Part shown: positions 1 through 64,000 of the stretch, piece after piece
Layout of the letters: each line of letters starts with the position of its first letter
Position numbering within the stretch: the first letter of the stretch is position 1
Source of the DNA: Planctomycetota bacterium
GTDB lineage: Bacteria; Planctomycetota; B15-G4; JADJEK01
Length of the DNA: 64,000 nucleotides
NCBI GenBank assembly: GCA_044225365.1
Contig: JBGAIQ010000008.1
Coordinates: forward strand, 1 to 64,000
Reading direction: 5' to 3'
Program-made: the position numbers and the translations under genes
Notes under the pieces: generated by a model
What the model saw: only the letters and a program-made list of their open reading frames with translations
The model's database searches: none
What the model was told of the DNA's origin: nothing

Positions 1-2126
1 ATCACGGTGAACGTCTGCCACGCCGGACCGTTCTGAGCGAACGTGGGGAACGAGTCGCCCTGGAACGGATACTGCGTCTGCGGAACGAGCGCGATGCGGG
101 CGAGCGGATCGGTGTTTGGCGGACAACCGGCCCAGGCCGACCACACTTCGTCACCTTCCATCACGAACGCCGGCTTGAGCAGCTTCTGCTGGTTGTAGAC
201 GATGTCGACCGGCGGGAGGCCGACCGGCAAGCGCAGCGGAGGCGGGTTGGGGACCGGCGGGTCCGCGATCGAGTTACCGAGCAACGCCGGGCTACCACCG
301 AGTCGCGCAATCGTCTCGAGCGAGACGTGCAGGCCCGTGAAGTAGGAACTCGCGTTGTTGGTGTCGTAGTACAGCTTGTCGAGGAAGTCGCCGACCGCGA
401 TGTCGCCGACCGAGCCGACGAGCGGCGTGCCGGTCAGGCGGGTGCTTCCGTCCGAAGTGCGGGCAATCGTCTCGAAGCCGGCGGGATAGATCCCGTTCGG
501 ATTCGTTCCGCCGCCGACGCCGACATTCGCGGTCGAGCCCGTCGAACCTTCGTTGACACCGGGGACCGGCGTCGGACCACCGAGCGTGCCCACCGGATTC
601 CCGGCGAGGCCGATCGGCGCGACACCCGAGGGGTCACCGAACGTGTTCGGATTGCATCCGTACGAAGTCGGACCCGGAATCGTGATTCCGAACGAACAAG
701 CGCACATCTGCTGGTTGTTCGTCATCACGAGGATGCGGCTCGTCGCGGCGCTGTTCGTCTCGTAGCCGTTGCCGTCGAGATTGATCAGACCGATACCCGT
801 GCCGGCGACCGGCGCGTAGTAGAGCACGCTCGGAGAGACCGGGACGTTGACGAACGCACGGCCCTTGTCCGTGTGGAACGCCTTCGACGCATTCGCCGAC
901 GCATCCGCGAACTGATTGTTGTAGAGCGAGGTGACTGCCGAACTCACCGTGCCAACCGCGGTCGGATTCGAGTTGTTGGCGAGTGCGAGAGCGCGCAGGG
1001 TCACATCGACCTTCGCCGGCACTTCGATCAACGGGTTGACCACGTACTCGGAGAGGTTGTTCGGATTGATCGGCCGAACGTTGTACGGAACGCGGAAATT
1101 CGTGGCGCCGGTCGGCGACGCACGCAGTTCGAAGTTCGGGTAGATCGGAACCGTGAGTGCCGTGAGGTCGAAGTTCGGCACCGGTGCAGTGTTGCCCAGG
1201 AAGAAGATCGGGAACGGCGGGTTATCGGCATTGAACGCCTTCACCCAATCCGCATTGAAACCGACCGACAGGGGAACGACGGGCTCCGAGTACCGGACCA
1301 CGTAGGTGGACGAGGACTCGACGACCTGGTTGCCGTTCACGAACTTGACCGGCTTCACCGGCAACTGCGGCTCGAACGCCGTAATCGTGAGCGGGGTCTG
1401 CGGAGTGATCGGGAGACCGGTTCCACCGCCGATCTTGACGACCCAGAACCCATTCACCGTCACGCCACCGATCTCGGCGAGGCGGATGCGGATCTCCTTG
1501 ATGTTGCTCGTCTGCTCGTTGCCGAGCACCGGGCCGAACGCGGAGATCGTCGCGAGATCGCCATCCCCGTTGTCGGCGACGTAGGTCAGGATGTTGTCGC
1601 CGATCAGCAGGTTCTTGCCCTGGGTGTCGAGCCACAGGGGGAACTGCGGATGACCGCCGAGGTTCGTCCCGTCGACCGCCTTGCCATTCACCACCGCGAT
1701 GCCGGGCACGTGCGCGCCGGTGTCGTCGGTGATCGTCAGCTTCGGCGTCAGGAACGACGTCGGCTGCAGGCTCGGCTTGTTCTTCAGGATCGTCGTCACG
1801 AGTTTCTTCGTGAGCTTCATCGGGAACTTGATGCGGATGAACTGATTCGCACCGTTCGCGGTCTGCGGAATCGTTGGGATCGGCGTGTTCAACAGGAACG
1901 TGGTTCCCGTCGAAGTGAACCGATACAAGGCGTTCGCCTGGTTCTCCGTCAGCGAGAATACAGCGCCCTGATTCGGTCCGATCGAGGCCGCGATCTCGAT
2001 GATCGGGTCCTTCTTACTACCACCGGGTACATCGGCGAAGCCGTACTTGCCGCCCGCGAGCGCGCTAGTCGCACCGAGGGCCGCGAGACCGGCCGTAAGC
2101 CATGCTGTCCGAGCTACATTGCTCAT
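1..2126 (-). CDS. Large secreted/surface protein (signal peptide; beta-rich, Pro/Gly/Asn/Thr-rich); 3' end runs off the window
   Basis: Not in the ORF track because it has no stop in the window. Read by hand: ATG at 2126 with GGAG RBS, MSNVARTAWLTAGLAALGATSALA signal peptide, open to position 1, GC3-rich codons. The + strand ORF 327..2234 is its antisense shadow. Confidence 0.85.
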   Translation of the reverse strand, partial: MSNVARTAWLTAGLAALGATSALAGGKYGFADVPGGSKKDPIIEIAASIGPNQGAVFSLTENQANALYRFTSTGTTFLLNTPIPTIPQTANGANQFIRIKFPMKLTKKLVTTILKNKPSLQPTSFLTPKLTITDDTGAHVPGIAVVNGKAVDGTNLGGHPQFPLWLDTQGKNLLIGDNILTYVADNGDGDLATISAFGPVLGNEQTSNIKEIRIRLAEIGGVTVNGFWVVKIGGGTGLPITPQTPLTITAFEPQLPVKPVKFVNGNQVVESSSTYVVRYSEPVVPLSVGFNADWVKAFNADNPPFPIFFLGNTAPVPNFDLTALTVPIYPNFELRASPTGATNFRVPYNVRPINPNNLSEYVVNPLIEVPAKVDVTLRALALANNSNPTAVGTVSSAVTSLYNNQFADASANASKAFHTDKGRAFVNVPVSPSVLYYAPVAGTGIGLINLDGNGYETNSAATSRILVMTNNQQMCACSFGITIPGPTSYGCNPNTFGDPSGVAPIGLAGNPVGTLGGPTPVPGVNEGSTGSTANVGVGGGTNPNGIYPAGFETIARTSDGSTRLTGTPLVGSVGDIAVGDFLDKLYYDTNNASSYFTGLHVSLETIARLGGSPALLGNSIADPPVPNPPPLRLPVGLPPVDIVYNQQKLLKPAFVMEGDEVWSAWAGCPPNTDPLARIALVPQTQYPFQGDSFPTFAQNGPAWQTFTV

Positions 2127-2233
2127 GTCGTCTCCGAGAGTCATGCGAGGTTGCGTTCCGTCACCGCTGCGATATCTCGCCGCCAAAGCGAGCACTGCCC
2201 GGTGGGTGGATCGGAACGCGGCAGCACTTTATG

Positions 2234-2249
2234 AGCACGCCCCGTACCA
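2234..2249 (-). promoter_or_regulatory. Candidate sigma-54 (-24/-12) promoter for the large secreted protein
   Basis: Minus strand TGGTACGGGGCGTGCT has GG-N10-GC spacing and resembles TGGCACG-N4-TTGC, about 110 nt upstream of the ATG. Confidence 0.45.
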
Positions 2250-2429
2250 TGCCACAACTTTTTTCGGACCCTATCACTTCAAGACTTAGGGCCGTGGTGC
2301 AGAATTCGGGCCGTGCGCCATTGCACACTTTTCGTCCCTTGGTGCTCGATCGCACGCAGAAGCTGGTCACGGCGCGCCGAGGAACGGTATAACGCTCCGT
2401 TCTAGCGAGACTTCGTGGAGACGTGACGC

Positions 2430-3611
2430 GTGTCGGGTGCCGTCGATCTGAAAATCTTGGCGCACGAGGGACGAGCGCGCAGTGGCGCCTTCGTGGTTCG
2501 CGGCCGCGCCGTGCGCACTCCGGCCTTCATGCCGGTGGGAACGCAAGGTACCGTCAAAGGCCTCGCGCCCAACGATCTGGTCACGACGGGCGCGGAGATC
2601 GTCCTTTCGAACACCTACCACTTGCGATTGCGTCCCGGCCACGAACGAGTCCGCCAGCTTGGGGGTCTGCATCGATTCATGGGGTGGGACGGAGCGATCC
2701 TCACGGACTCCGGCGGGTACCAGATCTTCTCCCTGTCGCAACGCGTGAAGATCGACGATCACGCCGCGGTCTTCCAGTCCCACCTCGACGGCGAGCGCAT
2801 CGAACTCTCGCCCGAGGAAGTGATCCGCATCCAGGACGCTCTCGATCCCGACATCGCGATGGTGCTCGATCACCCCCTCGCACTCCCGGCGCGACCCGAA
2901 CAGGTCGCCGACGCGAGTCGACGGACGCTCGCCTGGGCCGAGCGCTCGATCGAATATCATCGCAAGAACGTGCGGAGCGGGCAGGCCTTGTTCGGGATCG
3001 TGCAGGGAGCACTCGACCTCGAGGCGCGCAGCGCTCAGGTGAGCGCGATCACCACGCTCGGATTCGACGGCTACGCGCTCGGCGGACTCGCGGTCGGCGA
3101 GAGCAAGGAAGAGATGAACACCGTCTTCGAGGAGATCCTGCCGCGATTGCCGGCCGCGACTCCCCGCTACGTCATGGGCGTCGGACATCCGGAGGACATC
3201 CTCGCCGCGATCGCGTCGGGCGCCGACATGTTCGATTGCGTCCTGCCGACGCGAAACGCCCGCACCGGGCAGGCCTTCACGTCGCGGGGCATCGTGCGGC
3301 TGCGCAATCGACGCTGGCGCGACTCGACCGAGGCGCTCGACCCTCGATGTACCTGCGACACCTGTCGCCGCTTCTGCCTCGGGTATCTCGCGCACCTCTA
3401 TCATGCACAGGAGATGTTGGGCCCGATCCTCGTGACGCGCCACAACATCCACTTCTATCAATCGCTCGTCCGCTCTGCCGGAGAGGCGATCGGTCGCCAT
3501 GAGTTCGCAACGTTCCGCCGTGATTTCCTCGCGGCCTATCGCGCGAGTTCCGACCCGAGCGACGATTCGGCACTCGAGTCACCGGACGACTCCCCCTCCC
3601 GAACGTCCTGA
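2430..3611 (+). CDS. tgt: tRNA-guanine transglycosylase (queuine tRNA-ribosyltransferase)
   Basis: TPAFMPVGT, NTYHL, LTDSGGYQ, GIVQG, DMFDCVLPTRNAR, and a CTCDTC...H zinc site. Confidence 0.97.
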   Translation: MSGAVDLKILAHEGRARSGAFVVRGRAVRTPAFMPVGTQGTVKGLAPNDLVTTGAEIVLSNTYHLRLRPGHERVRQLGGLHRFMGWDGAILTDSGGYQIFSLSQRVKIDDHAAVFQSHLDGERIELSPEEVIRIQDALDPDIAMVLDHPLALPARPEQVADASRRTLAWAERSIEYHRKNVRSGQALFGIVQGALDLEARSAQVSAITTLGFDGYALGGLAVGESKEEMNTVFEEILPRLPAATPRYVMGVGHPEDILAAIASGADMFDCVLPTRNARTGQAFTSRGIVRLRNRRWRDSTEALDPRCTCDTCRRFCLGYLAHLYHAQEMLGPILVTRHNIHFYQSLVRSAGEAIGRHEFATFRRDFLAAYRASSDPSDDSALESPDDSPSRTS

Positions 3612-3630
3612 CGCAGGACACTCCAGGCCG

Positions 3631-4434
3631 ATGACCTGCACACTCGCCCCTCCCTCGCGCCCGGCCCGTTCTCGCCAGCGCGGCGGCGTGGTGCGGCGAG
3701 TCCTCATCGCGATGGCTCTCGCGCTCGCGATCGCCGGCGCCGCCGGCTACGCCGCGTGGTGGCCGACGTCGAACTGGTTCGGGCCCGTCGTGAGCCGCGT
3801 TCCTCGCGCGCCGGCCGCCAAGAGCGGCCCGCGAATCGCGCTCACCTTCGACGATGGTCCCGATCCCGACGTGACGCCCCGCATCCTCCTCGCACTCGCG
3901 GCGCGCGGCGCGCACGCGACGTTCTTCCTGTGTGGCGAACGCGTCGCGTCGCACCCCGAGTTGGTCGCTTCGATCCTCCGCGGTGGCCACGAACTCGGCA
4001 ATCACTCGTGGATGCACACCGCACTCCTCACGCTCTCGCGCGCTGCGATCCGCGAGGATCTCGAAGCGACGAGCGATGCCATCGAGGCGGCCTGCGGGGT
4101 GCGCCCTCACTACTTTCGGCCGCCCTACGGCCTGCGCGATCCGCGCGTTCTTTCGGTCGGGAACGAACTCCATCTCGTGCCGGTCCTATGGTCGGTTTCG
4201 CCTCGCGACTGGCAGGAGCCGGGCGCGGAGACGATCGTCAGGCGGGCTCTCGACGATGCGTTCGACGGCGCCATCGTGCTGCTCCACGACGGGGATGCCG
4301 TGGCACGACGCGGTCGCGCGCAGACCGCCGAAGCGCTACCGTTGATCCTCGACGGCCTCGCGGCGCGTGGCCTTCGAGCCGTCACCCTCACTGAGTTGAT
4401 CGCGACGGGAGCCACCGATGCCGCAACGCGGTGA
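3631..4434 (+). CDS. Polysaccharide deacetylase (NodB/CE4) with N-terminal membrane anchor
   Basis: ALTFDDGP, HELGNHSWMH, FRPPYG, IVLLHDG motifs. Confidence 0.92.
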   Translation: MTCTLAPPSRPARSRQRGGVVRRVLIAMALALAIAGAAGYAAWWPTSNWFGPVVSRVPRAPAAKSGPRIALTFDDGPDPDVTPRILLALAARGAHATFFLCGERVASHPELVASILRGGHELGNHSWMHTALLTLSRAAIREDLEATSDAIEAACGVRPHYFRPPYGLRDPRVLSVGNELHLVPVLWSVSPRDWQEPGAETIVRRALDDAFDGAIVLLHDGDAVARRGRAQTAEALPLILDGLAARGLRAVTLTELIATGATDAATR

Positions 4435-5629
4435 GGACGACGAGACGATGCCCCACGCGCCGCGGCAGGGCTCGGATCCTCCCGAACGCACCACGCGGCC
4501 CCGGGTGTTGCTCACACACCTCGCGATCGGTGGCGGTCATGCCCGTGCCGCGGCCGCGGCGAAGCTCGCCCTCGAGACGATCGCGCCCGAGGCCGAGATC
4601 GCCGACCTCGACATCGCCGAAGTGGCGACCCCGCTGTTCACGGCCATCTACCACGACGGTTATCTCGGCCTCGTCAAGAGTCTGCCCCGGCTGTGGGGCG
4701 CGCTCTACGCGGCCGGTTGGCGCGCTCAACGGGGTTCGGCGATGCCGAAGTGGCTGAAGCCCCGCTGCGTCGGGCGTCTCGCCGCGGTCGTCTCGTCGTT
4801 CGCGCCGGATGTGATCCTCGCGACGGCGGCGCCGGCCTCGGCGCTGCTCGCTCATCTGAAAGAGACGGGGATCACGAACGCGCGCCTCGCGGCGCTGATC
4901 ACCGACTACCACGCGCATCCGACCCACGTGCAGAGCGCCGTCGATCGCTTCCTCGTCGCGGATACGCGAGTCGCCGCGGGCTTGCGCAAGCTCGGAGCGA
5001 GCCGCGAGAAGATCCTCGTGACCGGGATCCCGGTCGAGGACGAATTCACTCGTCCCCTCGACGCGGCCCGCATGCGCCGGCGCCTCGGGCTCGAGACGAA
5101 TCGACCGGTCGTACTCGTGATGGGCGGCGCACTCGGCTCGGGGCACATGCTGCGAGTCGTTCGCGAACTGCAACTCGTCGAACCGCGTCCGCAACTCGTC
5201 GTGATCGCCGGTCGCAATCGCAAGCTCGAGGAGAGTCTGCATCAGCATCGACAGCGCAGCCCGTATCCCTTCGAGATCTACGGGTACACGTCCCTCGTCC
5301 CCGAGTTGATGGCCGCCGCCGACATCCTCGTCACCAAACCGGGAGGCGTTTCGACGACCGAGGCGCTCGTCCGCCACCTGCCCATGGTGTTCGTCGACGC
5401 GATCCACGGAGCCGAATCCCGCAATCGCGACTTCTTCGAGCGCGAGGGTTGTGCGCTCAGCGTCGATACGCCGGAGAAACTGCAACCGGTCGTCCGCTCG
5501 CTGCTACTCCACGATTCACGCCGAATCGAGATGCGAGTCGCCGCGGCGAAGCTCGCGCGACCGAACGCCGCGCACGACGTCGCGACCGCCGTCCTCGAAC
5601 TCGCTGCCGCGTCGACGAACGACGCATGA
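4418..5629 (+). CDS. MGDG synthase/UgtP-like GT28 glycosyltransferase
   Basis: GGGHARAA, ITDYHAH, TGIPV, MGGALG, LMAAADILVTKPGG motifs. Confidence 0.9.
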   Translation: MPQRGEDDETMPHAPRQGSDPPERTTRPRVLLTHLAIGGGHARAAAAAKLALETIAPEAEIADLDIAEVATPLFTAIYHDGYLGLVKSLPRLWGALYAAGWRAQRGSAMPKWLKPRCVGRLAAVVSSFAPDVILATAAPASALLAHLKETGITNARLAALITDYHAHPTHVQSAVDRFLVADTRVAAGLRKLGASREKILVTGIPVEDEFTRPLDAARMRRRLGLETNRPVVLVMGGALGSGHMLRVVRELQLVEPRPQLVVIAGRNRKLEESLHQHRQRSPYPFEIYGYTSLVPELMAAADILVTKPGGVSTTEALVRHLPMVFVDAIHGAESRNRDFFEREGCALSVDTPEKLQPVVRSLLLHDSRRIEMRVAAAKLARPNAAHDVATAVLELAAASTNDA

Positions 5630-5632
5630 GGC

Positions 5633-6877
5633 TCAGTGCCGCAGGATCGTGAGGCGACTCGCCTCGATGACCGGCGTCGGGCCACCCTCGACGTAGCGAC
5701 CCTGGATCTCGATCTGCCAACCGACGAAATCGTCGAGTCGATAGCGACCGCTCTCACAGCGTACGTAGGCACTCGTGATGGCGCCCTTCTCCAGCGCGTA
5801 ACTGGCGCCCTTCCCATCGCCTCTCTTGCGCAGGAAGCCCGAGATCTGCGCCATGTCACCCACCGCGACCCGCGGTCCGACTTGGTTCTTCGCCTCCTCG
5901 ACGGATCGGCGCTGCGCTTCCTGTAGCCGCTGCTTCTCCGCGGCGAGTTCGTTCTTCAATCGTTCGGATTCGCGGGCGATCTCGCGCGTCTGCGCCGCGC
6001 GCCGCTCATCGGATTCGACATCGGCCAGCAGGCCGGCCGCGGTATCTCGCGTCTCACCGCTTCCGGCCTCCTCCAGGACGCTCGCGAGGTCGGCGCGGAT
6101 CGCCGCGAAGTTTGCGTCGGCGCCCTTGTCGCGTTCCTGCTTGAGCGCCGCTTCGATGCCCTTCAACTTGCCCGCGAGCTGGCGCTCCTGCGATCGCTTC
6201 GCCGCCGCTTCCTTGGCACCCACCGAGTGAGCCGTCCAATCGGCGTGTCGCCGCTCGCGAGCCCGCGTCACCTCCGCACGGAAAGCGGGGTCGGTGAGGT
6301 CACCGCCGAGATCGAGATCCGAATCGGAGATCCAGATCGGCACATCGGGGGCAACGACTTCGAGCCACGCGTCGTCCTTGTCGGCGGGACCGATCACCCA
6401 CAGCGTCGTGCTGCTCGGGAGACTGCAGATCGGATAGTCGTTCTCGGTCGACGGCCGCGATCGGAGGTTGACCGAGGCGCCCTTGATGACTCCCGTTCCG
6501 TCTTCGTTCAGCGCAACGTACTCCCGCTTCACGTAGGCGTGGAAACCGTCCGGCACGAGGACCGCGATGAACTCCTTGCGACTGTCGACCGCGAGCAGTG
6601 GCTCGCCTCCCGCGAGATGCTTCATCACCGGGTACGCGGGATCGGGCCCCGAGCGCAGATCGGCGCCGCCGGATCGCGCGCGGCCGGTGAATTGGACCTC
6701 GTGACCCGCCGTCCATCGCAACGGATCCTGCTCGCCACCCTTCAAGCTCGTCGTGTCGTCGAGCGTGGCGGGCGATTGGGCCGCGGCGATTCCGCAGAAC
6801 GCGAAGAACGAGAGCGACAACGCCCACGTCGTGCGAGTCGACGCTAGGCGGGAGAACACGATCGGTTCGGGTTTCAT
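5633..6877 (-). CDS. Secreted protein with tandem SH3b-like domains and a coiled coil
   Basis: Signal peptide; LRSGPDPAYPV and VNLRSRPS SH3b-like motifs; helical C-terminal half. Confidence 0.75.
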   Translation of the reverse strand: MKPEPIVFSRLASTRTTWALSLSFFAFCGIAAAQSPATLDDTTSLKGGEQDPLRWTAGHEVQFTGRARSGGADLRSGPDPAYPVMKHLAGGEPLLAVDSRKEFIAVLVPDGFHAYVKREYVALNEDGTGVIKGASVNLRSRPSTENDYPICSLPSSTTLWVIGPADKDDAWLEVVAPDVPIWISDSDLDLGGDLTDPAFRAEVTRARERRHADWTAHSVGAKEAAAKRSQERQLAGKLKGIEAALKQERDKGADANFAAIRADLASVLEEAGSGETRDTAAGLLADVESDERRAAQTREIARESERLKNELAAEKQRLQEAQRRSVEEAKNQVGPRVAVGDMAQISGFLRKRGDGKGASYALEKGAITSAYVRCESGRYRLDDFVGWQIEIQGRYVEGGPTPVIEASRLTILRH

Positions 6878-6947
6878 GGCACGCAGGATAGCGAAAACCG
6901 CGGTAATCCAGCGCTTCGCAGCGGTAGTTCCGCCGAGCTACACGCCC

Positions 6948-8165
6948 TCAGGCGCCGGAGGATGTCCCGCGCGGCGGCGTGCCCTCGGGAGGCCAGGGCG
7001 GCAGTTCGCGCAGCAGGATGTCGAGTGCCTGACGATACGGGAGATTCCGTTGTTCGGCGATCTTCGCCACGTCGTCGTACTCGGGGGCCGCACGGCGGAC
7101 CGATCCCATTCCACGCGCGAACTTCACTCCGACGGGACCGAGCGACGTCTCGATCGTCGCGGTCACGCGTTCGAGTTTGTTGCGACTGACCGGGAACCTG
7201 CGAACCCCGAGCGTGGCGGTCTCGGCGAAGATCAGACGTTCGATCGAATCGGCCCGTGCCTGGTCGACGAGGGCGCAGAACATCAAACCGGGCCGCGATT
7301 TCTTCATCTGGATCGGAGTCGCCCAGGCATCGAGAGCCCCCGCTCGCAGCGAGCGCTCGATCAAGAAACCGATGATCTGGGCGGAGACATCGTCGAGATT
7401 CGTCTCGAGGATCCACAACTCCTCGCGAGCGTCGGCGATATCGCCGAGGACGATCCGCAGCGCGTTCGGCGGACCCTCGGGCCGCTCCCGGGTGCCGAAC
7501 CCGTACCCGATCGCGGACGGCGCGAACGAGAATCCCGAGCCGATCCGTTTGCTGAGGGTTCTCACGAGCGCGGCGCCCGTCGGCGTGACGAGTTCGCCTT
7601 CGATGTCCGACATCACGATCTGCGCGCCCTTCAGGATCTCGAGCGAGGCCGGCACCGGCACCGGCATCTTCCCATGCGCGCAGTTCTGGAAGCCGCGCCC
7701 CATCGTGATCGGTGAGGCATGGACTTCGTCGATGCCGAGGCAGCGCAGCCCCACCACGCTGCCCGTGATGTCGACGATCGCGTCGAGCGCTCCGACTTCG
7801 TGGAAGTGGACTTCTTCGATCCCACAGCCGTGGACCTTGGCCTCCGCCTCCGCGAGCCGGGTGAAGACCGCGATCGCGCGTTCCTTGTCGATGGGGTCGA
7901 GGGCCGAGCCTCCGAGGATCGCCTTGATGTCGGACAATCCGCGATGCGGTTGCTTCTCGGACTCATCGAGGACGACGTCGACCTTGACGCCTTCGACGGA
8001 GTCCCGCCAGATGCGCCGCGCTTCGATCCGAAAGCCCGGCAAGCCGAGCTTTGCGAGTTCGGAGCGCAACCGCTCGAGGTCGAGCCCGGCGTGCACGAGA
8101 GCGCCCAGGAACATGTCGCCGGAGATCCCGGAGAAACAATCGAGGTATGCAACGCGAATCGGCAT
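6948..8165 (-). CDS. larC: Nickel pincer cofactor biosynthesis protein LarC
   Basis: YLDCFSGISGDMFLGAL, VHFHEVGALDAIVD, CAHG.MPVPVPA, ELVTPTGAA, ETNLDD, MKKSRPG, PEYDD. Confidence 0.95.
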   Translation of the reverse strand: MPIRVAYLDCFSGISGDMFLGALVHAGLDLERLRSELAKLGLPGFRIEARRIWRDSVEGVKVDVVLDESEKQPHRGLSDIKAILGGSALDPIDKERAIAVFTRLAEAEAKVHGCGIEEVHFHEVGALDAIVDITGSVVGLRCLGIDEVHASPITMGRGFQNCAHGKMPVPVPASLEILKGAQIVMSDIEGELVTPTGAALVRTLSKRIGSGFSFAPSAIGYGFGTRERPEGPPNALRIVLGDIADAREELWILETNLDDVSAQIIGFLIERSLRAGALDAWATPIQMKKSRPGLMFCALVDQARADSIERLIFAETATLGVRRFPVSRNKLERVTATIETSLGPVGVKFARGMGSVRRAAPEYDDVAKIAEQRNLPYRQALDILLRELPPWPPEGTPPRGTSSGA

Positions 8166-8305
8166 CGAAGTCCTTGCCCGGAAGTTGCCGAAAACAGGAG
8201 AGAGCGTATCAACCCTTTGTGTGTGCCGACACTCGCTGGTGAATTCGGGAGTGGCTGCTCCTACCATGCGGTTTCTCGTGCGGTTTCACGGGCCTGGAGT
8301 TCTCG

Positions 8306-9985
8306 ATGCGGTCGCAGATAGTCCTCGCGTGCGGTTTCGTCCTCGGCGCCCTATTCACCGGTTTCATGGGCAAGCCCGCGCTCGCCCAGACGAGCGGCAA
8401 CGACGACGTCACCAAGAAAGTCGTGCCCCTCTACGCGAAGGACCCGGGCAAGGGCCCGCAGCTTCCGTTCGACGAATCGCGCTGGGAATTCTGGTGGTAC
8501 TTCAATCGCGAGCCCCTGATCCGTCTGCGGGAGACGTTGTTCTCCCAGCAGGCAGGCCAGGCCGCGGTCGATCAGCCGTTCCAGAAGTTGAAGCAGGAGG
8601 ATCGGACGAACGACCTCGTTCGCCGACTCGTGTTCGCGCTGAAGGATGCGAACCCCGCCGTGCGCTCGGCGGCCGTGCTCGCGCTTGCCAAGACGCAGGA
8701 ACCCTCGGTGCGCCCGTCGCTCCAATTCGCGCTCGAGGACAAGGAGTTCACCGTCCGCATCGACGCGATCCTCGCGCTCGGAGTGTGCAACAACACGTTC
8801 TTCCTCGGACGACTCGAGGAGATCCTGCGCGACGACAAACAAGAGATGCAGGCTCGATTCCACGCTGCGATCGCGCTCGGCCTCATCGGTGGATCGCAGA
8901 CTTCGGAATCGTTCCGTCAGCTCCTCGCGCCGACGCTCTTCAAGGCGCTGCCGCCCCAGGTCCAGGCGGGACTCGCCTACGCCGTCGGCGTCGCGCGTGA
9001 CCCGGAGAACGTGCAGCTCGTGCGCGGGCTCCTCGACGACAAGGCCGTCGCGGATCCGCACACCCGCGCCTATCTCGCGCTCGCGCTCGGAAAGGCGGGA
9101 ACCGACGCCGATCTTCCACGCGTGTACGAACTCTTGAACGACGGCGACGCGCAGGTGCGGCGCTCGGCCGTCATCGGCCTCGGAGTTCGGCTGCGCAAGC
9201 TCGGCGCGGCGGGCGCTGGCGCCGAAGCGGTCAAGAAGCTGATCCAGGTCGCTCGGACCAACGACGACAACATGACGAGGAACTTCGCGTACATCTCGCT
9301 CGGCTGGCTGGCCGGGCCGGAAGCGCTTCGCTTCCTGCGCGAAGAACTCGGACGCGTGAACAAGTCGCAGCAGTCGTTCGTCGCCCTCGCGATCGGCCTC
9401 GTCGGCGATCCCGAGAGCGTCGGACCGATGATCAAGGCCTTCGAGGCCGAATCCGACCTGTCGACGAAGGCGGCGTTCGCGATCAGCCTCGGTCTCCACC
9501 ACGACGCGAAGGCCGCTCCCGCTCTGCGGCACGCGTTCGAAAGCGCCGGAGAGCCCGTGCTGAAGGGCCACATCGGACTCGCACTCGGGATGGTGCGGGA
9601 CAACGACGCCGTGAAACCGATCCAGGACGCGTTCAAGAACGGCGTCGACATCGAACTGCTGCCGAACCTCGCGAACGCGCTCGGCCTGCTCGGCGCTCGC
9701 CCGGCGGTGACCGATCTCATCAATCGCGCGTTGAAGGAGACGAACGAGTTCGTGAAGCAGTCGCTCCTGTACTCGTGTGGACTCATCGGCGACCGCAACG
9801 CACTCGGTCCCCTCGGCGATCTCGTCGCGGCGGAGAAGGACGTTTCGTACGTTCGCGCCTATGCCGCTGCGGCGCTCGGTCTGCTCGGCGAGGAGCGGCC
9901 GGTGCGCGCGATCGCGATGCTCACGATCGACAGCAACTACACGGTCCGGCAGACGTTCCTCGAGCAGCTCTTCGCGGAGCTCTGA
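8306..9985 (+). CDS. Secreted HEAT-repeat protein
   Basis: Signal peptide, WEFWWYFNREP motif, then many VR.AA..ALG-type helical repeats. Confidence 0.88.
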   Translation: MRSQIVLACGFVLGALFTGFMGKPALAQTSGNDDVTKKVVPLYAKDPGKGPQLPFDESRWEFWWYFNREPLIRLRETLFSQQAGQAAVDQPFQKLKQEDRTNDLVRRLVFALKDANPAVRSAAVLALAKTQEPSVRPSLQFALEDKEFTVRIDAILALGVCNNTFFLGRLEEILRDDKQEMQARFHAAIALGLIGGSQTSESFRQLLAPTLFKALPPQVQAGLAYAVGVARDPENVQLVRGLLDDKAVADPHTRAYLALALGKAGTDADLPRVYELLNDGDAQVRRSAVIGLGVRLRKLGAAGAGAEAVKKLIQVARTNDDNMTRNFAYISLGWLAGPEALRFLREELGRVNKSQQSFVALAIGLVGDPESVGPMIKAFEAESDLSTKAAFAISLGLHHDAKAAPALRHAFESAGEPVLKGHIGLALGMVRDNDAVKPIQDAFKNGVDIELLPNLANALGLLGARPAVTDLINRALKETNEFVKQSLLYSCGLIGDRNALGPLGDLVAAEKDVSYVRAYAAAALGLLGEERPVRAIAMLTIDSNYTVRQTFLEQLFAEL

Positions 9986-9989
9986 GGCA

Positions 9990-10775
9990 TCACGCGAATC
10001 GCACGCGGACTTCGTCGCCCACGCTCGCGTTGAAGTGCCGCGCGGCGGATCCGCCGCGAACCGCGATCTCGAGGAAGTCGAACGAATCGACGATCGTGAG
10101 CGGTTGACCCTGCTTGACCGAAGCGTAGGAGTCCTTTGGCGGCTCTAGCAGGTACGAGTTCATCTCCACGCTCGCGATCGCAGCGCCGATCGACGCCAGC
10201 ATGGATTCGCGGATATTCGTGATCAGGTTGCCGAACGAATCGACGTGGATGACCTTGCCGAGGAGCACTCCATCCGCGCGCCGCACGGGCTCGGGCTGCT
10301 CGAGGAGTTGCGGATCCCCGACGGCGTTTCCGAGTTCCTCGAACGGCTCACCGCGCGCGAGTCGCGCAGCGACCGGCGCGAAGATGTCACGCCCGTGGAA
10401 GGTGCGTGAGATCGGCCCGGGCTTGAACCACGCGCGATTCGTGATCTCCCGAACTTCGCCGCGAAGCGCGACTCCGGTGAGCACTCCGTTGTCGGGAGCG
10501 AGGAACACCTGTCCCTCGCTCTTGACGGCGAGGATCCGCCGTTGCGACCCGACGCCCGGATCGACCACGACGACGTGGATCGTTCCCGCGGGGAAGTGCG
10601 AATAGGAACCGCGCAGCGCGAAGTTCGCGCCCCGGATGTTCTGCGCCCCGACTTCGTGAGTGAGATCGACGATTCGCGCGGCGGGATGCAATCCGAGGAT
10701 GACGCCCTTCATGACGCCGACGTACGGATCCTGGCTCCCGAAATCGGTGAGCAGCGTGATGATCGGACTCGTCAT
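9990..10775 (-). CDS. SAM hydroxide adenosyltransferase / chlorinase-fluorinase family (DUF62)
   Basis: ITLLTDFG, VVDPGVGS.RR, APDNG, TFHGRDIFAP, DSFGNLITN. Confidence 0.95.
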   Translation of the reverse strand: MTSPIITLLTDFGSQDPYVGVMKGVILGLHPAARIVDLTHEVGAQNIRGANFALRGSYSHFPAGTIHVVVVDPGVGSQRRILAVKSEGQVFLAPDNGVLTGVALRGEVREITNRAWFKPGPISRTFHGRDIFAPVAARLARGEPFEELGNAVGDPQLLEQPEPVRRADGVLLGKVIHVDSFGNLITNIRESMLASIGAAIASVEMNSYLLEPPKDSYASVKQGQPLTIVDSFDFLEIAVRGGSAARHFNASVGDEVRVRFA

Positions 10776-10779
10776 CGGT

Positions 10780-12129
10780 TCAGATCGGCTTTCCGAGGAG
10801 CTTCAGGATCTCCGCCTTCTTCGCTTCGAAGAGCGGCGGATCCGTCGCCTCGAGATTGAGACGGAGCAAGGGCTCCGTGTTCGACTTTCGGACGTTGAAC
10901 CACCAGCCGGGCAGGCGCACCGTGATTCCGTCGAGGTAGTCGATCCGCGCGCCCTTCTGTCCCTGGTAGATCTCTGCGAGGCGACGGATGACGGCGTCCT
11001 TGTCCTCGACCTCGAAATTGATCTCGCCGGTCGAAGGGTACTTTCGAAGCTCGCGCACCACCTCGGAGAACGGTCGCGGGTCCGAGCTGAGGATGTTCAA
11101 GACCTCGACGAGCGCGATGATGCCCGAGTCGGAGTAGTAGTTCTCGCGGAAGTAGAAGTGCCCCGACAACTCGCCGCCGAACAGACCGCCCTCGCGCCGC
11201 AACACCGCCTTCATGAAGGAGTGGCCCACGCGCTCGCGGATCGGCCGACCGCCGAGGCGACTCACTTCTTCCGAGACGATGTCGGAAGAGCGCAGGTCGT
11301 ACACGACGGCCGTTCCCTTCTCGCGCGGCACGAGCGAACGCGCGATCAGCGCGGTGATGATGTCGGAAGGGACGCGAACGCCCTTCTCGTCGACGAACGC
11401 GCAGCGATCGGCGTCGCCATCGAACGATGCGCCGAGATTCGCACCGCTCGCCTTCACGCGCTCGCACAGCTCGTGGATGTTCTCGTCCTTCAGCGGATTC
11501 GCTTCGTGGTTCGGGAACGTTCCGTCGAGGTCGGCATAGAGCGAAGTCACCTCGAGAGGGGTCTTCGCGAGGATCTTGGGCAACAGGTGCCCACCCATTC
11601 CGTTCGCGTAGTCGACGACCATCGTCATCTTGCGCCACGGCGTCATGAAGCGCGCGACGTGGGCCATGTACTCGGCATCGAGGTTCTTCGACGTCGACGC
11701 CCCTCGACGCGCCGCCGCGGGAATCGGTCCGTTCTTCAGGAACTTTGCGACGAGCGTTTCGATCTCCTTGATCCCGGTGTCTCCCGAGAGCGGAATCGAT
11801 TGCTCGCGCACCATCTTGAATCCCGTGTACTCCGCGGGATTGTGCGAAGCCGTGACGGCGATGCCGCCGTCGACCCCGAGGAAACCCACCGCGAAGTACA
11901 GCATCGGCGTCTCGCCGAGACCGACGTCGATCACGTCGCAACCCTGACTCGTGATCCCGCGGATGAGTGCGGCCTTCACGTCTGGGCTGGATTGCCGCAT
12001 GTCGTTCGACACCGCGACTACCTTGCACCCGACGAAGCGCACGAACGCCGCGCCGATCGCCTCGGAGATCGAGAGATCGACCTCCTTGCCGTAGATCCCG
12101 CGAATGTCATAGGCCTTGAAGATCGACAT
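10780..12129 (-). CDS. Phosphomannomutase/phosphoglucomutase
   Basis: FKAYDIRG, TASHNP, FDGDADR, GELSGH, RKSNTEP. Confidence 0.95.
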   Translation of the reverse strand: MSIFKAYDIRGIYGKEVDLSISEAIGAAFVRFVGCKVVAVSNDMRQSSPDVKAALIRGITSQGCDVIDVGLGETPMLYFAVGFLGVDGGIAVTASHNPAEYTGFKMVREQSIPLSGDTGIKEIETLVAKFLKNGPIPAAARRGASTSKNLDAEYMAHVARFMTPWRKMTMVVDYANGMGGHLLPKILAKTPLEVTSLYADLDGTFPNHEANPLKDENIHELCERVKASGANLGASFDGDADRCAFVDEKGVRVPSDIITALIARSLVPREKGTAVVYDLRSSDIVSEEVSRLGGRPIRERVGHSFMKAVLRREGGLFGGELSGHFYFRENYYSDSGIIALVEVLNILSSDPRPFSEVVRELRKYPSTGEINFEVEDKDAVIRRLAEIYQGQKGARIDYLDGITVRLPGWWFNVRKSNTEPLLRLNLEATDPPLFEAKKAEILKLLGKPI

Positions 12130-13203
12130 TCATTCCTCGGAGTTCTCGTTTCGGTTCGCCCGTTCGGCAGTTCGGAGCAGGCGCGGCATGATCCGTCGCA
12201 TCGCCGCCGCGGCGCGCTCCACGTCGGTGTCGTTCACGTCGCGATGCGTCACGAATCGGAGCAGATTGGGTTCGAACGTGAGCGCGAGCACCCCGTGTTC
12301 GCGCAGTTCCATCTCGACCGCGTCTGCGATCGGCGCGTCGAAGTGCACCATCAGGATATTGGTCCGATTCGTCGTCAGGTCGACGCGCATGCCGGGCAAA
12401 TCGGCGAGCGCGCGACCGAGGCGCGCCGCGCGAGCGTTGTCGGCCGCGAGCTGCGGGATCCCGTGATCGAGCGCGTGGAGACCGGCCGCCGCCAGGATGC
12501 CGACCTGCCGCATCCCGCCACCCAGCAGCTTGCGGATTCGCCGCGCCTTCTCGATGCGCGAACGCGCGGTGCAGAACACCGAACCCACCGGGCAGCCGAG
12601 CCCTTTCGACAACGCGATCCACACGCTGTCGACGCGCCGGCCGTACTCCGCGGGTGCGAGTCCGTCGGCGGCCGCGGCGTTCAGCAGTCGAGCACCGTCC
12701 ATGTGGAGCGGCACGCTCCGCCTCAGCGAGACCTCGCGGATCCGCTCGAGCTCGACGAGGGGAACGACCGTCCCTCCCGCGACGTTGTGCGTCTGCTCGA
12801 CGCAGATGAGGCCCGTCCGCGGCAGATGGATGTCGTCGGGGCGGATCGCCGCCTCCACCTCGCGAGCATCGAGGACTCCGGCCTTCCCCTCGAGCGGGCG
12901 GCACTGCACTCCCGAGATCACTCCGATGCCGCCGACCTCGTACTTCAGGACGTGCGATTCGCGCTCGGCGATGATCTCGTCGCCGGGCTGTGTGAAGAGC
13001 TTCACCGCGATCTGATTCGCCATCGTCCCCGTGGGCACGAAGAGGCCGGCCTCCTGCCCGAGCAACTCCGCAGTGCGCGCCTCGAGTTCGCGCACGGTCG
13101 GATCCTCGCCGAAGACGTCGTCCCCGACGACGGCCCTCGCCATCGCTTCACGCATCGCATCGCTCGGCGTGGTCACGGTGTCGCTTCGGAAGTCGGATGC
13201 CAT
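12130..13203 (-). CDS. ltaE: Low-specificity L-threonine aldolase
   Basis: [49 protein letters not shown]. Confidence 0.93.
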
Positions 13204-13285
13204 GGCAGGCGCGCGCCGATCGGGGTGGGGAGAAAGGGAGTCGGAATCTACGAGAAGCCGTGTTCCCATGCAAGGCGAGCGCGCC

Positions 13286-14161
13286 TCAGTGCGTCGCGAA
13301 TACGACCGCGATCGACGCAGCGTAGAGCAGCACCGAGGAGACGACGAGGGGATCGTGCAGGAACACGCGCGTCGGGTCCGCCGCGCGCCCCTCCCGCGCC
13401 CGGCGGAAGAAGCCGATCACTCCGCAGAGGACGAAGGGCGAACTCACGACGAGGGCGTGGGTACCGAACACCTCGTGGGTACGGGGCGACAGCGTATACG
13501 CGACGTACGACGCCACGAACGACGCGCCCGCGATCGCCGTCGAGCGCGCGAGGAACGCGATGTGATCGCTACTTCCTTGCGAAGTCACGGCGTCCGAGAG
13601 TCGCTTTCCCATCGCAACGGTGAGCGCGCCGACGAAGACGCAGATCGAGAGCCAGTGGGAGACCGCGATCGCGGTCATCGCGCCTCCGAGATGCACCCGG
13701 ATCAGGAATCCACCCGCGACACAGATCGCGGAGACGACGGCGACTCGTTTCAGCCTCCACGAGTACAGAAGATTCACGACCAGGTAGCCGATGGCGAGGA
13801 GCACCGCGCTCGCATCGCCCGTCCTCGTCGCGGAGGGTAAGAGGACGGCGATCCCGGCGCACGCCAACGCCGCGAAGAGCCCTACCGCGACATTCGACTC
13901 GATCCGGCCCGCGGCGATGGGACGGAAGCGGCGCGCGGGATGGACAGCGTCGGCCTCGCGATCGCACACGTCGTTGAACACATAGACCGCGCTCGAAAGG
14001 AGGCAGAACGCTAGAAACGCGAGTCCTCCCTCGCGCAGCACCAGAGGCTCGCCGAAGCGGCGCGCGAAGACGATGGGCAGCAGGACGACGCCGTTCTTGA
14101 TCCACTGCCAGGGCCGCAGGGAGACGAGGAGATCGCGTGCGCCCGCTCCGCCGCTCGTCAC
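13286..14161 (-). CDS. UbiA-family prenyltransferase (decaprenyl-phosphate phosphoribosyltransferase-like)
   Basis: [34 protein letters not shown], multiple TM helices; GTG start overlaps the mobB stop (GTGA). Confidence 0.88.
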
Positions 14162-14658
14162 GATTCTCGAGCCCAGGCCGCGAGGAACGTCGCGATCCCC
14201 GCGACGTCGTCGCGCGAGAAGGCTCCGAGCGGGCGCGCCGCCTCCGCGCTCTCTCGAACGCGCGCGATACACGGCGCTCCGGGTGCCGGATCGGGCAGGC
14301 CGGAATCGGCTCCCACGACCTCGATGTACGGCAACGCGAGCGAACGCCACGACTCGACGATCGCGAGATCCGCATCCGGCAAGCGAGCCAGCACGTCGTC
14401 GAGCGTCGGATCGGTGCGTCGCGGCTCGAGCGTGAAGATCTGGTCCGGGGCGACGAGCGCGACCGCCATGGCACCGGCCTTGCGAAAGCGCCAGGTGTCC
14501 TTTCCCGCAGGTTCGAGCTCGATGTTCGGGTGATGGGCGTGCTTCACGACCACGACCCGCAGGCCTGCGGCCTTGAGCCGCGGGAGGAGACTCTCGATCA
14601 GCGTCGTCTTGCCGCTACCGGAGCGGCCGAGGAAGGCGAGGGCGCGCATGGTGCCCAC
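14158..14658 (-). CDS. mobB: Molybdopterin-guanine dinucleotide biosynthesis protein B
   Basis: GRSGSGKTTLIE, VVKHAHH, GKDTWRF..AGA. Confidence 0.9.
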   Translation of the reverse strand: MGTMRALAFLGRSGSGKTTLIESLLPRLKAAGLRVVVVKHAHHPNIELEPAGKDTWRFRKAGAMAVALVAPDQIFTLEPRRTDPTLDDVLARLPDADLAIVESWRSLALPYIEVVGADSGLPDPAPGAPCIARVRESAEAARPLGAFSRDDVAGIATFLAAWARES

Positions 14659-14698
14659 TCTACGGTCTCGACGGGCGCTCCGGGAGCGCGTTCGTCCG

Positions 14699-15091
14699 TC
14701 AGGGGGACGGCGTCGGCACTCTCGACAGGACGTCGCGCGCGCGCTCGACGACTTTGAGGGGCGAGAACGGCTTCGTCATGTACTCGTTGACGCCGAGGGA
14801 GACGCCGCGAACTCGATCGGCCTCCTGGCCACGAGCCGTCAACATGATGATGTAGGTGTCCTTCAGGTCCTCGTCGCTCTTCACTTCCTGCAAAACCTCG
14901 TAACCGTTCTTCTTCGGCATCATCACGTCCAGCACGACCAGCATGGGCCGTTCGGCGCGGATCTTCGCGAGCGCCTGCTCCCCATCGCTCGCGGTCGAGA
15001 CGTCGAATCCCTCCTTGCCGAGGACGAACGTCAGCGAGCGCAGGATGAAGGGCTCATCGTCGACGACGAGGATGCGTTTGTTCAAGGTCAT
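14699..15091 (-). CDS. Single-domain response regulator (REC)
   Basis: ILVVDDEP, LDVMMP, IMLTARG, YMTKPFSP. Confidence 0.92.
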   Translation of the reverse strand: MTLNKRILVVDDEPFILRSLTFVLGKEGFDVSTASDGEQALAKIRAERPMLVVLDVMMPKKNGYEVLQEVKSDEDLKDTYIIMLTARGQEADRVRGVSLGVNEYMTKPFSPLKVVERARDVLSRVPTPSP

Positions 15092-15225
15092 GGGGTCGGT
15101 CCTGGAGGACAATGCACGGTACGCCCGGAATGGGACGCACCACGCCACCGCAATTCGTTATCGGCGAGCGATCGACCGAACTGAAGGCGGACCGCAGCAT
15201 CGACGGAGCCGTCTCGCCGCCGTCG

Positions 15226-15651
15226 TCACGCCGGTGGAGCCCGGCGTTCGAGCTTCACGAAATTTCGGCGACCGCGCCGTCCGTACTCGACGCGATCCAT
15301 CGTACGTCGCATCAGAAAGAGTCCGCGACCGTCGCCGCGCGGCTCGCTCGGGTCCTTGACCACGATCTCCTCGGCGCGAACCGGCGCGCCGCGATCGAGG
15401 ATCGTGGCATGGAAGCCGTCACCATCGAGCACGAGTTCGAGTTCGATCGGACGCTCCGCGCCGGCGTAGGCGTGCTTCGCGATGTTGCAGAGCGACTCCT
15501 GGATCGCGAGCAAGATCTCTTCGATGTCGTCGCGACTGAAGGACCGGCGCCCCTCGCATGCGAGCACGCTGTCCACCACCGACCGTACGCGCGCTCGCGC
15601 GTCGGCGCGGCTGCGAAACATCATCCGGAGTTCGAAGGCGTCGTTTCCCAT
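15226..15651 (-). CDS. Anti-sigma factor/Ser kinase of the RsbW type (HATPase_c_2)
   Basis: C-terminal part of ORF 15226..17637: LAIQESLCNIAKHAY, ILDRG, GRGLFLMRRTMDRVEY. Confidence 0.85.
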   Translation of the reverse strand: MGNDAFELRMMFRSRADARARVRSVVDSVLACEGRRSFSRDDIEEILLAIQESLCNIAKHAYAGAERPIELELVLDGDGFHATILDRGAPVRAEEIVVKDPSEPRGDGRGLFLMRRTMDRVEYGRRGRRNFVKLERRAPPA

Positions 15652-15912
15652 GGTGCAGACCGGTTCTCTCGTCGCGTGTCGTTCGATTCGGCGCGTCCTG
15701 CACTCGTCCAGCATCGAGCGCTCGACCGCGCAGATCGAGGATCGGAACTGCAAGCTCACGCTCTTGAGCGATTCGCATCGTTTTCGCTGAATCGCGAACG
15801 AATGCGAACTCGGACGCTCCGCGCGTGCACCCGATCCCGCGGCTCCGTATGATCCGCGCGGAGACTCCTTCTTCGTCCTCCCTCGGTCGGAAGCCGCGCA
15901 GGTCGCATTTCG

Positions 15913-17136
15913 ATGCCCAAACTCCACCCGTTCCTGTGCGCCGCGATCACGATCCTCCTCGCCTGTGGGTGCACCACCAAACCCGAGCCGTCGCGCGACA
16001 AGCTCGGCCCCCGCACCACCGTCGCGGCCATGGAGACGGACATCGAGCGAGCCGAGTCCCAGCTCGAGTCCGGGTCGTTCGCCGGCGCTGAGACGATCTT
16101 CGAGCGCGTCATCGCCCTTTCCGACGCGCCCGACGATCTTGCGGTTCGCGCGTACCTCGGCCGGGCGCAGTGTCGCATCCTCGAGGGAGAGGTCGGTTCG
16201 TCGGCGAACGCGCTCGCGGACGCGCAGCAGGCGTCGCTGCGTTGGAAATCGCTCCGGCGTCGCGACAGGGCGGCCGCGGATGCGCTGTCTCCGCAGCTCG
16301 ATCGCGTGTACGGCGACTGTGCGCTCGCGACGAACGATCCCGTCACCGCGCGCACTCGCTACGAGAGCGCGCTGAAGTCGGCGAGCCGCGGCGGCGGAAA
16401 GGTCGACCTCGACGGACTGAGGTTTCGCCGATACCTCGCTGCGGCCATCGCTCGCGACTCCGATGCGAACGATCTGAAGCGCGAGGTGCAGCACCCGGAA
16501 CGCTCCGATCTCGTCGCCCTGGCCGACCACTTCCATCTCCCGGCGACCGACGTCGGAGGCGGCGGCGGCATGGTCCGCAGCGAACCCGAGACGCTGAACG
16601 TCGGTTCGATCACGGTGCTCTCGCGCGCCAAATGGGGTGCGCACGGCGCCGATCCGAAGAAGCTCGATCCGATGTCGAAGATCTTCCGGATCACGGTCCA
16701 TCACTCCGCGGAGGCGACGACGGAGACCGATGAGCGGAGCGTCGCCGCCGAGATCCGCAGCATCCAGTCGGGGCACCAACACGGCGAGGGCTACGCCGAT
16801 ATCGGCTATCACTTCGTGATCGATCCTGCGGGCCGCGTGTGGCAGGGTCGCGACCTGAAGTACCAGGGAGCGCACGCCGGCAACGCCGCGCTCAATGCCG
16901 GCAACATCGGAATCTGCCTGCTCGGCAACTTCCAGGAACAGTCGCTGCCCGCACGCCAGGCGAGCGCGCTGATCGCCCTCCTCGAACAGCTCCGATCGAA
17001 GTACGGCGTTCGACGCGAGTACGTCTACGGCCACGGCGAGATCCGGAAGATGGGCGGCATCGGCGGGACCGAGTGCCCCGGAAGCCGAGTGCAAGCGCTC
17101 GTCGAACGCTACCGCAAGGGTGGCGCCTCGCCCTGA
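15913..17136 (+). CDS. Lipoprotein with TPR-like region and N-acetylmuramoyl-L-alanine amidase (Amidase_2/PGRP) domain
   Basis: LLACGC lipobox; SRAKWGA, ITVHHSA, ADIGYHFVID, GAHAG, NIGICLLGNF, GH...TECPG. Confidence 0.9.
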   Translation: MPKLHPFLCAAITILLACGCTTKPEPSRDKLGPRTTVAAMETDIERAESQLESGSFAGAETIFERVIALSDAPDDLAVRAYLGRAQCRILEGEVGSSANALADAQQASLRWKSLRRRDRAAADALSPQLDRVYGDCALATNDPVTARTRYESALKSASRGGGKVDLDGLRFRRYLAAAIARDSDANDLKREVQHPERSDLVALADHFHLPATDVGGGGGMVRSEPETLNVGSITVLSRAKWGAHGADPKKLDPMSKIFRITVHHSAEATTETDERSVAAEIRSIQSGHQHGEGYADIGYHFVIDPAGRVWQGRDLKYQGAHAGNAALNAGNIGICLLGNFQEQSLPARQASALIALLEQLRSKYGVRREYVYGHGEIRKMGGIGGTECPGSRVQALVERYRKGGASP

Positions 17137-18083
17137 CCGGTCGCACGCGCTTCGCGGTGGCGCGCCTCGTTCAGGACGTCGCTCAACGTCGTATCGATCG
17201 CGATCTGCGGGGCGTATTCCGTCGCGGCGTGGAATCGTCGCGGGTCGCCGACGAACATCGGCACGTCGATCGCCCGGACGCGCGATGGATCCGTCTCGGA
17301 GTGGATCTTGCACCGCGCGAGTGTGACCATGCGATCGACGAGGGAACCGATCGAGAGCCCCACGCCGCTGCACACGTTGAACGCATGTCCCGGCGGCAGA
17401 TCGCCGCGCGGAGCGACGAGTGCGAGCTCGTAGGCGCGCACCACGTCGCGCACATCGGTGAAGTCGCGGATCGCATCGAGATTGCCGTGCCTCAGCACTC
17501 CGCCGCCTTGGCGCTCGATCCGAGCGATCTGCTCCGCGAACGAAGCGACGACGTAGGCCGAATCCTGACCAGGACCGATGTGGTTGAACGGGCGGAGCAC
17601 GACGACGTCGAGCCCTTCCTCGGCGAACGCGCGGCAAACCAGCTCTGCGGCGGCCTTCGACGCGCCGTAGAGCGTGACCGGCTGCGGCGGCGTGTCCTCC
17701 CCGATCGGGTCCTTCGCGTCGCGCATGCGGCCGTAGACCTCCGCCGTGGACACCATCACGATGCGGGCGTCGAGCGCCGCCTCGCGCGCGGCGGCGAGGA
17801 GCACGAGCGTGCCGGTCGCGTTCGTCTCGAATCCGAAGACGGGGTCGCGTTGGACGGCGGGAACGAACGCGATCGCCGCGAGGTGCAGGATCGCGTCCGG
17901 GCGCTCGGCCTCGAGGATGCGGCGAATGACGTGCGCATCGCGGATGTCCGCGCGCAGCGGTTTCGCCGTCAGGACCGGCGCCCCATCGATCGAGAGCGCG
18001 ACGACGTCGTGCCCACGGTCGAGGAGGTGCTTCGTGGCGTGCTTACCGACGAAGCCCGCGGCGCCCGTGACGAGGATTCGCAC
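17109..18083 (-). CDS. rmd: GDP-4-keto-6-deoxy-D-mannose reductase-like extended SDR
   Basis: LVTGAAGFVG, YGASK, RPFNHIGPGQ, GNLDAIRDFTDVRDVVRAY; adjacent to gmd. Confidence 0.8.
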   Translation of the reverse strand: MRILVTGAAGFVGKHATKHLLDRGHDVVALSIDGAPVLTAKPLRADIRDAHVIRRILEAERPDAILHLAAIAFVPAVQRDPVFGFETNATGTLVLLAAAREAALDARIVMVSTAEVYGRMRDAKDPIGEDTPPQPVTLYGASKAAAELVCRAFAEEGLDVVVLRPFNHIGPGQDSAYVVASFAEQIARIERQGGGVLRHGNLDAIRDFTDVRDVVRAYELALVAPRGDLPPGHAFNVCSGVGLSIGSLVDRMVTLARCKIHSETDPSRVRAIDVPMFVGDPRRFHAATEYAPQIAIDTTLSDVLNEARHREARATGQGEAPPLR

Positions 18084-18090
18084 GCTCGCC

Positions 18091-19080
18091 TCAGCGCGCC
18101 GGCTTCAACGAGAAGCGAGCGAGATCGGCATCGACCATGCAGTCGACGAGATCGTGGAAGCTGAACTCCGGCTTCCAGCCGAGCACGCGCTTGGCCTTGC
18201 TGCTGTCGGCCCACAGCATGTCGACCTCGGCCGGCCGCAGGAACGACGGATCGGTCTCGACGTGCTTCGTCCAGTCGAGCCCCGCGCGCGCGAAGGCGCG
18301 TTCGCAGAACTCACGAACCGTGTGCATCTCGCCCATCCCGATCACGTAGTCGTCGGGAGTCTCCTGCTGCATCATGAGCCACATCGCACGCACGTAGTCG
18401 GCGGCGTGTCCCCAATCGCGCTTCGCATCGAGATTGCCGAGCTTCAGCTTGTCCTGCTGCTTCGCCTTGATGCGCGCGACCGCGTGCGTGATCTTGCGCG
18501 TCACGAACGTCACGCCGCGCCGCGGCGATTCGTGATTGAAGAGGATGCCGCTGCTCGCGTGCATGCCGTACGACTCGCGGTAGTTCACCGTGATGTAGTG
18601 GCCATACACCTTCGCCACGCCGTACGGACTGCGCGGATGGAACGGCGTCTCCTCGGTCTGAGGGCTCTGCCGCACCTTCCCGAACATCTCGCTCGAACTG
18701 GCCTGGTAGAAGCGGATCTTCGGATCGATCATCCGGATCGCTTCGAGCACGCGCGCGACGCCGACGGCCGTGAACTCCGCCGTGAGCACCGGCTGGTCGA
18801 ACGAGGTCGGCACGAACGATTGCGCCGCCAGGTTGTAGACCTCCTCGGGACGCGCGAACTCGACCGCTCGCACGAGAGACGTCTGATCGAGGAGATCCGC
18901 TTCGCGCAGCTCGAGCTTGCCACGCAAGTGCTCGATGCGCTCGAACGTCTCGGTCGACGATCGGCGAACGATCCCGACGACGCGGTAGCCCTTCTCGAGG
19001 AGGAACTCGGCGAGGTAGCTGCCGTCCTGACCCGTGACGCCCGTCACGAGCGCCGTCTTTCGCGATGTGCGATCCGTCAT
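18091..19080 (-). CDS. gmd: GDP-mannose 4,6-dehydratase
   Basis: [57 protein letters not shown]. Confidence 0.97.
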
Positions 19081-19108
19081 CGATACGTACTCCGAGCCGT
19101 CCTGCTGT

Positions 19109-19918
19109 TCACTTCATCCCTGCATACACGGTGAAGGCCGCAAGCGGAACGAGATACCAGGCAAACGCGTGGACCCGCCCCCGCTTCAGCAGGAGATCGA
19201 GGAGCCAGAGGGCGAAGAGGCCGGTGACGAAGGAGACGACCACGCCGACGATGAGCGGAGTCATGTCCGCACGCGGCAGTTCGAGGATGTCCTTCACCTT
19301 GAAGACGATCGCGCCCGCGATGATCGGGATCGCCATCAGGAAGCTGAATCGTCCGGCCGCTTGCCCGGTGTAGCCGAGCAGCATCCCCGAGCTGATCGTG
19401 GTGCCGGAGCGTGAGATCCCAGGAGCGAGCGCGAACACCTGCGCGCATCCGATCAGGAACGCGCGGCCGTAGGTCATTTCCCCGATCGGCGCGTTCGCCT
19501 TGGCGTAACGCGTGACGAAGAGGCAGATCGCCGTCACCAGGAAGCCGCCTCCCGCCCACAAGAGCGAGTCCGTCATCGCCTCGACCTTCTTCTCGTAGCG
19601 GATGCCGAAGAACCCCGCGGGAATGCAGCACACGATGATCGCGAGGGCGAGTTTCCAATTCGCTCGGCGCTCCTCCCTCTCGACGCCCGGCGCGAAGAGC
19701 CCTCGCAGCAGCGCGACGATGTCCTTCCACAGGTAGAGCACGACGGCGACGAGCGTCCCGAAGTGCAATGCGACCGTCACAGCGAGGTTGTCCTCTCCGT
19801 GCCCTCCGATGCCGAGGAAGTGCTCGGCGACCGCGAGGTGCCCGTCCGACGACACGGGAAGGAACTCCGTCAAACCCTGAACGATTCCAAGCACCACGAA
19901 CTTGAGAACAAGACTCAA
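19109..19918 (-). CDS. uppP: Undecaprenyl-diphosphate phosphatase
   Basis: [35 protein letters not shown]. Confidence 0.95.
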
Positions 19919-20514
19919 CGGAAGCTCCGGTCGAAGAGGCCGAGCAAGCGAACGACGCGTTGCTGAAGATCGAGCAAATCGAGCGGTTTCTTGACGAAAT
20001 CGTCGATGCCCTGCGCGAGCAGCGCTTTGCTCTCGTCCTCGCTGACGAAGCCGGACATGCAGAGGATCCGGGTACGAGAAAGCGCCGCGTTCGACCGTAT
20101 CGTCTTCGCGACGTCGAGTCCCGTGACATCCCCCAAGTTGTAGTCGATGATGAGCACATCCGGGCGAAACGCGACGGTGAGCGCGCCCGCGGCGTAACCG
20201 TTGCCGGCCGTCTCGACCTCGAACAGCGGCAGCGAGCGAAAGAACGCCGCGAGCGTCGCGACGATCCCGGGCTCGTCGTCCACGATCAACAGGCGCTTCT
20301 TGCCCCGCGCTTCCTCGAGCTCGCCGAGCGGGATCCCGTGCATTCGCATGAACGCGATGAGCTCGTCGCGCGGAATGCGCCGATCCCGCGAGCCCGGGAT
20401 CTTGTACCCCTTCAGCTCACCGGTATCGAACCAACGGATCACCGTCCCGATCGTGACGTTGCACAATCGAGCCGCTTCACCCGTGGTGAACACCGCGCGT
20501 TCGTTCGAGCTCAT
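19915..20514 (-). CDS. Excisionase-type HTH (HTH_17) plus response-regulator receiver protein
   Basis: FTTGEAARLC...WFDTGELKGYKIPGSRDRRIP followed by REC domain (IVDDEP, IIDY, KKP); alternative start at 20553. Confidence 0.88.
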   Translation of the reverse strand: MSSNERAVFTTGEAARLCNVTIGTVIRWFDTGELKGYKIPGSRDRRIPRDELIAFMRMHGIPLGELEEARGKKRLLIVDDEPGIVATLAAFFRSLPLFEVETAGNGYAAGALTVAFRPDVLIIDYNLGDVTGLDVAKTIRSNAALSRTRILCMSGFVSEDESKALLAQGIDDFVKKPLDLLDLQQRVVRLLGLFDRSFR

Positions 20515-20613
20515 TCGTCCTGCGAGGCTTGGAGGAGTCGTCGAAGAATCCATGATTCTACTTCGCGACCCCGAACCACGCGCACTCGCCTAACCCCGAC
20601 CTCGCAAAATCGC

Positions 20614-20642
20614 TTGCATGCTCCCAGGCGGTCCCGTAAAAG
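20614..20642 (+). promoter_or_regulatory. Candidate sigma-70 promoter of tRNA-Val
   Basis: TTGCAT-17 nt-TAAAAG ending 18 nt before the tRNA. Confidence 0.55.
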
Positions 20643-20660
20643 AACCCTCCCGCATCTCGT

Positions 20661-20737
20661 GGGCGTTTAGCTCAGTTGGCTAGAGCACCAGCTCGACAAG
20701 CTGGGGGTCGAAGGTTCAAGTCCTTCAACGCCCACCA
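20661..20737 (+). tRNA. tRNA-Val(GAC)
   Basis: GGGCGTT acceptor stem pairing with AACGCCC, D-arm AGCTCAGTTGGCTAGAGC, anticodon arm CCAGC-TCGACAA-GCTGG, T-loop GTTCAAG, CCA end. Confidence 0.97.
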
Positions 20738-22100
20738 CTTCAACCCTCGCGCCGTCTCGCATAGGGCCGCGCGCACCGGCTTTTCCAGAGAGGTTTACGA
20801 GGTTCGCGCGATTCGCGCTCGAGCCGGTTTCCGCGACGACACTTCGCGCCGTCTCGCACCCGTCGGAACCGGCTCGCACCCCCTCGCGCCCTTCGGACTG
20901 TTGTCGCCACTGTTGCTGCACCCCGTCGGTGCCCGTCGCGGTCGCGGCCTCGCTGCTCGCGCGCGGCTTCGCCGTTGGCTTCGTAAGCCATGCGCGCGAG
21001 TCGATCGCGGTCGCAACGGCGGAATCCTCGATCGAGACGTAATGCCGCAGCGTCGTCGTCGAGCTTGCGTGACGTAGCGCCCGCTGCGCGACGGCCGGCG
21101 TCGATCGGGAGCAGAGTTCGGTCGCCGCGGTCATTCGAAGCGCGTGCAGGTCCACCACGCGTCCCTGCGCGTCTTCCTTCGGGATCTTCGCCCGCTGCAG
21201 GTCGCGATTGAAGGTCTTCGCGCCCGGCATCGTGGCGAACACCCGCACCATCGGCAACACGGCGCCCGCTACGAGCGCCCGGAACGCCCGTAGCGCCTCG
21301 ACGGCTTCCGGATGAAGGTGAATCGTCGCTTCCTTCCGGCTCTTCGCTACGGCCGCGCGAACGCGCAACGTCGCGGCATCCAGGTCGACGTCGCCCCAAG
21401 TGAGCGCGCGGAGTTCGCTGCGACGAAGCGCCGTGTGCACCGCCAGCAGGTAGACCACGCCCCGTTGTGACCATCGCGGCGCGCCCTTGTTCTGCCGGGT
21501 CGTTGCGACCGCGAGCAACGCGCGGAGTTCATCCTCGGTGAACGGCCGGCGAACGAGACGGCGGTCGGCCGCTTCGTTCCGCTTCTCGATCCGCGAAACC
21601 GGGTTCTTCTCGAGCCGGTCGCGAGCGATCAGGAACTCCGCGAGGGCGTGGTACGTCTGGCGGTAGCTGTTCTGCGTTCGCGCGGCGTCGCGCGCAGCAA
21701 TGACTCGCTCGACGGCTTCCAGGGTAAACGTGGAGAGCGGCGCGCCCTTCGGGAGCGCGTTGCGGAGAACGCGTAGGTGCAGCCGCTTCAACTCGACGTT
21801 GCGCGGCGCGAGCATCGAACGGCACCACCGGAGGTAGTCGGCGAGATGCCGCACGAGCGGTAGCGTCGCCGCTCTCGTCGCCGATGCGCCGTTCGGGTTC
21901 GTCGCGATCTCGCGGCGGATCGCGCGGACTTCTTTCGTCCACTTGTCGAGTAGGTCGCGCGCGGCTTCCTTGCTCGTCGTCTCCGTCGACCGGAACACGC
22001 GCCGACGCGACTCGTCGAAGTAGACCGCGTGCCACGGTCCGTCAGACTTGCGGCGGATCAGGGAGCCGCGGCCGTTCGCTCGTTGCTTGCGTCGCATCAT
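20667..22100 (-). CDS. int: Tyrosine recombinase/integrase; reading frame runs through the att core and stops inside the tRNA
   Basis: HTALRRSEL (R), KSRK (K), LHALR (HxxR), ALRHASSTTTLRHY (H...Y); ATG at 22100 overlaps the upstream stop (ATGA). Confidence 0.95.
   Translation of the reverse strand: MMRRKQRANGRGSLIRRKSDGPWHAVYFDESRRRVFRSTETTSKEAARDLLDKWTKEVRAIRREIATNPNGASATRAATLPLVRHLADYLRWCRSMLAPRNVELKRLHLRVLRNALPKGAPLSTFTLEAVERVIAARDAARTQNSYRQTYHALAEFLIARDRLEKNPVSRIEKRNEAADRRLVRRPFTEDELRALLAVATTRQNKGAPRWSQRGVVYLLAVHTALRRSELRALTWGDVDLDAATLRVRAAVAKSRKEATIHLHPEAVEALRAFRALVAGAVLPMVRVFATMPGAKTFNRDLQRAKIPKEDAQGRVVDLHALRMTAATELCSRSTPAVAQRALRHASSTTTLRHYVSIEDSAVATAIDSRAWLTKPTAKPRASSEAATATGTDGVQQQWRQQSEGREGVRAGSDGCETARSVVAETGSSANRANLVNLSGKAGARGPMRDGARVEVVGVEGLEPSTPSLSSWCSSQLS
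20690..20744 (+). repeat. att core, left copy (within the intact tRNA)
   Basis: AGCTCGACAAGCTGGGGGTCGAAGGTTCAAGTCCTTCAACGCCCACCACTTCAAC, identical to 26835..26889. Confidence 0.95.
20897..20918 (+). repeat. Putative integrase arm-type site pair, left arm
   Basis: ACTGTTGTCgccaCTGTTGCTG, matching ACTGTTGTCaaagCTGTTGCTG at 26752..26773. Confidence 0.7.
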
Positions 22101-22342
22101 TTCACCGCCCTCCCCTTCGCCGTTGTTCGCTTGACCTTCGTTGCCGCTCGCGTCGCTTTCGACTCGACGACGAGCCGGAGACCGAGCACGGGAGCGAGCG
22201 CGTCCAATGTGCGCGTCGTCACGTCCGCGCCGGCCATGCACTTCGACAGTGTGCCCTCAGTCACGCCTGATAGTTTCGCTAGCTCGTACCGCGAGAGTCC
22301 GCTCGAGTCGATGATGCGCCGGAGTTCCTTCGCGATCGTCAT
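22097..22342 (-). CDS. Xre/Cro-family HTH protein
   Basis: LRRIIDSSGLSRYELAKLSGVTEGTLSKCMAG..VTTRTLDALAPVLGL; translationally coupled to int. Confidence 0.85.
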   Translation of the reverse strand: MTIAKELRRIIDSSGLSRYELAKLSGVTEGTLSKCMAGADVTTRTLDALAPVLGLRLVVESKATRAATKVKRTTAKGRAVK

Positions 22343-22383
22343 GCGCAAAGAGTACCGCGATGCTTGCGAGAAAGAAAGCTCTA

Positions 22384-23466
22384 TCACGTCTTCCGTCCCT
22401 TCTTGCCTTCGACCGCGCGTTCGATCACCTTCATCCGCCGTTGGTATGTCGCATTGACGAAATCCGCCGACGTTCCGGGGGTGCCGAGCATTTCGTCGCA
22501 TCCCTCCAAGTTTGCGAGATCGACATCACGAAGTAGGCCGACGATTCGCTTCGCGCGCACGGCGTCGGCTCTCGCGATCCAATCCAAGCCTTGATCGCGG
22601 TCGAGATCGACAATGCCGAATCCTTCAGGTTCGTCGCGCCATCGGTGGAGTGCGGTCGCCAGGTATGCGGCCGGGTTTTCACCTTTGCGGCTTGAACGCT
22701 CTACCATCGCTGCGAGTTCAAACAAGGCAAGGTCGCCCCATTCGACGAGACCCGCAGCGGCGGCGCGCGCGTGAAGGCGTTCGAGCCCGCCGAAGGTCTC
22801 CAAGTCCGAGGGGTCGACGTGCATCCAACCTCTCGGCGTAGATCCGGGGGACGTCCACGCGCCGGGGTCCCCCGAAGGGGGCGGCGCGTCAGCATCTTCA
22901 TTCGTCGCCGTTCCCATATCAGTCGCCGTACCCATTCCCATATCCGTGCTTCGATCGGCGTCCTGTCCACTTCCCTCGCGGCCATCGGGTAATCGAAGCA
23001 ATTGCTTCGTCTCGTTGGGGTCTCGAGCGTCCTTGAGGGCCCGCCTCTTTGCCCCGGAATTCGTACCGCCGATTCGCCCGATCGCGGATCGAACCGCTGC
23101 TTTCCGCCCTTGCTGACCCCGCGTCTGATTCAGGCGGAGGTAGTCGACGAGTCGCCACCCTTCGCCGTGCCGAACGAGCACTCCTGCATCTTCGAATTTC
23201 TCGATTCCGCCGCGGTCAATGAAGTGCATTGCGGCGTCGTCCTTCGAAAGCAAGCCGTTCGTCGCTTTGTCGTTCGCGAACGCCCACGCGTCTTGCAGTG
23301 CTTCCCGGTCGAGCGGATCCGGTAGTGCGATCTTCAACGCTTCGCGATCTTCACGACTGCGATACCAAGCGAACCACGCGTTCAGACGGTTGAGCGCCTC
23401 TTCGCGTTGGTCGTTGTCGAGATCGGGGTCGCTCTTTGGGTCGTATCGCTGCTTTGGGTCCGTCAT
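22384..23466 (-). CDS. Phage-type replication initiator / replisome organizer-like protein
   Basis: GWRLVDYLRLNQT...RSAIGRIGGTNSGAKRR followed by a low-complexity DMGMGTATDMGTAT linker and C-terminal NPAAYLATAL, the layout typical of phage O/RepA-like initiators; position next to xis. Confidence 0.65.
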   Translation of the reverse strand: MTDPKQRYDPKSDPDLDNDQREEALNRLNAWFAWYRSREDREALKIALPDPLDREALQDAWAFANDKATNGLLSKDDAAMHFIDRGGIEKFEDAGVLVRHGEGWRLVDYLRLNQTRGQQGRKAAVRSAIGRIGGTNSGAKRRALKDARDPNETKQLLRLPDGREGSGQDADRSTDMGMGTATDMGTATNEDADAPPPSGDPGAWTSPGSTPRGWMHVDPSDLETFGGLERLHARAAAAGLVEWGDLALFELAAMVERSSRKGENPAAYLATALHRWRDEPEGFGIVDLDRDQGLDWIARADAVRAKRIVGLLRDVDLANLEGCDEMLGTPGTSADFVNATYQRRMKVIERAVEGKKGRKT

Positions 23467-23702
23467 GGCCCGCCCCTTTTCGCGGCTTCGACGAACACGG
23501 CCAGGTCGGCCAGGTCGTATCGGACCGCGCGTCCAAGCTGCACGCGGGGGAGCTTGCCACTCGCCGTAAGAGCGAAGAGCAACCGCTCGGAGATCGCGAG
23601 CAGCTCGGCGGCTCGCTTCACGCTCACGAGCTGCGGCGTCGCGGGTGGCGTGCTATCGACGGCATCGCTTTGACTCTCGGGGTCAGCTCGATGTTGCGTC
23701 AT
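23463..23702 (-). CDS. Excisionase/AlpA-like HTH_17 protein
   Basis: LVSVKRAAELLAISERLLFALTASGKLPRVQLGRAVRYDLADLAVFVE. Confidence 0.85.
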   Translation of the reverse strand: MTQHRADPESQSDAVDSTPPATPQLVSVKRAAELLAISERLLFALTASGKLPRVQLGRAVRYDLADLAVFVEAAKRGGP

Positions 23703-23971
23703 CGCTCGGCCCCGCTCTCGTCGTCGCGATCGTCGATCGAGTCGTCGCCGCTTTGATCGTCGGTGCCATCATCCGGATCGAGCGGACCGCCGTCGCGTGC
23801 GTTGCCGAACGATTCGGCCTGTACGAACGCGACCGCTATTCCGCGGCGCGCGAGCTCGGCGAGGGCGGTTCTCGCAAGTTTGAAGTCTCGGGTTCGCACG
23901 GCACGTCGAAGTGCGGCGAACCATGCGGCCGGCGCGTCGCCGGAAAAGGCGCTCGTCTTTCGGGGTTTCAT
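23699..23971 (-). CDS. Small hypothetical element protein with acidic tail
   Basis: AWFAALRRAVRTRDFKLARTALAELARRGIAV; ATGA overlap with the xis-like gene. Confidence 0.7.
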   Translation of the reverse strand: MKPRKTSAFSGDAPAAWFAALRRAVRTRDFKLARTALAELARRGIAVAFVQAESFGNARDGGPLDPDDGTDDQSGDDSIDDRDDESGAER

Positions 23972-24021
23972 ACGGGGGATCTCCAATGCCCGAAATTGGG
24001 CTTCGAAGAATCACCCCCGTC

Positions 24022-24093
24022 TGTCGCGTGTCGCCCTCACTAAGTCGCAGCGGCCTAGGGGCGCAATCGTCAATCGGTGTCGCCGGGCGACAC
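24022..24093. promoter_or_regulatory. Operator-like GTGTCGCC repeats and palindrome upstream of the xis-rep operon
   Basis: GTGTCGCC-G-GGCGACAC perfect inverted repeat at 24077..24093; extra GTGTCGCC at 24028..24035 and TGTCGC at 24022..24027. Confidence 0.6.
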
Positions 24094-24104
24094 TCGGTTG
24101 TCAC

Positions 24105-24809
24105 TCACCCGGCTTCCGCTTCGAGCCTGCCCTTCGTCACATACCCTCTCGTTATCGAGCCGCGATCGCCATCCCTCGCGATCTCAAGCGCCAACTTGAA
24201 TCGCGGGTTCTTGTAGAGGGCTTGCCGACTCAGTCCGACAAGCCTCGCGATTCGTTTCACGTTCCTTTCGCCGCTCGCGAGATACCCTAGCGCACGTTCG
24301 AAGGGGGAGAGCTCGGCCGCATCGATGGTCGTTTGACGAGTCGATTTGCTTTTGTCGGTTCGCCCGACGGTCGCCGCATCGATGGATCGGGATGCCTGGA
24401 GTTCGCGAGCCTCCAGGGTCAGCCGTGTCCCCAGTTGGCTCAAAGCGAGCTCTACCGCCAACGCGTTTTCAAGGGATCGATCGCGTTGGAAACGATGCAC
24501 CGGCTTGTCGTCGAGATTTCGACTCGCCAGAGCCAGCGCGATCGATTCGCAATGGTCGAAGCACAGCAATGAGATGAAAGTCTGCATGTCGACACGATCG
24601 ACCGGCGCCTTCTCCCAGTTCCCTTCCTCGAGCTTGAGTTCGGGCTTCATCTCCGATCCATACCAGCCCGCGATTTCGCGAGCGATGCGAGGCGTGACCA
24701 GTACGTCACTCGGCGAGACTCCCGGCCTTCGTGGCGCGTAAAGTCGGCGCACGCACGCTGCAGCCTTCCCGAGCCCTTCTATCGCCGAGACCAATTCGCT
24801 TTTCGTCAT
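24105..24809 (-). CDS. Hypothetical protein with C-terminal helix-turn-helix (putative element regulator)
   Basis: ERALGYLASGERNVKRIARLVGLSRQALYKNPRF is HTH-like. Confidence 0.7.
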   Translation of the reverse strand: MTKSELVSAIEGLGKAAACVRRLYAPRRPGVSPSDVLVTPRIAREIAGWYGSEMKPELKLEEGNWEKAPVDRVDMQTFISLLCFDHCESIALALASRNLDDKPVHRFQRDRSLENALAVELALSQLGTRLTLEARELQASRSIDAATVGRTDKSKSTRQTTIDAAELSPFERALGYLASGERNVKRIARLVGLSRQALYKNPRFKLALEIARDGDRGSITRGYVTKGRLEAEAG

Positions 24810-24985
24810 GCTTCCTCGCAAGTCGAGGACGGCCGCGCCGCGCTCGTGAGGAAGTCTCGAGCACGTGCGCGGCCTTTTCCGGCGTCTGCAGCGCCGGCTC
24901 GACGGTCGGATATCCTAACGAGGTGGGAATGACGTGCATCCGCACGTCTCGCACTCCTGCCGACTCACCGCTCGAAGGAGAGATC

Positions 24986-25435
24986 ATGCACTCGTTCACG
25001 AAGTTCGCGTTGCCGTTCGCCGTTCTCGTCGCCGCGATCGCGTTCGTCGTTGGCTCCGATGCCTCGGCGCGGAAGGGCGCCGGAGGAAGCGGCCAGGTCC
25101 TGTTTCCGCACCCGGAGGACATCGTCGCGATCAACGGGAACATCGACGGCGCCACTGCGGGAACGCCTTACAAGCTCTACACCGTGCCCTCGAATAGATG
25201 GCTCGTTGTCACCCGCGCTCAGTTCCTGCAGGCCAACAGCGATTTGAGCGACCAGAGCTTGCGATCGGTGAAGGGCGGAATCGAGACAACAGTCGCGAAT
25301 GATGCGGCGTTCGGAGCGATCGAGCCCGTCATCGGTTTGCCATTCGAGCCCGGTTCCGACGTCGTGCTTCGATACGGTTCGGGGAGCGCCGGCTCGCTGA
25401 AGTATCACCTTCGCGGCTACCTCGCGAAACCGTAG
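24986..25435 (+). CDS. Small secreted beta-rich cargo protein (paralog 1)
   Basis: GAAGGAG RBS; MHSFTKFALPFAVLVAAIAFVVGSDASA signal peptide; motifs shared with the next gene. Confidence 0.8.
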   Translation: MHSFTKFALPFAVLVAAIAFVVGSDASARKGAGGSGQVLFPHPEDIVAINGNIDGATAGTPYKLYTVPSNRWLVVTRAQFLQANSDLSDQSLRSVKGGIETTVANDAAFGAIEPVIGLPFEPGSDVVLRYGSGSAGSLKYHLRGYLAKP

Positions 25436-25541
25436 CGGGCCACGACTCGGGTTCATCGATTGTCGAGCTCGCCTCCGCGGGTCGGCCCGGTTCGCATCAA
25501 GCGCAACGTCGTGTACGATCGAGCGACAGAAGGAGATCAAC

Positions 25542-26075
25542 ATGACGCGATCGAATTGGACTCGCGCGATCCCATTGCTCGGGATCGCGGTCGCCCTCGC
25601 TCTCTACTTCGGCGCCGACCACGCCAGCGCGCGCGCAACGCCGAAGCCCCCGAAATGGCAGTGGCCGCCGCGGGCTACGGACATCGTGAATCTAAGCGGC
25701 ATCCAGGATCTCACGACGAGCCCGACCCCGCCAATCTTCCAAGTCCCCGCTGGCCGATGGTTCGTCATCACGAGCGCGGTGATTTACCAACACGTCGTGA
25801 CCGGCACGCCGCAGACCTACTACCAAGGCGTGATGGAGCTCGGGAACAATTCGAGCGTGGAGGTCGTCGAGCTGCTGGGCGGCAACGTGCACTCGGTGAT
25901 TCCGAGAGCCTTGCTCGGTGCATCCCCGAACACTCCGTTCTCGCCATTCGATGCCGGCTTCCAGCATGAAGTCGGCTTCGCGTTCCATCCGGGATCGAGC
26001 GTTGCGTTCACGAGTGCGTTCGCTCCGGCATCCGGGTTCCGATACGCGATCAGCGGCTACCTCTCGCCAGAGTGA
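25542..26075 (+). CDS. Small secreted beta-rich cargo protein (paralog 2)
   Basis: GAAGGAG RBS; signal peptide ending in ASA; DIV.L.G, VP.GRW.V.T, G..F.PGS.V, Y...GYL motifs. Confidence 0.8.
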   Translation: MTRSNWTRAIPLLGIAVALALYFGADHASARATPKPPKWQWPPRATDIVNLSGIQDLTTSPTPPIFQVPAGRWFVITSAVIYQHVVTGTPQTYYQGVMELGNNSSVEVVELLGGNVHSVIPRALLGASPNTPFSPFDAGFQHEVGFAFHPGSSVAFTSAFAPASGFRYAISGYLSPE

Positions 26076-26751
26076 GGGCGTTCGGGGGTCCGTGGGGTCG
26101 ATCCGACTCACGATGCAGCGTTACGTCCGCGAGGCGGTTTCTCGAGCCTGCTGCGGTTCGCTTGAGGGGTCGCCACGTCGCGCGAATCGTCTCGAGGGAG
26201 TTCGGAGCGATTCCGGGTGCAGCGTCCAGGATCGGCATCACGTCGTCGGCGCCCCACTAAGACGCTTTGGGAAGCCTGCACGCTTCGCTGGACATCATCG
26301 AAGCCCCTCGGCCGATTCGCAGTGCAGCGTGACAACATGCGGCGCCCGAGGCTCTCTGCGCCGAAGTCGATTCTGCGTGCGAGAACGCCAACCGAAAGCC
26401 GAAAAGTGCGTCCAGCGCGCGCGCACGCGATCTCGGCCCATTCACCGTGCGGCGTACCCCCCCCCGAACGGTCTGCCGGCGTCGGCGACCGCTACCCGAT
26501 TTCCGCCCCTCCGAAATGCGCCCCGCGCGTCGATTCGACTGGCAAAGACCCGCTCGGAGTCGCGCGATCTCGCGTTGGACTCCCGCCGCAGCATACGCGG
26601 CCTAGCGTCGCGGTTGCGCAGCGTCGGCCGGGCGGGCGTCCGCGAGCGCCTCGAGATGCTCGACGGCTTCGGTGAGGTCGCGCGGCGCGAGTTTCGCGGC
26701 GGCGTTCGCGAGTCGCGCGAGCAGCGACGATCGGCTCGATTCGCCCGCGCT

Positions 26752-26773
26752 ACTGTTGTCAAAGCTGTTGCTG
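26752..26773 (+). repeat. Putative integrase arm-type site pair, right arm
   Basis: ACTGTTGTCaaagCTGTTGCTG, same orientation as the left-arm copy. Confidence 0.7.
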
Positions 26774-26834
26774 GCGCCTCTCTCCGTTGCGCTCGGGTCG
26801 TTTGCCCGCCCGGGTTTACGGTCGGACGCCCCCA

Positions 26835-26889
26835 AGCTCGACAAGCTGGGGGTCGAAGGTTCAAGTCCTTCAACGCCCACCACTTCAAC
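26835..26889 (+). repeat. att core, right copy (3' fragment of tRNA-Val)
   Basis: 55/55 identity with 20690..20744; lacks the 5' half of the tRNA. Confidence 0.95.
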
Positions 26890-27087
26890 TCTCGCGGCGA
26901 GTCTCAAGGGACCGCAGCCACCCAAAATCTCCTTCAATCCGAACGCGAGTTTCGAACGACTCGTGCTGCAACCCGCCCACAAGCGCTTTGCGGTGCGTTC
27001 GCGAGGCGTCGAAAATACTCCTTTGCGCAGAATTGGCGACGGCGGCTTTCCGACATGGGAGGCGGGAGTTTCCCGTCGGAGCCAAGA

Positions 27088-29091
27088 ATGTACCCTCGTC
27101 GTTTCAGCGCCTTCCTGCTCGTGATCGCGGGAAGCGGCGCGCTCGAAGCGCAAAGCGAGATTCGAGAATTCCTCGGCGATCACGCGGGGGACGCGATGGG
27201 GTCGTCCGTGGCTCGCGCCGGCGACGTGAACGGGGACGGCGTCGCGGACGCGATCGTTGGCGCGGTCTGCGGACTCGCTGCGAGCGACAACACGCCTGGA
27301 TATGCGCGGGTCTACTCGGGAATCGACGGAACTGCGCTGTGGACGGTTCACTCCCAATTCAGTGGCGACGGTTTCGGTATCGCGGTCGCGGGCGGGGCGG
27401 ATTTCGATGGTGACGGCGTCCCGGACTTCCTCGTGGGCGCGCCGGGGAACTTCTGGTCCGTCTTCGTCGATTTGAAGGACAAGGATCCCGGCCACGTTCG
27501 CGTGTACTCCGGAGCGAACGGAACGTTGTTGCTCAACGTGAAGGGCATTCCGGTGATCGGAGGCTTCGGCTCTTCGCTGGCGATCACCGGCGACATGGAT
27601 CTCGACGGCGTCGTCGATTTCGTGGCGGGCGCACCCGGATGGTCCGTCGATTCCGAGGGCGCATGCCACGTCGTGTCCGGAGCGAATGGCTCCAGGATCC
27701 ATGATGCATTCGGAACGTCGGCGCAGGGCTGGTTGGGATCGATCCCCATCGTCGTCGGCGATCACTTCGGAGCCACTGTCGCCGGTCCCGGAGATCTCGA
27801 CGACGACGGCGTACCGGACTTCGTCGCCGGCACGCGGGCGGACGGGTTCTCCGGCAAGAGCGGTAACAAGGCCAGAGCATTCTCGGGCGCGACCGGGAAC
27901 ATGCTCTACGAGCTGAAGGGAGAAAAGCCGTCGGATGAACTCGGCGTGGTGATCGCCTCCGCCGGCGACATGAACGCCGACGGCGCGCCCGAAGTCGCGG
28001 TCAGCGCGCTCTCCGACTCCCTTCAGAAGAACGTGAAGTGCGGCAGCGTTCGCATCGTTTCGGGGAAATCCGCGGAACTGCTCCTGTTCCTGTCCGGGGA
28101 GCTCGACCACCGGCGATTCGGAAGCTCGCTCGCCGGGCTCGGCGACGTGAACGACGACGGCCGCGACGACCTCGCGGTCGCGGTTCGAGGCAGTGCGTCC
28201 GAGACCAGCGGGGTACGCATCCATGGCGGCAGCGACGGCAACCTGCTGGCGTCGTGGCACTACGCGGAGCCGGAAGGCGGCTATCCGCTCCAACTGGCCG
28301 CAGCCGGCGACGTCGATCAGGATGGCACGCGCGATCTCTTGGTCGGCGCGGCGACTCACGCAGACTCAGGCCATGCGCACCTCGTTTCCATCGGCTCCAC
28401 ACTGCAGCTTCCGCCCGAGTCGCAGAGCTTCTTCCCCGGTGACGTGCTCGACGGGTCGATCGAAATGAACGGCGACGCCGATTCTTGTCACTTCCTCGCC
28501 GTCGCCGGTTCGACTCTGGAAGTGAACATCACCGTGCTCTCCGGCTCGCTCGTACCGGTCGTCTCCCTCCATACCGTGAACGACCTCACGGTGGGGCCGG
28601 CGATCGCGACCACGACGTTGACCGTGCCCTCGGGTTCGGTCACGATCGAGATCGACGAGCTCGCGCAATACGCACTGCAGATCGAGGGCGAGAACGGCAC
28701 GACTGGAGACTATCGGGTGAAGACGTCGATCGAACTCCCGCCGCTCGCCGCGAGCCGAAGCGTTTCGAGTACCGCTAAGAAGAAGAAGCAGGGGAAGTAC
28801 TTCGCCGAGGCCCCGTTCACGGCGCTCGCCGGCAGTCGTCTGGACGTGGTCCTCACCGCCCCGCAGGGAGTGCTTCCATCCGCCGCGCTCGTCGATCCAT
28901 CGGGACACGAGGTGAAGAAATCTCAATACAGCGTGACGGTCGTTGGCCACCAGTTGAAGATCAAGAAGGCTCCGATCATGACGAGTGGCGATTACAAGCT
29001 TCGTGCGTTCGGCGGCGAGAAGGGCGACTCGTTCGAGTTCGAGATCTCGCCCTTGCCGCCAGGCACCGGGCTGACACTGAACGTGGATTGA
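27088..29091 (+). CDS. Secreted FG-GAP (integrin-alpha-like beta-propeller) protein with C-terminal beta-sandwich domains
   Basis: Signal peptide; about 7 repeats of FG.S...GD.NGDG..D..VGAP; C-terminal PPC-like DADSCHFLAVAGSTLEV. Confidence 0.9.
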   Translation: MYPRRFSAFLLVIAGSGALEAQSEIREFLGDHAGDAMGSSVARAGDVNGDGVADAIVGAVCGLAASDNTPGYARVYSGIDGTALWTVHSQFSGDGFGIAVAGGADFDGDGVPDFLVGAPGNFWSVFVDLKDKDPGHVRVYSGANGTLLLNVKGIPVIGGFGSSLAITGDMDLDGVVDFVAGAPGWSVDSEGACHVVSGANGSRIHDAFGTSAQGWLGSIPIVVGDHFGATVAGPGDLDDDGVPDFVAGTRADGFSGKSGNKARAFSGATGNMLYELKGEKPSDELGVVIASAGDMNADGAPEVAVSALSDSLQKNVKCGSVRIVSGKSAELLLFLSGELDHRRFGSSLAGLGDVNDDGRDDLAVAVRGSASETSGVRIHGGSDGNLLASWHYAEPEGGYPLQLAAAGDVDQDGTRDLLVGAATHADSGHAHLVSIGSTLQLPPESQSFFPGDVLDGSIEMNGDADSCHFLAVAGSTLEVNITVLSGSLVPVVSLHTVNDLTVGPAIATTTLTVPSGSVTIEIDELAQYALQIEGENGTTGDYRVKTSIELPPLAASRSVSSTAKKKKQGKYFAEAPFTALAGSRLDVVLTAPQGVLPSAALVDPSGHEVKKSQYSVTVVGHQLKIKKAPIMTSGDYKLRAFGGEKGDSFEFEISPLPPGTGLTLNVD

Positions 29092-29301
29092 AGGCGCCGG
29101 CTCCGCCGGGCATGGCTCCGCCTGCGGTTCGATCGATTTCGAAGGAACCACAGCGAAGAAGGAACGCTTCGATCTTCGGTCGCTCGCATTGCAATCTCGC
29201 GCGAAGTCGCTCAGGCTCACACATGGGGACGTGGACGACCCTCCGGACCGCAACACGGCGTCGGAGGAAATTCGCGCCGCTCTGCGTGCCGGACGACTCG
29301 T

Positions 29302-30546
29302 TCAAATTCCCGCCTTCACCTGAACGTAGGCGGTCGCCGCCTCGAGCGTGGAATGCGGCGCGATCATGAACCCTTGCATGGCGACGGTCATTCCGTCCGC
29401 AAACGCCGCGGGCAGTGGGAACGCCAGGAAGTTCATCACCTGGCTCCCGGAGCTCGGGATGCTTCCGAGCAGGATCGGACCCGCGAACTGGAAGTCCATG
29501 AGGAGCGCATTTTGATACGGCGCGGGGACGAAGTAGTTCGTGCCGAAGCCGCCGACGAGCACCGCGACCGAGGCTCCGGGCTCACCCTGGATCTTCAATT
29601 GAGCGACGCCTCCCGTTCGCACTGGACTCGAGATCTCGAGTGCCATCGCGGGCGACGGCAGATAGGTCACGGAGTTCCCGTTGTCCGTGATCGGAGGCTC
29701 CAGGTTCGGACACATCGAAGGTGACGGTCCGACGGCCACCGACGAATCGCGCAGCCACGCATGACTCAGGAGATCGAAGAAGCGGATGCCCGCGCAGAAC
29801 GAGAATCCGCAATTCGAAGCACCACCCATGAAGTTGCAGTCCGACGCCATCAATCTCGATTGGGTCAACGCGACACCCGCCGAGATCGAAGCGGCCTGAT
29901 ACGGACAAAAGACGCCGCCGCGGACGTCCGATCCATGGATCGTTGCCTTCGAGTTGAGAAGATCGACGCCCGGTCCGGGCCCCAGCGTCACGCCGAAAGG
30001 TTGAGAGCCTGCAAGGCCGTTTCCACCGGTGACCACGCATCGCTCGAGGACGAGGTTCTTTGAATCCCATGCGCGAATCCCGGGCGTCGAGTCGACGAAC
30101 GAGATCGTCGACCCCTTGCCGCGTTCGCCGGTGATCGAGCAGTCTTCGAACCACACCATCCCGGCGCATCCCGTGCACTCCGCGCCGGGATGAGCGGCGA
30201 AGACCGCTTGCGGAGTAGCGCTGGTGACCGTGAGCCCGCGAACGACGACTCGGGAATTCGCCGGAACGGCTTCCACGTCGAGCGCGGGAATCGTGACCGG
30301 GATCTGCGAGTCGCGAATCAGCGTGAGACCCTTGCCCAAGATCTTGACGACGGGATTCTGAGTCGTCGAGTCATACCTGCCGGAGCGGATCAGCAGGATG
30401 TCGCCGTCCGACGCTGCGTCGATCGCGTTCTGGAGAGCCAACGTGCCGGGCTGACCCTGCGGGTCGACAACGACGACCCCCGCGACCGCATGGCCCCCCG
30501 AACCGATTCCCAATCCGAGTACGAGGCGAATCCAATTCGAAGTCAT
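29302..30546 (-). CDS. Secreted protein with pectin-lyase-like beta-helix and a C-terminal beta domain
   Basis: C-terminal part of ORF 29302..31944; signal peptide; VVVVD...LQNAIDAASDGDILLIRSGRY. Confidence 0.8.
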   Translation of the reverse strand: MTSNWIRLVLGLGIGSGGHAVAGVVVVDPQGQPGTLALQNAIDAASDGDILLIRSGRYDSTTQNPVVKILGKGLTLIRDSQIPVTIPALDVEAVPANSRVVVRGLTVTSATPQAVFAAHPGAECTGCAGMVWFEDCSITGERGKGSTISFVDSTPGIRAWDSKNLVLERCVVTGGNGLAGSQPFGVTLGPGPGVDLLNSKATIHGSDVRGGVFCPYQAASISAGVALTQSRLMASDCNFMGGASNCGFSFCAGIRFFDLLSHAWLRDSSVAVGPSPSMCPNLEPPITDNGNSVTYLPSPAMALEISSPVRTGGVAQLKIQGEPGASVAVLVGGFGTNYFVPAPYQNALLMDFQFAGPILLGSIPSSGSQVMNFLAFPLPAAFADGMTVAMQGFMIAPHSTLEAATAYVQVKAGI

Positions 30547-30813
30547 ACCGACTCCATTCTCACCCCACACGATGATCTGTCGCGGAACGACGATATCCGA
30601 AAGGTCCCATGCCGCCGCGTGCGATGTCGTCGAGATCCGAATTTTCGCTCGGCCCGGCGCAGTGGAGTTGGTAACAGCGTTGGATCGCGAGCCCGAATTC
30701 GAAGACAGACCGGTCCGTCGGTATGGCTCGCACGGAGTGACGGTCGCACGCTTCGAGTCCTTCGGGATCGGGTCGTGCTGGACTCGATTCGCGTTCTCAC
30801 GGACTTGACCCCC

Positions 30814-31887
<1,074 letters not shown>

Positions 31888-32012
31888 ATCCGCACTGCGC
31901 TCCAACTCACGCGTTTCCGGCGCGTTCGTAGGTTCACGCCGCAAACCCCGGCGGCGACCTTGTTATCCTGCCCGCCCACTTGCCTCCCCACTCCTGAAGG
32001 AGTTCGCATCCG

Positions 32013-35000
32013 ATGCGCGAACGAGTGCCTGCCTCCATCGTCATGGCGTTCTTCTCCTTCCCCGTCGTCGTGGCGTGCACCGGCCTCGCGGGAGAGCGCG
32101 TCGCCGCGGACGCACAGCCGCGACTCGGGAAGGATCCGGCGACATCCGGAGAAACGCTGCTCCTCCAGGATCCCGCGCTCGGACCGCAGAGCGTCGTGTT
32201 CGTGTACGCGCAGGACCTCTGGGTCGCGCCGCGAGCGGGCGGCACGGCGCGCCGACTCACGAGCAGTCCAGGCACCGAGAGCCATCCGCGGATCTCGCCC
32301 GACGGCAAACTCGTCGCGTTCACCGGTCAATACGAGGGCAACAGCGACGTCTATGTCATCCCGACGGAAGGCGGTGCGCCGCGCCGGCTCACCTGGCACC
32401 CCGGAGTCGATCGAGTCGTCGATTGGAATCCGGACGGCAAGAGCGTCCTGTTCGCGAGCAGCCGTGAATCAGGCGCGCCGGTCGATCACCTGTTCCTCGT
32501 CGACGTCGACGGCGGACCCGAGCGAGCGCTCCCCGTTCCGCGGGTGTACCACGCGACGTACGCCGCCGATGGCGCGCACATCGCCTACACCGTGATCGCG
32601 GACGCGTTCCGCACCTGGAAGCGCTACCGCGGCGGCACCATGGGCCCGATCTGGATCCTCGATCTGAAGACGCTCGACGTCGAGGAAGTCCCGCACGAGC
32701 GCGCGAGCGACACCTTCCCCTGCTTCGCCGGGGATTCGCTCTTCTTCGCATCCGATCGCGACCTCCACATGAACGTGTGGCGCTACGCCCGCGACACCAA
32801 GAAGGTCACTCAGGTCACCCACTTCACCGATTACGACGTGCGCAACATGACCTCCGACGGGAGCTCGGTCGTCTTCGAGCAGGGCGGACGCCTCCACCTC
32901 CTCGATCCGAAGTCGAACGCCGTGACGACACTCCACATCACGGTTCCGAACGACGGGCTCTACGCGGTCCCGCGCTGGGAGGACGCCAAGGGCTCGATCC
33001 GCAACGCCGAGATCGCACCGAATGGCAAGCGCGCGGTCTTCGAGGCGCGGGGCGAGATCGTCACCGTTCCGAAGGAGCACGGCGATACCCGCAATCTCAC
33101 GCAGTCCCCCGGAGTGCACGACCGCGATCCCGAATGGAGTCCCGACGGCAAGTCGATCGCATGGTTCTCCGACGCGAGCGGAGAATATCAGCTCCTGATC
33201 GCCGATCAGCTCGGGCGGGAGGCGCCGCGCGCGTTCCCGATTCCGGGCGGAGCCGGGTTCTACCGCAATCCGACGTGGAGCCCGGACAGCAAGAAGATCG
33301 CATTCCTCGACAAGGCGGGACGACTCGCATACCTCTCGCCCGAGAATGGCGCCCTCACGGAAATCGCGCGACTCGCGGGCAGCCTCGGCGAAGTGCAGAG
33401 CTCGATCGCCTGGTCGCCCGATTCGAAGTGGATCGCGTACGAGGCTCCGGACGCGAAGACGCTCTACGCGCGCATCGCGTTGTTCGACGTCGGAAGCGGC
33501 AAGAGCACCGTGCTCACGGACGCGTTCGGCGACTGCGGATCGCCCGTCTTCTCGCGCGACATGAAGCACCTGTTCTTCACCGCGTCGATCCAGTCCGGCC
33601 CGACGCAGTTCGGACTCAACATGAACGCCGGCGCTCACCGCGACGGCGAGAACTCGATCTACGTCGCCGTGCTCCAGAAGAGCGGCAAGAATCCGCTCTT
33701 CCCGAAGAGCGACGAAGGCGTTCCGAGCGAAGACGACAAGAAGGGAAAGGGCGACCCGAACGACGCCCCGAAAGATGGGTCGAAAGATGGCCCGAAGGAC
33801 GCGGTCAAGCCCGCCGACGGCGCGGCGCCCGAAGGGGCGAAGGAGCCCGCGAAGAAGGACGGAGAGAAAGACGCGAAGAAGAAGGACCTGCCCGCGCTCG
33901 ATCTCGACGGGCTCGATCAGCGCATCCTCGCGCTCCCGCTCCCTTCATCCCGCTACCGCAGGCTCGCGACGACGAAGGACAAGCTCCTCTTCATCGAGAG
34001 CGGCGACGGATCGGGCGGCAGCGACCTCAAGGCCTTCGACTTCGATTCGAAGAAGGCGGAGACGATCGTTGCGAAGGCCGGCTCCGTGAAGGTTTCGGCG
34101 GATGGCGAATCGCTCCTCGTCGGAGTCGCTGGTTCGTATCAGATCACGAACGCGTCGGGCAAGGACGGCAAGACTCTCGCGATCGAAGCGGTGAAGTTGA
34201 AGGTCGATCCCACCGCCGAGTGGCCCGAGATCCTGCGCGATGCGTGGCGGATCGAACGCGACTACTTCTACGATCCGAACATGCACGGCGTCGACTGGCC
34301 CGCGATGTGGGAGCGTTGGTCCGCGTTCCTCCCCCACGTGCGCCATCGCGACGATCTGAATCTCCTCATCTCCGAGATGATCGGTGAGCTGTGCTGCGGA
34401 CACGAGTACGTGTCGGGTGGCGAATCTCCGAGCGCGCCGGATGGAGTATCGGTCGGCCTCCTCGGTTGCGATGTGACGATCGATCAGGGTCGCTTCAAGA
34501 TCACGAAGATCTATCGCGGGCAGAACTGGAACGTCGGACTGCGCGCGCCACTCTGCGAGCCCGGCGTCGATGCTCACGTCGGTGACTACATCGTCCGCGT
34601 GAACGGCGTCGACCTCACCGCCGACCAGAACTTCTTCCGCGCGTTCGAGAACACCGCGAATCGACAAGTCGATCTCGAACTCTCCGCGAAGGCGGACGGC
34701 AGTGATCCCCGCAAGATGAAGGTCGTGCCGCTCGGCAACGAAGCGAGCCTGCGTCGCATGGCGTGGGTCGAGCAGAACCGCAAGCGGGTCGACGAACTCT
34801 CGGGTGGGAAACTCGCGTACGTCTACATGCCGAACACGGGCGATCAGGGCGAAGCCGCGTTCGATCGCGACTTCTACAGTCAGATCGACAAGGCCGGACT
34901 CGTGCTCGACGAACGCTTCAACGGCGGCGGCAAAGTAGCGGACTACGTCATCGACGTGCTCGAGCGCAAGCGCCGCTGCCTGTGGATGACGCGCGAAGCG

Positions 35001-35408
35001 TGGCTCGGTCAGACGCCGTACGGAATCATCGATGGTCCGAAGGTGATGATCATCAACGAGCGCGCGGGCTCGGGCGGCGACTGCATGCCGTGGATGTTCC
35101 AGAACGCAAAGATCGGCAAGCTCGTCGGAACGCGAACCTGGGGCGGGCTCGTCGGCATCTCGGCCTATCCGCCCCTCATGGATGGCGGCTCGGTGACGGC
35201 TGCGAGCTTCGGTGTGATGGACGTGAACGGCGACTGGGCCGTCGAGAACGAGGGCGTCACGCCCGACTTCCCGGTCGTCGAGTATCCGAAGGACATCGAG
35301 GCCGGTCGCGATCCCCAGCTCGAGAAGGCGGTCGAGGTCGCACTCGCGGAGCTGGCCTCGCTCCCCGCCCCGAAGGTCCACGGCTACAAGCCGCCGAAGA
35401 AGCGCTGA
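32013..35408 (+). CDS. Tricorn protease homolog (S41, PD40 propellers, PDZ)
   Basis: PD40 repeats, WKRYRGG, DYFYDPNMHGVDW, DERFNGGG, GSGGD catalytic Ser, GTRTWGG, ENEGVTPD, GRDPQLE. Confidence 0.95.
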   Translation: MRERVPASIVMAFFSFPVVVACTGLAGERVAADAQPRLGKDPATSGETLLLQDPALGPQSVVFVYAQDLWVAPRAGGTARRLTSSPGTESHPRISPDGKLVAFTGQYEGNSDVYVIPTEGGAPRRLTWHPGVDRVVDWNPDGKSVLFASSRESGAPVDHLFLVDVDGGPERALPVPRVYHATYAADGAHIAYTVIADAFRTWKRYRGGTMGPIWILDLKTLDVEEVPHERASDTFPCFAGDSLFFASDRDLHMNVWRYARDTKKVTQVTHFTDYDVRNMTSDGSSVVFEQGGRLHLLDPKSNAVTTLHITVPNDGLYAVPRWEDAKGSIRNAEIAPNGKRAVFEARGEIVTVPKEHGDTRNLTQSPGVHDRDPEWSPDGKSIAWFSDASGEYQLLIADQLGREAPRAFPIPGGAGFYRNPTWSPDSKKIAFLDKAGRLAYLSPENGALTEIARLAGSLGEVQSSIAWSPDSKWIAYEAPDAKTLYARIALFDVGSGKSTVLTDAFGDCGSPVFSRDMKHLFFTASIQSGPTQFGLNMNAGAHRDGENSIYVAVLQKSGKNPLFPKSDEGVPSEDDKKGKGDPNDAPKDGSKDGPKDAVKPADGAAPEGAKEPAKKDGEKDAKKKDLPALDLDGLDQRILALPLPSSRYRRLATTKDKLLFIESGDGSGGSDLKAFDFDSKKAETIVAKAGSVKVSADGESLLVGVAGSYQITNASGKDGKTLAIEAVKLKVDPTAEWPEILRDAWRIERDYFYDPNMHGVDWPAMWERWSAFLPHVRHRDDLNLLISEMIGELCCGHEYVSGGESPSAPDGVSVGLLGCDVTIDQGRFKITKIYRGQNWNVGLRAPLCEPGVDAHVGDYIVRVNGVDLTADQNFFRAFENTANRQVDLELSAKADGSDPRKMKVVPLGNEASLRRMAWVEQNRKRVDELSGGKLAYVYMPNTGDQGEAAFDRDFYSQIDKAGLVLDERFNGGGKVADYVIDVLERKRRCLWMTREAWLGQTPYGIIDGPKVMIINERAGSGGDCMPWMFQNAKIGKLVGTRTWGGLVGISAYPPLMDGGSVTAASFGVMDVNGDWAVENEGVTPDFPVVEYPKDIEAGRDPQLEKAVEVALAELASLPAPKVHGYKPPKKR

Positions 35409-35593
35409 TCGTCCGAGGGCGAAGTTCGTGCATTTTTCTCGCGAGACGAATCGCGAGATCGCCGGATGAAGCAGCGTGTCCCGTGAATACCGAGGTCGCT
35501 TCGTGTCGACGAAGCGATCTCGAGAGTTCGTACGAGACGGGAAAACCATTGCCCGGATCCAGCTCTTTGTAACGCCCGTACAAGGAGCTTTCC

Positions 35594-36478
35594 GTGTTCA
35601 ACGCCGCAACGATCCGTTTCGCTTCCATCGCGCTCGCAGTCGTCGCCCTTACTTCGGCCCCTGCGCATGCCGCGAACCCCAACAAACTCGCTCTCGACAA
35701 ATTCACCAAGGACTCGGCCGCGCTGCTGAAGACCTTCAAAGGTCAGTTGAAGCAGGAGCGCAAGCTGCTCGAGCTGGGATTCGTCAGCATCGACGCGAAG
35801 CTCGACAACTCGACGGCGACCACTGCCGACGCGACGCAGATGTTCAATCTGCTCGAAGGCCTTCAGTTCGACACCCGCGGTATGGTCGAGCAGTTCAATA
35901 TCGACGTCGCCGCCGCGCTCGGTTCCGCGATGATGCTGCTCCCCGACCAAGGCGTCGATGCAAAGCTGTGGCCCAAGGGATTCCGCATGGGTGACGGCGG
36001 GTACTCCGACAAGCTCCACGGCAAGGCGGACGCCGCGATCCGCAGCTACTACGCCGCAATCGACAAGCGCTGCCGCCTCATGATCGCGAAGTTCGAGACG
36101 AAGGTGCACCTCGGCATCTGCCTGCGCATCCAGCCTGCGGCCTACATCGTCGAATCCGCCACGGTCCCCGGTGGCGCCGGAATGGCGACCGCGCTCAATC
36201 CCCTCACGATCGACCTCGCGCTCACCGTCAGCAATCTGACGCTCGCCAACGACGGAACGATCCACCTCGGCGGCGGCGGCTTCTCGAACGACAACGCGAT
36301 TCGACTGTTCGTGAACAACCCGAATGGCTCGGGTCTCTTCAACACCTTCACGGTGGGAGCCTCGCATCGCTGGACGCAGACGCTCTCGAGCCGCCCGGAG
36401 GGAACGTTCCAGTTCGACATCGAGCATCAGCAGGGCAACTACGCCGGCGCCGGCATCGCGGCGATCAGCGTGCGCTGA
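35594..36478 (+). CDS. Secreted hypothetical protein
   Basis: AAGGAG RBS, GTG start, signal peptide ending in AHA, GC3-rich codons. Confidence 0.8.
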   Translation: MFNAATIRFASIALAVVALTSAPAHAANPNKLALDKFTKDSAALLKTFKGQLKQERKLLELGFVSIDAKLDNSTATTADATQMFNLLEGLQFDTRGMVEQFNIDVAAALGSAMMLLPDQGVDAKLWPKGFRMGDGGYSDKLHGKADAAIRSYYAAIDKRCRLMIAKFETKVHLGICLRIQPAAYIVESATVPGGAGMATALNPLTIDLALTVSNLTLANDGTIHLGGGGFSNDNAIRLFVNNPNGSGLFNTFTVGASHRWTQTLSSRPEGTFQFDIEHQQGNYAGAGIAAISVR

Positions 36479-36509
36479 GCCATCGGTTCGATTTCCGACG
36501 AACGAAGAA

Positions 36510-36546
36510 CGCCGCCGTCCCGCGAATCCTTCGCGAGACGGCGGCG
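36510..36546. terminator. GC-rich hairpin between convergent genes (intrinsic terminator, probably for the minus-strand peroxidase)
   Basis: CGCCGCCGTC-C-CGCGAA-TCC-TTCGCG-A-GACGGCGGCG; followed by TTCTTCGTT on the minus strand. Confidence 0.65.
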
Positions 36547-36585
36547 CCGTATTGGGCCCGCCGAATTCGGGCGGCGAGCGATCGA

Positions 36586-38262
36586 TCAGTTCGAAGCGAA
36601 CAACCGAATCTCGAGCCCGGGCGTCGTCGCGAATCCGTTCTTGCCGTCGGTGTCGACGATGAACGCCTGGAGGAAGAGTTCGAAACCGGCGAGCGTCGGC
36701 GTGTTCGGCAGCGCCCACGTCAATGACGTGAAGCCCCCGCCGGCCCCGGTGCCCAGCATCGAGCCGATCGGCAACACGGTGAATGCGAACGATCCCGCGA
36801 GATGGAACGGTAAGCCGGCCACCACGGTATCGGGCGGCGACGCCGCGACGTCGAGCGCAAGGATCGTCGGCGCGCCGCCGAGCGCATCGGCGATTCCGAA
36901 CGTGAACCCAGGATTGCCCAGCATCGGGGGCTCGAGCGCGACGAATCGCGGCGTGAATCCACCGCTGCCGGGTGAACCGAGGCCATACGACTGCGGAACC
37001 TTCGCGCTCTCGGAGTACAGCAGCGGACGATCGAAAGGCGCGACGCCGGCCGCCACCCGGGGGTCCGTGAGCGCGGAGAGGAACGCGACGAGATTGGCCT
37101 TCTGCGTCGGATTCAGATTGAGCGGGTGGATCACCGGATCCTGATTGAGGTGGAAGTCGCCACCGCGGTCGTAGAAGTTCACGACGTCGAGCAACGTCGC
37201 CATCTCGCCGTTGTGGAAGTAGGGACCGCGCAGCGCCACGTTGCGGAGGTTCGGCGTCTTGAACCGGCCATTGTCCCCGGGATTTCCGGTGATCGCGCCG
37301 CGCCCCAAGTCCTCGAAGATCGGGCGGACTCCGTTGTTGTGGAACGCCTGATCGGTCTGCAGCGGTCCGCCGTGACAAGGAACGCACGTCCCGGGTGTCG
37401 TGAAGAGATTGAATCCCGCGAGCTGCTGTGGAGTCAGCGCATTGGGGACGCCGGCGAGGAAGTTGTCGAACGGCGACTGATTCGAGACGAGCGAACGCTC
37501 GTAGGTCGCGATCGCCATCGCGATCCGCGACGGCGTGATCCCGGCGCTGCCGAAGGCTTCGGTGAAGAGGGCCGCGTAGGGCCGTCCGTTGATCCACAGC
37601 GAGAGCGCGGGCGGGATCACGGGGGCGAGCGCGAGAGGCGTCACGCTCGTGATCCGATTCGCGACATCGGTCCAGGTGCGGCTGACCGAACCCATCTCCA
37701 CGTCACTGACGGGCGGGCCGACGCTCTGCGACTCGAGTGCGGCGAGATTCTGCAACACCACGGCGCCCGTCAGCGGATCCGTGAACACGTTGTCCGCGCG
37801 ACCGTCCCAGAACAGTCGCGGCGCGTACGCGGCGTTGATCATCGACGGCGCCTTTCGCGGCGTCACCTGAGGTACGAGGTCGAACGGCGCCTCCTTCACG
37901 AGTGCGCCCGACGCACTGTTCTTCACGACGCCCGGCGAGCCGGTGACGTCGTCGGGAGTTCCGAACAGGGTGTCGAATCCGGGATGCGTGGCGAACGAGC
38001 TGTCCAGGATCGAGCGGGGATCCGAGCCGCCACGCGTCGGGATGTGGCACGTTCCACACGCGACGGTCCGATCGGCGGAGAGCTGCTCGTCCCAGAACAG
38101 GGTCTTTCCCAGGTTGATCTTCGCCGGCGTGATCGGGTTGCCAAGAGGCACGGGCGGAGGCGGGAGCGGTCCGGGCGGCGGCGGCGGCGGCGGCGGTGCC
38201 TGCGAGAAGGCGGTGGCGGATACGAGGGACCAAAGCAGCAGCGAGAGCGTGACACTGCGCAT
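36586..38262 (-). CDS. Di-heme cytochrome c peroxidase/MauG family protein with C-terminal extension
   Basis: Signal peptide, poly-Pro, LGKTLFWDEQLS, CGTCH, LFWDGRA, CVPCH, FKTPNLRNV..RGPYFHNG. Confidence 0.92.
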   Translation of the reverse strand: MRSVTLSLLLWSLVSATAFSQAPPPPPPPPGPLPPPPVPLGNPITPAKINLGKTLFWDEQLSADRTVACGTCHIPTRGGSDPRSILDSSFATHPGFDTLFGTPDDVTGSPGVVKNSASGALVKEAPFDLVPQVTPRKAPSMINAAYAPRLFWDGRADNVFTDPLTGAVVLQNLAALESQSVGPPVSDVEMGSVSRTWTDVANRITSVTPLALAPVIPPALSLWINGRPYAALFTEAFGSAGITPSRIAMAIATYERSLVSNQSPFDNFLAGVPNALTPQQLAGFNLFTTPGTCVPCHGGPLQTDQAFHNNGVRPIFEDLGRGAITGNPGDNGRFKTPNLRNVALRGPYFHNGEMATLLDVVNFYDRGGDFHLNQDPVIHPLNLNPTQKANLVAFLSALTDPRVAAGVAPFDRPLLYSESAKVPQSYGLGSPGSGGFTPRFVALEPPMLGNPGFTFGIADALGGAPTILALDVAASPPDTVVAGLPFHLAGSFAFTVLPIGSMLGTGAGGGFTSLTWALPNTPTLAGFELFLQAFIVDTDGKNGFATTPGLEIRLFASN

Positions 38263-38405
38263 GCCTGTCTCCGAGAGCGTTCGAGATGGGAGTCGTGCGA
38301 TGCGAGACCCGTCGTCGGTTTCGTCATCGCTCGGCAGTTCGTGCCGATGGCGGACTTGAAACCGCGAGGCCACGCGGGAGTGGCGTGGAAGATCGCCGGA
38401 TTCCC

Positions 38406-38441
38406 GGGAATTTCGAAGGGAATTCCGAGGGGAATTCAGAA
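38406..38441. repeat. Three tandem 12-bp repeats in the peroxidase upstream region
   Basis: GGGAATTTCGAA GGGAATTCCGAG GGGAATTCAGAA. Confidence 0.7.
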
Positions 38442-38468
38442 GTCCCGGATCGCGAACTCGCATTCTCC

Positions 38469-39515
38469 TCAGTCGACGAGCCCGCGGATCGCCGTGAAGC
38501 GCTCGAGTTCGATGCGGGGAGTCCAATGGTCCTTCGCAGTCGGTTCCTCGCGGCAGAGATCGGTCGTCAGGTACTTCTTGTTCGAGTCCGGGAAGACCGT
38601 GGCGACGACCGCCTCACCGCCCATCGATTCGTTCACCTTCGCCGCACCGAGGAAGTTTGCGCCCGACGAGATGCCGACGGCGAGGCCGAGCCGCTTCGAG
38701 AGCTGCTGCGCCATCTGGATCGAGTCGCCGTCGTCGGCGTCGACGATCGAGTCGAGCTCCGCGAGATTCACGATCGACGGAACGAATTCGTCGGAGATGC
38801 CTTGGATGCGGTGATGGCCCACGCAATGACCCACCCGCAGGGTTGGCGAGTTCGCGGGCTCGAGAGGATGGACGCGCACCTTCCTTCCGCACCGCCGCAG
38901 ATACCTCCCCACTCCCATCACGGTTCCACCGGTGCCGACCCCCGCCACGAAGGCGTCGGCCGCGACCGAGAACGCGTCGAGCTGCGCCGCGATCTCGGGC
39001 CCGGTCGAGGTTGCGTGAGCCTCCACGTTCGCGGGGTTGTCGAATTGTCGCGGGAGGAACACGCGCTCGTTCTCCTTGGCCCACTTCTCGGCGAGTGCGA
39101 TCGCGCCGACGAAGCCTCCCTGTTCCGCGGAGACGGGGATCACGGTCGCGCCGAGGCTCTTCAGGAGGAGCACTCGCTCCTGACTCATCCAGTTCGGCAT
39201 CCAGATCCGAACGTCGCAACCGATCGCCCGCCCGAGCGCCGCGAACGCGATTCCCGTGTTCCCGCTCGAGACCTCCGCGATGGTGGTTCCACGATGCAAC
39301 TCACCGCGGAGGAGCGCCCGGTGCAGGATGAATGCCGCCATCCGGTCCTTCGTGCTCCCCGTCATGTTCTCCTGCTCGTACTTCGCGAAGACTCGCCGCG
39401 GACGACCATCGATTCGGTAGTCGATCCGCAGCAGCGGCGTGGAGCCGATGAGCGGCAGCACGCCATCGAGCAGTTCAGTCGCTCGCGATGCGCGGAGTTC
39501 TTCGAGCTTGGACAT
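38469..39515 (-). CDS. PLP-dependent cysteine synthase family protein
   Basis: IGSTPLL, NMTGSTKDR, SSGNTGIA, GVGTGGTVMG, HRIQGI, GISSGAN. Confidence 0.92.
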   Translation of the reverse strand: MSKLEELRASRATELLDGVLPLIGSTPLLRIDYRIDGRPRRVFAKYEQENMTGSTKDRMAAFILHRALLRGELHRGTTIAEVSSGNTGIAFAALGRAIGCDVRIWMPNWMSQERVLLLKSLGATVIPVSAEQGGFVGAIALAEKWAKENERVFLPRQFDNPANVEAHATSTGPEIAAQLDAFSVAADAFVAGVGTGGTVMGVGRYLRRCGRKVRVHPLEPANSPTLRVGHCVGHHRIQGISDEFVPSIVNLAELDSIVDADDGDSIQMAQQLSKRLGLAVGISSGANFLGAAKVNESMGGEAVVATVFPDSNKKYLTTDLCREEPTAKDHWTPRIELERFTAIRGLVD

Positions 39516-39621
39516 GCCGCATCTCCCGCGGCGCGCGGTAAGAACGGCGCGCGGGTTTCCCCGCGCGATCGCTGACGGCGCCGCCAGCGCCTCGCGACGC
39601 AAACGCGAAACCGAAAGGTCG

Positions 39622-42408
39622 TCAGTCCTTCGCGGCGTTCCGCGCGAGGAGGCGCGACAGCATGGAGAGGCATCGCCTTCCGGACGCGACCTTGACCGAG
39701 GTGATGGGATTCCGACGGTAGCGCCCTAGCCGCTCGAGATGCATGTCGACGAGCGCGTCGTCGAGTCCATCGAGCACCGAATACCCCGGCTCGCCCGCGT
39801 GCAGTCGCCGCAGGAGCCTCAGGAAACCCACGCGCTTCCAGTCTTCCATGCGAGCGGTCACGGACCGCTTCGGATCGAGGATGCGCATGAGGCTCGCTTC
39901 ACGAGGATCGAGCCGCATCTCGACGTCCTCGACGCGCACGCCGACGCAATGCTCGCCATCGAGGATGGGCTCGAGGAGTGCGCGCTCGCCCTTTCCGTCG
40001 ATCGTCGTCCTGTCCTCGGCTCGGTCGCTCACGAATCGGGCTTTCGATCCGTGGGAGGCGAACTCGACCTGGATCGATCCGACGGCGTAGTCGCGCGGCT
40101 CCCCCACGACGACGAACCGCCCATCCTCGAACTCGTAGCGCCGGGTCACAGTGCCTTCGATCGCGTCCTTCCCGTCGGACCCGTCGCGACGGCTCGCGCG
40201 AGCGGCGACCAGTTCGTTCGTGCCGAGGATCGCGCGCGCCATCGCCACGCTGTGATACTTGTACGCCGACCGGAAGAACGATGCGCTGCGCACCGGACCC
40301 AAGGCACGGCGTCGGGCGAATTCGAAGACGGCGTCGTACCACGGCAGCGTGATGCAATCCTCCGGCACGCTCGCGCTCCCGAAGCGATCGATGAGGTCGA
40401 GGTACCGCACGTGCTTCCACAGGAGGACCGGCGTATCGATGAGGAGCGCCTTCTTCCCGACATCGAATCGCGTGAGAGCGGTGAGAACGCTCGGAACCGC
40501 GCCTTTCCCCACCGCCACGTAGAACAGGTCGGTGTCCTCGACGTCGGATGCTTCGAGATCGAGCAAACGCTTCGTCTCGAAGAAATGACCGTCGACCTCG
40601 ATCGGACGCTCGCTCCGCCCGAGCACGGCGCGGATCTCGTAGTGCTCCGCCGCGGCGAGGAACGCCGGGATCGCCGTTTCGACGACTCGTTTGCCGGCAC
40701 CGACGATCGTCACTCTCGTTTTCTTCGACGCGCTCGATTCCGTCGCCACGGCGGCGGACGGCTCTCGCCGTGGCTGCGCTGCGATTCCGAACACATCGCT
40801 CTTCAGATGATCGGCGAGACGGATGGACAGCGCGACGATCGTGAACGTGGGATTCGCGCAGCCGCTCGTGGGGAACACGGACCCGCCGGCGAGGAACACG
40901 TTCTGCACGCCGTGGACACGGCAGTTCGGATCGACCACCGAGGTCTTGGGATCGCGACCCATGCGGGTAGTCCCGAGATGGTGCGAGGCGTCCTGATCGA
41001 TCGGCCATTGCGGTTCCGTCTCGAGATCGCCATCGAGCGAACCCACTCCGGTGCGGACGAATTCGTCGCGCAGCACGCGATGGAGTTCGATCAACGAACG
41101 CTTGTCCTGCTCGCTCACCTGGTGGCGGACGAGCGGCAACGGATTCCCGAATCGATCGCGCTCGTTCGCGCCGCTCGCGAGCAGGACCCGATTCTCCGGC
41201 CGCGGCTCCATCTCCATGAAGTTGCGCAGTCGCACGCGTTTCACGCGCGGCTTGCTGCGCGCGACGACTCGATACCACAGGTACCACAGCACCGATCGCA
41301 GATCGAAGAGGATCACGAACGGCAGCGAGAGCCACGCGAGCGCGCTCTTCTTCTCGTTCTGCAGCGCCGAATCGTCGCCCGTTTCGGAATAGTCGCGCAG
41401 TTCGACGAGCCCTTTGCGCTGCATCCGGTCCTTCCAGTTGCGGAAGAAGAACGCGCTGCGCAGCGGCTCGAAACGCACGTACGAGTTGAGGACTCGTCGA
41501 GATCGCTGCTCGGGCTCGGAGAGCCGCAAGCCGGCATATCCCGCGTAACCCTCGGTCATGCACCCGAAGAAGTACGGCAGGGAGTCGACTGGGTCCTTCA
41601 GAGTGAGGATGCCGTAGTAGTTCTTCGGATGGTTCATCAGGTAGCGGCCAACCTGATCGTGCGCGTTGCCGAGACCATCGTCCCCGAAGTCCTTCGAGAG
41701 CAGGAGGAGCCGCGCGTTCTCGATGCCGCCGGTCGCAAGCACGAAGACCCGTCCGCGAATCTCGCGGCTTTCACCCCCCTGCGATACGACGCGCACGGAA
41801 TGCGCCCGCGACGCATCTCCCGCGACCTTCGTGATCGAGGTCACCGTGGTGACGAGATGGAGATCGACGTCCGGTCGGTCGTAGAGTGCCCGCTGCTCGC
41901 GTCCGAAATCCTGAGGATCGGAACACGCGAGGAAGACCTTCTCGTCGAGGCCACGCCAATCCGGTGCGATCCGACTCGCGGCCCGCAACGTCGCGAATCC
42001 CATCGGTCCGAAGCGGGAGAGCGCCGCGAATCGATAGCGCCTCGCCCGCTCGTAGTACGGCAGCAGCGCGTCGCGTGGAATCGGCCATCCCGAGTTGGGG
42101 ACGAACTCGCGCACTTCCATGTCGATCGGATCGAGCGGACTCGAGAGCCCGGCCCACGTCGTCGACGCCCCGCCCACGACCCGCTCCCGCGAGTAGTCCT
42201 TGATGGCGATCCCCTCGGAGATCACGCGCTTCAGCGCATCGGCGTCCTTCGTCGTCTCGAAATCGCCGCTCTCGACGACCGCGATCCGAAGACCGGACGA
42301 CGCGAGTTCACGCGCCACGGTCGCGCCCGCAGGCCCGGATCCGATGACGACCACGTCGTACTCGAAAGGCACGCTCGTGCCGTCGCTCTTGGAATCGAAG
42401 ACGACCAA
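39622..42408 (-). CDS. GMC oxidoreductase fused to a C-terminal Gfo/Idh/MocA-like NAD(P)-binding domain
   Basis: VIGSGPAG, GGASTTW, ATGGIENARLLL, VGRYLMNHP, HHLGTTRMG, GSVFPTSGCANPTFT; then VTIVGAG Rossmann-like domain. Confidence 0.85.
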   Translation of the reverse strand: MVVFDSKSDGTSVPFEYDVVVIGSGPAGATVARELASSGLRIAVVESGDFETTKDADALKRVISEGIAIKDYSRERVVGGASTTWAGLSSPLDPIDMEVREFVPNSGWPIPRDALLPYYERARRYRFAALSRFGPMGFATLRAASRIAPDWRGLDEKVFLACSDPQDFGREQRALYDRPDVDLHLVTTVTSITKVAGDASRAHSVRVVSQGGESREIRGRVFVLATGGIENARLLLLSKDFGDDGLGNAHDQVGRYLMNHPKNYYGILTLKDPVDSLPYFFGCMTEGYAGYAGLRLSEPEQRSRRVLNSYVRFEPLRSAFFFRNWKDRMQRKGLVELRDYSETGDDSALQNEKKSALAWLSLPFVILFDLRSVLWYLWYRVVARSKPRVKRVRLRNFMEMEPRPENRVLLASGANERDRFGNPLPLVRHQVSEQDKRSLIELHRVLRDEFVRTGVGSLDGDLETEPQWPIDQDASHHLGTTRMGRDPKTSVVDPNCRVHGVQNVFLAGGSVFPTSGCANPTFTIVALSIRLADHLKSDVFGIAAQPRREPSAAVATESSASKKTRVTIVGAGKRVVETAIPAFLAAAEHYEIRAVLGRSERPIEVDGHFFETKRLLDLEASDVEDTDLFYVAVGKGAVPSVLTALTRFDVGKKALLIDTPVLLWKHVRYLDLIDRFGSASVPEDCITLPWYDAVFEFARRRALGPVRSASFFRSAYKYHSVAMARAILGTNELVAARASRRDGSDGKDAIEGTVTRRYEFEDGRFVVVGEPRDYAVGSIQVEFASHGSKARFVSDRAEDRTTIDGKGERALLEPILDGEHCVGVRVEDVEMRLDPREASLMRILDPKRSVTARMEDWKRVGFLRLLRRLHAGEPGYSVLDGLDDALVDMHLERLGRYRRNPITSVKVASGRRCLSMLSRLLARNAAKD

Positions 42409-42420
42409 ATCGCCGATCCG

Positions 42421-42774
42421 TCAGTTCGGGGAACGAAACACGAAGTACACCGCCCCGAAGATGCAGAGCGACGCCCACAGATAATCGAGCTTCAGGGGCT
42501 GTTTCATGTAGAGCACTGCGAAGGGAATGAACACCGTCAACGTGATCGCTTCTTGCAGGATCTTGAGCTGGGAGATGCTGAAGTTGGTCGCCCCGATCCG
42601 ATTCGCCGGAACCTGGATCATGTACTCGAAGAACGCGATCCCCCACGAGACGAGTGCGGCGACGATCCACGGCTTCGTCCGCAGGTCCTTCAGGTGCGCA
42701 TACCACGCAAACGTCATGAAGACGTTCGACAGGACGAGGAGGCCCGCGGTCTGGAGCAGGATCTTGAAGTTCAT
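42421..42774 (-). CDS. DMT-family membrane protein (DUF486-like)
   Basis: SNVFMTFAWYAHLK, SWGIAFFEY..QVPANRIG, QLKILQE. Confidence 0.92.
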   Translation of the reverse strand: MNFKILLQTAGLLVLSNVFMTFAWYAHLKDLRTKPWIVAALVSWGIAFFEYMIQVPANRIGATNFSISQLKILQEAITLTVFIPFAVLYMKQPLKLDYLWASLCIFGAVYFVFRSPN

Positions 42775-42877
42775 TTCGCACGCTTCTCGCCGCCCATGCG
42801 CGCCTCGAATCCGTGAGGGAACGCAGGGTCTTCGAGCACGATAGCGAGAACGCGTCTCGTCCCGAAGAGCGACGTCG

Positions 42878-45202
42878 TCACGGCATCCGGCGACGCGCTC
42901 GCGTGTCCGCGATCGATCGCCAGGCGACGAGAGCGCGCGCCGCATCGTTCGCGGACAGCGGCATCGATTTCAACCGGGAGCAGGCGAGGGCGGTCTCGCG
43001 ATCGAAGAGATCGAGGAGTCCGTCCTGCCGCAGTGCGAGGGCTGCGCGTCCGATCCCCGCGGCGATCATCAACCGATCGACCGGATCGGCGACGCCATTC
43101 CGTTCCACGACGACCTCCCCGTCCCGATCGTAGGCCACTTTGGCGGCGAACTCCCCGTTCTCGTACCGCGCATCGGTGAGCAGGTACGCAAGGGCGTCCT
43201 GCATGCCGATTCGCGCCGCTCCCCCGCCCGGGCCCTCACTCTCCCGGTAGAGCGCTTCGAAAGTGATGCCCGCGGTCACCCAAGGGCTCGCGACGTAGGA
43301 CCCGGCACCGTCGTCCCGCACGTCACGGCGATCGATCTTGAACACACCGCGCGGACTCTGCGTCGCGAGGAGGTCCTTCACGAGATGCTCTCGTGCCGCA
43401 CGATGCGGTTCCGATCCGAAACGCAGGGCAAGGTCGGAGAGGGCGACGAGGAACCAGGCGTAGTCCCGTTCGTGCGTGAAGAGACTCGCCTCGCGCGCGA
43501 CGGCGAGCAGACCCGCGTCGAATCGCTCCACGGTCGAATCGAGATCGAGATCGTTCGCGAGCAGCGAGCCGAGCGCGAGCCCACCCGCGAAGACGTGGCC
43601 CGGCTCGAATTCGTAGGTGCGATGGTCGTCGCCGTGGAGGTAGGGCACGCCATCGGGCAGTCCGCCGTCGCCCGTCCCGGCGTCGGCGACATCGCATGCG
43701 ATGAAGTGCCGCAGCATGTCCGCTCCGACGATCGCGTGTCGGGCGTCTCCGCGATCGGACAAGCTCTCGAGCTGGAACGCGAGCTGCGGGTCGTACTCGA
43801 GATTCGCGAAACCGCGGCCGAGCCGATAGTCGCCGTAGTCGCGATGTCCGTGCATTCGCAGGACCGCGGAATCGACGCATTGCAGCAGCTTGGGGAGGGG
43901 ATCGGACCCATCGCGCTCGGCCGGCGCGAGACACGTCCAATGCGGGAGCGCTTCCGTGAGGATCGCGGCGTCGCCGGTGCGGAGCGCGGGCAGGGGCTCG
44001 CGAACCAGGCTGGCGCGACCCTCCGAACGTTCGTTCGAGAAGAAGAAGCCGAGCGACGCATCGAGCACGAGAGGCGCCGCTTCACTGACATACGCCTCGC
44101 TGCGCAGGATCGCGAAGCGCAGGCAGCCGTTCCCCCGCACACCGATTCCGCGCGGGTCGAGCGGCCGCAGGCGCGACGCGACTGCCGCGACTTCGAGTCG
44201 CGACACGTCGAAGGCGACGCCGCACCGCGCCGTCGAGTCGAGGGTCGTCTCCGCGGCGTCCTTGCCCTCACGAGCTCCGACCACGCGCTGACCGTCGAGC
44301 GCCAAGGCTTCGATCCCGTCGCTCGCTCCGAGGATCGCCTCCTTCGTATCTCCGGGCACGAATCTCGCGTGCAGCGGCGACGTTGCGGCGAACGGGATCT
44401 CGAAGGCGATGTCGCTGAATCGCGCGAGCGCCGTCGGGGTGATCTTGATCCGCAGATCGATGACGGGAACCCCCGCTCGTAACGTGAAGCGCAGGCGGTA
44501 GGCGAGCGCGCCCGGAGATAGCAGACCCGCGACGTCGACGACGGCCCGCAACGGCGTCCTCTGGACGACCTTCACCGAACGCGGCGAGGCGTCGGACGTC
44601 GACTCCCCATGCAGGCCGTGGGCGAGGACCCTCACATGCGCACTCTCCGCCCCTGCCCCCGCGCTGGCTCGCCGGAGGACGACGCCGTCCCGCACGATCG
44701 AACCCAAGAGATCGACTCCCTGTCGCGGGAAGTCGATCGAAATACCCGCGGTCTCCACCCGGACCGCCGATTCGCCGTCGCGCACGTCGAGGCGTGCGAG
44801 CGGATCCCGGGGTGTGCCTTCGACGAGTCGGAGGAGGGCGCCTCGGCCGGCGAGCTCCCGAGGAAGCTGCGCATCGATCCGCAGGGCCCGCGCGCTCCCG
44901 TCGTCGTAGAGCCCCACTCCCTCGCAATCACTGACGAGGACCGCCCCCGCCATCGTCTGCAAGCGGAACTCCTGCCCGGGCTTCACGGCGCCCCGGCGCA
45001 CGAAGCACACGCCGGAGGCGAAGCCCCCGCACACCGCGGGTGTCGAGCGATGCGACGGATCCGCGTCGAGACGCACGAGAGCGGATTCGGTCGCTTTCGC
45101 CAGCGATGGATGCGGCCCCAACCCCAAGGGGAGCACGAGGGCGAGGCCGAGGAGGACAGAACGGACGCCGAGTCGAGGGATTCGGATTCGAAGGATCTTC
45201 AT
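42878..45202 (-). CDS. Secreted protein with beta-sandwich and alpha/alpha-toroid regions, possibly RGLX/YetA-like carbohydrate lyase
   Basis: Signal peptide; G.RDYGDY, NLEYD, GH.F..GL motifs; family assignment tentative. Confidence 0.55.
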   Translation of the reverse strand: MKILRIRIPRLGVRSVLLGLALVLPLGLGPHPSLAKATESALVRLDADPSHRSTPAVCGGFASGVCFVRRGAVKPGQEFRLQTMAGAVLVSDCEGVGLYDDGSARALRIDAQLPRELAGRGALLRLVEGTPRDPLARLDVRDGESAVRVETAGISIDFPRQGVDLLGSIVRDGVVLRRASAGAGAESAHVRVLAHGLHGESTSDASPRSVKVVQRTPLRAVVDVAGLLSPGALAYRLRFTLRAGVPVIDLRIKITPTALARFSDIAFEIPFAATSPLHARFVPGDTKEAILGASDGIEALALDGQRVVGAREGKDAAETTLDSTARCGVAFDVSRLEVAAVASRLRPLDPRGIGVRGNGCLRFAILRSEAYVSEAAPLVLDASLGFFFSNERSEGRASLVREPLPALRTGDAAILTEALPHWTCLAPAERDGSDPLPKLLQCVDSAVLRMHGHRDYGDYRLGRGFANLEYDPQLAFQLESLSDRGDARHAIVGADMLRHFIACDVADAGTGDGGLPDGVPYLHGDDHRTYEFEPGHVFAGGLALGSLLANDLDLDSTVERFDAGLLAVAREASLFTHERDYAWFLVALSDLALRFGSEPHRAAREHLVKDLLATQSPRGVFKIDRRDVRDDGAGSYVASPWVTAGITFEALYRESEGPGGGAARIGMQDALAYLLTDARYENGEFAAKVAYDRDGEVVVERNGVADPVDRLMIAAGIGRAALALRQDGLLDLFDRETALACSRLKSMPLSANDAARALVAWRSIADTRARRRMP

Positions 45203-45427
45203 GCCGCATGAACGCGCCGGCGACTCTTGGGTGACAGGATTTCGGTTCGGCCACGATCGTGCCGATGCAAGGCTCACGACTCGCACGGCAACCCTGTTTG
45301 CAAGGCGCGGAACCTGCGGTAGACTCCTTCGAGGTCGTCGTGGCTGCCCTTGGCTCGTTCGCGGCCGCAACGAAACGAATCAGGAGTTCGCCGCACCGCG
45401 GCGACACGTCACTCGGAGAGACTCAAC

Positions 45428-45568
45428 ATGGCAAGCTTCTGGCGCTTCCTGATGGAGAACAAGGTCTGGTGGATCACCCCGACCGTTCTCGTCATCGTCC
45501 TGCTCGTCGCGCTCATCTTCTTCACGGGCGGCAACCAGATCGCGCCGTTCGTCTACAGCCTGTTCTGA
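45428..45568 (+). CDS. DUF5989/SxtK-like small membrane protein (copy 1)
   Basis: GGAG RBS; FWRFLMENKVWWITP...APFVYSLF. Confidence 0.85.
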   Translation: MASFWRFLMENKVWWITPTVLVIVLLVALIFFTGGNQIAPFVYSLF

Positions 45569-45612
45569 GCCCTGATCCGCGCAAACGGAGCGGGCGGGGC
45601 GAAGTGAGTTCC

Positions 45613-45765
45613 ATGGCCCAGAGCAAGACCCCGACCTACTTCACATTCCTCAGGCGCCATCCTCTGTGGTGGCTCCTGCCCCCGATCTTGCTGTACGGCG
45701 CCGTCCTCGCTCTCGTGTTCTTCGGAAGCAACGGTGGCATCGCCGGCTTCGTCTACAAGGTCTGA
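45613..45765 (+). CDS. DUF5989/SxtK-like small membrane protein (copy 2)
   Basis: FTFLRRHPLWWLLPP...IAGFVYKV, same pattern as copy 1. Confidence 0.7.
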   Translation: MAQSKTPTYFTFLRRHPLWWLLPPILLYGAVLALVFFGSNGGIAGFVYKV

Positions 45766-46438
45766 CGTCGACGCTCCGATCGCTTTCTTCGGCGGCTCGT
45801 TCAATCCGGTGCATCGCGGGCACCTCTACGTCGCACGGCGCGCACTCGCACACTTTCGATACGCGGCGATCCACTTCCTCCCTGCGCGCTGCCCACCGCA
45901 CAAGTCGCCAACGGACCTCCTCCCCGAAGAACTGCGACTCGAGCTCCTGCGACTCGCGACGCGTCGCGAGAAGCGGTTCGTCGTCGACGACTTCGAGATC
46001 CGCCACCCCGAATATCGGTACACCTTCGACACGCTGTGCGCGCTCGAGAAGATCCATCCGACCCGGATCCCGCTGCACTTCCTGATCGGGGGCGATTCGC
46101 TCCGCGATCTGCCGAAGTGGTATCGGTCGCGCGAACTCGTCGAGCGGTTCGTCTTCGTCACGGTTCCCCGCGATCCCGCGCTGACGATCGACGATCTGCT
46201 TGCGCCCGCACGCGCCGTATTCGATGCGGCGTCGGTCGCCCGGCTGCGGGCGAACGTGCTTCCGGTCTCGCCCTTCGTCGCGCAGTCGACGACGATCCGG
46301 GCGGGCCTCACGCGGGACGAAGTGCGGCGTCTGCTGCCGCGAGCCGTCGCATCACGGCTGGAAGAGCTTCAGCTCCTCCGGACGCGCGGCTCGGACCATG
46401 ACCGACCGGGCGTCGACGACCACCACGCCCGCGAATAG
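45734..46438 (+). CDS. nadD: Nicotinate-nucleotide adenylyltransferase
   Basis: FGGSFNPVHRGH, PPHK, YTFDTL, FLIGGDSL..LPKW, STTIR; start uncertain. Confidence 0.92.
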   Translation: MASPASSTRSDVDAPIAFFGGSFNPVHRGHLYVARRALAHFRYAAIHFLPARCPPHKSPTDLLPEELRLELLRLATRREKRFVVDDFEIRHPEYRYTFDTLCALEKIHPTRIPLHFLIGGDSLRDLPKWYRSRELVERFVFVTVPRDPALTIDDLLAPARAVFDAASVARLRANVLPVSPFVAQSTTIRAGLTRDEVRRLLPRAVASRLEELQLLRTRGSDHDRPGVDDHHARE

Positions 46439-48034
46439 ATCGCCGAGGCGTTGGCGGCGTCGCGAGAGTGCCGCGAACAGCACGCCGATGAAACCCGTGA
46501 GCGGAAACAGGTCGACGAACAACATCACGTTTCGCGTCATCACGGCGCCGACCGATGGCGGATCGCCGTCGAGCGACATCACCTGCAGTTGGAACAGCTT
46601 CTTTCCGATGCTGCGACCGAAGACGCACTCGAAGAACGCGCTCACCATCGTCCCGACCAGGATGAAGATCATCACGGTCTCGAAGACGATCGCCTCGAGG
46701 ATCCTCGCGCCCGACGACAGCGGCTGCGTGAACGAGTCCTTCCCCCGCTCCAGCAATTCGAGCTCGGGCAGGTCGAGCGCGAGGCGCAGGACGATCCAGG
46801 TGAGCACGAGCGCCACGAGGCCATCGACGATGAACGCGAGCGCGCGACGCAGGAACGCGGCGGGACGATAGACGAACACTCGCTTCAGGATGGGCGGACG
46901 CCGCCCGACGAATCCGAAGAACATGTAGAGGAGCAGATGAGCGAGCAAGGGCCACTCGAATCGCCGATCGCGCGTATTCCAGGCCGCGAGGAGGAGCGGG
47001 ACGTCGGCGTCGCTCTCGTCGAGCGGGATTTCACGCGCGGAACGCGACGTGGCGACGAGCAGCGATGGGCGTTGATCGACGGCGATCTTCGGCATCACTC
47101 CGCATATGTGCTCGCCGCGCAGCAGTTCGATCGAGGTCGTTCGCGTCCATTCGAGACGCGGTGCATCGCCCGGGACGATGCTCACTCGGGCGATCTTCGC
47201 CCGCGGCGCCGAACCCGGTTCGGCCTCTTCCTGCACGGCGAGCAGGCCCATCGCCGAGCGCACGAAATAGGGTCGCCCACGCGGAGCGACGAGCGGGAGC
47301 GGCGCTGCGTAGCGGATCTGCGCCGGCGAATTCCCGGGCAGGAGTCCGAGGTACAGCGTCTTGTCGTCGCGCAGCGCCACGACGAAATGATCCGAGTCCT
47401 CGGCGAGGATCGCCGCGCGCGCCGGCCCGACGCGGCCCCCCATCCCTCCGAAGCCGCCGGGCTTGGTCAACGGTGAGATCGAGATCCCCACGCCATCGAA
47501 TTCCGCGAGCGAGATCTCGCCCGTTCGCTCGCTGCCGAGGATCAACATGCGGTAGTCGTTTCCGCTCGCGTCCTCCGGCAGGAACGACTTCGGGTACGGA
47601 ACGAACTGATCGATCTCGGCCACGCTTCCGAGCTCGCGGCCCGGCTCATGCACTCGATTGAGACCGCGCGCATCGAGGATGTAGATCCGTCGGACGAGCT
47701 CGGCCGCGGCGATCGCGTCGACTTCCAGGACGTCGCCCCCTCCCGGCAACCCATCGATCCCGAGGCCGACGAAGAAACACTCCGCGGCGGACGCGGGCGC
47801 GGCGACTTCGCTGTCGTCCCCGGCCTCTCCCGGCGGGCGGCCGGAAACCGCCGAGTGGAAGGGCGCGCTCGGATCGCTCGCGCTGAGGATCGCCACGCCA
47901 CCGCTGTTCGGCACCGGGCGAGTCCGCTCGACCGGCAAGACCGTGGCCGGCGGTGCAGGTGCATTCAGGGTCCCGTACGCGAGCACGAAGAAGTCGGCCG
48001 CGAACAGGATCAGGATCAGCGCGTTCTTGGAAAT
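46352..48034 (-). CDS. RDD-family membrane protein with large N-terminal extracytoplasmic region
   Basis: RRALAFIVD, GRSIGKKLFQLQV, RN, QRLGDLFAGVVV; start either ATT at 48034 (GAGG RBS) or GTG at 47986. Confidence 0.8.
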   Translation of the reverse strand: MSKNALILILFAADFFVLAYGTLNAPAPPATVLPVERTRPVPNSGGVAILSASDPSAPFHSAVSGRPPGEAGDDSEVAAPASAAECFFVGLGIDGLPGGGDVLEVDAIAAAELVRRIYILDARGLNRVHEPGRELGSVAEIDQFVPYPKSFLPEDASGNDYRMLILGSERTGEISLAEFDGVGISISPLTKPGGFGGMGGRVGPARAAILAEDSDHFVVALRDDKTLYLGLLPGNSPAQIRYAAPLPLVAPRGRPYFVRSAMGLLAVQEEAEPGSAPRAKIARVSIVPGDAPRLEWTRTTSIELLRGEHICGVMPKIAVDQRPSLLVATSRSAREIPLDESDADVPLLLAAWNTRDRRFEWPLLAHLLLYMFFGFVGRRPPILKRVFVYRPAAFLRRALAFIVDGLVALVLTWIVLRLALDLPELELLERGKDSFTQPLSSGARILEAIVFETVMIFILVGTMVSAFFECVFGRSIGKKLFQLQVMSLDGDPPSVGAVMTRNVMLFVDLFPLTGFIGVLFAALSRRRQRLGDLFAGVVVVDARSVMVRAARPEELKLFQP

Positions 48035-48059
48035 GTCGGTCCTCGATCGGGCGAGCGGT

Positions 48060-49640
48060 TCACTTGCCGAAGTAGAGACCGGCGCGCTCGTCGACGGTGG
48101 GCTTCGGCGAGGGCTGGATGCCGTACTTCTCGAGGAGGATGCCCTGCGCCGCGAGCAGCCCCGCCTTCGCCACTTCGTAGCCGAAGAGAGCGCGCGTCTC
48201 CGCGTCGATCGCGGTGCGGAACGAGGCCTGCGCGTCGCGCACGTCGAAGGTCGTCGCGTTGCCGACGTTCTTGCGCGCGAGCTGCTGCGCGAAACGCTGG
48301 CCGGCGAGCTGGACGGCCTCGTGAGCTGCCTCGATCTCCTGCCGACTGTTCGTCACTTCGCGGACGCCGCTGCGCACGTCCTGGATCACCTGATCCTCGG
48401 CGTTCTTGTAGTCGATGAGCGCCTGGATCTTCTGCAGCCGAGCGATCGCGAGGTTGTAGCGCGCCGTCCGGTTGCCGATCGGCACCTCGAGCGAGATGCC
48501 CGCCGCAAACGAGTTGTAATCGTCGCGGAACCCGAGCACCTCGTGATCCTCGCCCGTGAGACGATTGAAGCGGAACGAAGCGGTGAGATCGAGCTGCGGC
48601 AAGAGTCCGTTCTCGGCGACGACGACCGAGATGTCGTTGTTCTTGAGCAGTTCGCGCCGCTGGATCAACTCGGGACGGCGCTCCAGCGCCACGAGAGCGG
48701 CATCGCGCCATGCCGGCGGATCGATGAAATCCGCGGACACCTCGGTGAGCGGGACGAGCTTCACCGCCCACATCTCACGATCCTGGAAGTCGAAGATGAG
48801 CCGCTTCAACGCGTCCGCGGAGCGGCCGATTTCGTTCTTCGCGACACTCAGGTCGGACAACCGCTGCGCGAGCTCACTCTTGGCCTCGAGCACGTCGATG
48901 TTCGTCATCGATCCGGCCTTGGCCTTCTTGGTGTTGATCTCGACCAGCGCGTTGCTCTGTTCGACCAGCAATTGGCGCGTCTGGAAATCGCGCAGTGAGA
49001 AGTAGTGGTTCCAGTAGGCGACGACCGTCTCGTTCGCGCGCAGCAGGCGGCTCTCCTCGAGCCCGGCCGCCGTCGCCTGCAGACTGTTGCGCGCCGAGAG
49101 CAGGCGCGACTTCGTCACCGTCGTCCCGGCGCCCCGAAGCAAGGGCTGCGTGATCGACGCGCCAACGTCGCTGCGATAGCTCGGATCGAGCGAGAGCGGC
49201 CCCGGGTTCGGCCTGATGGTGTGGGAGCGGTTGATGTTGAGGTCGACCGAGTAGGTCGCGCCATTCACCAAGGTGCCGCGAAAGCCCGTGCTCGCGCTCC
49301 AGTCGTCGCTGACGATCGGCTGGATGTCGAGCCGCGATTTCCCCGGGGTGATCGTGCCGTCGGGATTCAGCGTGCCGGGGCTCGTGAGCACCTGGACGCT
49401 CGGGCTGTGGTCGCGCTGATAGTTCGCCGACAGGAAGAAGATCGTGTCGAAGGCGCCCATCTCGCGACCGACGTTGCCCTTCGCGATCTGCACGTCGATC
49501 TCGCCGCTGCGCAGCACGAGCGCGTTCTGCTCGGCGAGTTGGATGCACTGTTCGAGCGTGATCGGCATGATCCGCTCGTTGCCGTCGGTCGTGTCGTCTT
49601 GCAGCAATGCAAGCGCCACCATGATCGCCTGGACGCTCAT
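48060..49640 (-). CDS. TolC-family outer membrane efflux protein
   Basis: ITLEQCIQLA, SITQPLLRG, AYW, RPEL, LLPQLDL, LEVPIGNR helical OEP repeats. Confidence 0.88.
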   Translation of the reverse strand: MSVQAIMVALALLQDDTTDGNERIMPITLEQCIQLAEQNALVLRSGEIDVQIAKGNVGREMGAFDTIFFLSANYQRDHSPSVQVLTSPGTLNPDGTITPGKSRLDIQPIVSDDWSASTGFRGTLVNGATYSVDLNINRSHTIRPNPGPLSLDPSYRSDVGASITQPLLRGAGTTVTKSRLLSARNSLQATAAGLEESRLLRANETVVAYWNHYFSLRDFQTRQLLVEQSNALVEINTKKAKAGSMTNIDVLEAKSELAQRLSDLSVAKNEIGRSADALKRLIFDFQDREMWAVKLVPLTEVSADFIDPPAWRDAALVALERRPELIQRRELLKNNDISVVVAENGLLPQLDLTASFRFNRLTGEDHEVLGFRDDYNSFAAGISLEVPIGNRTARYNLAIARLQKIQALIDYKNAEDQVIQDVRSGVREVTNSRQEIEAAHEAVQLAGQRFAQQLARKNVGNATTFDVRDAQASFRTAIDAETRALFGYEVAKAGLLAAQGILLEKYGIQPSPKPTVDERAGLYFGK

Positions 49641-50458
49641 CCTCGATCGGTCCTTTCCAACTCGATGCCCAGCAGCTTCAAGATCTCTTTCAGGCCCTGG
49701 CGAAACACTTCACCGCGTTCGGCCGTCGCCACCGCGACGAGCGACTTGCGATGCTCCGCGGTGAAGACATCCGCCCGAGCAAGGGCGAGCGCCTTCAATT
49801 CGGTCAGCGCGTTCCAGCGAACGAATTCCGACTTGTCCTTCAGGTTCGTGAGCAGCAGGTCTCGGATCTTCGTGACCCGCTCCGACTCGTCAAGGATCCG
49901 GTCGAGCGCGGCGAACGCCGTCAGGACCTGTCGCTTGGCCAGGAAGTCGCGATCTCCGGAGGCGATGCGCTCGATAGCAACGTAGCGGCTCCCGTCGCGG
50001 AAGCTCTTCAGAAACAGGATGTAGTCCGATCCCGCGAGGAACTCCCCGTGCCCCGCGAGCACCACGATCTCCTCGTCGTCGGCGAGCGCGGCCTTGGTAT
50101 CGGTCGGCGGCGGGAGGATCATCAAGGTCCGCTTGAATCGCGCGACGACCGTCGCGTTCGGCAACTCGAAGAGCGAGACCGGCGTCGCCTCGACGATGCG
50201 CTCGGCATTCGCGAGCGGACGCAGATCTCCGAACGACGAGAACTCGAACCGCGGTGGCTTGCTCCCAACGCCTGCAGCGGGCGCTGGGACGGGCGGATCG
50301 CTCGCCGGTTCGACGGACGGTGACGGCGCGGCCTCGGGAGTCGCTTCGTCCTCTTGTTTCGTGTGGGTCTTGGATCGCTCGTCGCGCGGTGGCGTGGACG
50401 CACAAGCGGCGAAGGCGTGCGCCACGACGACGAAGGAGATGAATCGGAGCACGGTCAT
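49637..50458 (-). CDS. Hypothetical lipoprotein
   Basis: FAAC lipobox, Pro/Ala linker, HEAT-like C-terminus; ATGA overlap with tolC. Confidence 0.7.
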   Translation of the reverse strand: MTVLRFISFVVVAHAFAACASTPPRDERSKTHTKQEDEATPEAAPSPSVEPASDPPVPAPAAGVGSKPPRFEFSSFGDLRPLANAERIVEATPVSLFELPNATVVARFKRTLMILPPPTDTKAALADDEEIVVLAGHGEFLAGSDYILFLKSFRDGSRYVAIERIASGDRDFLAKRQVLTAFAALDRILDESERVTKIRDLLLTNLKDKSEFVRWNALTELKALALARADVFTAEHRKSLVAVATAERGEVFRQGLKEILKLLGIELERTDRG

Positions 50459-50563
50459 TCCGTCGCCGATTCTACGTCGGGGTCCGGCTTTGCGAAGTGA
50501 AACCCGAATTCTCGAACTCTCGAACGAATGAACGATTGAGTTCGGGGCGCAGCGATCCACGAA

Positions 50564-52321
50564 TCAGTGATTGCGCCACTCGACGGACAACGTGAGCACG
50601 GCGAGCGCCGTCGTGTAGACGTCTCCTCCGCCCTCCTGGATCCAGTCGAAGCGATACCCGTCGGTCGAATAGTGACCGTCGTTGTGACGCGAGGGCACGA
50701 GCACTTCCGAGGTCGCCTTCTGCCAGCGCGTCCATGCCTCGCCGCCGCGAGCCCGCAGGTCGGACGCGGCGAAGAAGATCTTCGTCGGCTCCCGATACTC
50801 CGGCCGCTTCAAATGGTCGATGAGGACGCTCGGAGTCGCCGGCTCCACGCTTCCTCGCGCCTTCCCGAACTGCGATTCGAGCGCTGTCGCCGCCGCCTGC
50901 GGACCGACCATCGCTACGGCCGTGATCCCACGCCGCGTCTGCGACGGATCGGCGAGCGCCACCAGGAAGCCACGGGCACGCTGCGCTTCCTCCGCGAGAT
51001 CGAATACGGGCCGCACGCCCGCCGCGCGCGCGGTCTCGAATGCGAACGCGACCCACGGCGCGGTCGTCGCATCGGCCGCCTGGACCGTTCCGGGTTCGCG
51101 CTTCTTCGAGAGATCGGAGAGGCGCAGCAGGGCTTCGCGGAGCAGGACGTCGTCGGCGTGATCGTTCTCGACGAGCGCGTGCTCGGCGAGCGCCGCGGTG
51201 GCGAGTGCGTGGTTGAACAGCGTGTATTCGAAATCGCGCTCGCCGCGACCGGAGACTCGACCGAGCGTCGAATCGCGGGCGACCGACTTGCGCAGATACT
51301 CGACCGCTCGTCCCACGACGAACCGGTATTCACTTCCCGGGATGCTGCGCGGATTGGACAAGAGGCTCAACGTGACGAGGCCGGTGGTACCGACTCGCAC
51401 GGCCGCGTCGCCGCCGTTGCGCGAGGGATCGAAACTCCCGTCGTCCTCCTGCGCCTCTTTGAGCCAGCGCAGAGTCGAAAGGATCTCCTTGTCACGACCG
51501 TCGGGCGCCGCGAATCGATCCTTCATGAGGAAGCGCGACAACTGGAAACGGTTCTCCGCCGCGACGGCGTCGCGCAGACTCTCGCTCTCCCCCGCGCCGG
51601 GATCGCGATCGCGATTCACAGCGAGCCCACCCTCGGCGCCGCGCCCTTGGGATCCGCCGGGTCCTTGCGGCGAGATCACGTCGGGAACTTCCGGAGCTTT
51701 CGCGCGGGGCCCGACGAGCAAGTTGCTCCCATCGGGCGATTCCACCACGTGGTGGCTCGGTGAGTTCGCGACCTCGACGGGAACCGTCGGATCGTCGCGA
51801 CGCGATTTCGGTTCGTCCTTCACGCCCTCGGGCGGCAAGGGCAGCGTACCGGGAGTGGTCGGCGCGCTCGTGCCGCGGCGACTCGACAGGACTCCGAACA
51901 TCGCGATGGCGAGCAGGATGGCCGCCGCGGCCGCGACCTTCAGCGTCGTGGAGTTCTGGAAGCGGTAGCCGATCCAGACGAGTTCCGCCTCGATGCGTTC
52001 ACGCCAACTGAACCGCAGGTAGCGCTCGGAATCGACGACATCGCCCTGCGCGATCTCGACCTCGAACCGGCGCGCGAGCTTGTCCTTGAACGAGGACGAC
52101 GTCGGCGGGACTCTCGCCGCGCGAAGCAGATCGACGACGTAGACGTTTCCCTTGGATTCGAGGGCGCAGCGCGAGCAACGCTCGACGTGACGACGACACG
52201 CCGCGACTTCCTCCGCGGACGCCTTGCCGAGGAGAGCATGCACGGCGAGCGATCGGAACTCCGCGCAGTTGCCCAAATTCATCGGGTTCATCGGGCTCGA
52301 TGGAGGATTCTTGGAGCTCAT
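50564..52321 (-). CDS. Anti-sigma factor (zinc-binding HxxxCxxC, TM) with C-terminal prenyltransferase/squalene-cyclase-like toroid
   Basis: HVERCSRC; TM AAAAILLAIAMFGVL; LRWLKEAQEDDGSF, TGLVTLSLL, GGDVYTTALAVLTL. Confidence 0.85.
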   Translation of the reverse strand: MSSKNPPSSPMNPMNLGNCAEFRSLAVHALLGKASAEEVAACRRHVERCSRCALESKGNVYVVDLLRAARVPPTSSSFKDKLARRFEVEIAQGDVVDSERYLRFSWRERIEAELVWIGYRFQNSTTLKVAAAAAILLAIAMFGVLSSRRGTSAPTTPGTLPLPPEGVKDEPKSRRDDPTVPVEVANSPSHHVVESPDGSNLLVGPRAKAPEVPDVISPQGPGGSQGRGAEGGLAVNRDRDPGAGESESLRDAVAAENRFQLSRFLMKDRFAAPDGRDKEILSTLRWLKEAQEDDGSFDPSRNGGDAAVRVGTTGLVTLSLLSNPRSIPGSEYRFVVGRAVEYLRKSVARDSTLGRVSGRGERDFEYTLFNHALATAALAEHALVENDHADDVLLREALLRLSDLSKKREPGTVQAADATTAPWVAFAFETARAAGVRPVFDLAEEAQRARGFLVALADPSQTRRGITAVAMVGPQAAATALESQFGKARGSVEPATPSVLIDHLKRPEYREPTKIFFAASDLRARGGEAWTRWQKATSEVLVPSRHNDGHYSTDGYRFDWIQEGGGDVYTTALAVLTLSVEWRNH

Positions 52322-52914
52322 TCGGTCTTCGCTTCCGGCACACCCATTCGATCGCGCAGATGCTGCACCGCGGCATGGACCCGCGATTTCACCGTGCCGA
52401 CCGGAATGCCCATGATCTTCGAGATCTCCTCGTAACGCAGACCCTGCCTCACCGCGAGTTCGAGCACGGTCTGTTGACCTTCGGACAACTTCGAGAGCGC
52501 GAGCTTCAGTTTACGCTCGTCCTCGCCCTGAATCGCTACCTCCTGCGGAGATCGATCGTCCGAGGACAGATCGGCCAGCGGCGACGCGATCTTGGAGTCC
52601 GATTCCTCCGCGCCGAGGGGATCGAGCGACAGCTCCTGCGGACGCGACTTGCGCCCGCGGTACACGTCGATCCAGTAGTTGCGCGCGATCCGGAACACGA
52701 AGGTCGCTGCCGAAGCATCCGGGGAGTAATGTTCTCGCGCCCGATAGATCCGCAGGAACACTTCCTGCGCGCAATCCTCCGCGAGCTCTCTCTGCCCGCA
52801 CATGGAGTAGAAGAAGCCGATCAAGCGGCGCTCGAAACTGTCGACCAGCTCGGCGAAGGCGGCGGTATCGCCCACCTTCAAACGGAGCAGGATGTCGACA
52901 TCTCGATCGCTCAT
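52318..52914 (-). CDS. ECF RNA polymerase sigma factor
   Basis: GDTAAFAELV, AEDCAQEVFLRIY, FRIARNYWID, YEEISKIMGIPVGTVKSRVH. Confidence 0.95.
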   Translation of the reverse strand: MSDRDVDILLRLKVGDTAAFAELVDSFERRLIGFFYSMCGQRELAEDCAQEVFLRIYRAREHYSPDASAATFVFRIARNYWIDVYRGRKSRPQELSLDPLGAEESDSKIASPLADLSSDDRSPQEVAIQGEDERKLKLALSKLSEGQQTVLELAVRQGLRYEEISKIMGIPVGTVKSRVHAAVQHLRDRMGVPEAKTE

Positions 52915-53019
52915 ACCCGCCCGGCTCCTGCCTCACCTGGCGCGATGCGACGCGGACAACGCACGACCTCGCCCGCGGTTCGATCGGACTTCGAAATCAC
53001 CTCGCGATCGCAAAGCGCG

Positions 53020-53610
53020 TCACGGCGAACTCGCGAGCTGCCGCACCATCGAATCGAGATCCTCTCGGGTCGCGATCCCGTAGGGCGTCTCCCAGAACGA
53101 CCCGGAGGTCAGTTGGTCCCGAGTCGGCAGATCGAGCGGAGTCCCACCCTCCTTCAATTCGTCCGAGATCAGCTTGGAACCACGACTTGCGCCGGCTGTC
53201 GGCTCGAACTTCCAGTCCATCTCGACGATTGCGCGGCGCTTCCGATTGCGCTGCTGCTCGGCATTGAAGACGACGGTCTCGAGAAACGCCTCGTCCCGCA
53301 CGTCGGTGAAACGCACCCGCAGGACTCCTCCCGTCGGGACTTCGCCCTCGGCGGCGATCTTGAAGCGTCGGGTCCTCTCGAGGAGTTGTTCGACGTAGAG
53401 CCGCGTCGGGTACGACCACTCGGCGACCGCGGCGCTAGGACTCGCGTTCTCGACCGGCTCGACGCGGATGCTGACGCGCTGATCCGGCGGAAGCGGCGCG
53501 AGCGGGGGCGGGAAGTCGGGGTCTGGCTGGATCGAGCACGCCCCGGATCCGATCGAAACGGCGATCCAGGCGGCGAACGTCACGAAACGGATGGGCGAGA
53601 TCGAGTGCAT
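53020..53610 (-). CDS. Hypothetical lipoprotein
   Basis: SGAC lipobox-like signal; lies in a co-oriented gene string. Confidence 0.65.
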   Translation of the reverse strand: MHSISPIRFVTFAAWIAVSIGSGACSIQPDPDFPPPLAPLPPDQRVSIRVEPVENASPSAAVAEWSYPTRLYVEQLLERTRRFKIAAEGEVPTGGVLRVRFTDVRDEAFLETVVFNAEQQRNRKRRAIVEMDWKFEPTAGASRGSKLISDELKEGGTPLDLPTRDQLTSGSFWETPYGIATREDLDSMVRQLASSP

Positions 53611-53628
53611 GGCGTCAGGATGACGACT

Positions 53629-54090
53629 TCATCCGGGGAAAAGAAGCGCAAACCCAAGATCGGCGGCGGACCCAGAGAGCGTCAGAGTGCGCGATTCCTC
53701 ACCGGTCACCGCGATGTCGATCGCGAGCGCCGCGGACGCGAGCACCGCGGGATAGCGGTCGGCCCATTCGACGATCGCGACGTGACGCGCCGAGAGTTGC
53801 TCTTCGAGTCCATCGCGAGCGAACTCGTCGGCATCGCGAACGAAGTACGCGTCGTAGTGATCGAGCACGAGGCGACCGCCCTCGTAGCGATGGTGGATCG
53901 TGAAGCTCGGACTGCGCACCTGCCGCGCTGGGATCCCGAGGCCGCGCGCGAGACCGCGCACGAAGCAGGTCTTGCCGGCGCCGAGCGGACCGCGGAGCAG
54001 GATCAGTTCGCCGCCGCGCAGCATCGCTCCGAGCTTCGACGCGAAATCCTCGGTCGCCGCGGCCGATCTGGATTCGAACGTCCACGTCAC
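53629..54090 (-). CDS. tsaE: tRNA threonylcarbamoyladenosine biosynthesis ATPase
   Basis: [31 protein letters not shown]. Confidence 0.93.
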
Positions 54091-55070
54091 GACCGCGTTC
54101 CCTCCGGCCCCGAATCGAAGCGATGGACGAAGCCGCCGCGTGGAAGCTCGCGAATCTCCGATCCCCCGCCGTCGGTCGCGCGGCGAACGAGCGTCACTCC
54201 GCCCGATCGTTCGTTCACCTCACCGATTCGCACGAGACGATCGCGCAGTTCGGGCTCGAGCATCGCCCGCGCGTGCGCTCCTTGCGAGAGCGCGACGAGC
54301 AGTTCGTAGTCCTCGCCGTCGTTGAGGGCGTGATCGAGACAGGAGCGTCCGTCGCGCGAGGCGAGAGCGACCGCATCCGGCGTGATCGGAATCTTGTCGG
54401 CGTCGATCCGTGCGCCCACGAAGCTCGCGTCGCAGAGGTGATGCAGGTCCTTGCCGAGGCCATCGGAGAGATCGATCATCGCGGAAGCGCCGGCGCGCGC
54501 GAGGGCGATGCCTTCGTCGATGCGCGGTTCGAACTCGTGGTGATGCGACAGGATCGATCCGCCGAGCGCACCGGTCACGTAGAGGCCATCGCCAGGCCTC
54601 GCGCCGCTGCGCCGTACGCCGCCCGGCGTAACGGGTCGCCCGATCAAGGTGAACCCGATCACGAGACCCTGCGGGCTCTTCTTCGTGTCGCCTCCCGCGA
54701 GCGGACACGCGTAGCGCCTCGCCACTTCGAAGATCCCGTCGAGCAAGCGCTCCGCGTCGCTCCGCGAGAATCCGTTGGGCAACGCCACGACGAGGAACGC
54801 CGCAATCGGCGAAGCCGCCATCGCCGCGAGGTCGGAGAGGTTCTTCTTCAGCGCCTTCTTCCCTGCCTTGGCATAGCCGCATTCCGAAACGACGAAGTCG
54901 ATGCCGTCGAGCAGGAGGTCGGTCGTGACGACGATCTCGTCGGCGCCCCTCATGTCGAGGACCGCTGCATCGTCGCCGATCCCGAGCGCGATCTTCGAGC
55001 CCGCGTTCGCACTCGATCCGCGCCCGAGCAACGCGATGAACTCCGCTTCGGTGAAAGGCGATTCGTGCAT
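54087..55070 (-). CDS. thiL: Thiamine-monophosphate kinase
   Basis: [41 protein letters not shown]. Confidence 0.95.
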
Positions 55071-55127
55071 ATCGAAGAGACTAGCGGATGCGATCGTCCT
55101 GAAGGAGGGAGCGGGTGTCGCGAGGCA

Positions 55128-56441
55128 TCAAGCTTCTGCCCGCTTCTTGAACAACTCGATCGCGACCGCGAGGTCCCAGGACTCGACCTCGCGCACCGAG
55201 CGGCCTGAGCTCGTCACCTGCCCGCGCAAGCGGTCGGCGCAGGTGCTCGCGCCGAGCGTGAGGATCGACAAGACATCGCCCGCGGTGAAGCCCTGTGGCC
55301 GAAGGTCCGTGAGGACACGAAGCGTGGCCTCGATCGCGGCGAGCCCGATGTGGACGCGATGGCGATTGCCGATGGCGTCGCGTGCTGCGAACGCGATCCG
55401 GCGCGATTCCTCGAGCGTGGTCGGCGGGACCTCGAGGACCTGGAATCGGCTCGCGAGCCCGGGTTCCTGGGTGCGGAAATCGTTCCACGCGTCCGGAGTG
55501 GCGGTCGTGATGCACCGCAGGTCTTCGGCGTCGAGCGTCGCGCGCAATGCGTCGACGTACGAGAGGGGAGATCCCATCCCGTCGGGATCGCCGAGCAGGC
55601 GCACGTCCTCGAGGACGAGGACCACCTTCCGCGCCCGACGCAGTTCTGCGAGGATCGTCGCGAACACACGCGCCCCGAGGGGGCCCGCTTTGTAATACGC
55701 CTGGATCCTCCCGAGCTCGATCTTCACGAGGCGCGCGTCGAAGAGCCCCGGCATCGAAGCCTTGCCCACCCATTCGCCCAGCATCTCGATGAGAGTCGTC
55801 TTGCCGACTCCGGGGTGACCGACGAGCGCGACGTTCGGATGATGCCGCCGCGAGAGCAAGATCGTGAGTCGCTCGAGCAGCTCGAATCGCCCGACTCGTT
55901 CCCATGTCCCCTCGGTGTGCCGCACGTCCGACAGATCCACGAGCCAGTCGCGCGATTCCCGCCGCGTGATGAAGCTACTGAGTCGCTCCACCGGGGGCGG
56001 GCTGCTCTCGATGCGGGCCGCAAGAGCGATGGGGATCGACGAAACGTCGAGGCCGGTGCGGTTCAGGAGGGCGAGCGCCGTCGACTCCGGGACTTCGAGG
56101 ATGCCCTTCAAGAGATGAAGGGTGCCGATGGAAAGGGTCCCGATGGAATCCTGTCGCAAGGAACTCGCCGACTCGAGCGCGATATCGAGCGCACGCATCG
56201 CTGCATGGTTGAGGCCCTTCACCGTGTCTCTCTTCGGCTCCTCCCGCCGTGGGAGCAACGAGCGAAGGAGATCGTGATCGATTCCCGCCGCCAGCAGGAG
56301 CTCCGCGCCCTCGCTCCCGACGGAGCGAGTGATCCCGAGCAGGATGTGCACGGAATCGACGAAGTCGTGCCCGAGGTCGTTCGCCTCGTGCCGCGCGTAG
56401 AACATCACCTTGCGGGCTTCGTCGGTGAACCGATCGAACAT
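55128..56441 (-). CDS. Clp N-domain protein with a single degenerate AAA+ module
   Basis: MFDRFTDEARKVM...HILLG Clp_N repeats; VGR, GHPGVGKT Walker A; VLEDV at the Walker B position; no second AAA. Confidence 0.85.
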   Translation of the reverse strand: MFDRFTDEARKVMFYARHEANDLGHDFVDSVHILLGITRSVGSEGAELLLAAGIDHDLLRSLLPRREEPKRDTVKGLNHAAMRALDIALESASSLRQDSIGTLSIGTLHLLKGILEVPESTALALLNRTGLDVSSIPIALAARIESSPPPVERLSSFITRRESRDWLVDLSDVRHTEGTWERVGRFELLERLTILLSRRHHPNVALVGHPGVGKTTLIEMLGEWVGKASMPGLFDARLVKIELGRIQAYYKAGPLGARVFATILAELRRARKVVLVLEDVRLLGDPDGMGSPLSYVDALRATLDAEDLRCITTATPDAWNDFRTQEPGLASRFQVLEVPPTTLEESRRIAFAARDAIGNRHRVHIGLAAIEATLRVLTDLRPQGFTAGDVLSILTLGASTCADRLRGQVTSSGRSVREVESWDLAVAIELFKKRAEA

Positions 56442-56493
56442 GTCTCGAACCTAAACCCCCGCTCGCTCCCGCTCGTTTCGGGCGCGGATTCTA

Positions 56494-57132
56494 TCACGAT
56501 CCTCGTTGGCGCTGCTGAAGAGCCGCGAGGACCTCCACCCGGATGGCGGCGATGTCCGTGATCGCGCGCCGCACGGCCACGCCGTCCGCGCCCGCCGCGA
56601 TCGCCGCCGCGGCATTCGTCGCATCGATGCCGCCGAGCGCGACGACCGGGCACGCGAGGCTCGCGCGCACCTCGCGGAAGCGCTGCGCACCGAGAGGCGG
56701 CAACGGCCACTGATCCTTGGGAGTCGTCGCGAATGGGGAGAGCGTCACGTAGTCGGCGTGCGCGATCGCGTCGTGGTCGCGCGGGTCGCTCGTATCGTGC
56801 GCGGAGAAACCGAGGAGCAGTCGATGCCCGCAGCGCGCTCGCACGCTCTCGATGCGCTCGTCGCGAAATCCGAGATGCACGGCGTCGGCGCGGCACGCGA
56901 TCGCGAGCTCGACGTCCCCCGCCACGATGAGTCCCGCGCCGTGATGATCGCAGAGTTTGCGAAGCGTCTCCGCGGCGACTCGGCGCTCTGAATCGGAACG
57001 CTGACGCTCGCGTAGCCATACCGCGGTCGCACCATGGGAGAGGGCTTGCCGCGCGCTCGTCAGGATCGCATCGAGGACGCCGCTCCCCGCTGTCACCACG
57101 ACGCATCGAAGATCGAGCTGGCCTGGAACCAT
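56494..57132 (-). CDS. thiE: Thiamine-phosphate synthase
   Basis: VWLRER, ADAVHLG, GFSAH, ADYVTLSPFATTPK, PVVALGGI, GADGVAV. Confidence 0.88.
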   Translation of the reverse strand: MVPGQLDLRCVVVTAGSGVLDAILTSARQALSHGATAVWLRERQRSDSERRVAAETLRKLCDHHGAGLIVAGDVELAIACRADAVHLGFRDERIESVRARCGHRLLLGFSAHDTSDPRDHDAIAHADYVTLSPFATTPKDQWPLPPLGAQRFREVRASLACPVVALGGIDATNAAAAIAAGADGVAVRRAITDIAAIRVEVLAALQQRQRGS

Positions 57133-57161
57133 GAGTCGCCTCGCTCGAAAGGAGGAGCCGG

Positions 57162-59345
57162 CTACAGCTCGTGGCCGCCGTGAGGGAACGGATCCTGATC
57201 CGGATCGTGATCGTCTTCGATCCGCGGCGGCTGCTCGAGGTGCGGCTTGCCGTGGCCGTTGATCGTGATCGCGGCACCATCGAGGAAGACGCCGTCGCGC
57301 CCCAAGTCGTTGGAGATCGCCGCGAGGTCGGCCTCGGCTTCGAGCATGATCGCCGTCGGCGACAAGCGCTCGCACGCGATGCCGTGTTGCGCGAGGCTGC
57401 GCAGCACTCGATCCATGATCTCGCGGTTGCGGCCGCGGAGGATCGTGACCTTCCGGGCGGTGACGAAGCGGACGCGACCCGCCCACTCCTTGATCGAGTA
57501 GACGACGTTCTGCGGGATCGCGCCGCGGGCGCTCTCCGACAGTACGCGAAGGATCTCCGCGACGTCGACGCCCTCGGCGACGGCCTTCTCGATCGAGGGC
57601 TCGGTCACCTTGTAACGGTAGACCGAATCGCTCGACACTCGCTCGGCGAAGCGATCGAGTCGCGTGATGAGGTCGTAGGTATCGCCCTTGTCGAGGAAGA
57701 GCAGGATCTCGAAGTCGGGATTGACGATGAGCGGTCGCTCGTTGCCGACGACGTCGTCGGCGGACACCGTCTGCCCGAGCGCACGCGCTCCGAGCGGAGT
57801 GAGCCGCAGGGTAGAGACCGTGTCACCGCAGAATCCGAGATCGACGAGTCCGAGGAGGTAGAGCCGCTCGCGCTGCCACTGCGACAATGAATGCGCGAGA
57901 CCTGCCGCATCGCGCATCACCGCCGTCGGCGCGTATTGGTAGCGATTTTGGAAGGCATCGCGGACGTGATCCTCCTCGAGCGACGCCAGATAGCTGTTGC
58001 GCGCCCGATACGGGATCTCGTTGACGTCGTGCATCTCGCCGACCGTGAGTTCGGCGAGCAGCTTCAAGGCGCGTTCTCGAAGGCGCGGCGCGTGGAAGTT
58101 CTCGCCGTCCTTCAACGGATCCTTGAACGCGAAGTCGAGCAGGACACGCAGCTTCTTCTCGAGGGCCTCGTTCTCCCACATGCGGCCCTTGACGGTGATG
58201 TGGAGCGATCGATCGTCGCGCCGTTGCACCAGGCGCTGCGAGATGCAGAAGTCGTAGATGTACTGGAAGGGGTCGAACCCGTTGAACTCGGCCTTGCGCG
58301 AGAGGATGAATTCGTCGGCGACCTTCTTCGTCACCGTGCGATAGATCTGCCCGTTCAAGGTGAGGCGGATGCGGCTGTGCGCGACGTACGACAGGAAGTT
58401 CGAGATGTCGGAGATCAGGTCGACGCCGCAGGTCTTGATGTCGGAGAGACCCTCGCCGACACACGTCAATCGCTGACGCGCGACGCGAGCGACTTCGTCG
58501 AAGATCACGAGCGTGTCGTCGAAGTGATTGATGCCGTACTCACCGAGCGCGAGGTGGCGCAGCGTCCCTAGGAACGAACCCTCGAACGTCTTCTTGAAGC
58601 GCCGCCGATCCCAGCGCGGAGCCTTGCCGCGGATGCGATCGAAGTTGGTCTTCGAGACGAATCCCCCGGCTTCGGCCACCGCGACCCGCAGCGCTTCCTT
58701 CATCTCGGGATCGAGCGCATCGATGCGCTGCGCGACGGCGGACTCGCACGACAACGCCTCGATCAATGCGTCGAGGTCGGTGGTCGTCTTGCCGTTGACC
58801 CCGGTGGGAAGCGCCGCGCGAGCGGTCGCATGCTCGGACTCGGGCATCCGCCGCAGATAGGTCCCGAGATGGAACAGATCGCGGAGCGGGCATTCCTCGT
58901 CCCAGAGGAAGGTCTGGAGGACCTCGCCGATCTCGTGCGGGATGGCAAAGGCGATCTCGCCGTTGCCGTCGGGTCCGCGCTCGCCGAGTTGGAAGACGAA
59001 GCCGCGCTTCTGCAGCGCGTTGAGAGCGGCCTCGACCTCGTACTGGCTCATGTAGTCGAAGAGCCGCGAGGAGAGCACCTGATCGCGATTCGCCGTGTAG
59101 GCCCGGTCGCGCAGCAGGAACTTCAGGAGGTCGACGAGCTTCTTGCTGAGGAACTTCAGGCGCTTGCGGACCGAGTCTTCCTCGGTCATACGCTGGACGA
59201 GGGCGAGCACGAGCTCGTCGGAGGTCCGCGGCGCCGGGACCTGTCCGTCCCAGAACGAGTAGAACTCCGCGAGGTCCGACCGTGGACGTTCACGCAGCAG
59301 GCGTTCCAGCGACGGAGCGCGTTTTCCTCGCAGGTCGGTGCTCAT
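57162..59345 (-). CDS. XPB-associated protein with helicase-associated (Helicase_C_3) domain
   Basis: IRLTLNGQIY, LIVNPDFEILL, YRYKVTEPSIEKA..G...EIL.L......PQNV.Y.I.EW. Confidence 0.85.
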   Translation of the reverse strand: MSTDLRGKRAPSLERLLRERPRSDLAEFYSFWDGQVPAPRTSDELVLALVQRMTEEDSVRKRLKFLSKKLVDLLKFLLRDRAYTANRDQVLSSRLFDYMSQYEVEAALNALQKRGFVFQLGERGPDGNGEIAFAIPHEIGEVLQTFLWDEECPLRDLFHLGTYLRRMPESEHATARAALPTGVNGKTTTDLDALIEALSCESAVAQRIDALDPEMKEALRVAVAEAGGFVSKTNFDRIRGKAPRWDRRRFKKTFEGSFLGTLRHLALGEYGINHFDDTLVIFDEVARVARQRLTCVGEGLSDIKTCGVDLISDISNFLSYVAHSRIRLTLNGQIYRTVTKKVADEFILSRKAEFNGFDPFQYIYDFCISQRLVQRRDDRSLHITVKGRMWENEALEKKLRVLLDFAFKDPLKDGENFHAPRLRERALKLLAELTVGEMHDVNEIPYRARNSYLASLEEDHVRDAFQNRYQYAPTAVMRDAAGLAHSLSQWQRERLYLLGLVDLGFCGDTVSTLRLTPLGARALGQTVSADDVVGNERPLIVNPDFEILLFLDKGDTYDLITRLDRFAERVSSDSVYRYKVTEPSIEKAVAEGVDVAEILRVLSESARGAIPQNVVYSIKEWAGRVRFVTARKVTILRGRNREIMDRVLRSLAQHGIACERLSPTAIMLEAEADLAAISNDLGRDGVFLDGAAITINGHGKPHLEQPPRIEDDHDPDQDPFPHGGHEL

Positions 59346-61051
59346 CCGGTCGCTTCAGCCCTCGTGCTCTCGTCGACGTCTCGGATCTCGTACGAATACC
59401 CCTGCTCCGTCAGGAACAGTTGGCGATGCGTTGCGAACTCCGACTCCTTCGAATCTCTCGTGACTACGCTGTAGAACCACGCCGGCTGCCCATGGGACTT
59501 CGGTCGCAGGATGCGCCCGAGTCGTTGGGCCTCCTCTTGGCGCGAGCCAAAAGTGCCGGAGATCTGTATCGCCACCGATGCATCCGGTAGGTCGATTGCA
59601 AAGTTGCCCACTTTACTGATCAGGAGCACAGGAATCAGCCCCTCTCGAAAACTTCGATAGAGGCGCTCCCGTTCCTTGTTGGGAGTCTTCCCCGTGATCA
59701 GGGGCGCGTCCAAGTGTTTCGAGAACTCTTCGAGCTGGTCGAGGTACTGCCCGATGATCAGGGTTGGCTCGCCCTTGTGGCGCTCGAGGACCTCGTGGAT
59801 CACCGGCTCCTTCGATGGATTCTCCGAGGCCAGTCGGAATTGGCTGCGCGCCGAGCTGCTCTGGTAGTTCGCCTTCATGTCGTCCGGAATCGGAACTCGC
59901 AATTCGATGCAGCAGGCCTGCGCGATCCACCCCTGCCGCTCGAGGACCTTCCAAGGAACATCGAACTTCTTCGGACCGATGAGCGAGAAGACTTCATCCT
60001 CCTTGTGGTCCTCGCGGACCAGGGTCGCGGTGAGACCGAGGCGCCGAGTCGCCTGGATCTCTGCGGTCACACGGAACACGGGAGCGGGCAGCAGGTGCAC
60101 CTCGTCGTAGATGACGAGGCCCCATTTGTTCGCCGAGAACAGGTCGAAGTGGACGAACGGATCCGTCTTCTTCCGGCGATAGGTGAGGATCTGGTAGGTG
60201 GCGATCGTGATCGGCTTCACCTCCTTCGTCTCGCCCGTGTATTCGCCGATGTCGTCCTCCGAGATCTCGGACTTGTCGAGGATCTCGTTCCGCCACTGCC
60301 GCACCGCGACGACATTCGTCGTGAGCACGAGCGTTCGCGCCTGAACCAATTCCATCGCCGTGAGGCCGACGATCGTCTTCCCCGCGCCGCACGGCAGGAC
60401 CACGACTCCCGAACCGCCCCGCTCGGACCCGCCCGCGTAGAACGCCGCCGCGGCGTCGCGCTGATAGGGACGCGGACGAAACGGCGAGCCCGAACGCGTG
60501 ACTTCGCGCAGCACGATCCGATGCTCGGCGCCGGTCGCGTAGCCCGCGAGATCCTCGACGGGATAACCGATGCGAATGAGGGCCTGCTTGATCTCGCCAC
60601 GGAATTCCGGCGCGACACGGAAGCGATCGCCCTCGAGCGCCTCGCCCAGGAACTTCTTCACCGTGGGATTCTTCACGAGCAATCGGACGAGCGCGGGATC
60701 GACGCCGGTGAGCACGATCCCGCTCTCCGTCCGCTCGAGACGCAGCAGGCCGTAGCGCCGCAGGTTGTCCCGGATGTCCTTCTCGACGTTCGCCGGAACC
60801 GGATATCGAGAGTGACTCTTCAGGAATCCGAGGATGTCGGGTGCGCCGAGTCCCGCGGCCGCCGCGTTCCAGATCGAGAGCGGCGTGATGCGATAGGTGT
60901 GGAAGAACTCCGGTGATTTCTCGAGCTCCGCGAAGCGAGCGAGGAAATCGCGCGCTTCGGCAAAACCCGGCGTGTTCACCTCGAGCAGAACGGTCCGATC
61001 GCCTTGCACCGTGAGCGGACGCGGCGAAGTGTCCTGATTCACCACGTTCAT
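59342..61051 (-). CDS. Bacterial XPB/Rad25 DNA repair helicase
   Basis: PLTVQGDRTVLLEV, ELEKSPE..HTYRITPLSIWNA, LPCGAGKT, DEVH, LTATLVRED, SKVGNFAIDLP, QRLGRILRPK. Confidence 0.95.
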   Translation of the reverse strand: MNVVNQDTSPRPLTVQGDRTVLLEVNTPGFAEARDFLARFAELEKSPEFFHTYRITPLSIWNAAAAGLGAPDILGFLKSHSRYPVPANVEKDIRDNLRRYGLLRLERTESGIVLTGVDPALVRLLVKNPTVKKFLGEALEGDRFRVAPEFRGEIKQALIRIGYPVEDLAGYATGAEHRIVLREVTRSGSPFRPRPYQRDAAAAFYAGGSERGGSGVVVLPCGAGKTIVGLTAMELVQARTLVLTTNVVAVRQWRNEILDKSEISEDDIGEYTGETKEVKPITIATYQILTYRRKKTDPFVHFDLFSANKWGLVIYDEVHLLPAPVFRVTAEIQATRRLGLTATLVREDHKEDEVFSLIGPKKFDVPWKVLERQGWIAQACCIELRVPIPDDMKANYQSSSARSQFRLASENPSKEPVIHEVLERHKGEPTLIIGQYLDQLEEFSKHLDAPLITGKTPNKERERLYRSFREGLIPVLLISKVGNFAIDLPDASVAIQISGTFGSRQEEAQRLGRILRPKSHGQPAWFYSVVTRDSKESEFATHRQLFLTEQGYSYEIRDVDESTRAEATG

Positions 61052-63999
61052 CCGGCCGCCTCCTGGCTCTTTGCTGCGCGCTTCCTTCCGCTCGAGAACG
61101 CCGCGGCGAGTCGCTCGCCGGTCGCCGACTTCTCGATCCGCGAGACTTCTTCGGGTGTCCCGACGGCGACGACGCGCCCGCCGCGCGGACCGCCCTCGGG
61201 CCCGAGGTCGATCACGTAGTCCGCATCGCGGATGAGCTCGAGATTGTGCTCGATGACGAGCAGCGTGTGGCCGAGCGCGAGCAACTTGTCGAAGACCGCG
61301 ATCAGCTTGGCGACGTCATCGATGTGCAATCCGGTCGTCGGCTCGTCGAGCAGGAACAACGTCGGATCGCGATGCCGCTGACCCAGGACCGATGCGAGCT
61401 TCACGCGCTGCGCTTCGCCGCCCGACAGCGTGTGCAGGGGCTGACCGAGGCGCAGATATCCGAGTCCGACGCCGGAGAGCAATCGCAACACGGATTCGAC
61501 CGCCGGCACACCCGCGAAGTGCGAGAGCGCGGCATCGATCTCCAGCTCGAGCACGTCGGCGACGGAGAGTCCGTTCCAACGCACTTCGAGCGTCGCTCGA
61601 TCGAAGCGTCGGCCCCCGCACGCCTCGCAACGCACGAAGACGTCCGAGAGGAAGTGCATCTCGATCTGCACTTCTCCACGCCCTTCGCAGGCCTCGCATC
61701 GCCCGCCGCGCACGTTCGTCGAGAATCGGGCAGGCGAGAATCCGCGGGCCCTGGCTTCGGGTGTCGCTGCGAACAACTGGCGAATCGAATCGAAGATACC
61801 CGTGTACGTGGCGGGGCTCGCGCCGGGCGACACCGCGAGCGGCGTCTGATCGACGAGTTCGACGGCCTCGATCGTCTTCGGGATCTCCACGCTCGCGCCG
61901 CCGAGTTCGATTTGTCCGCGCAACGCCGGCTCGTCGTCGAGATTCGCCCGCAGCAACGGCTCGATCACGTCGAGGACGAGCGTCGACTTGCCGGAACCGG
62001 AGACGCCGGTGACGCACGTCAATGCACGCGTCGGGATCGACACCTCGACATCCTTCAGGTTGTTCTTCTTCGCACCGCGGACGACGATCCGATCGCGATC
62101 GCTCACCGGCCTTCGCGTCGCGCGAGCGACCTTCTTGTCGCCTCGGAGGTACGCGCCGGTCAACGATGCCGGATCCGCCGCGACGGCGGCGGCATCGCCG
62201 AACGCGACGATCCGACCGCCATGATGTCCCGCCCCCGGGCCGATCTCGATCGTGTGATCCGCCGCCCGGATCACGTCGAGATCGTGCTCGACGACGAGGA
62301 TCGTATTGCCGAGATCGCGCAGTTCGAACAACGTCTTCAAGAGGCGCGCAGTATCGCGCGAATGCAGACCGATCGTCGGTTCGTCGAGCACGTAGAGCAC
62401 GCCGACGAGCCGATTGCCGAGCTGCGTCGCGAGTCGCAGGCGCTGACTCTCGCCGCCCGAGAGCGTTCCGGCCGCGCGTCCGAGATGGAGATAATCGAGC
62501 CCGATCTCCTGCATCACCTTCACGCGATGGCGAATCTCGATCAGCAAGTCCTTGGCGATCGCGGCGGACTCGCCCGCGAGTTCGACCTTCGCGAAGAACT
62601 CGACGGCCTCTGCGATCGAGAGCTTCATGATCTCGGGAAGCGAGCGTCCCATCAGCGTGAATCCGCGAGCGAGCGGATTGAGCCGATCCCCACGACACGC
62701 GGAGCACAGACCGGGCGCGACGATGTCGGCGAGCAGCGACTTCCACATCCCGTCTTCACTGCCCGAGCGGTACTTCTGCTCGAAGAAGCGCAACAGGCCG
62801 CCCCATTCGGCGGTGAAGTCGTATTCCTTGCGGCCGCTGCGCCGGCGCTTCACGTAGTGGACCTGGAGCGGCTCCTTCTCCCCGTAGAAGAGCGCCTGAT
62901 GCATCGCCGCGGGCAGCTTGCGCAATGGCGTCGTCATCGTCACGCCATGGCGCTTGTAGAGCGCGGCGATGATCGGGCGCACCGAGAAGAAGTCGTCCGC
63001 GAGCACGTTTCCGAGCTGCCCATGCAGCGCGCCGTCGAACAGCGAGAATTGAGGGCGCGTCACGAGGAGATCGAGATTGCAGCGTTCGGATTCGCCGAGT
63101 CCGTCGCACTCCGGGCACGAGCCCACGCGCGAGTTGAACGAGAAGAGCCTCGGATGCGGTTCCTCGCGTAGCTCGATCCCGTGCGCCCGACAGAGCGCGA
63201 TGCGAGAGTAGATCGCGCGCTCCCCGTCCTCGGGAACGACGATCGCGATGCCGTCTCCGATCGAATACGCCTGCTCGACCGACTCCGCGATGCGGCCCGC
63301 GGTTCCCTTGCGCACGGCGATGCGATCGATCACGAGGTCGAGCGTGCGGCACTTCCCGAGCACTTCGGGGTCCACGGCTTCGCCGCCGTCCTCGCCGCGT
63401 TGCTCGAGGCGATATTCGACTCCGTCGACGAGGAAGCGGGAGAACCCCCGCTTCACCCACTCCTGCTGTGCCGCCGCATCGAAGCGCACAGGGTCGGCGA
63501 CGAGGTGACTGCGTTGCCCGCTCGCCGCACTGCCATCGCTGCGCTCGAAGAGCGGCGCGGCGAGCCGGATCCGCTTCCCGTCGAACGCGGACGCGATCGC
63601 GCGACCGGCTTCCGACGGAGCATGGCGGACGAGTTCGATGCCGCACGTCGGACAGTGAGGGATCGCGACGCGGGCGAAGAGCACGCGAAGGTAGTCGTAG
63701 AGTTCGGTCGACGTGGCGACCGTCGATCGCGGATTCTTGGCCGCGACCTTGCGATCGATCGCGATCGCGGGCGCGAGGCCTTCGATCCGGTCGACGGGCG
63801 CTCGGTCCTGGCGGGCGAGGAAGCGGCGCGCATAGGTCGACATCGATTCGACGAAGCGACGCTGGGCCTCGGCGAAGATCGTGTCGAAGGCGAGCGACGT
63901 CTTGCCCGAACCGGACGGTCCCGTGACGACGGTCAACTTGCCGAAGGGCACCTCGACGTCGACGCCCTGCAGGTTGTTCTTCCGCGCTCCGAAGAGTCG
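61048..63999 (-). CDS. uvrA: Excinuclease ABC subunit A (5' end outside the window)
   Basis: [22 protein letters not shown], Cys zinc fingers, [17 protein letters not shown]; second ABC module [26 protein letters not shown]. Confidence 0.95.
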
Positions 64000-64000
64000 C

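What the first reader, a model, noticed from the sequence alone, without database searches (positions are those of the whole stretch)
20667..26889. att site inside the integrase gene: integration swaps the integrase C-terminus
Seen: the integrase frame crosses the left att core (peptide VEVVGVEGLEPSTPSLSS) and stops after 7 tRNA-antisense residues (WCSSQLS, stop at 20667), giving 477 aa. At the right att copy the same peptide in the same frame continues into element DNA for 77 codons (LGASDRKPG...SLLARLANAAAKLAPRDLTEAVEHLEALADARPADAAQPRR, stop at 26602). Circularisation would therefore give a 547-aa integrase with an amphipathic helical tail that is physically detached in the integrated state. 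Known precedent: Myxococcus phage Mx8 and SSV1-type integrases carry attP within int. Inference: a recombination-controlled switch of integrase activity, stability or directionality in this lineage.
Basis: partly seen in the sequence, partly recalled or inferred. Interest (0 to 1): 0.85.

Follow-up and report, generated by a model that had tools for sequence, protein, structure and literature searches.

The report
Integrase gene split by its att site
A small mobile element inserted in a tRNA gene carries its recombination site inside its own integrase gene, so inserting swaps the enzyme's tail, a design known from phage Mx8 and here found across a whole bacterial phylum.

Summary
A 6.1-kb element sits in tRNA-Val(GAC), bounded by an exact 55-bp repeat (20690-20744, 26835-26889). 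Its tyrosine integrase ORF (22100 to 20667, minus strand, 477 aa) reads through the left repeat and stops 7 codons later. The same frame at the right repeat runs 77 more codons to 26602, which would give 547 aa after excision.

An open frame alone means nothing here: 46% of random frames in this genome stay open that long. The support comes from relatives in Planctomycetota. In 41 of 65 related loci the integrase ORF overlaps a tRNA gene. In 16 of 18 elements with a repeat of 24 bp or more the frame continues 56-85 codons past the distal repeat. In 11 of 21 elements an independent profile finds a conserved two-helix motif, always in the integrase frame. A 7,364-bp circular contig and a 1,940-bp contig carry the fused gene intact.

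The window's own tail is predicted helical, but it is not detectably similar to that motif.

A functional switch is inferred only by analogy with Mx8 and was not tested. I rate this a new variant of a known kind.

The parts
20661..20737 (+). tRNA-Val (anticodon GAC), intact after integration; its 3' 48 nt lie in the att core
   Evidence: ARAGORN
20690..20744 (.). attL core: 55-bp exact copy next to int
26835..26889 (.). attR core: 55-bp exact copy at the far end of the element
20667..22100 (-). int, integrated form: 477 aa plus stop. N-terminal arm-type region, core-binding and catalytic domains, then a low-complexity linker, 18 att-encoded residues and 7 tRNA-antisense residues
   Evidence: Catalytic R, K, HxxR, H and Y are invariant in 28 of 28 aligned family members, P0001 included
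20745..21029 (-). Post-catalytic linker of Int: poorly conserved apart from an ATGT motif. Inferred to double as one attP arm
   Evidence: alignments; GC1/2/3 = 0.68/0.67/0.76 over 20745-20999; the arm role is inference
20747..20761 (+). 15-bp exact direct repeat, copy 1, abutting the core; candidate arm-type site
   Evidence: function not tested
20844..20858 (+). 15-bp exact direct repeat, copy 2
26602..26834 (-). Detached tail: 77 codons plus stop, in the Int frame relative to the core. It would be joined to int only in the excised circle
   Evidence: coding-like GC1/2/3 = 0.84/0.60/0.82 in the last 45 codons
26638..26748 (-). Predicted helix-break-helix of the tail (residues 48-66 and 69-84 of the 95-aa stretch window:26605-26889:-)
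   Evidence: AlphaFold2 on the single sequence, pLDDT 75-80 in this part
23463..23702 (-). HTH_17 / excisionase-like ORF (79 aa), candidate directionality factor
   Evidence: Pfam PF12728, 29.9 bits; phrog_66 'excisionase and transcriptional regulator', E 2.6e-5
22097..22501 (-). XRE-type HTH regulator. The start is uncertain because the ORF overlaps the next one
   Evidence: Pfam HTH_31/HTH_26/HTH_3; PHROG repressor families
22384..23466 (-). 360-aa ORF of unknown function inside the element
   Evidence: no Pfam or PHROG match
24105..24821 (-). 238-aa ORF with a weak HTH_28 match
   Evidence: 19.5 bits, below the Pfam cut-off
24986..26075 (+). Two paralogous ORFs with hydrophobic N-termini (24986-25435 and 25542-26075), cargo of unknown function
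   Evidence: BLASTP between them, E 5e-11, 27% identity; no Pfam or PHROG match
26890..26976 (-). Host-side flank of attR that resembles the Int linker (Int residues about 414-474)
   Evidence: (E 5.6e-8, 60% identity)

Best explanation
The stretch 20690-26889 is a 6.1-kb integrative element of a Planctomycetota bacterium, inserted in the 3' half of tRNA-Val(GAC). Its tyrosine integrase belongs to a clade in which attP lies inside the int reading frame, after the catalytic domain.

In the excised circle the gene would encode a long form (547 aa here) made of the catalytic core, a disordered linker, about 18 residues that are the translation of the att core (tRNA antisense), a second linker and a C-terminal helix-break-helix. 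Integration cuts the gene at the core. The integrated gene keeps every catalytic residue but ends 7 codons into the antisense of the host tRNA (477 aa), and the tail is left at the other end of the element. Excision would rejoin them.

Shown: the anatomy in the window; the same anatomy in many relatives; a conserved tail motif in the Int frame in relatives; and natural fused genes.

Inferred: that the window's own tail, which is not detectably like the family motif, is translated and functional. Also inferred, by analogy with Mx8 IntP/IntX, is that the long form is the integration-proficient enzyme, that the short form has altered activity or directionality and works with the element's excisionase-like HTH protein, and that the linker-coding DNA doubles as the attP arms.
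For: Window anatomy.

Catalytic residues are invariant in 28 of 28 family members, the window's Int included.

All 5 database homologues end in tRNA-antisense peptides; P0002 (64% identity) has the same ...GLEPSTPSLSSWCSSQLS end.

Of 65 non-redundant Planctomycetota loci with a complete int 3' end, 41 ORFs overlap a tRNA gene, 3 stop before one and 21 have none nearby. Among 124 other loci the figures are 5 overlapping, 31 stopping before (14-199 nt), 85 with none and 3 running off the contig.

Of 18 loci with a repeat of 24 bp or more near the int end, 16 keep the Int frame open 56-85 codons past the distal copy. L031 does so too, as do L072 and G009's attR on another contig.

A profile built only from 24 database orphan proteins finds the motif at 30 bits or more in 11 of 21 elements, each time in the Int frame with no stop between core and motif.

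Natural fused genes exist. L141 is a contig with a 141-bp terminal overlap (7,364 bp as a circle) whose Int ORF runs through the core to the motif. L142 carries a 523-aa Int with no tRNA on the contig. P0024 is a partial protein with a PF00589 match joined to the motif.

The tail profile finds 8,985 representative proteins at E<=1e-3. The best 150 are 42-234 aa long. Of the 37 I read, at least 11 carry a tRNA-antisense-like peptide before the motif.

AlphaFold2 gives a two-helix hairpin for the L142 tail (pLDDT about 90) and helix-break-helix for the window tail. The last 45 codons of the window tail have GC1/2/3 = 0.84/0.60/0.82.

The Mx8 precedent is confirmed. Its Int has a tRNA-like ...STGLEPV... 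stretch followed by about 110 residues, and a review passage states that attP lies within int and that integration creates a new 3' end.
Against: The window's own tail is not recognisably a member of the conserved tail family.
- It scores 1.0 and -0.6 bits against two family profiles, below the top shuffled sequences at 8-13 bits.
- The independent profile finds nothing in it.
- Its best pairwise p against 8 family tails is 0.095, while control pairs give 0 of 2000.
- A database search with the 95-aa tail at near lengths found nothing.

An open frame is expected by chance 46% of the time. The GC periodicity is equally compatible with the antisense frame of the long + strand ORF 25918..29091.

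No contig bridging attP or an empty attB was seen for this element, so excision is not shown.

Three of the elements examined do not fit: L054 and L055 have the stop inside the repeat, and L056 has a 24-bp repeat and no motif. L036 is unclear.

Fused forms are rare in the databases: a word-based search with the L142 tail among proteins of 287-916 aa found only L142's own protein.

No functional consequence of the swap was tested. Mx8 Int shows no BLASTP similarity to this Int (best E = 1), so the analogy is architectural only.
Confidence: 0.68

Rival explanations
1. In this particular element the 77 codons beyond the right core are a chance or decayed open frame. Int works the same with either end, and the overlap of int with att only reflects a disordered, dispensable C-terminal stretch running over the attachment site.
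For: 46% of random frames in this genome stay open for 77 codons or more. The window tail has no significant similarity to any family tail. It has no database homologue at near length. Another phase at attR is open for 148 codons.
Against: The tail has the same layout as the conserved tails of relatives: a low-complexity linker, then a helix-break-helix within the last 50 residues. Coding-like GC periodicity is confined to those last 45 codons. The att repeats are perfect and the Int catalytic residues are intact, which suggests a recently active element. In relatives the tail is clearly selected.
Confidence: 0.22
2. The conserved tail motif belongs to a separate small gene at the far end of these elements, with its own start. 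It is not part of Int, and the continuity of frame across attP is incidental.
For: All of the best 150 database hits to the tail profile are short proteins of 42-234 aa called as separate genes. No Pfam or NCBIfam family ties the motif to integrases.
Against: Where an independent profile detects the motif, it is in the Int frame with no stop after the core in 11 of 11 elements, although these elements use different tRNA cores. Many short database proteins begin with tRNA-antisense peptides, which is what a gene caller would produce at attR. Uninterrupted fused ORFs exist in L141, L142 and P0024.
Confidence: 0.06
3. The repeat pair and the overlap are an assembly artefact, or the remains of a dead element that no longer moves, so the two forms are of no biological consequence.
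For: The genome is a metagenome-assembled draft of 103 contigs. The public contigs laid on the region break at both cores. A remnant resembling the int linker lies just outside attR.
Against: The same arrangement recurs in independent assemblies and in single long contigs of relatives. The 55-bp copies are identical and int is intact.
Confidence: 0.04

Closest known systems
Myxococcus phage Mx8 integrase (intP, converted to intX/intR on integration)
   Same: It is a tyrosine integrase with attP inside the 3' part of int. Mx8 Int carries a tRNA-like peptide (...STGLEPV...) followed by about 110 residues. A review states that attP lies within int, that integration creates a new 3' end, and that the enzyme is not inactivated but changed in specificity (passage of PMC6070905). 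From recall of the primary papers, which I could not open: Mx8 targets a tRNA-Asp gene and replaces 112 residues by 13.
   Different: There is no detectable sequence similarity between the two integrases (BLASTP best E = 1) or between their tails. Mx8 is a 49.5-kb tailed phage. The elements here are 4.9-16.4 kb with no virion genes recognised in the window's copy. Here the design is shared by a whole clade using at least 16 different tRNA species and carries a conserved two-helix end module.
SSV-type (type I, 'suicidal') archaeal integrases, e.g. SSV1, pTN3, pT26-2
   Same: attP lies within the int coding sequence. The att site is translated as part of the protein. Integration leaves two gene pieces at the two ends of the element, and the pieces evolve semi-independently and can be reshuffled (passages of PMC7253208, passage of PMC5861418).
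   Different: In SSV-type systems integration splits the gene into two inactive pseudogenes. Here the cut is after the catalytic tyrosine, so the integrated gene keeps a complete catalytic domain. PMC7253208 calls type I 'so far restricted to archaea'; this family is bacterial.
Integration-dependent immunity of mycobacteriophages (BPs, Brujita; clusters G, N, P)
   Same: attP lies inside a coding sequence next to a tRNA target. Integration removes a C-terminal segment and thereby changes the protein's behaviour, so recombination acts as a genetic switch (passages of PMC9262239).
   Different: There the gene cut is the repressor, not int, and the removed part is an ssrA-like degradation tag. 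Here the cut gene is int, and the removed part is a helical module about 30 residues long with variable last residues. The window's tail ends ...QPRR.
Classical lambda-like tRNA-targeting integrases with attP downstream of int
   Same: The distant homologues of this Int in Actinomycetota, Chloroflexota and other phyla face a tRNA gene in the same convergent orientation.
   Different: In those, int stops 14-199 nt before the tRNA (31 loci), so integration does not alter the protein.

Membership tests
Tyrosine recombinase / phage integrase (PF00589) | Match to the family model above the curated cut-off | tested here: met
   64.1 bits against a cut-off of 27.1, aa 234-404 of the 524-aa ORF
Tyrosine recombinase / phage integrase (PF00589) | Catalytic R...K...HxxR...H/W...Y residues present | tested here: met
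   The columns holding R216, K241, H305, R308, H331 and Y341 (L142 numbering) are invariant in 28 of 28 rows, P0001 included
Mx8-type int/attP arrangement | The attP core lies inside the int ORF, downstream of the catalytic tyrosine | tested here: met
   The core 20690-20744 is read in the int frame about 100 codons after the catalytic tyrosine
Mx8-type int/attP arrangement | Integration into a tRNA gene replaces a long C-terminal segment by a short one and leaves the catalytic domain whole | tested here: met
   77 codons are replaced by 7, and the tRNA-Val stays intact
Mx8-type int/attP arrangement | Sequence relatedness to Mx8 Int beyond the general recombinase fold | tested here: not met
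   BLASTP best E = 1.0. Mx8 is not among the 30 listed hits in the phage collection, of 187 records
Mx8-type int/attP arrangement | The prophage form has altered recombination activity or specificity | not testable with these tools
   Needs a recombination assay. For Mx8 itself, only the review passage was read
Mx8-type int/attP arrangement | The excised form of the same element is observed | tested here: inconclusive
   No bridging contig was seen for the window's element. Relatives show a circular contig, L141, and a fused gene, L142
SSV-type (type I, suicidal) integrases | Integration splits int into two inactive pieces | tested here: not met
   The integrated ORF keeps the whole PF00589 domain and all catalytic residues
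Integration-dependent immunity systems | [quoted passage not shown] | tested here: not met
   The gene crossed by att is int. The XRE-type regulator at 22097-22501 lies away from the att cores. The tail ends ...QPRR, not in an -LAA-like end
Planctomycetota split-tail integrase clade (defined here) | The Int ORF overlaps the target tRNA gene | tested here: met
   Window, plus 40 further loci of 65
Planctomycetota split-tail integrase clade (defined here) | Conserved C-terminal motif (consensus DPELAAVVAAWPxLPxAIRAGIVAMV) at the end of the attP-form frame | tested here: not met
   The window tail scores no better than shuffled sequences. Only the predicted helix-break-helix layout is shared

The most novel reading that the evidence does not exclude
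Across Planctomycetota a large clade of tRNA-targeting tyrosine integrases is built to be cut and rejoined by its own reaction. Disordered linkers double as the attP arms, an att-encoded peptide sits between them, and a conserved two-helix end module with no Pfam family is attached to the enzyme only in the excised element. Thousands of small 'hypothetical proteins' beside tRNA genes would then be detached integrase tails. The module would set directionality, with a long form that integrates and a short form that only excises with the element's HTH factor.
Probability: 0.4. Interest if true: 0.75.

Novelty: new variant of a known kind. Interest (0 to 1): 0.58.

Why it matters
The principle that an integrase rewrites its own C-terminus by the reaction it catalyses has rested in bacteria mainly on one phage, Mx8. 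A paper on the archaeal systems calls attP-within-int 'so far restricted to archaea' (PMC7253208).

Here the design appears as the rule for a whole clade of small integrative elements in Planctomycetota, a phylum with few genetic tools and almost no described mobile elements. The detachable module is conserved, so it can be mutated and assayed.

It also has a practical consequence for annotation. The tail profile finds 8,985 representative proteins, and most of the best ones are short ORFs, many beginning with tRNA-antisense peptides. These are probably not genes of their own but halves of integrase genes, and the 'integrases' annotated next to tRNAs in these genomes are the prophage isoforms.

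The small int-attP cassettes, of which L141 is a 7.4-kb circle, could serve as integration vectors for Planctomycetota.

Tried and rejected
1. Open frame as evidence: rejected. 46% of random frames in this genome stay open for 77 codons or more.

2. Similarity of the window tail to the family tails: not found.
- Family profiles gave 1.0 and -0.6 bits.
- Pairwise alignment with shuffle controls gave a best p of 0.095 over 8 comparisons.
- An independent profile of database orphans found nothing.
- A genome-wide six-frame search with the family profiles did not rank the tail ORF among the listed hits.

3. Database searches.
- The 95-aa tail against proteins of 52-167 aa: none of 94 candidates scored.
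- The L142 tail region against proteins of 287-916 aa: only L142's own protein among 170 candidates.
- P0002's contig, the closest relative at 64% identity, could not be fetched. Two scans with single proteins found nothing. The scan of metagenome contigs with an alignment returned 80 loci but not that contig.

4. Reads. No RNA holder was listed. Public contigs of 4 runs, laid on 19400-28200, break at both cores. No contig bridging an attP or an empty attB junction was listed. Contigs drop rare variants, so this says nothing either way.

5. Complex prediction, Int core (residues 1-385 of L142, 28-row alignment) against the tail (34-row alignment): no answer, score 0.00 against a mark of 0.32. 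This is not evidence for or against binding.

6. Fold and sequence searches with the tail module.
- Foldseek against PDB: no match at E<=0.001.
- PDB sequences with the tail profile: 0 at E<=10.
- Pfam and NCBIfam on tail-bearing proteins: no family for the motif.
- The protein atlas gave only unnamed clusters, commonest in Planctomycetota.

7. A weak hit of the type-B tail profile to a sigma-factor-like stretch in the window's genome (16.2 bits, E 0.038) was not pursued. It is a lead only.

8. Mx8 homology: rejected.

9. Literature. The primary Mx8 and Mx9 papers are not held, so what I say of them beyond the review passage is recalled. Searches found no paper describing this arrangement in Planctomycetota. 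The search 'Planctomycet + attP + integrase' returned 2 papers, neither on this subject judging by title and the start of the abstract. Supplements were not consulted.

Full report
**What is there.** ARAGORN finds one tRNA in the window, tRNA-Val(GAC), at 20661-20737 on the + strand. An exact 55-bp direct repeat lies at 20690-20744 and 26835-26889. Weaker similarity continues to the right of both copies, 88% over 88 nt. On the minus strand an ORF runs from 22241 (GTG) or 22100 (ATG) to the stop at 20667. It has a Pfam Phage_integrase domain at aa 234-404 of the 524-aa form. The 477-aa ATG form is the protein held in the database (P0001), and its closest homologue begins at the same place. The ORF reads through the left repeat as VEVVGVEGLEPSTPSLSS and ends WCSSQLS. 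These last residues are the antisense of the host-derived 5' part of the tRNA. At the right repeat the same phase reads the same 18 residues and then 77 more codons to a stop at 26602.

**Is it more than chance?** Not on its own. The genome is 65% G+C, and 46% of randomly chosen points and frames stay open for 77 codons or more. At attR another phase is open for 148 codons. The last 45 codons of the tail have GC1/2/3 = 0.84/0.60/0.82, which looks like coding. The first 31 codons do not show this pattern (0.58/0.68/0.74). The same periodicity would also arise in the antisense frame of the long + strand ORF 25918..29091. The question therefore had to be settled by comparison.

**Relatives.**
- *Database homologues.* The protein database holds only five homologues in the length range. 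All five end in peptides that are translations of tRNA T-arm and acceptor antisense. P0002 (64% identity) has an end identical to the window's.
- *Taxonomy.* Searching whole genomes showed that the integrase belongs to a clade common in the window's own phylum.
- *Overlap with the tRNA.* Of 65 non-redundant Planctomycetota loci with a complete int 3' end, the ORF overlaps a tRNA gene in 41, stops before one in 3 and has none nearby in 21. At least 16 tRNA species are used.
- *More distant homologues.* Of 124 other loci (other phyla and unnamed metagenome contigs), 5 overlap a tRNA, 31 stop 14-199 nt before one, 85 have none and 3 run off the contig. The overlap is therefore a trait of this clade and not of the wider family.

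**The tail in relatives.**
- *Frame continuity.* I fetched up to 20 kb beside 34 relatives and looked for a second copy of the sequence at the int end. Eighteen loci had an exact repeat of 24 bp or more. In 16 of these the Int phase stays open for 56-85 codons beyond the distal copy.
- *Exceptions.* L054 and L055 have the stop inside the repeat, and these repeats are probably not att sites. Of the 16, L056 (a 24-bp repeat only 1.7 kb away) has no motif, and L036 is unclear.
- *Three more cases.* L031, L072 and the element of G009 add further examples. G009's Int is 49% identical to the window's and uses the same tRNA-Val. Its distal core lies on another contig.
- *Element sizes.* The elements are 4.9-16.4 kb long.
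- *The conserved end.* The tails begin with unconserved, low-complexity sequence and end in a conserved stretch of about 30 residues. In most it reads close to DPELAAVVAAWPxLPxAIRAGIVAMV (consensus). In a second group (L023, L027, L031, G009) it reads L..L..L(D/P)..ER..V..H. The two groups are linked by significant pairwise scores: L031-L023 and G009-L031 give 0 of 2000 shuffles, and L023-L025 gives p = 0.001.
- *An independent profile.* To avoid circularity I built a profile from 24 database proteins only and scanned all three phases beyond each distal core. It found the motif at 30 bits or more in 11 of 21 elements, always in the Int phase and never with a stop between core and motif. It found 14 bits in L023 and nothing or under 2 bits in the other 9, the window among them. 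The elements are kin, so the 11 are not independent trials. They do use different tRNA cores, so the phase must have been kept or re-established at each change of target.

**Natural fused genes.** Three sequences carry the joined gene without any in-silico joining.
- Metagenome contig L141 has a 141-bp terminal overlap, so it closes to a 7,364-bp circle. It holds no complete tRNA gene. Its Int ORF runs through a tRNA-Gly-like core peptide, across the circle junction, and ends in the motif.
- Contig L142 (1,940 bp, no tRNA) carries a 523-aa Int from ATG 149 to the stop at 1720, with core peptide, linker and motif. The same protein is on record as P0158, with PF00589.
- P0024, a partial protein, joins the end of the catalytic domain (PF00589, 27.7 bits) to the motif.
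- L140, a close relative of L141, is the integrated form: it stops right after the core and has the tRNA-Gly.

**How common is the module?** A profile of 18 tails, searched against 1.84 billion representative proteins, gave 8,985 hits at E<=1e-3 and 243 at E<=1e-10. The best 150 are all 42-234 aa long, with the motif at their C-terminal end. I read 37 of them. At least 11 carry a recognisable tRNA-antisense peptide before the motif, and two are identical to tails I had derived from loci (P0012 = L026, P0029 = L030). These are what a gene caller makes of a detached tail at attR. Neither Pfam nor NCBIfam has a family for the motif. AlphaFold2 with a 34-row alignment predicts two helices (16-24 and 30-45 of the last 60 residues of L142) with pLDDT about 90. 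Foldseek and a PDB sequence search found nothing.

**The window's own tail.** Here the evidence is weaker, and I report it as such. The tail scores 1.0 and -0.6 bits against the family profiles, while shuffled versions reach 8-13 bits. The independent profile sees nothing. Its best pairwise p against eight family tails is 0.095. A database search at near length found nothing. What it shares with the family is the layout: about 45 residues predicted disordered, then helix 48-66, a break at Ala-Pro, and helix 69-84 (single-sequence AlphaFold2, pLDDT 75-80). The coding-like periodicity is confined to that helical part. The element looks recently active. The 55-bp copies are identical, and all catalytic residues of Int are present: R, K, HxxR, H and Y are invariant in 28 of 28 rows. 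I put the chance that the window's tail is a translated, functional part of the excised-form Int at about two in three. I put the chance that the family-level phenomenon is real at well over nine in ten.

**The element.** Between the cores lie the following genes:
- int;
- an XRE-type HTH regulator (22097-22501);
- a 360-aa ORF without matches;
- an HTH_17 ORF (23463-23702) that matches the PHROG 'excisionase and transcriptional regulator';
- two further small ORFs;
- two paralogous ORFs on the + strand with hydrophobic N-termini (E 5e-11 between them);
- the tail.

No virion gene was recognised. The flanks are host genes: undecaprenyl-diphosphatase BacA and an HTH_17-receiver response regulator to the left, and an FG-GAP repeat protein to the right.

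**Mechanism.** Shown: recombination at the core necessarily exchanges the 3' end of int, the integrated gene keeps the whole catalytic domain, and the tail ends up 6.1 kb away.

Inferred by analogy with Mx8: the long form is the integration-proficient enzyme and the short form has altered activity or specificity. For Mx8 I read only a review passage saying that attP lies within int, that integration makes a new 3' end, and that the integrase is not inactivated but changed in specificity. The primary papers were not available, so further details are recalled.

Also inferred: the long, unconserved linkers on both sides of the core are unconstrained as protein because their DNA serves as the attP arms. 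In the window the int-side linker DNA holds an exact 15-bp direct repeat at 20747-20761 and 20844-20858, with a degenerate third copy. The tail-side DNA holds short repeats at 26686-26720. None of this was tested. What the two-helix module binds is unknown, and the one complex prediction gave no answer (see Tried and rejected).

**Comparison with what is known.**
- *Mx8.* This is the closest in logic and in bacterial context, but it is not a sequence relative (best BLASTP E = 1).
- *SSV-type archaeal integrases.* They share the att site within the gene, the translated att peptide and the reshuffling of halves, but they are inactivated by integration.
- *Integration-dependent immunity of mycobacteriophages.* It shares the idea of a C-terminal segment removed by integration at a tRNA, but the gene cut there is the repressor and the segment is a degradation tag.

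I found no paper describing this arrangement in Planctomycetota. One paper states that attP within int is so far restricted to archaea.

**Verdict.** The structural interpretation is supported, most strongly at the level of the family. The functional switch is plausible but untested, and the window's own tail is an outlier within its family. This is a new variant of a known kind, of moderate to good interest.

Noticed in passing
window 26890-26976 (minus strand): The host-side flank just outside attR resembles the linker of the element's own Int (residues about 414-474; tblastn E 5.6e-8, 60% identity). On the minus strand an int-like remnant, the core and the present tail therefore form one open frame. 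This may be the scar of an earlier related element at the same tRNA-Val, or the result of a tandem insertion followed by loss.
   Followed up: partly
window 20747-20761 and 20844-20858; also 20869-20881: An exact 15-bp direct repeat, 97 bp apart, starts 3 bp after the core inside the int linker-coding DNA, with a degenerate third copy. With up to 3 mismatches, the 17 matches found in the 64-kb window are no more than shuffles give (mean 20.9), and these two are the only exact ones. They are candidate arm-type integrase sites.
   Followed up: partly
window 24986-25435 and 25542-26075 (+): Two paralogous ORFs (27% identity, E 5e-11) with hydrophobic N-terminal segments and no Pfam or PHROG match are the only + strand genes of the element. 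They are probably secreted or membrane cargo.
   Followed up: partly
window 19918-20553 (-): The host gene just left of the tRNA is a response regulator whose N-terminal DNA-binding part is an HTH_17 (excisionase-type) domain, the same domain type as the element's putative excisionase.
   Followed up: no
L030, L046, L015, L143 (related loci): In a few relatives the tRNA at the int end is on the same strand as int. In L030 the repeat covers the 5' part of the tRNA, so the att-encoded peptide is a sense translation of the tRNA rather than an antisense one.
   Followed up: no
database proteins P0008 and P0009: Two short database proteins carry the tail motif twice in one ORF. This may reflect tandem or nested elements at one site.
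   Followed up: no
G000 contig C57 17573-18343 (-): The type-B tail profile weakly hits a sigma-factor-like stretch (ALKALPPRERAAFLLHV..., 16.2 bits, E 0.038). The L-P-x-x-x-R-x-x-hydrophobic pattern of the tail resembles the start of sigma region 4 and LuxR-type HTH domains. The resemblance is recalled and is a lead only.
   Followed up: no
run X3 laid on window 23422-25711 and 26660-26771: A second study (an activated-sludge metagenome) holds contigs of a related element about 1.5-3.5% different. One 544-base contig matches 112 bases of the tail's helical part with 1 difference, then diverges on both sides.
   Followed up: no
window 27100-29088 (+): An FG-GAP repeat protein with internal DNA repeats of about 177-200 bp period begins just right of the element.
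   Followed up: no
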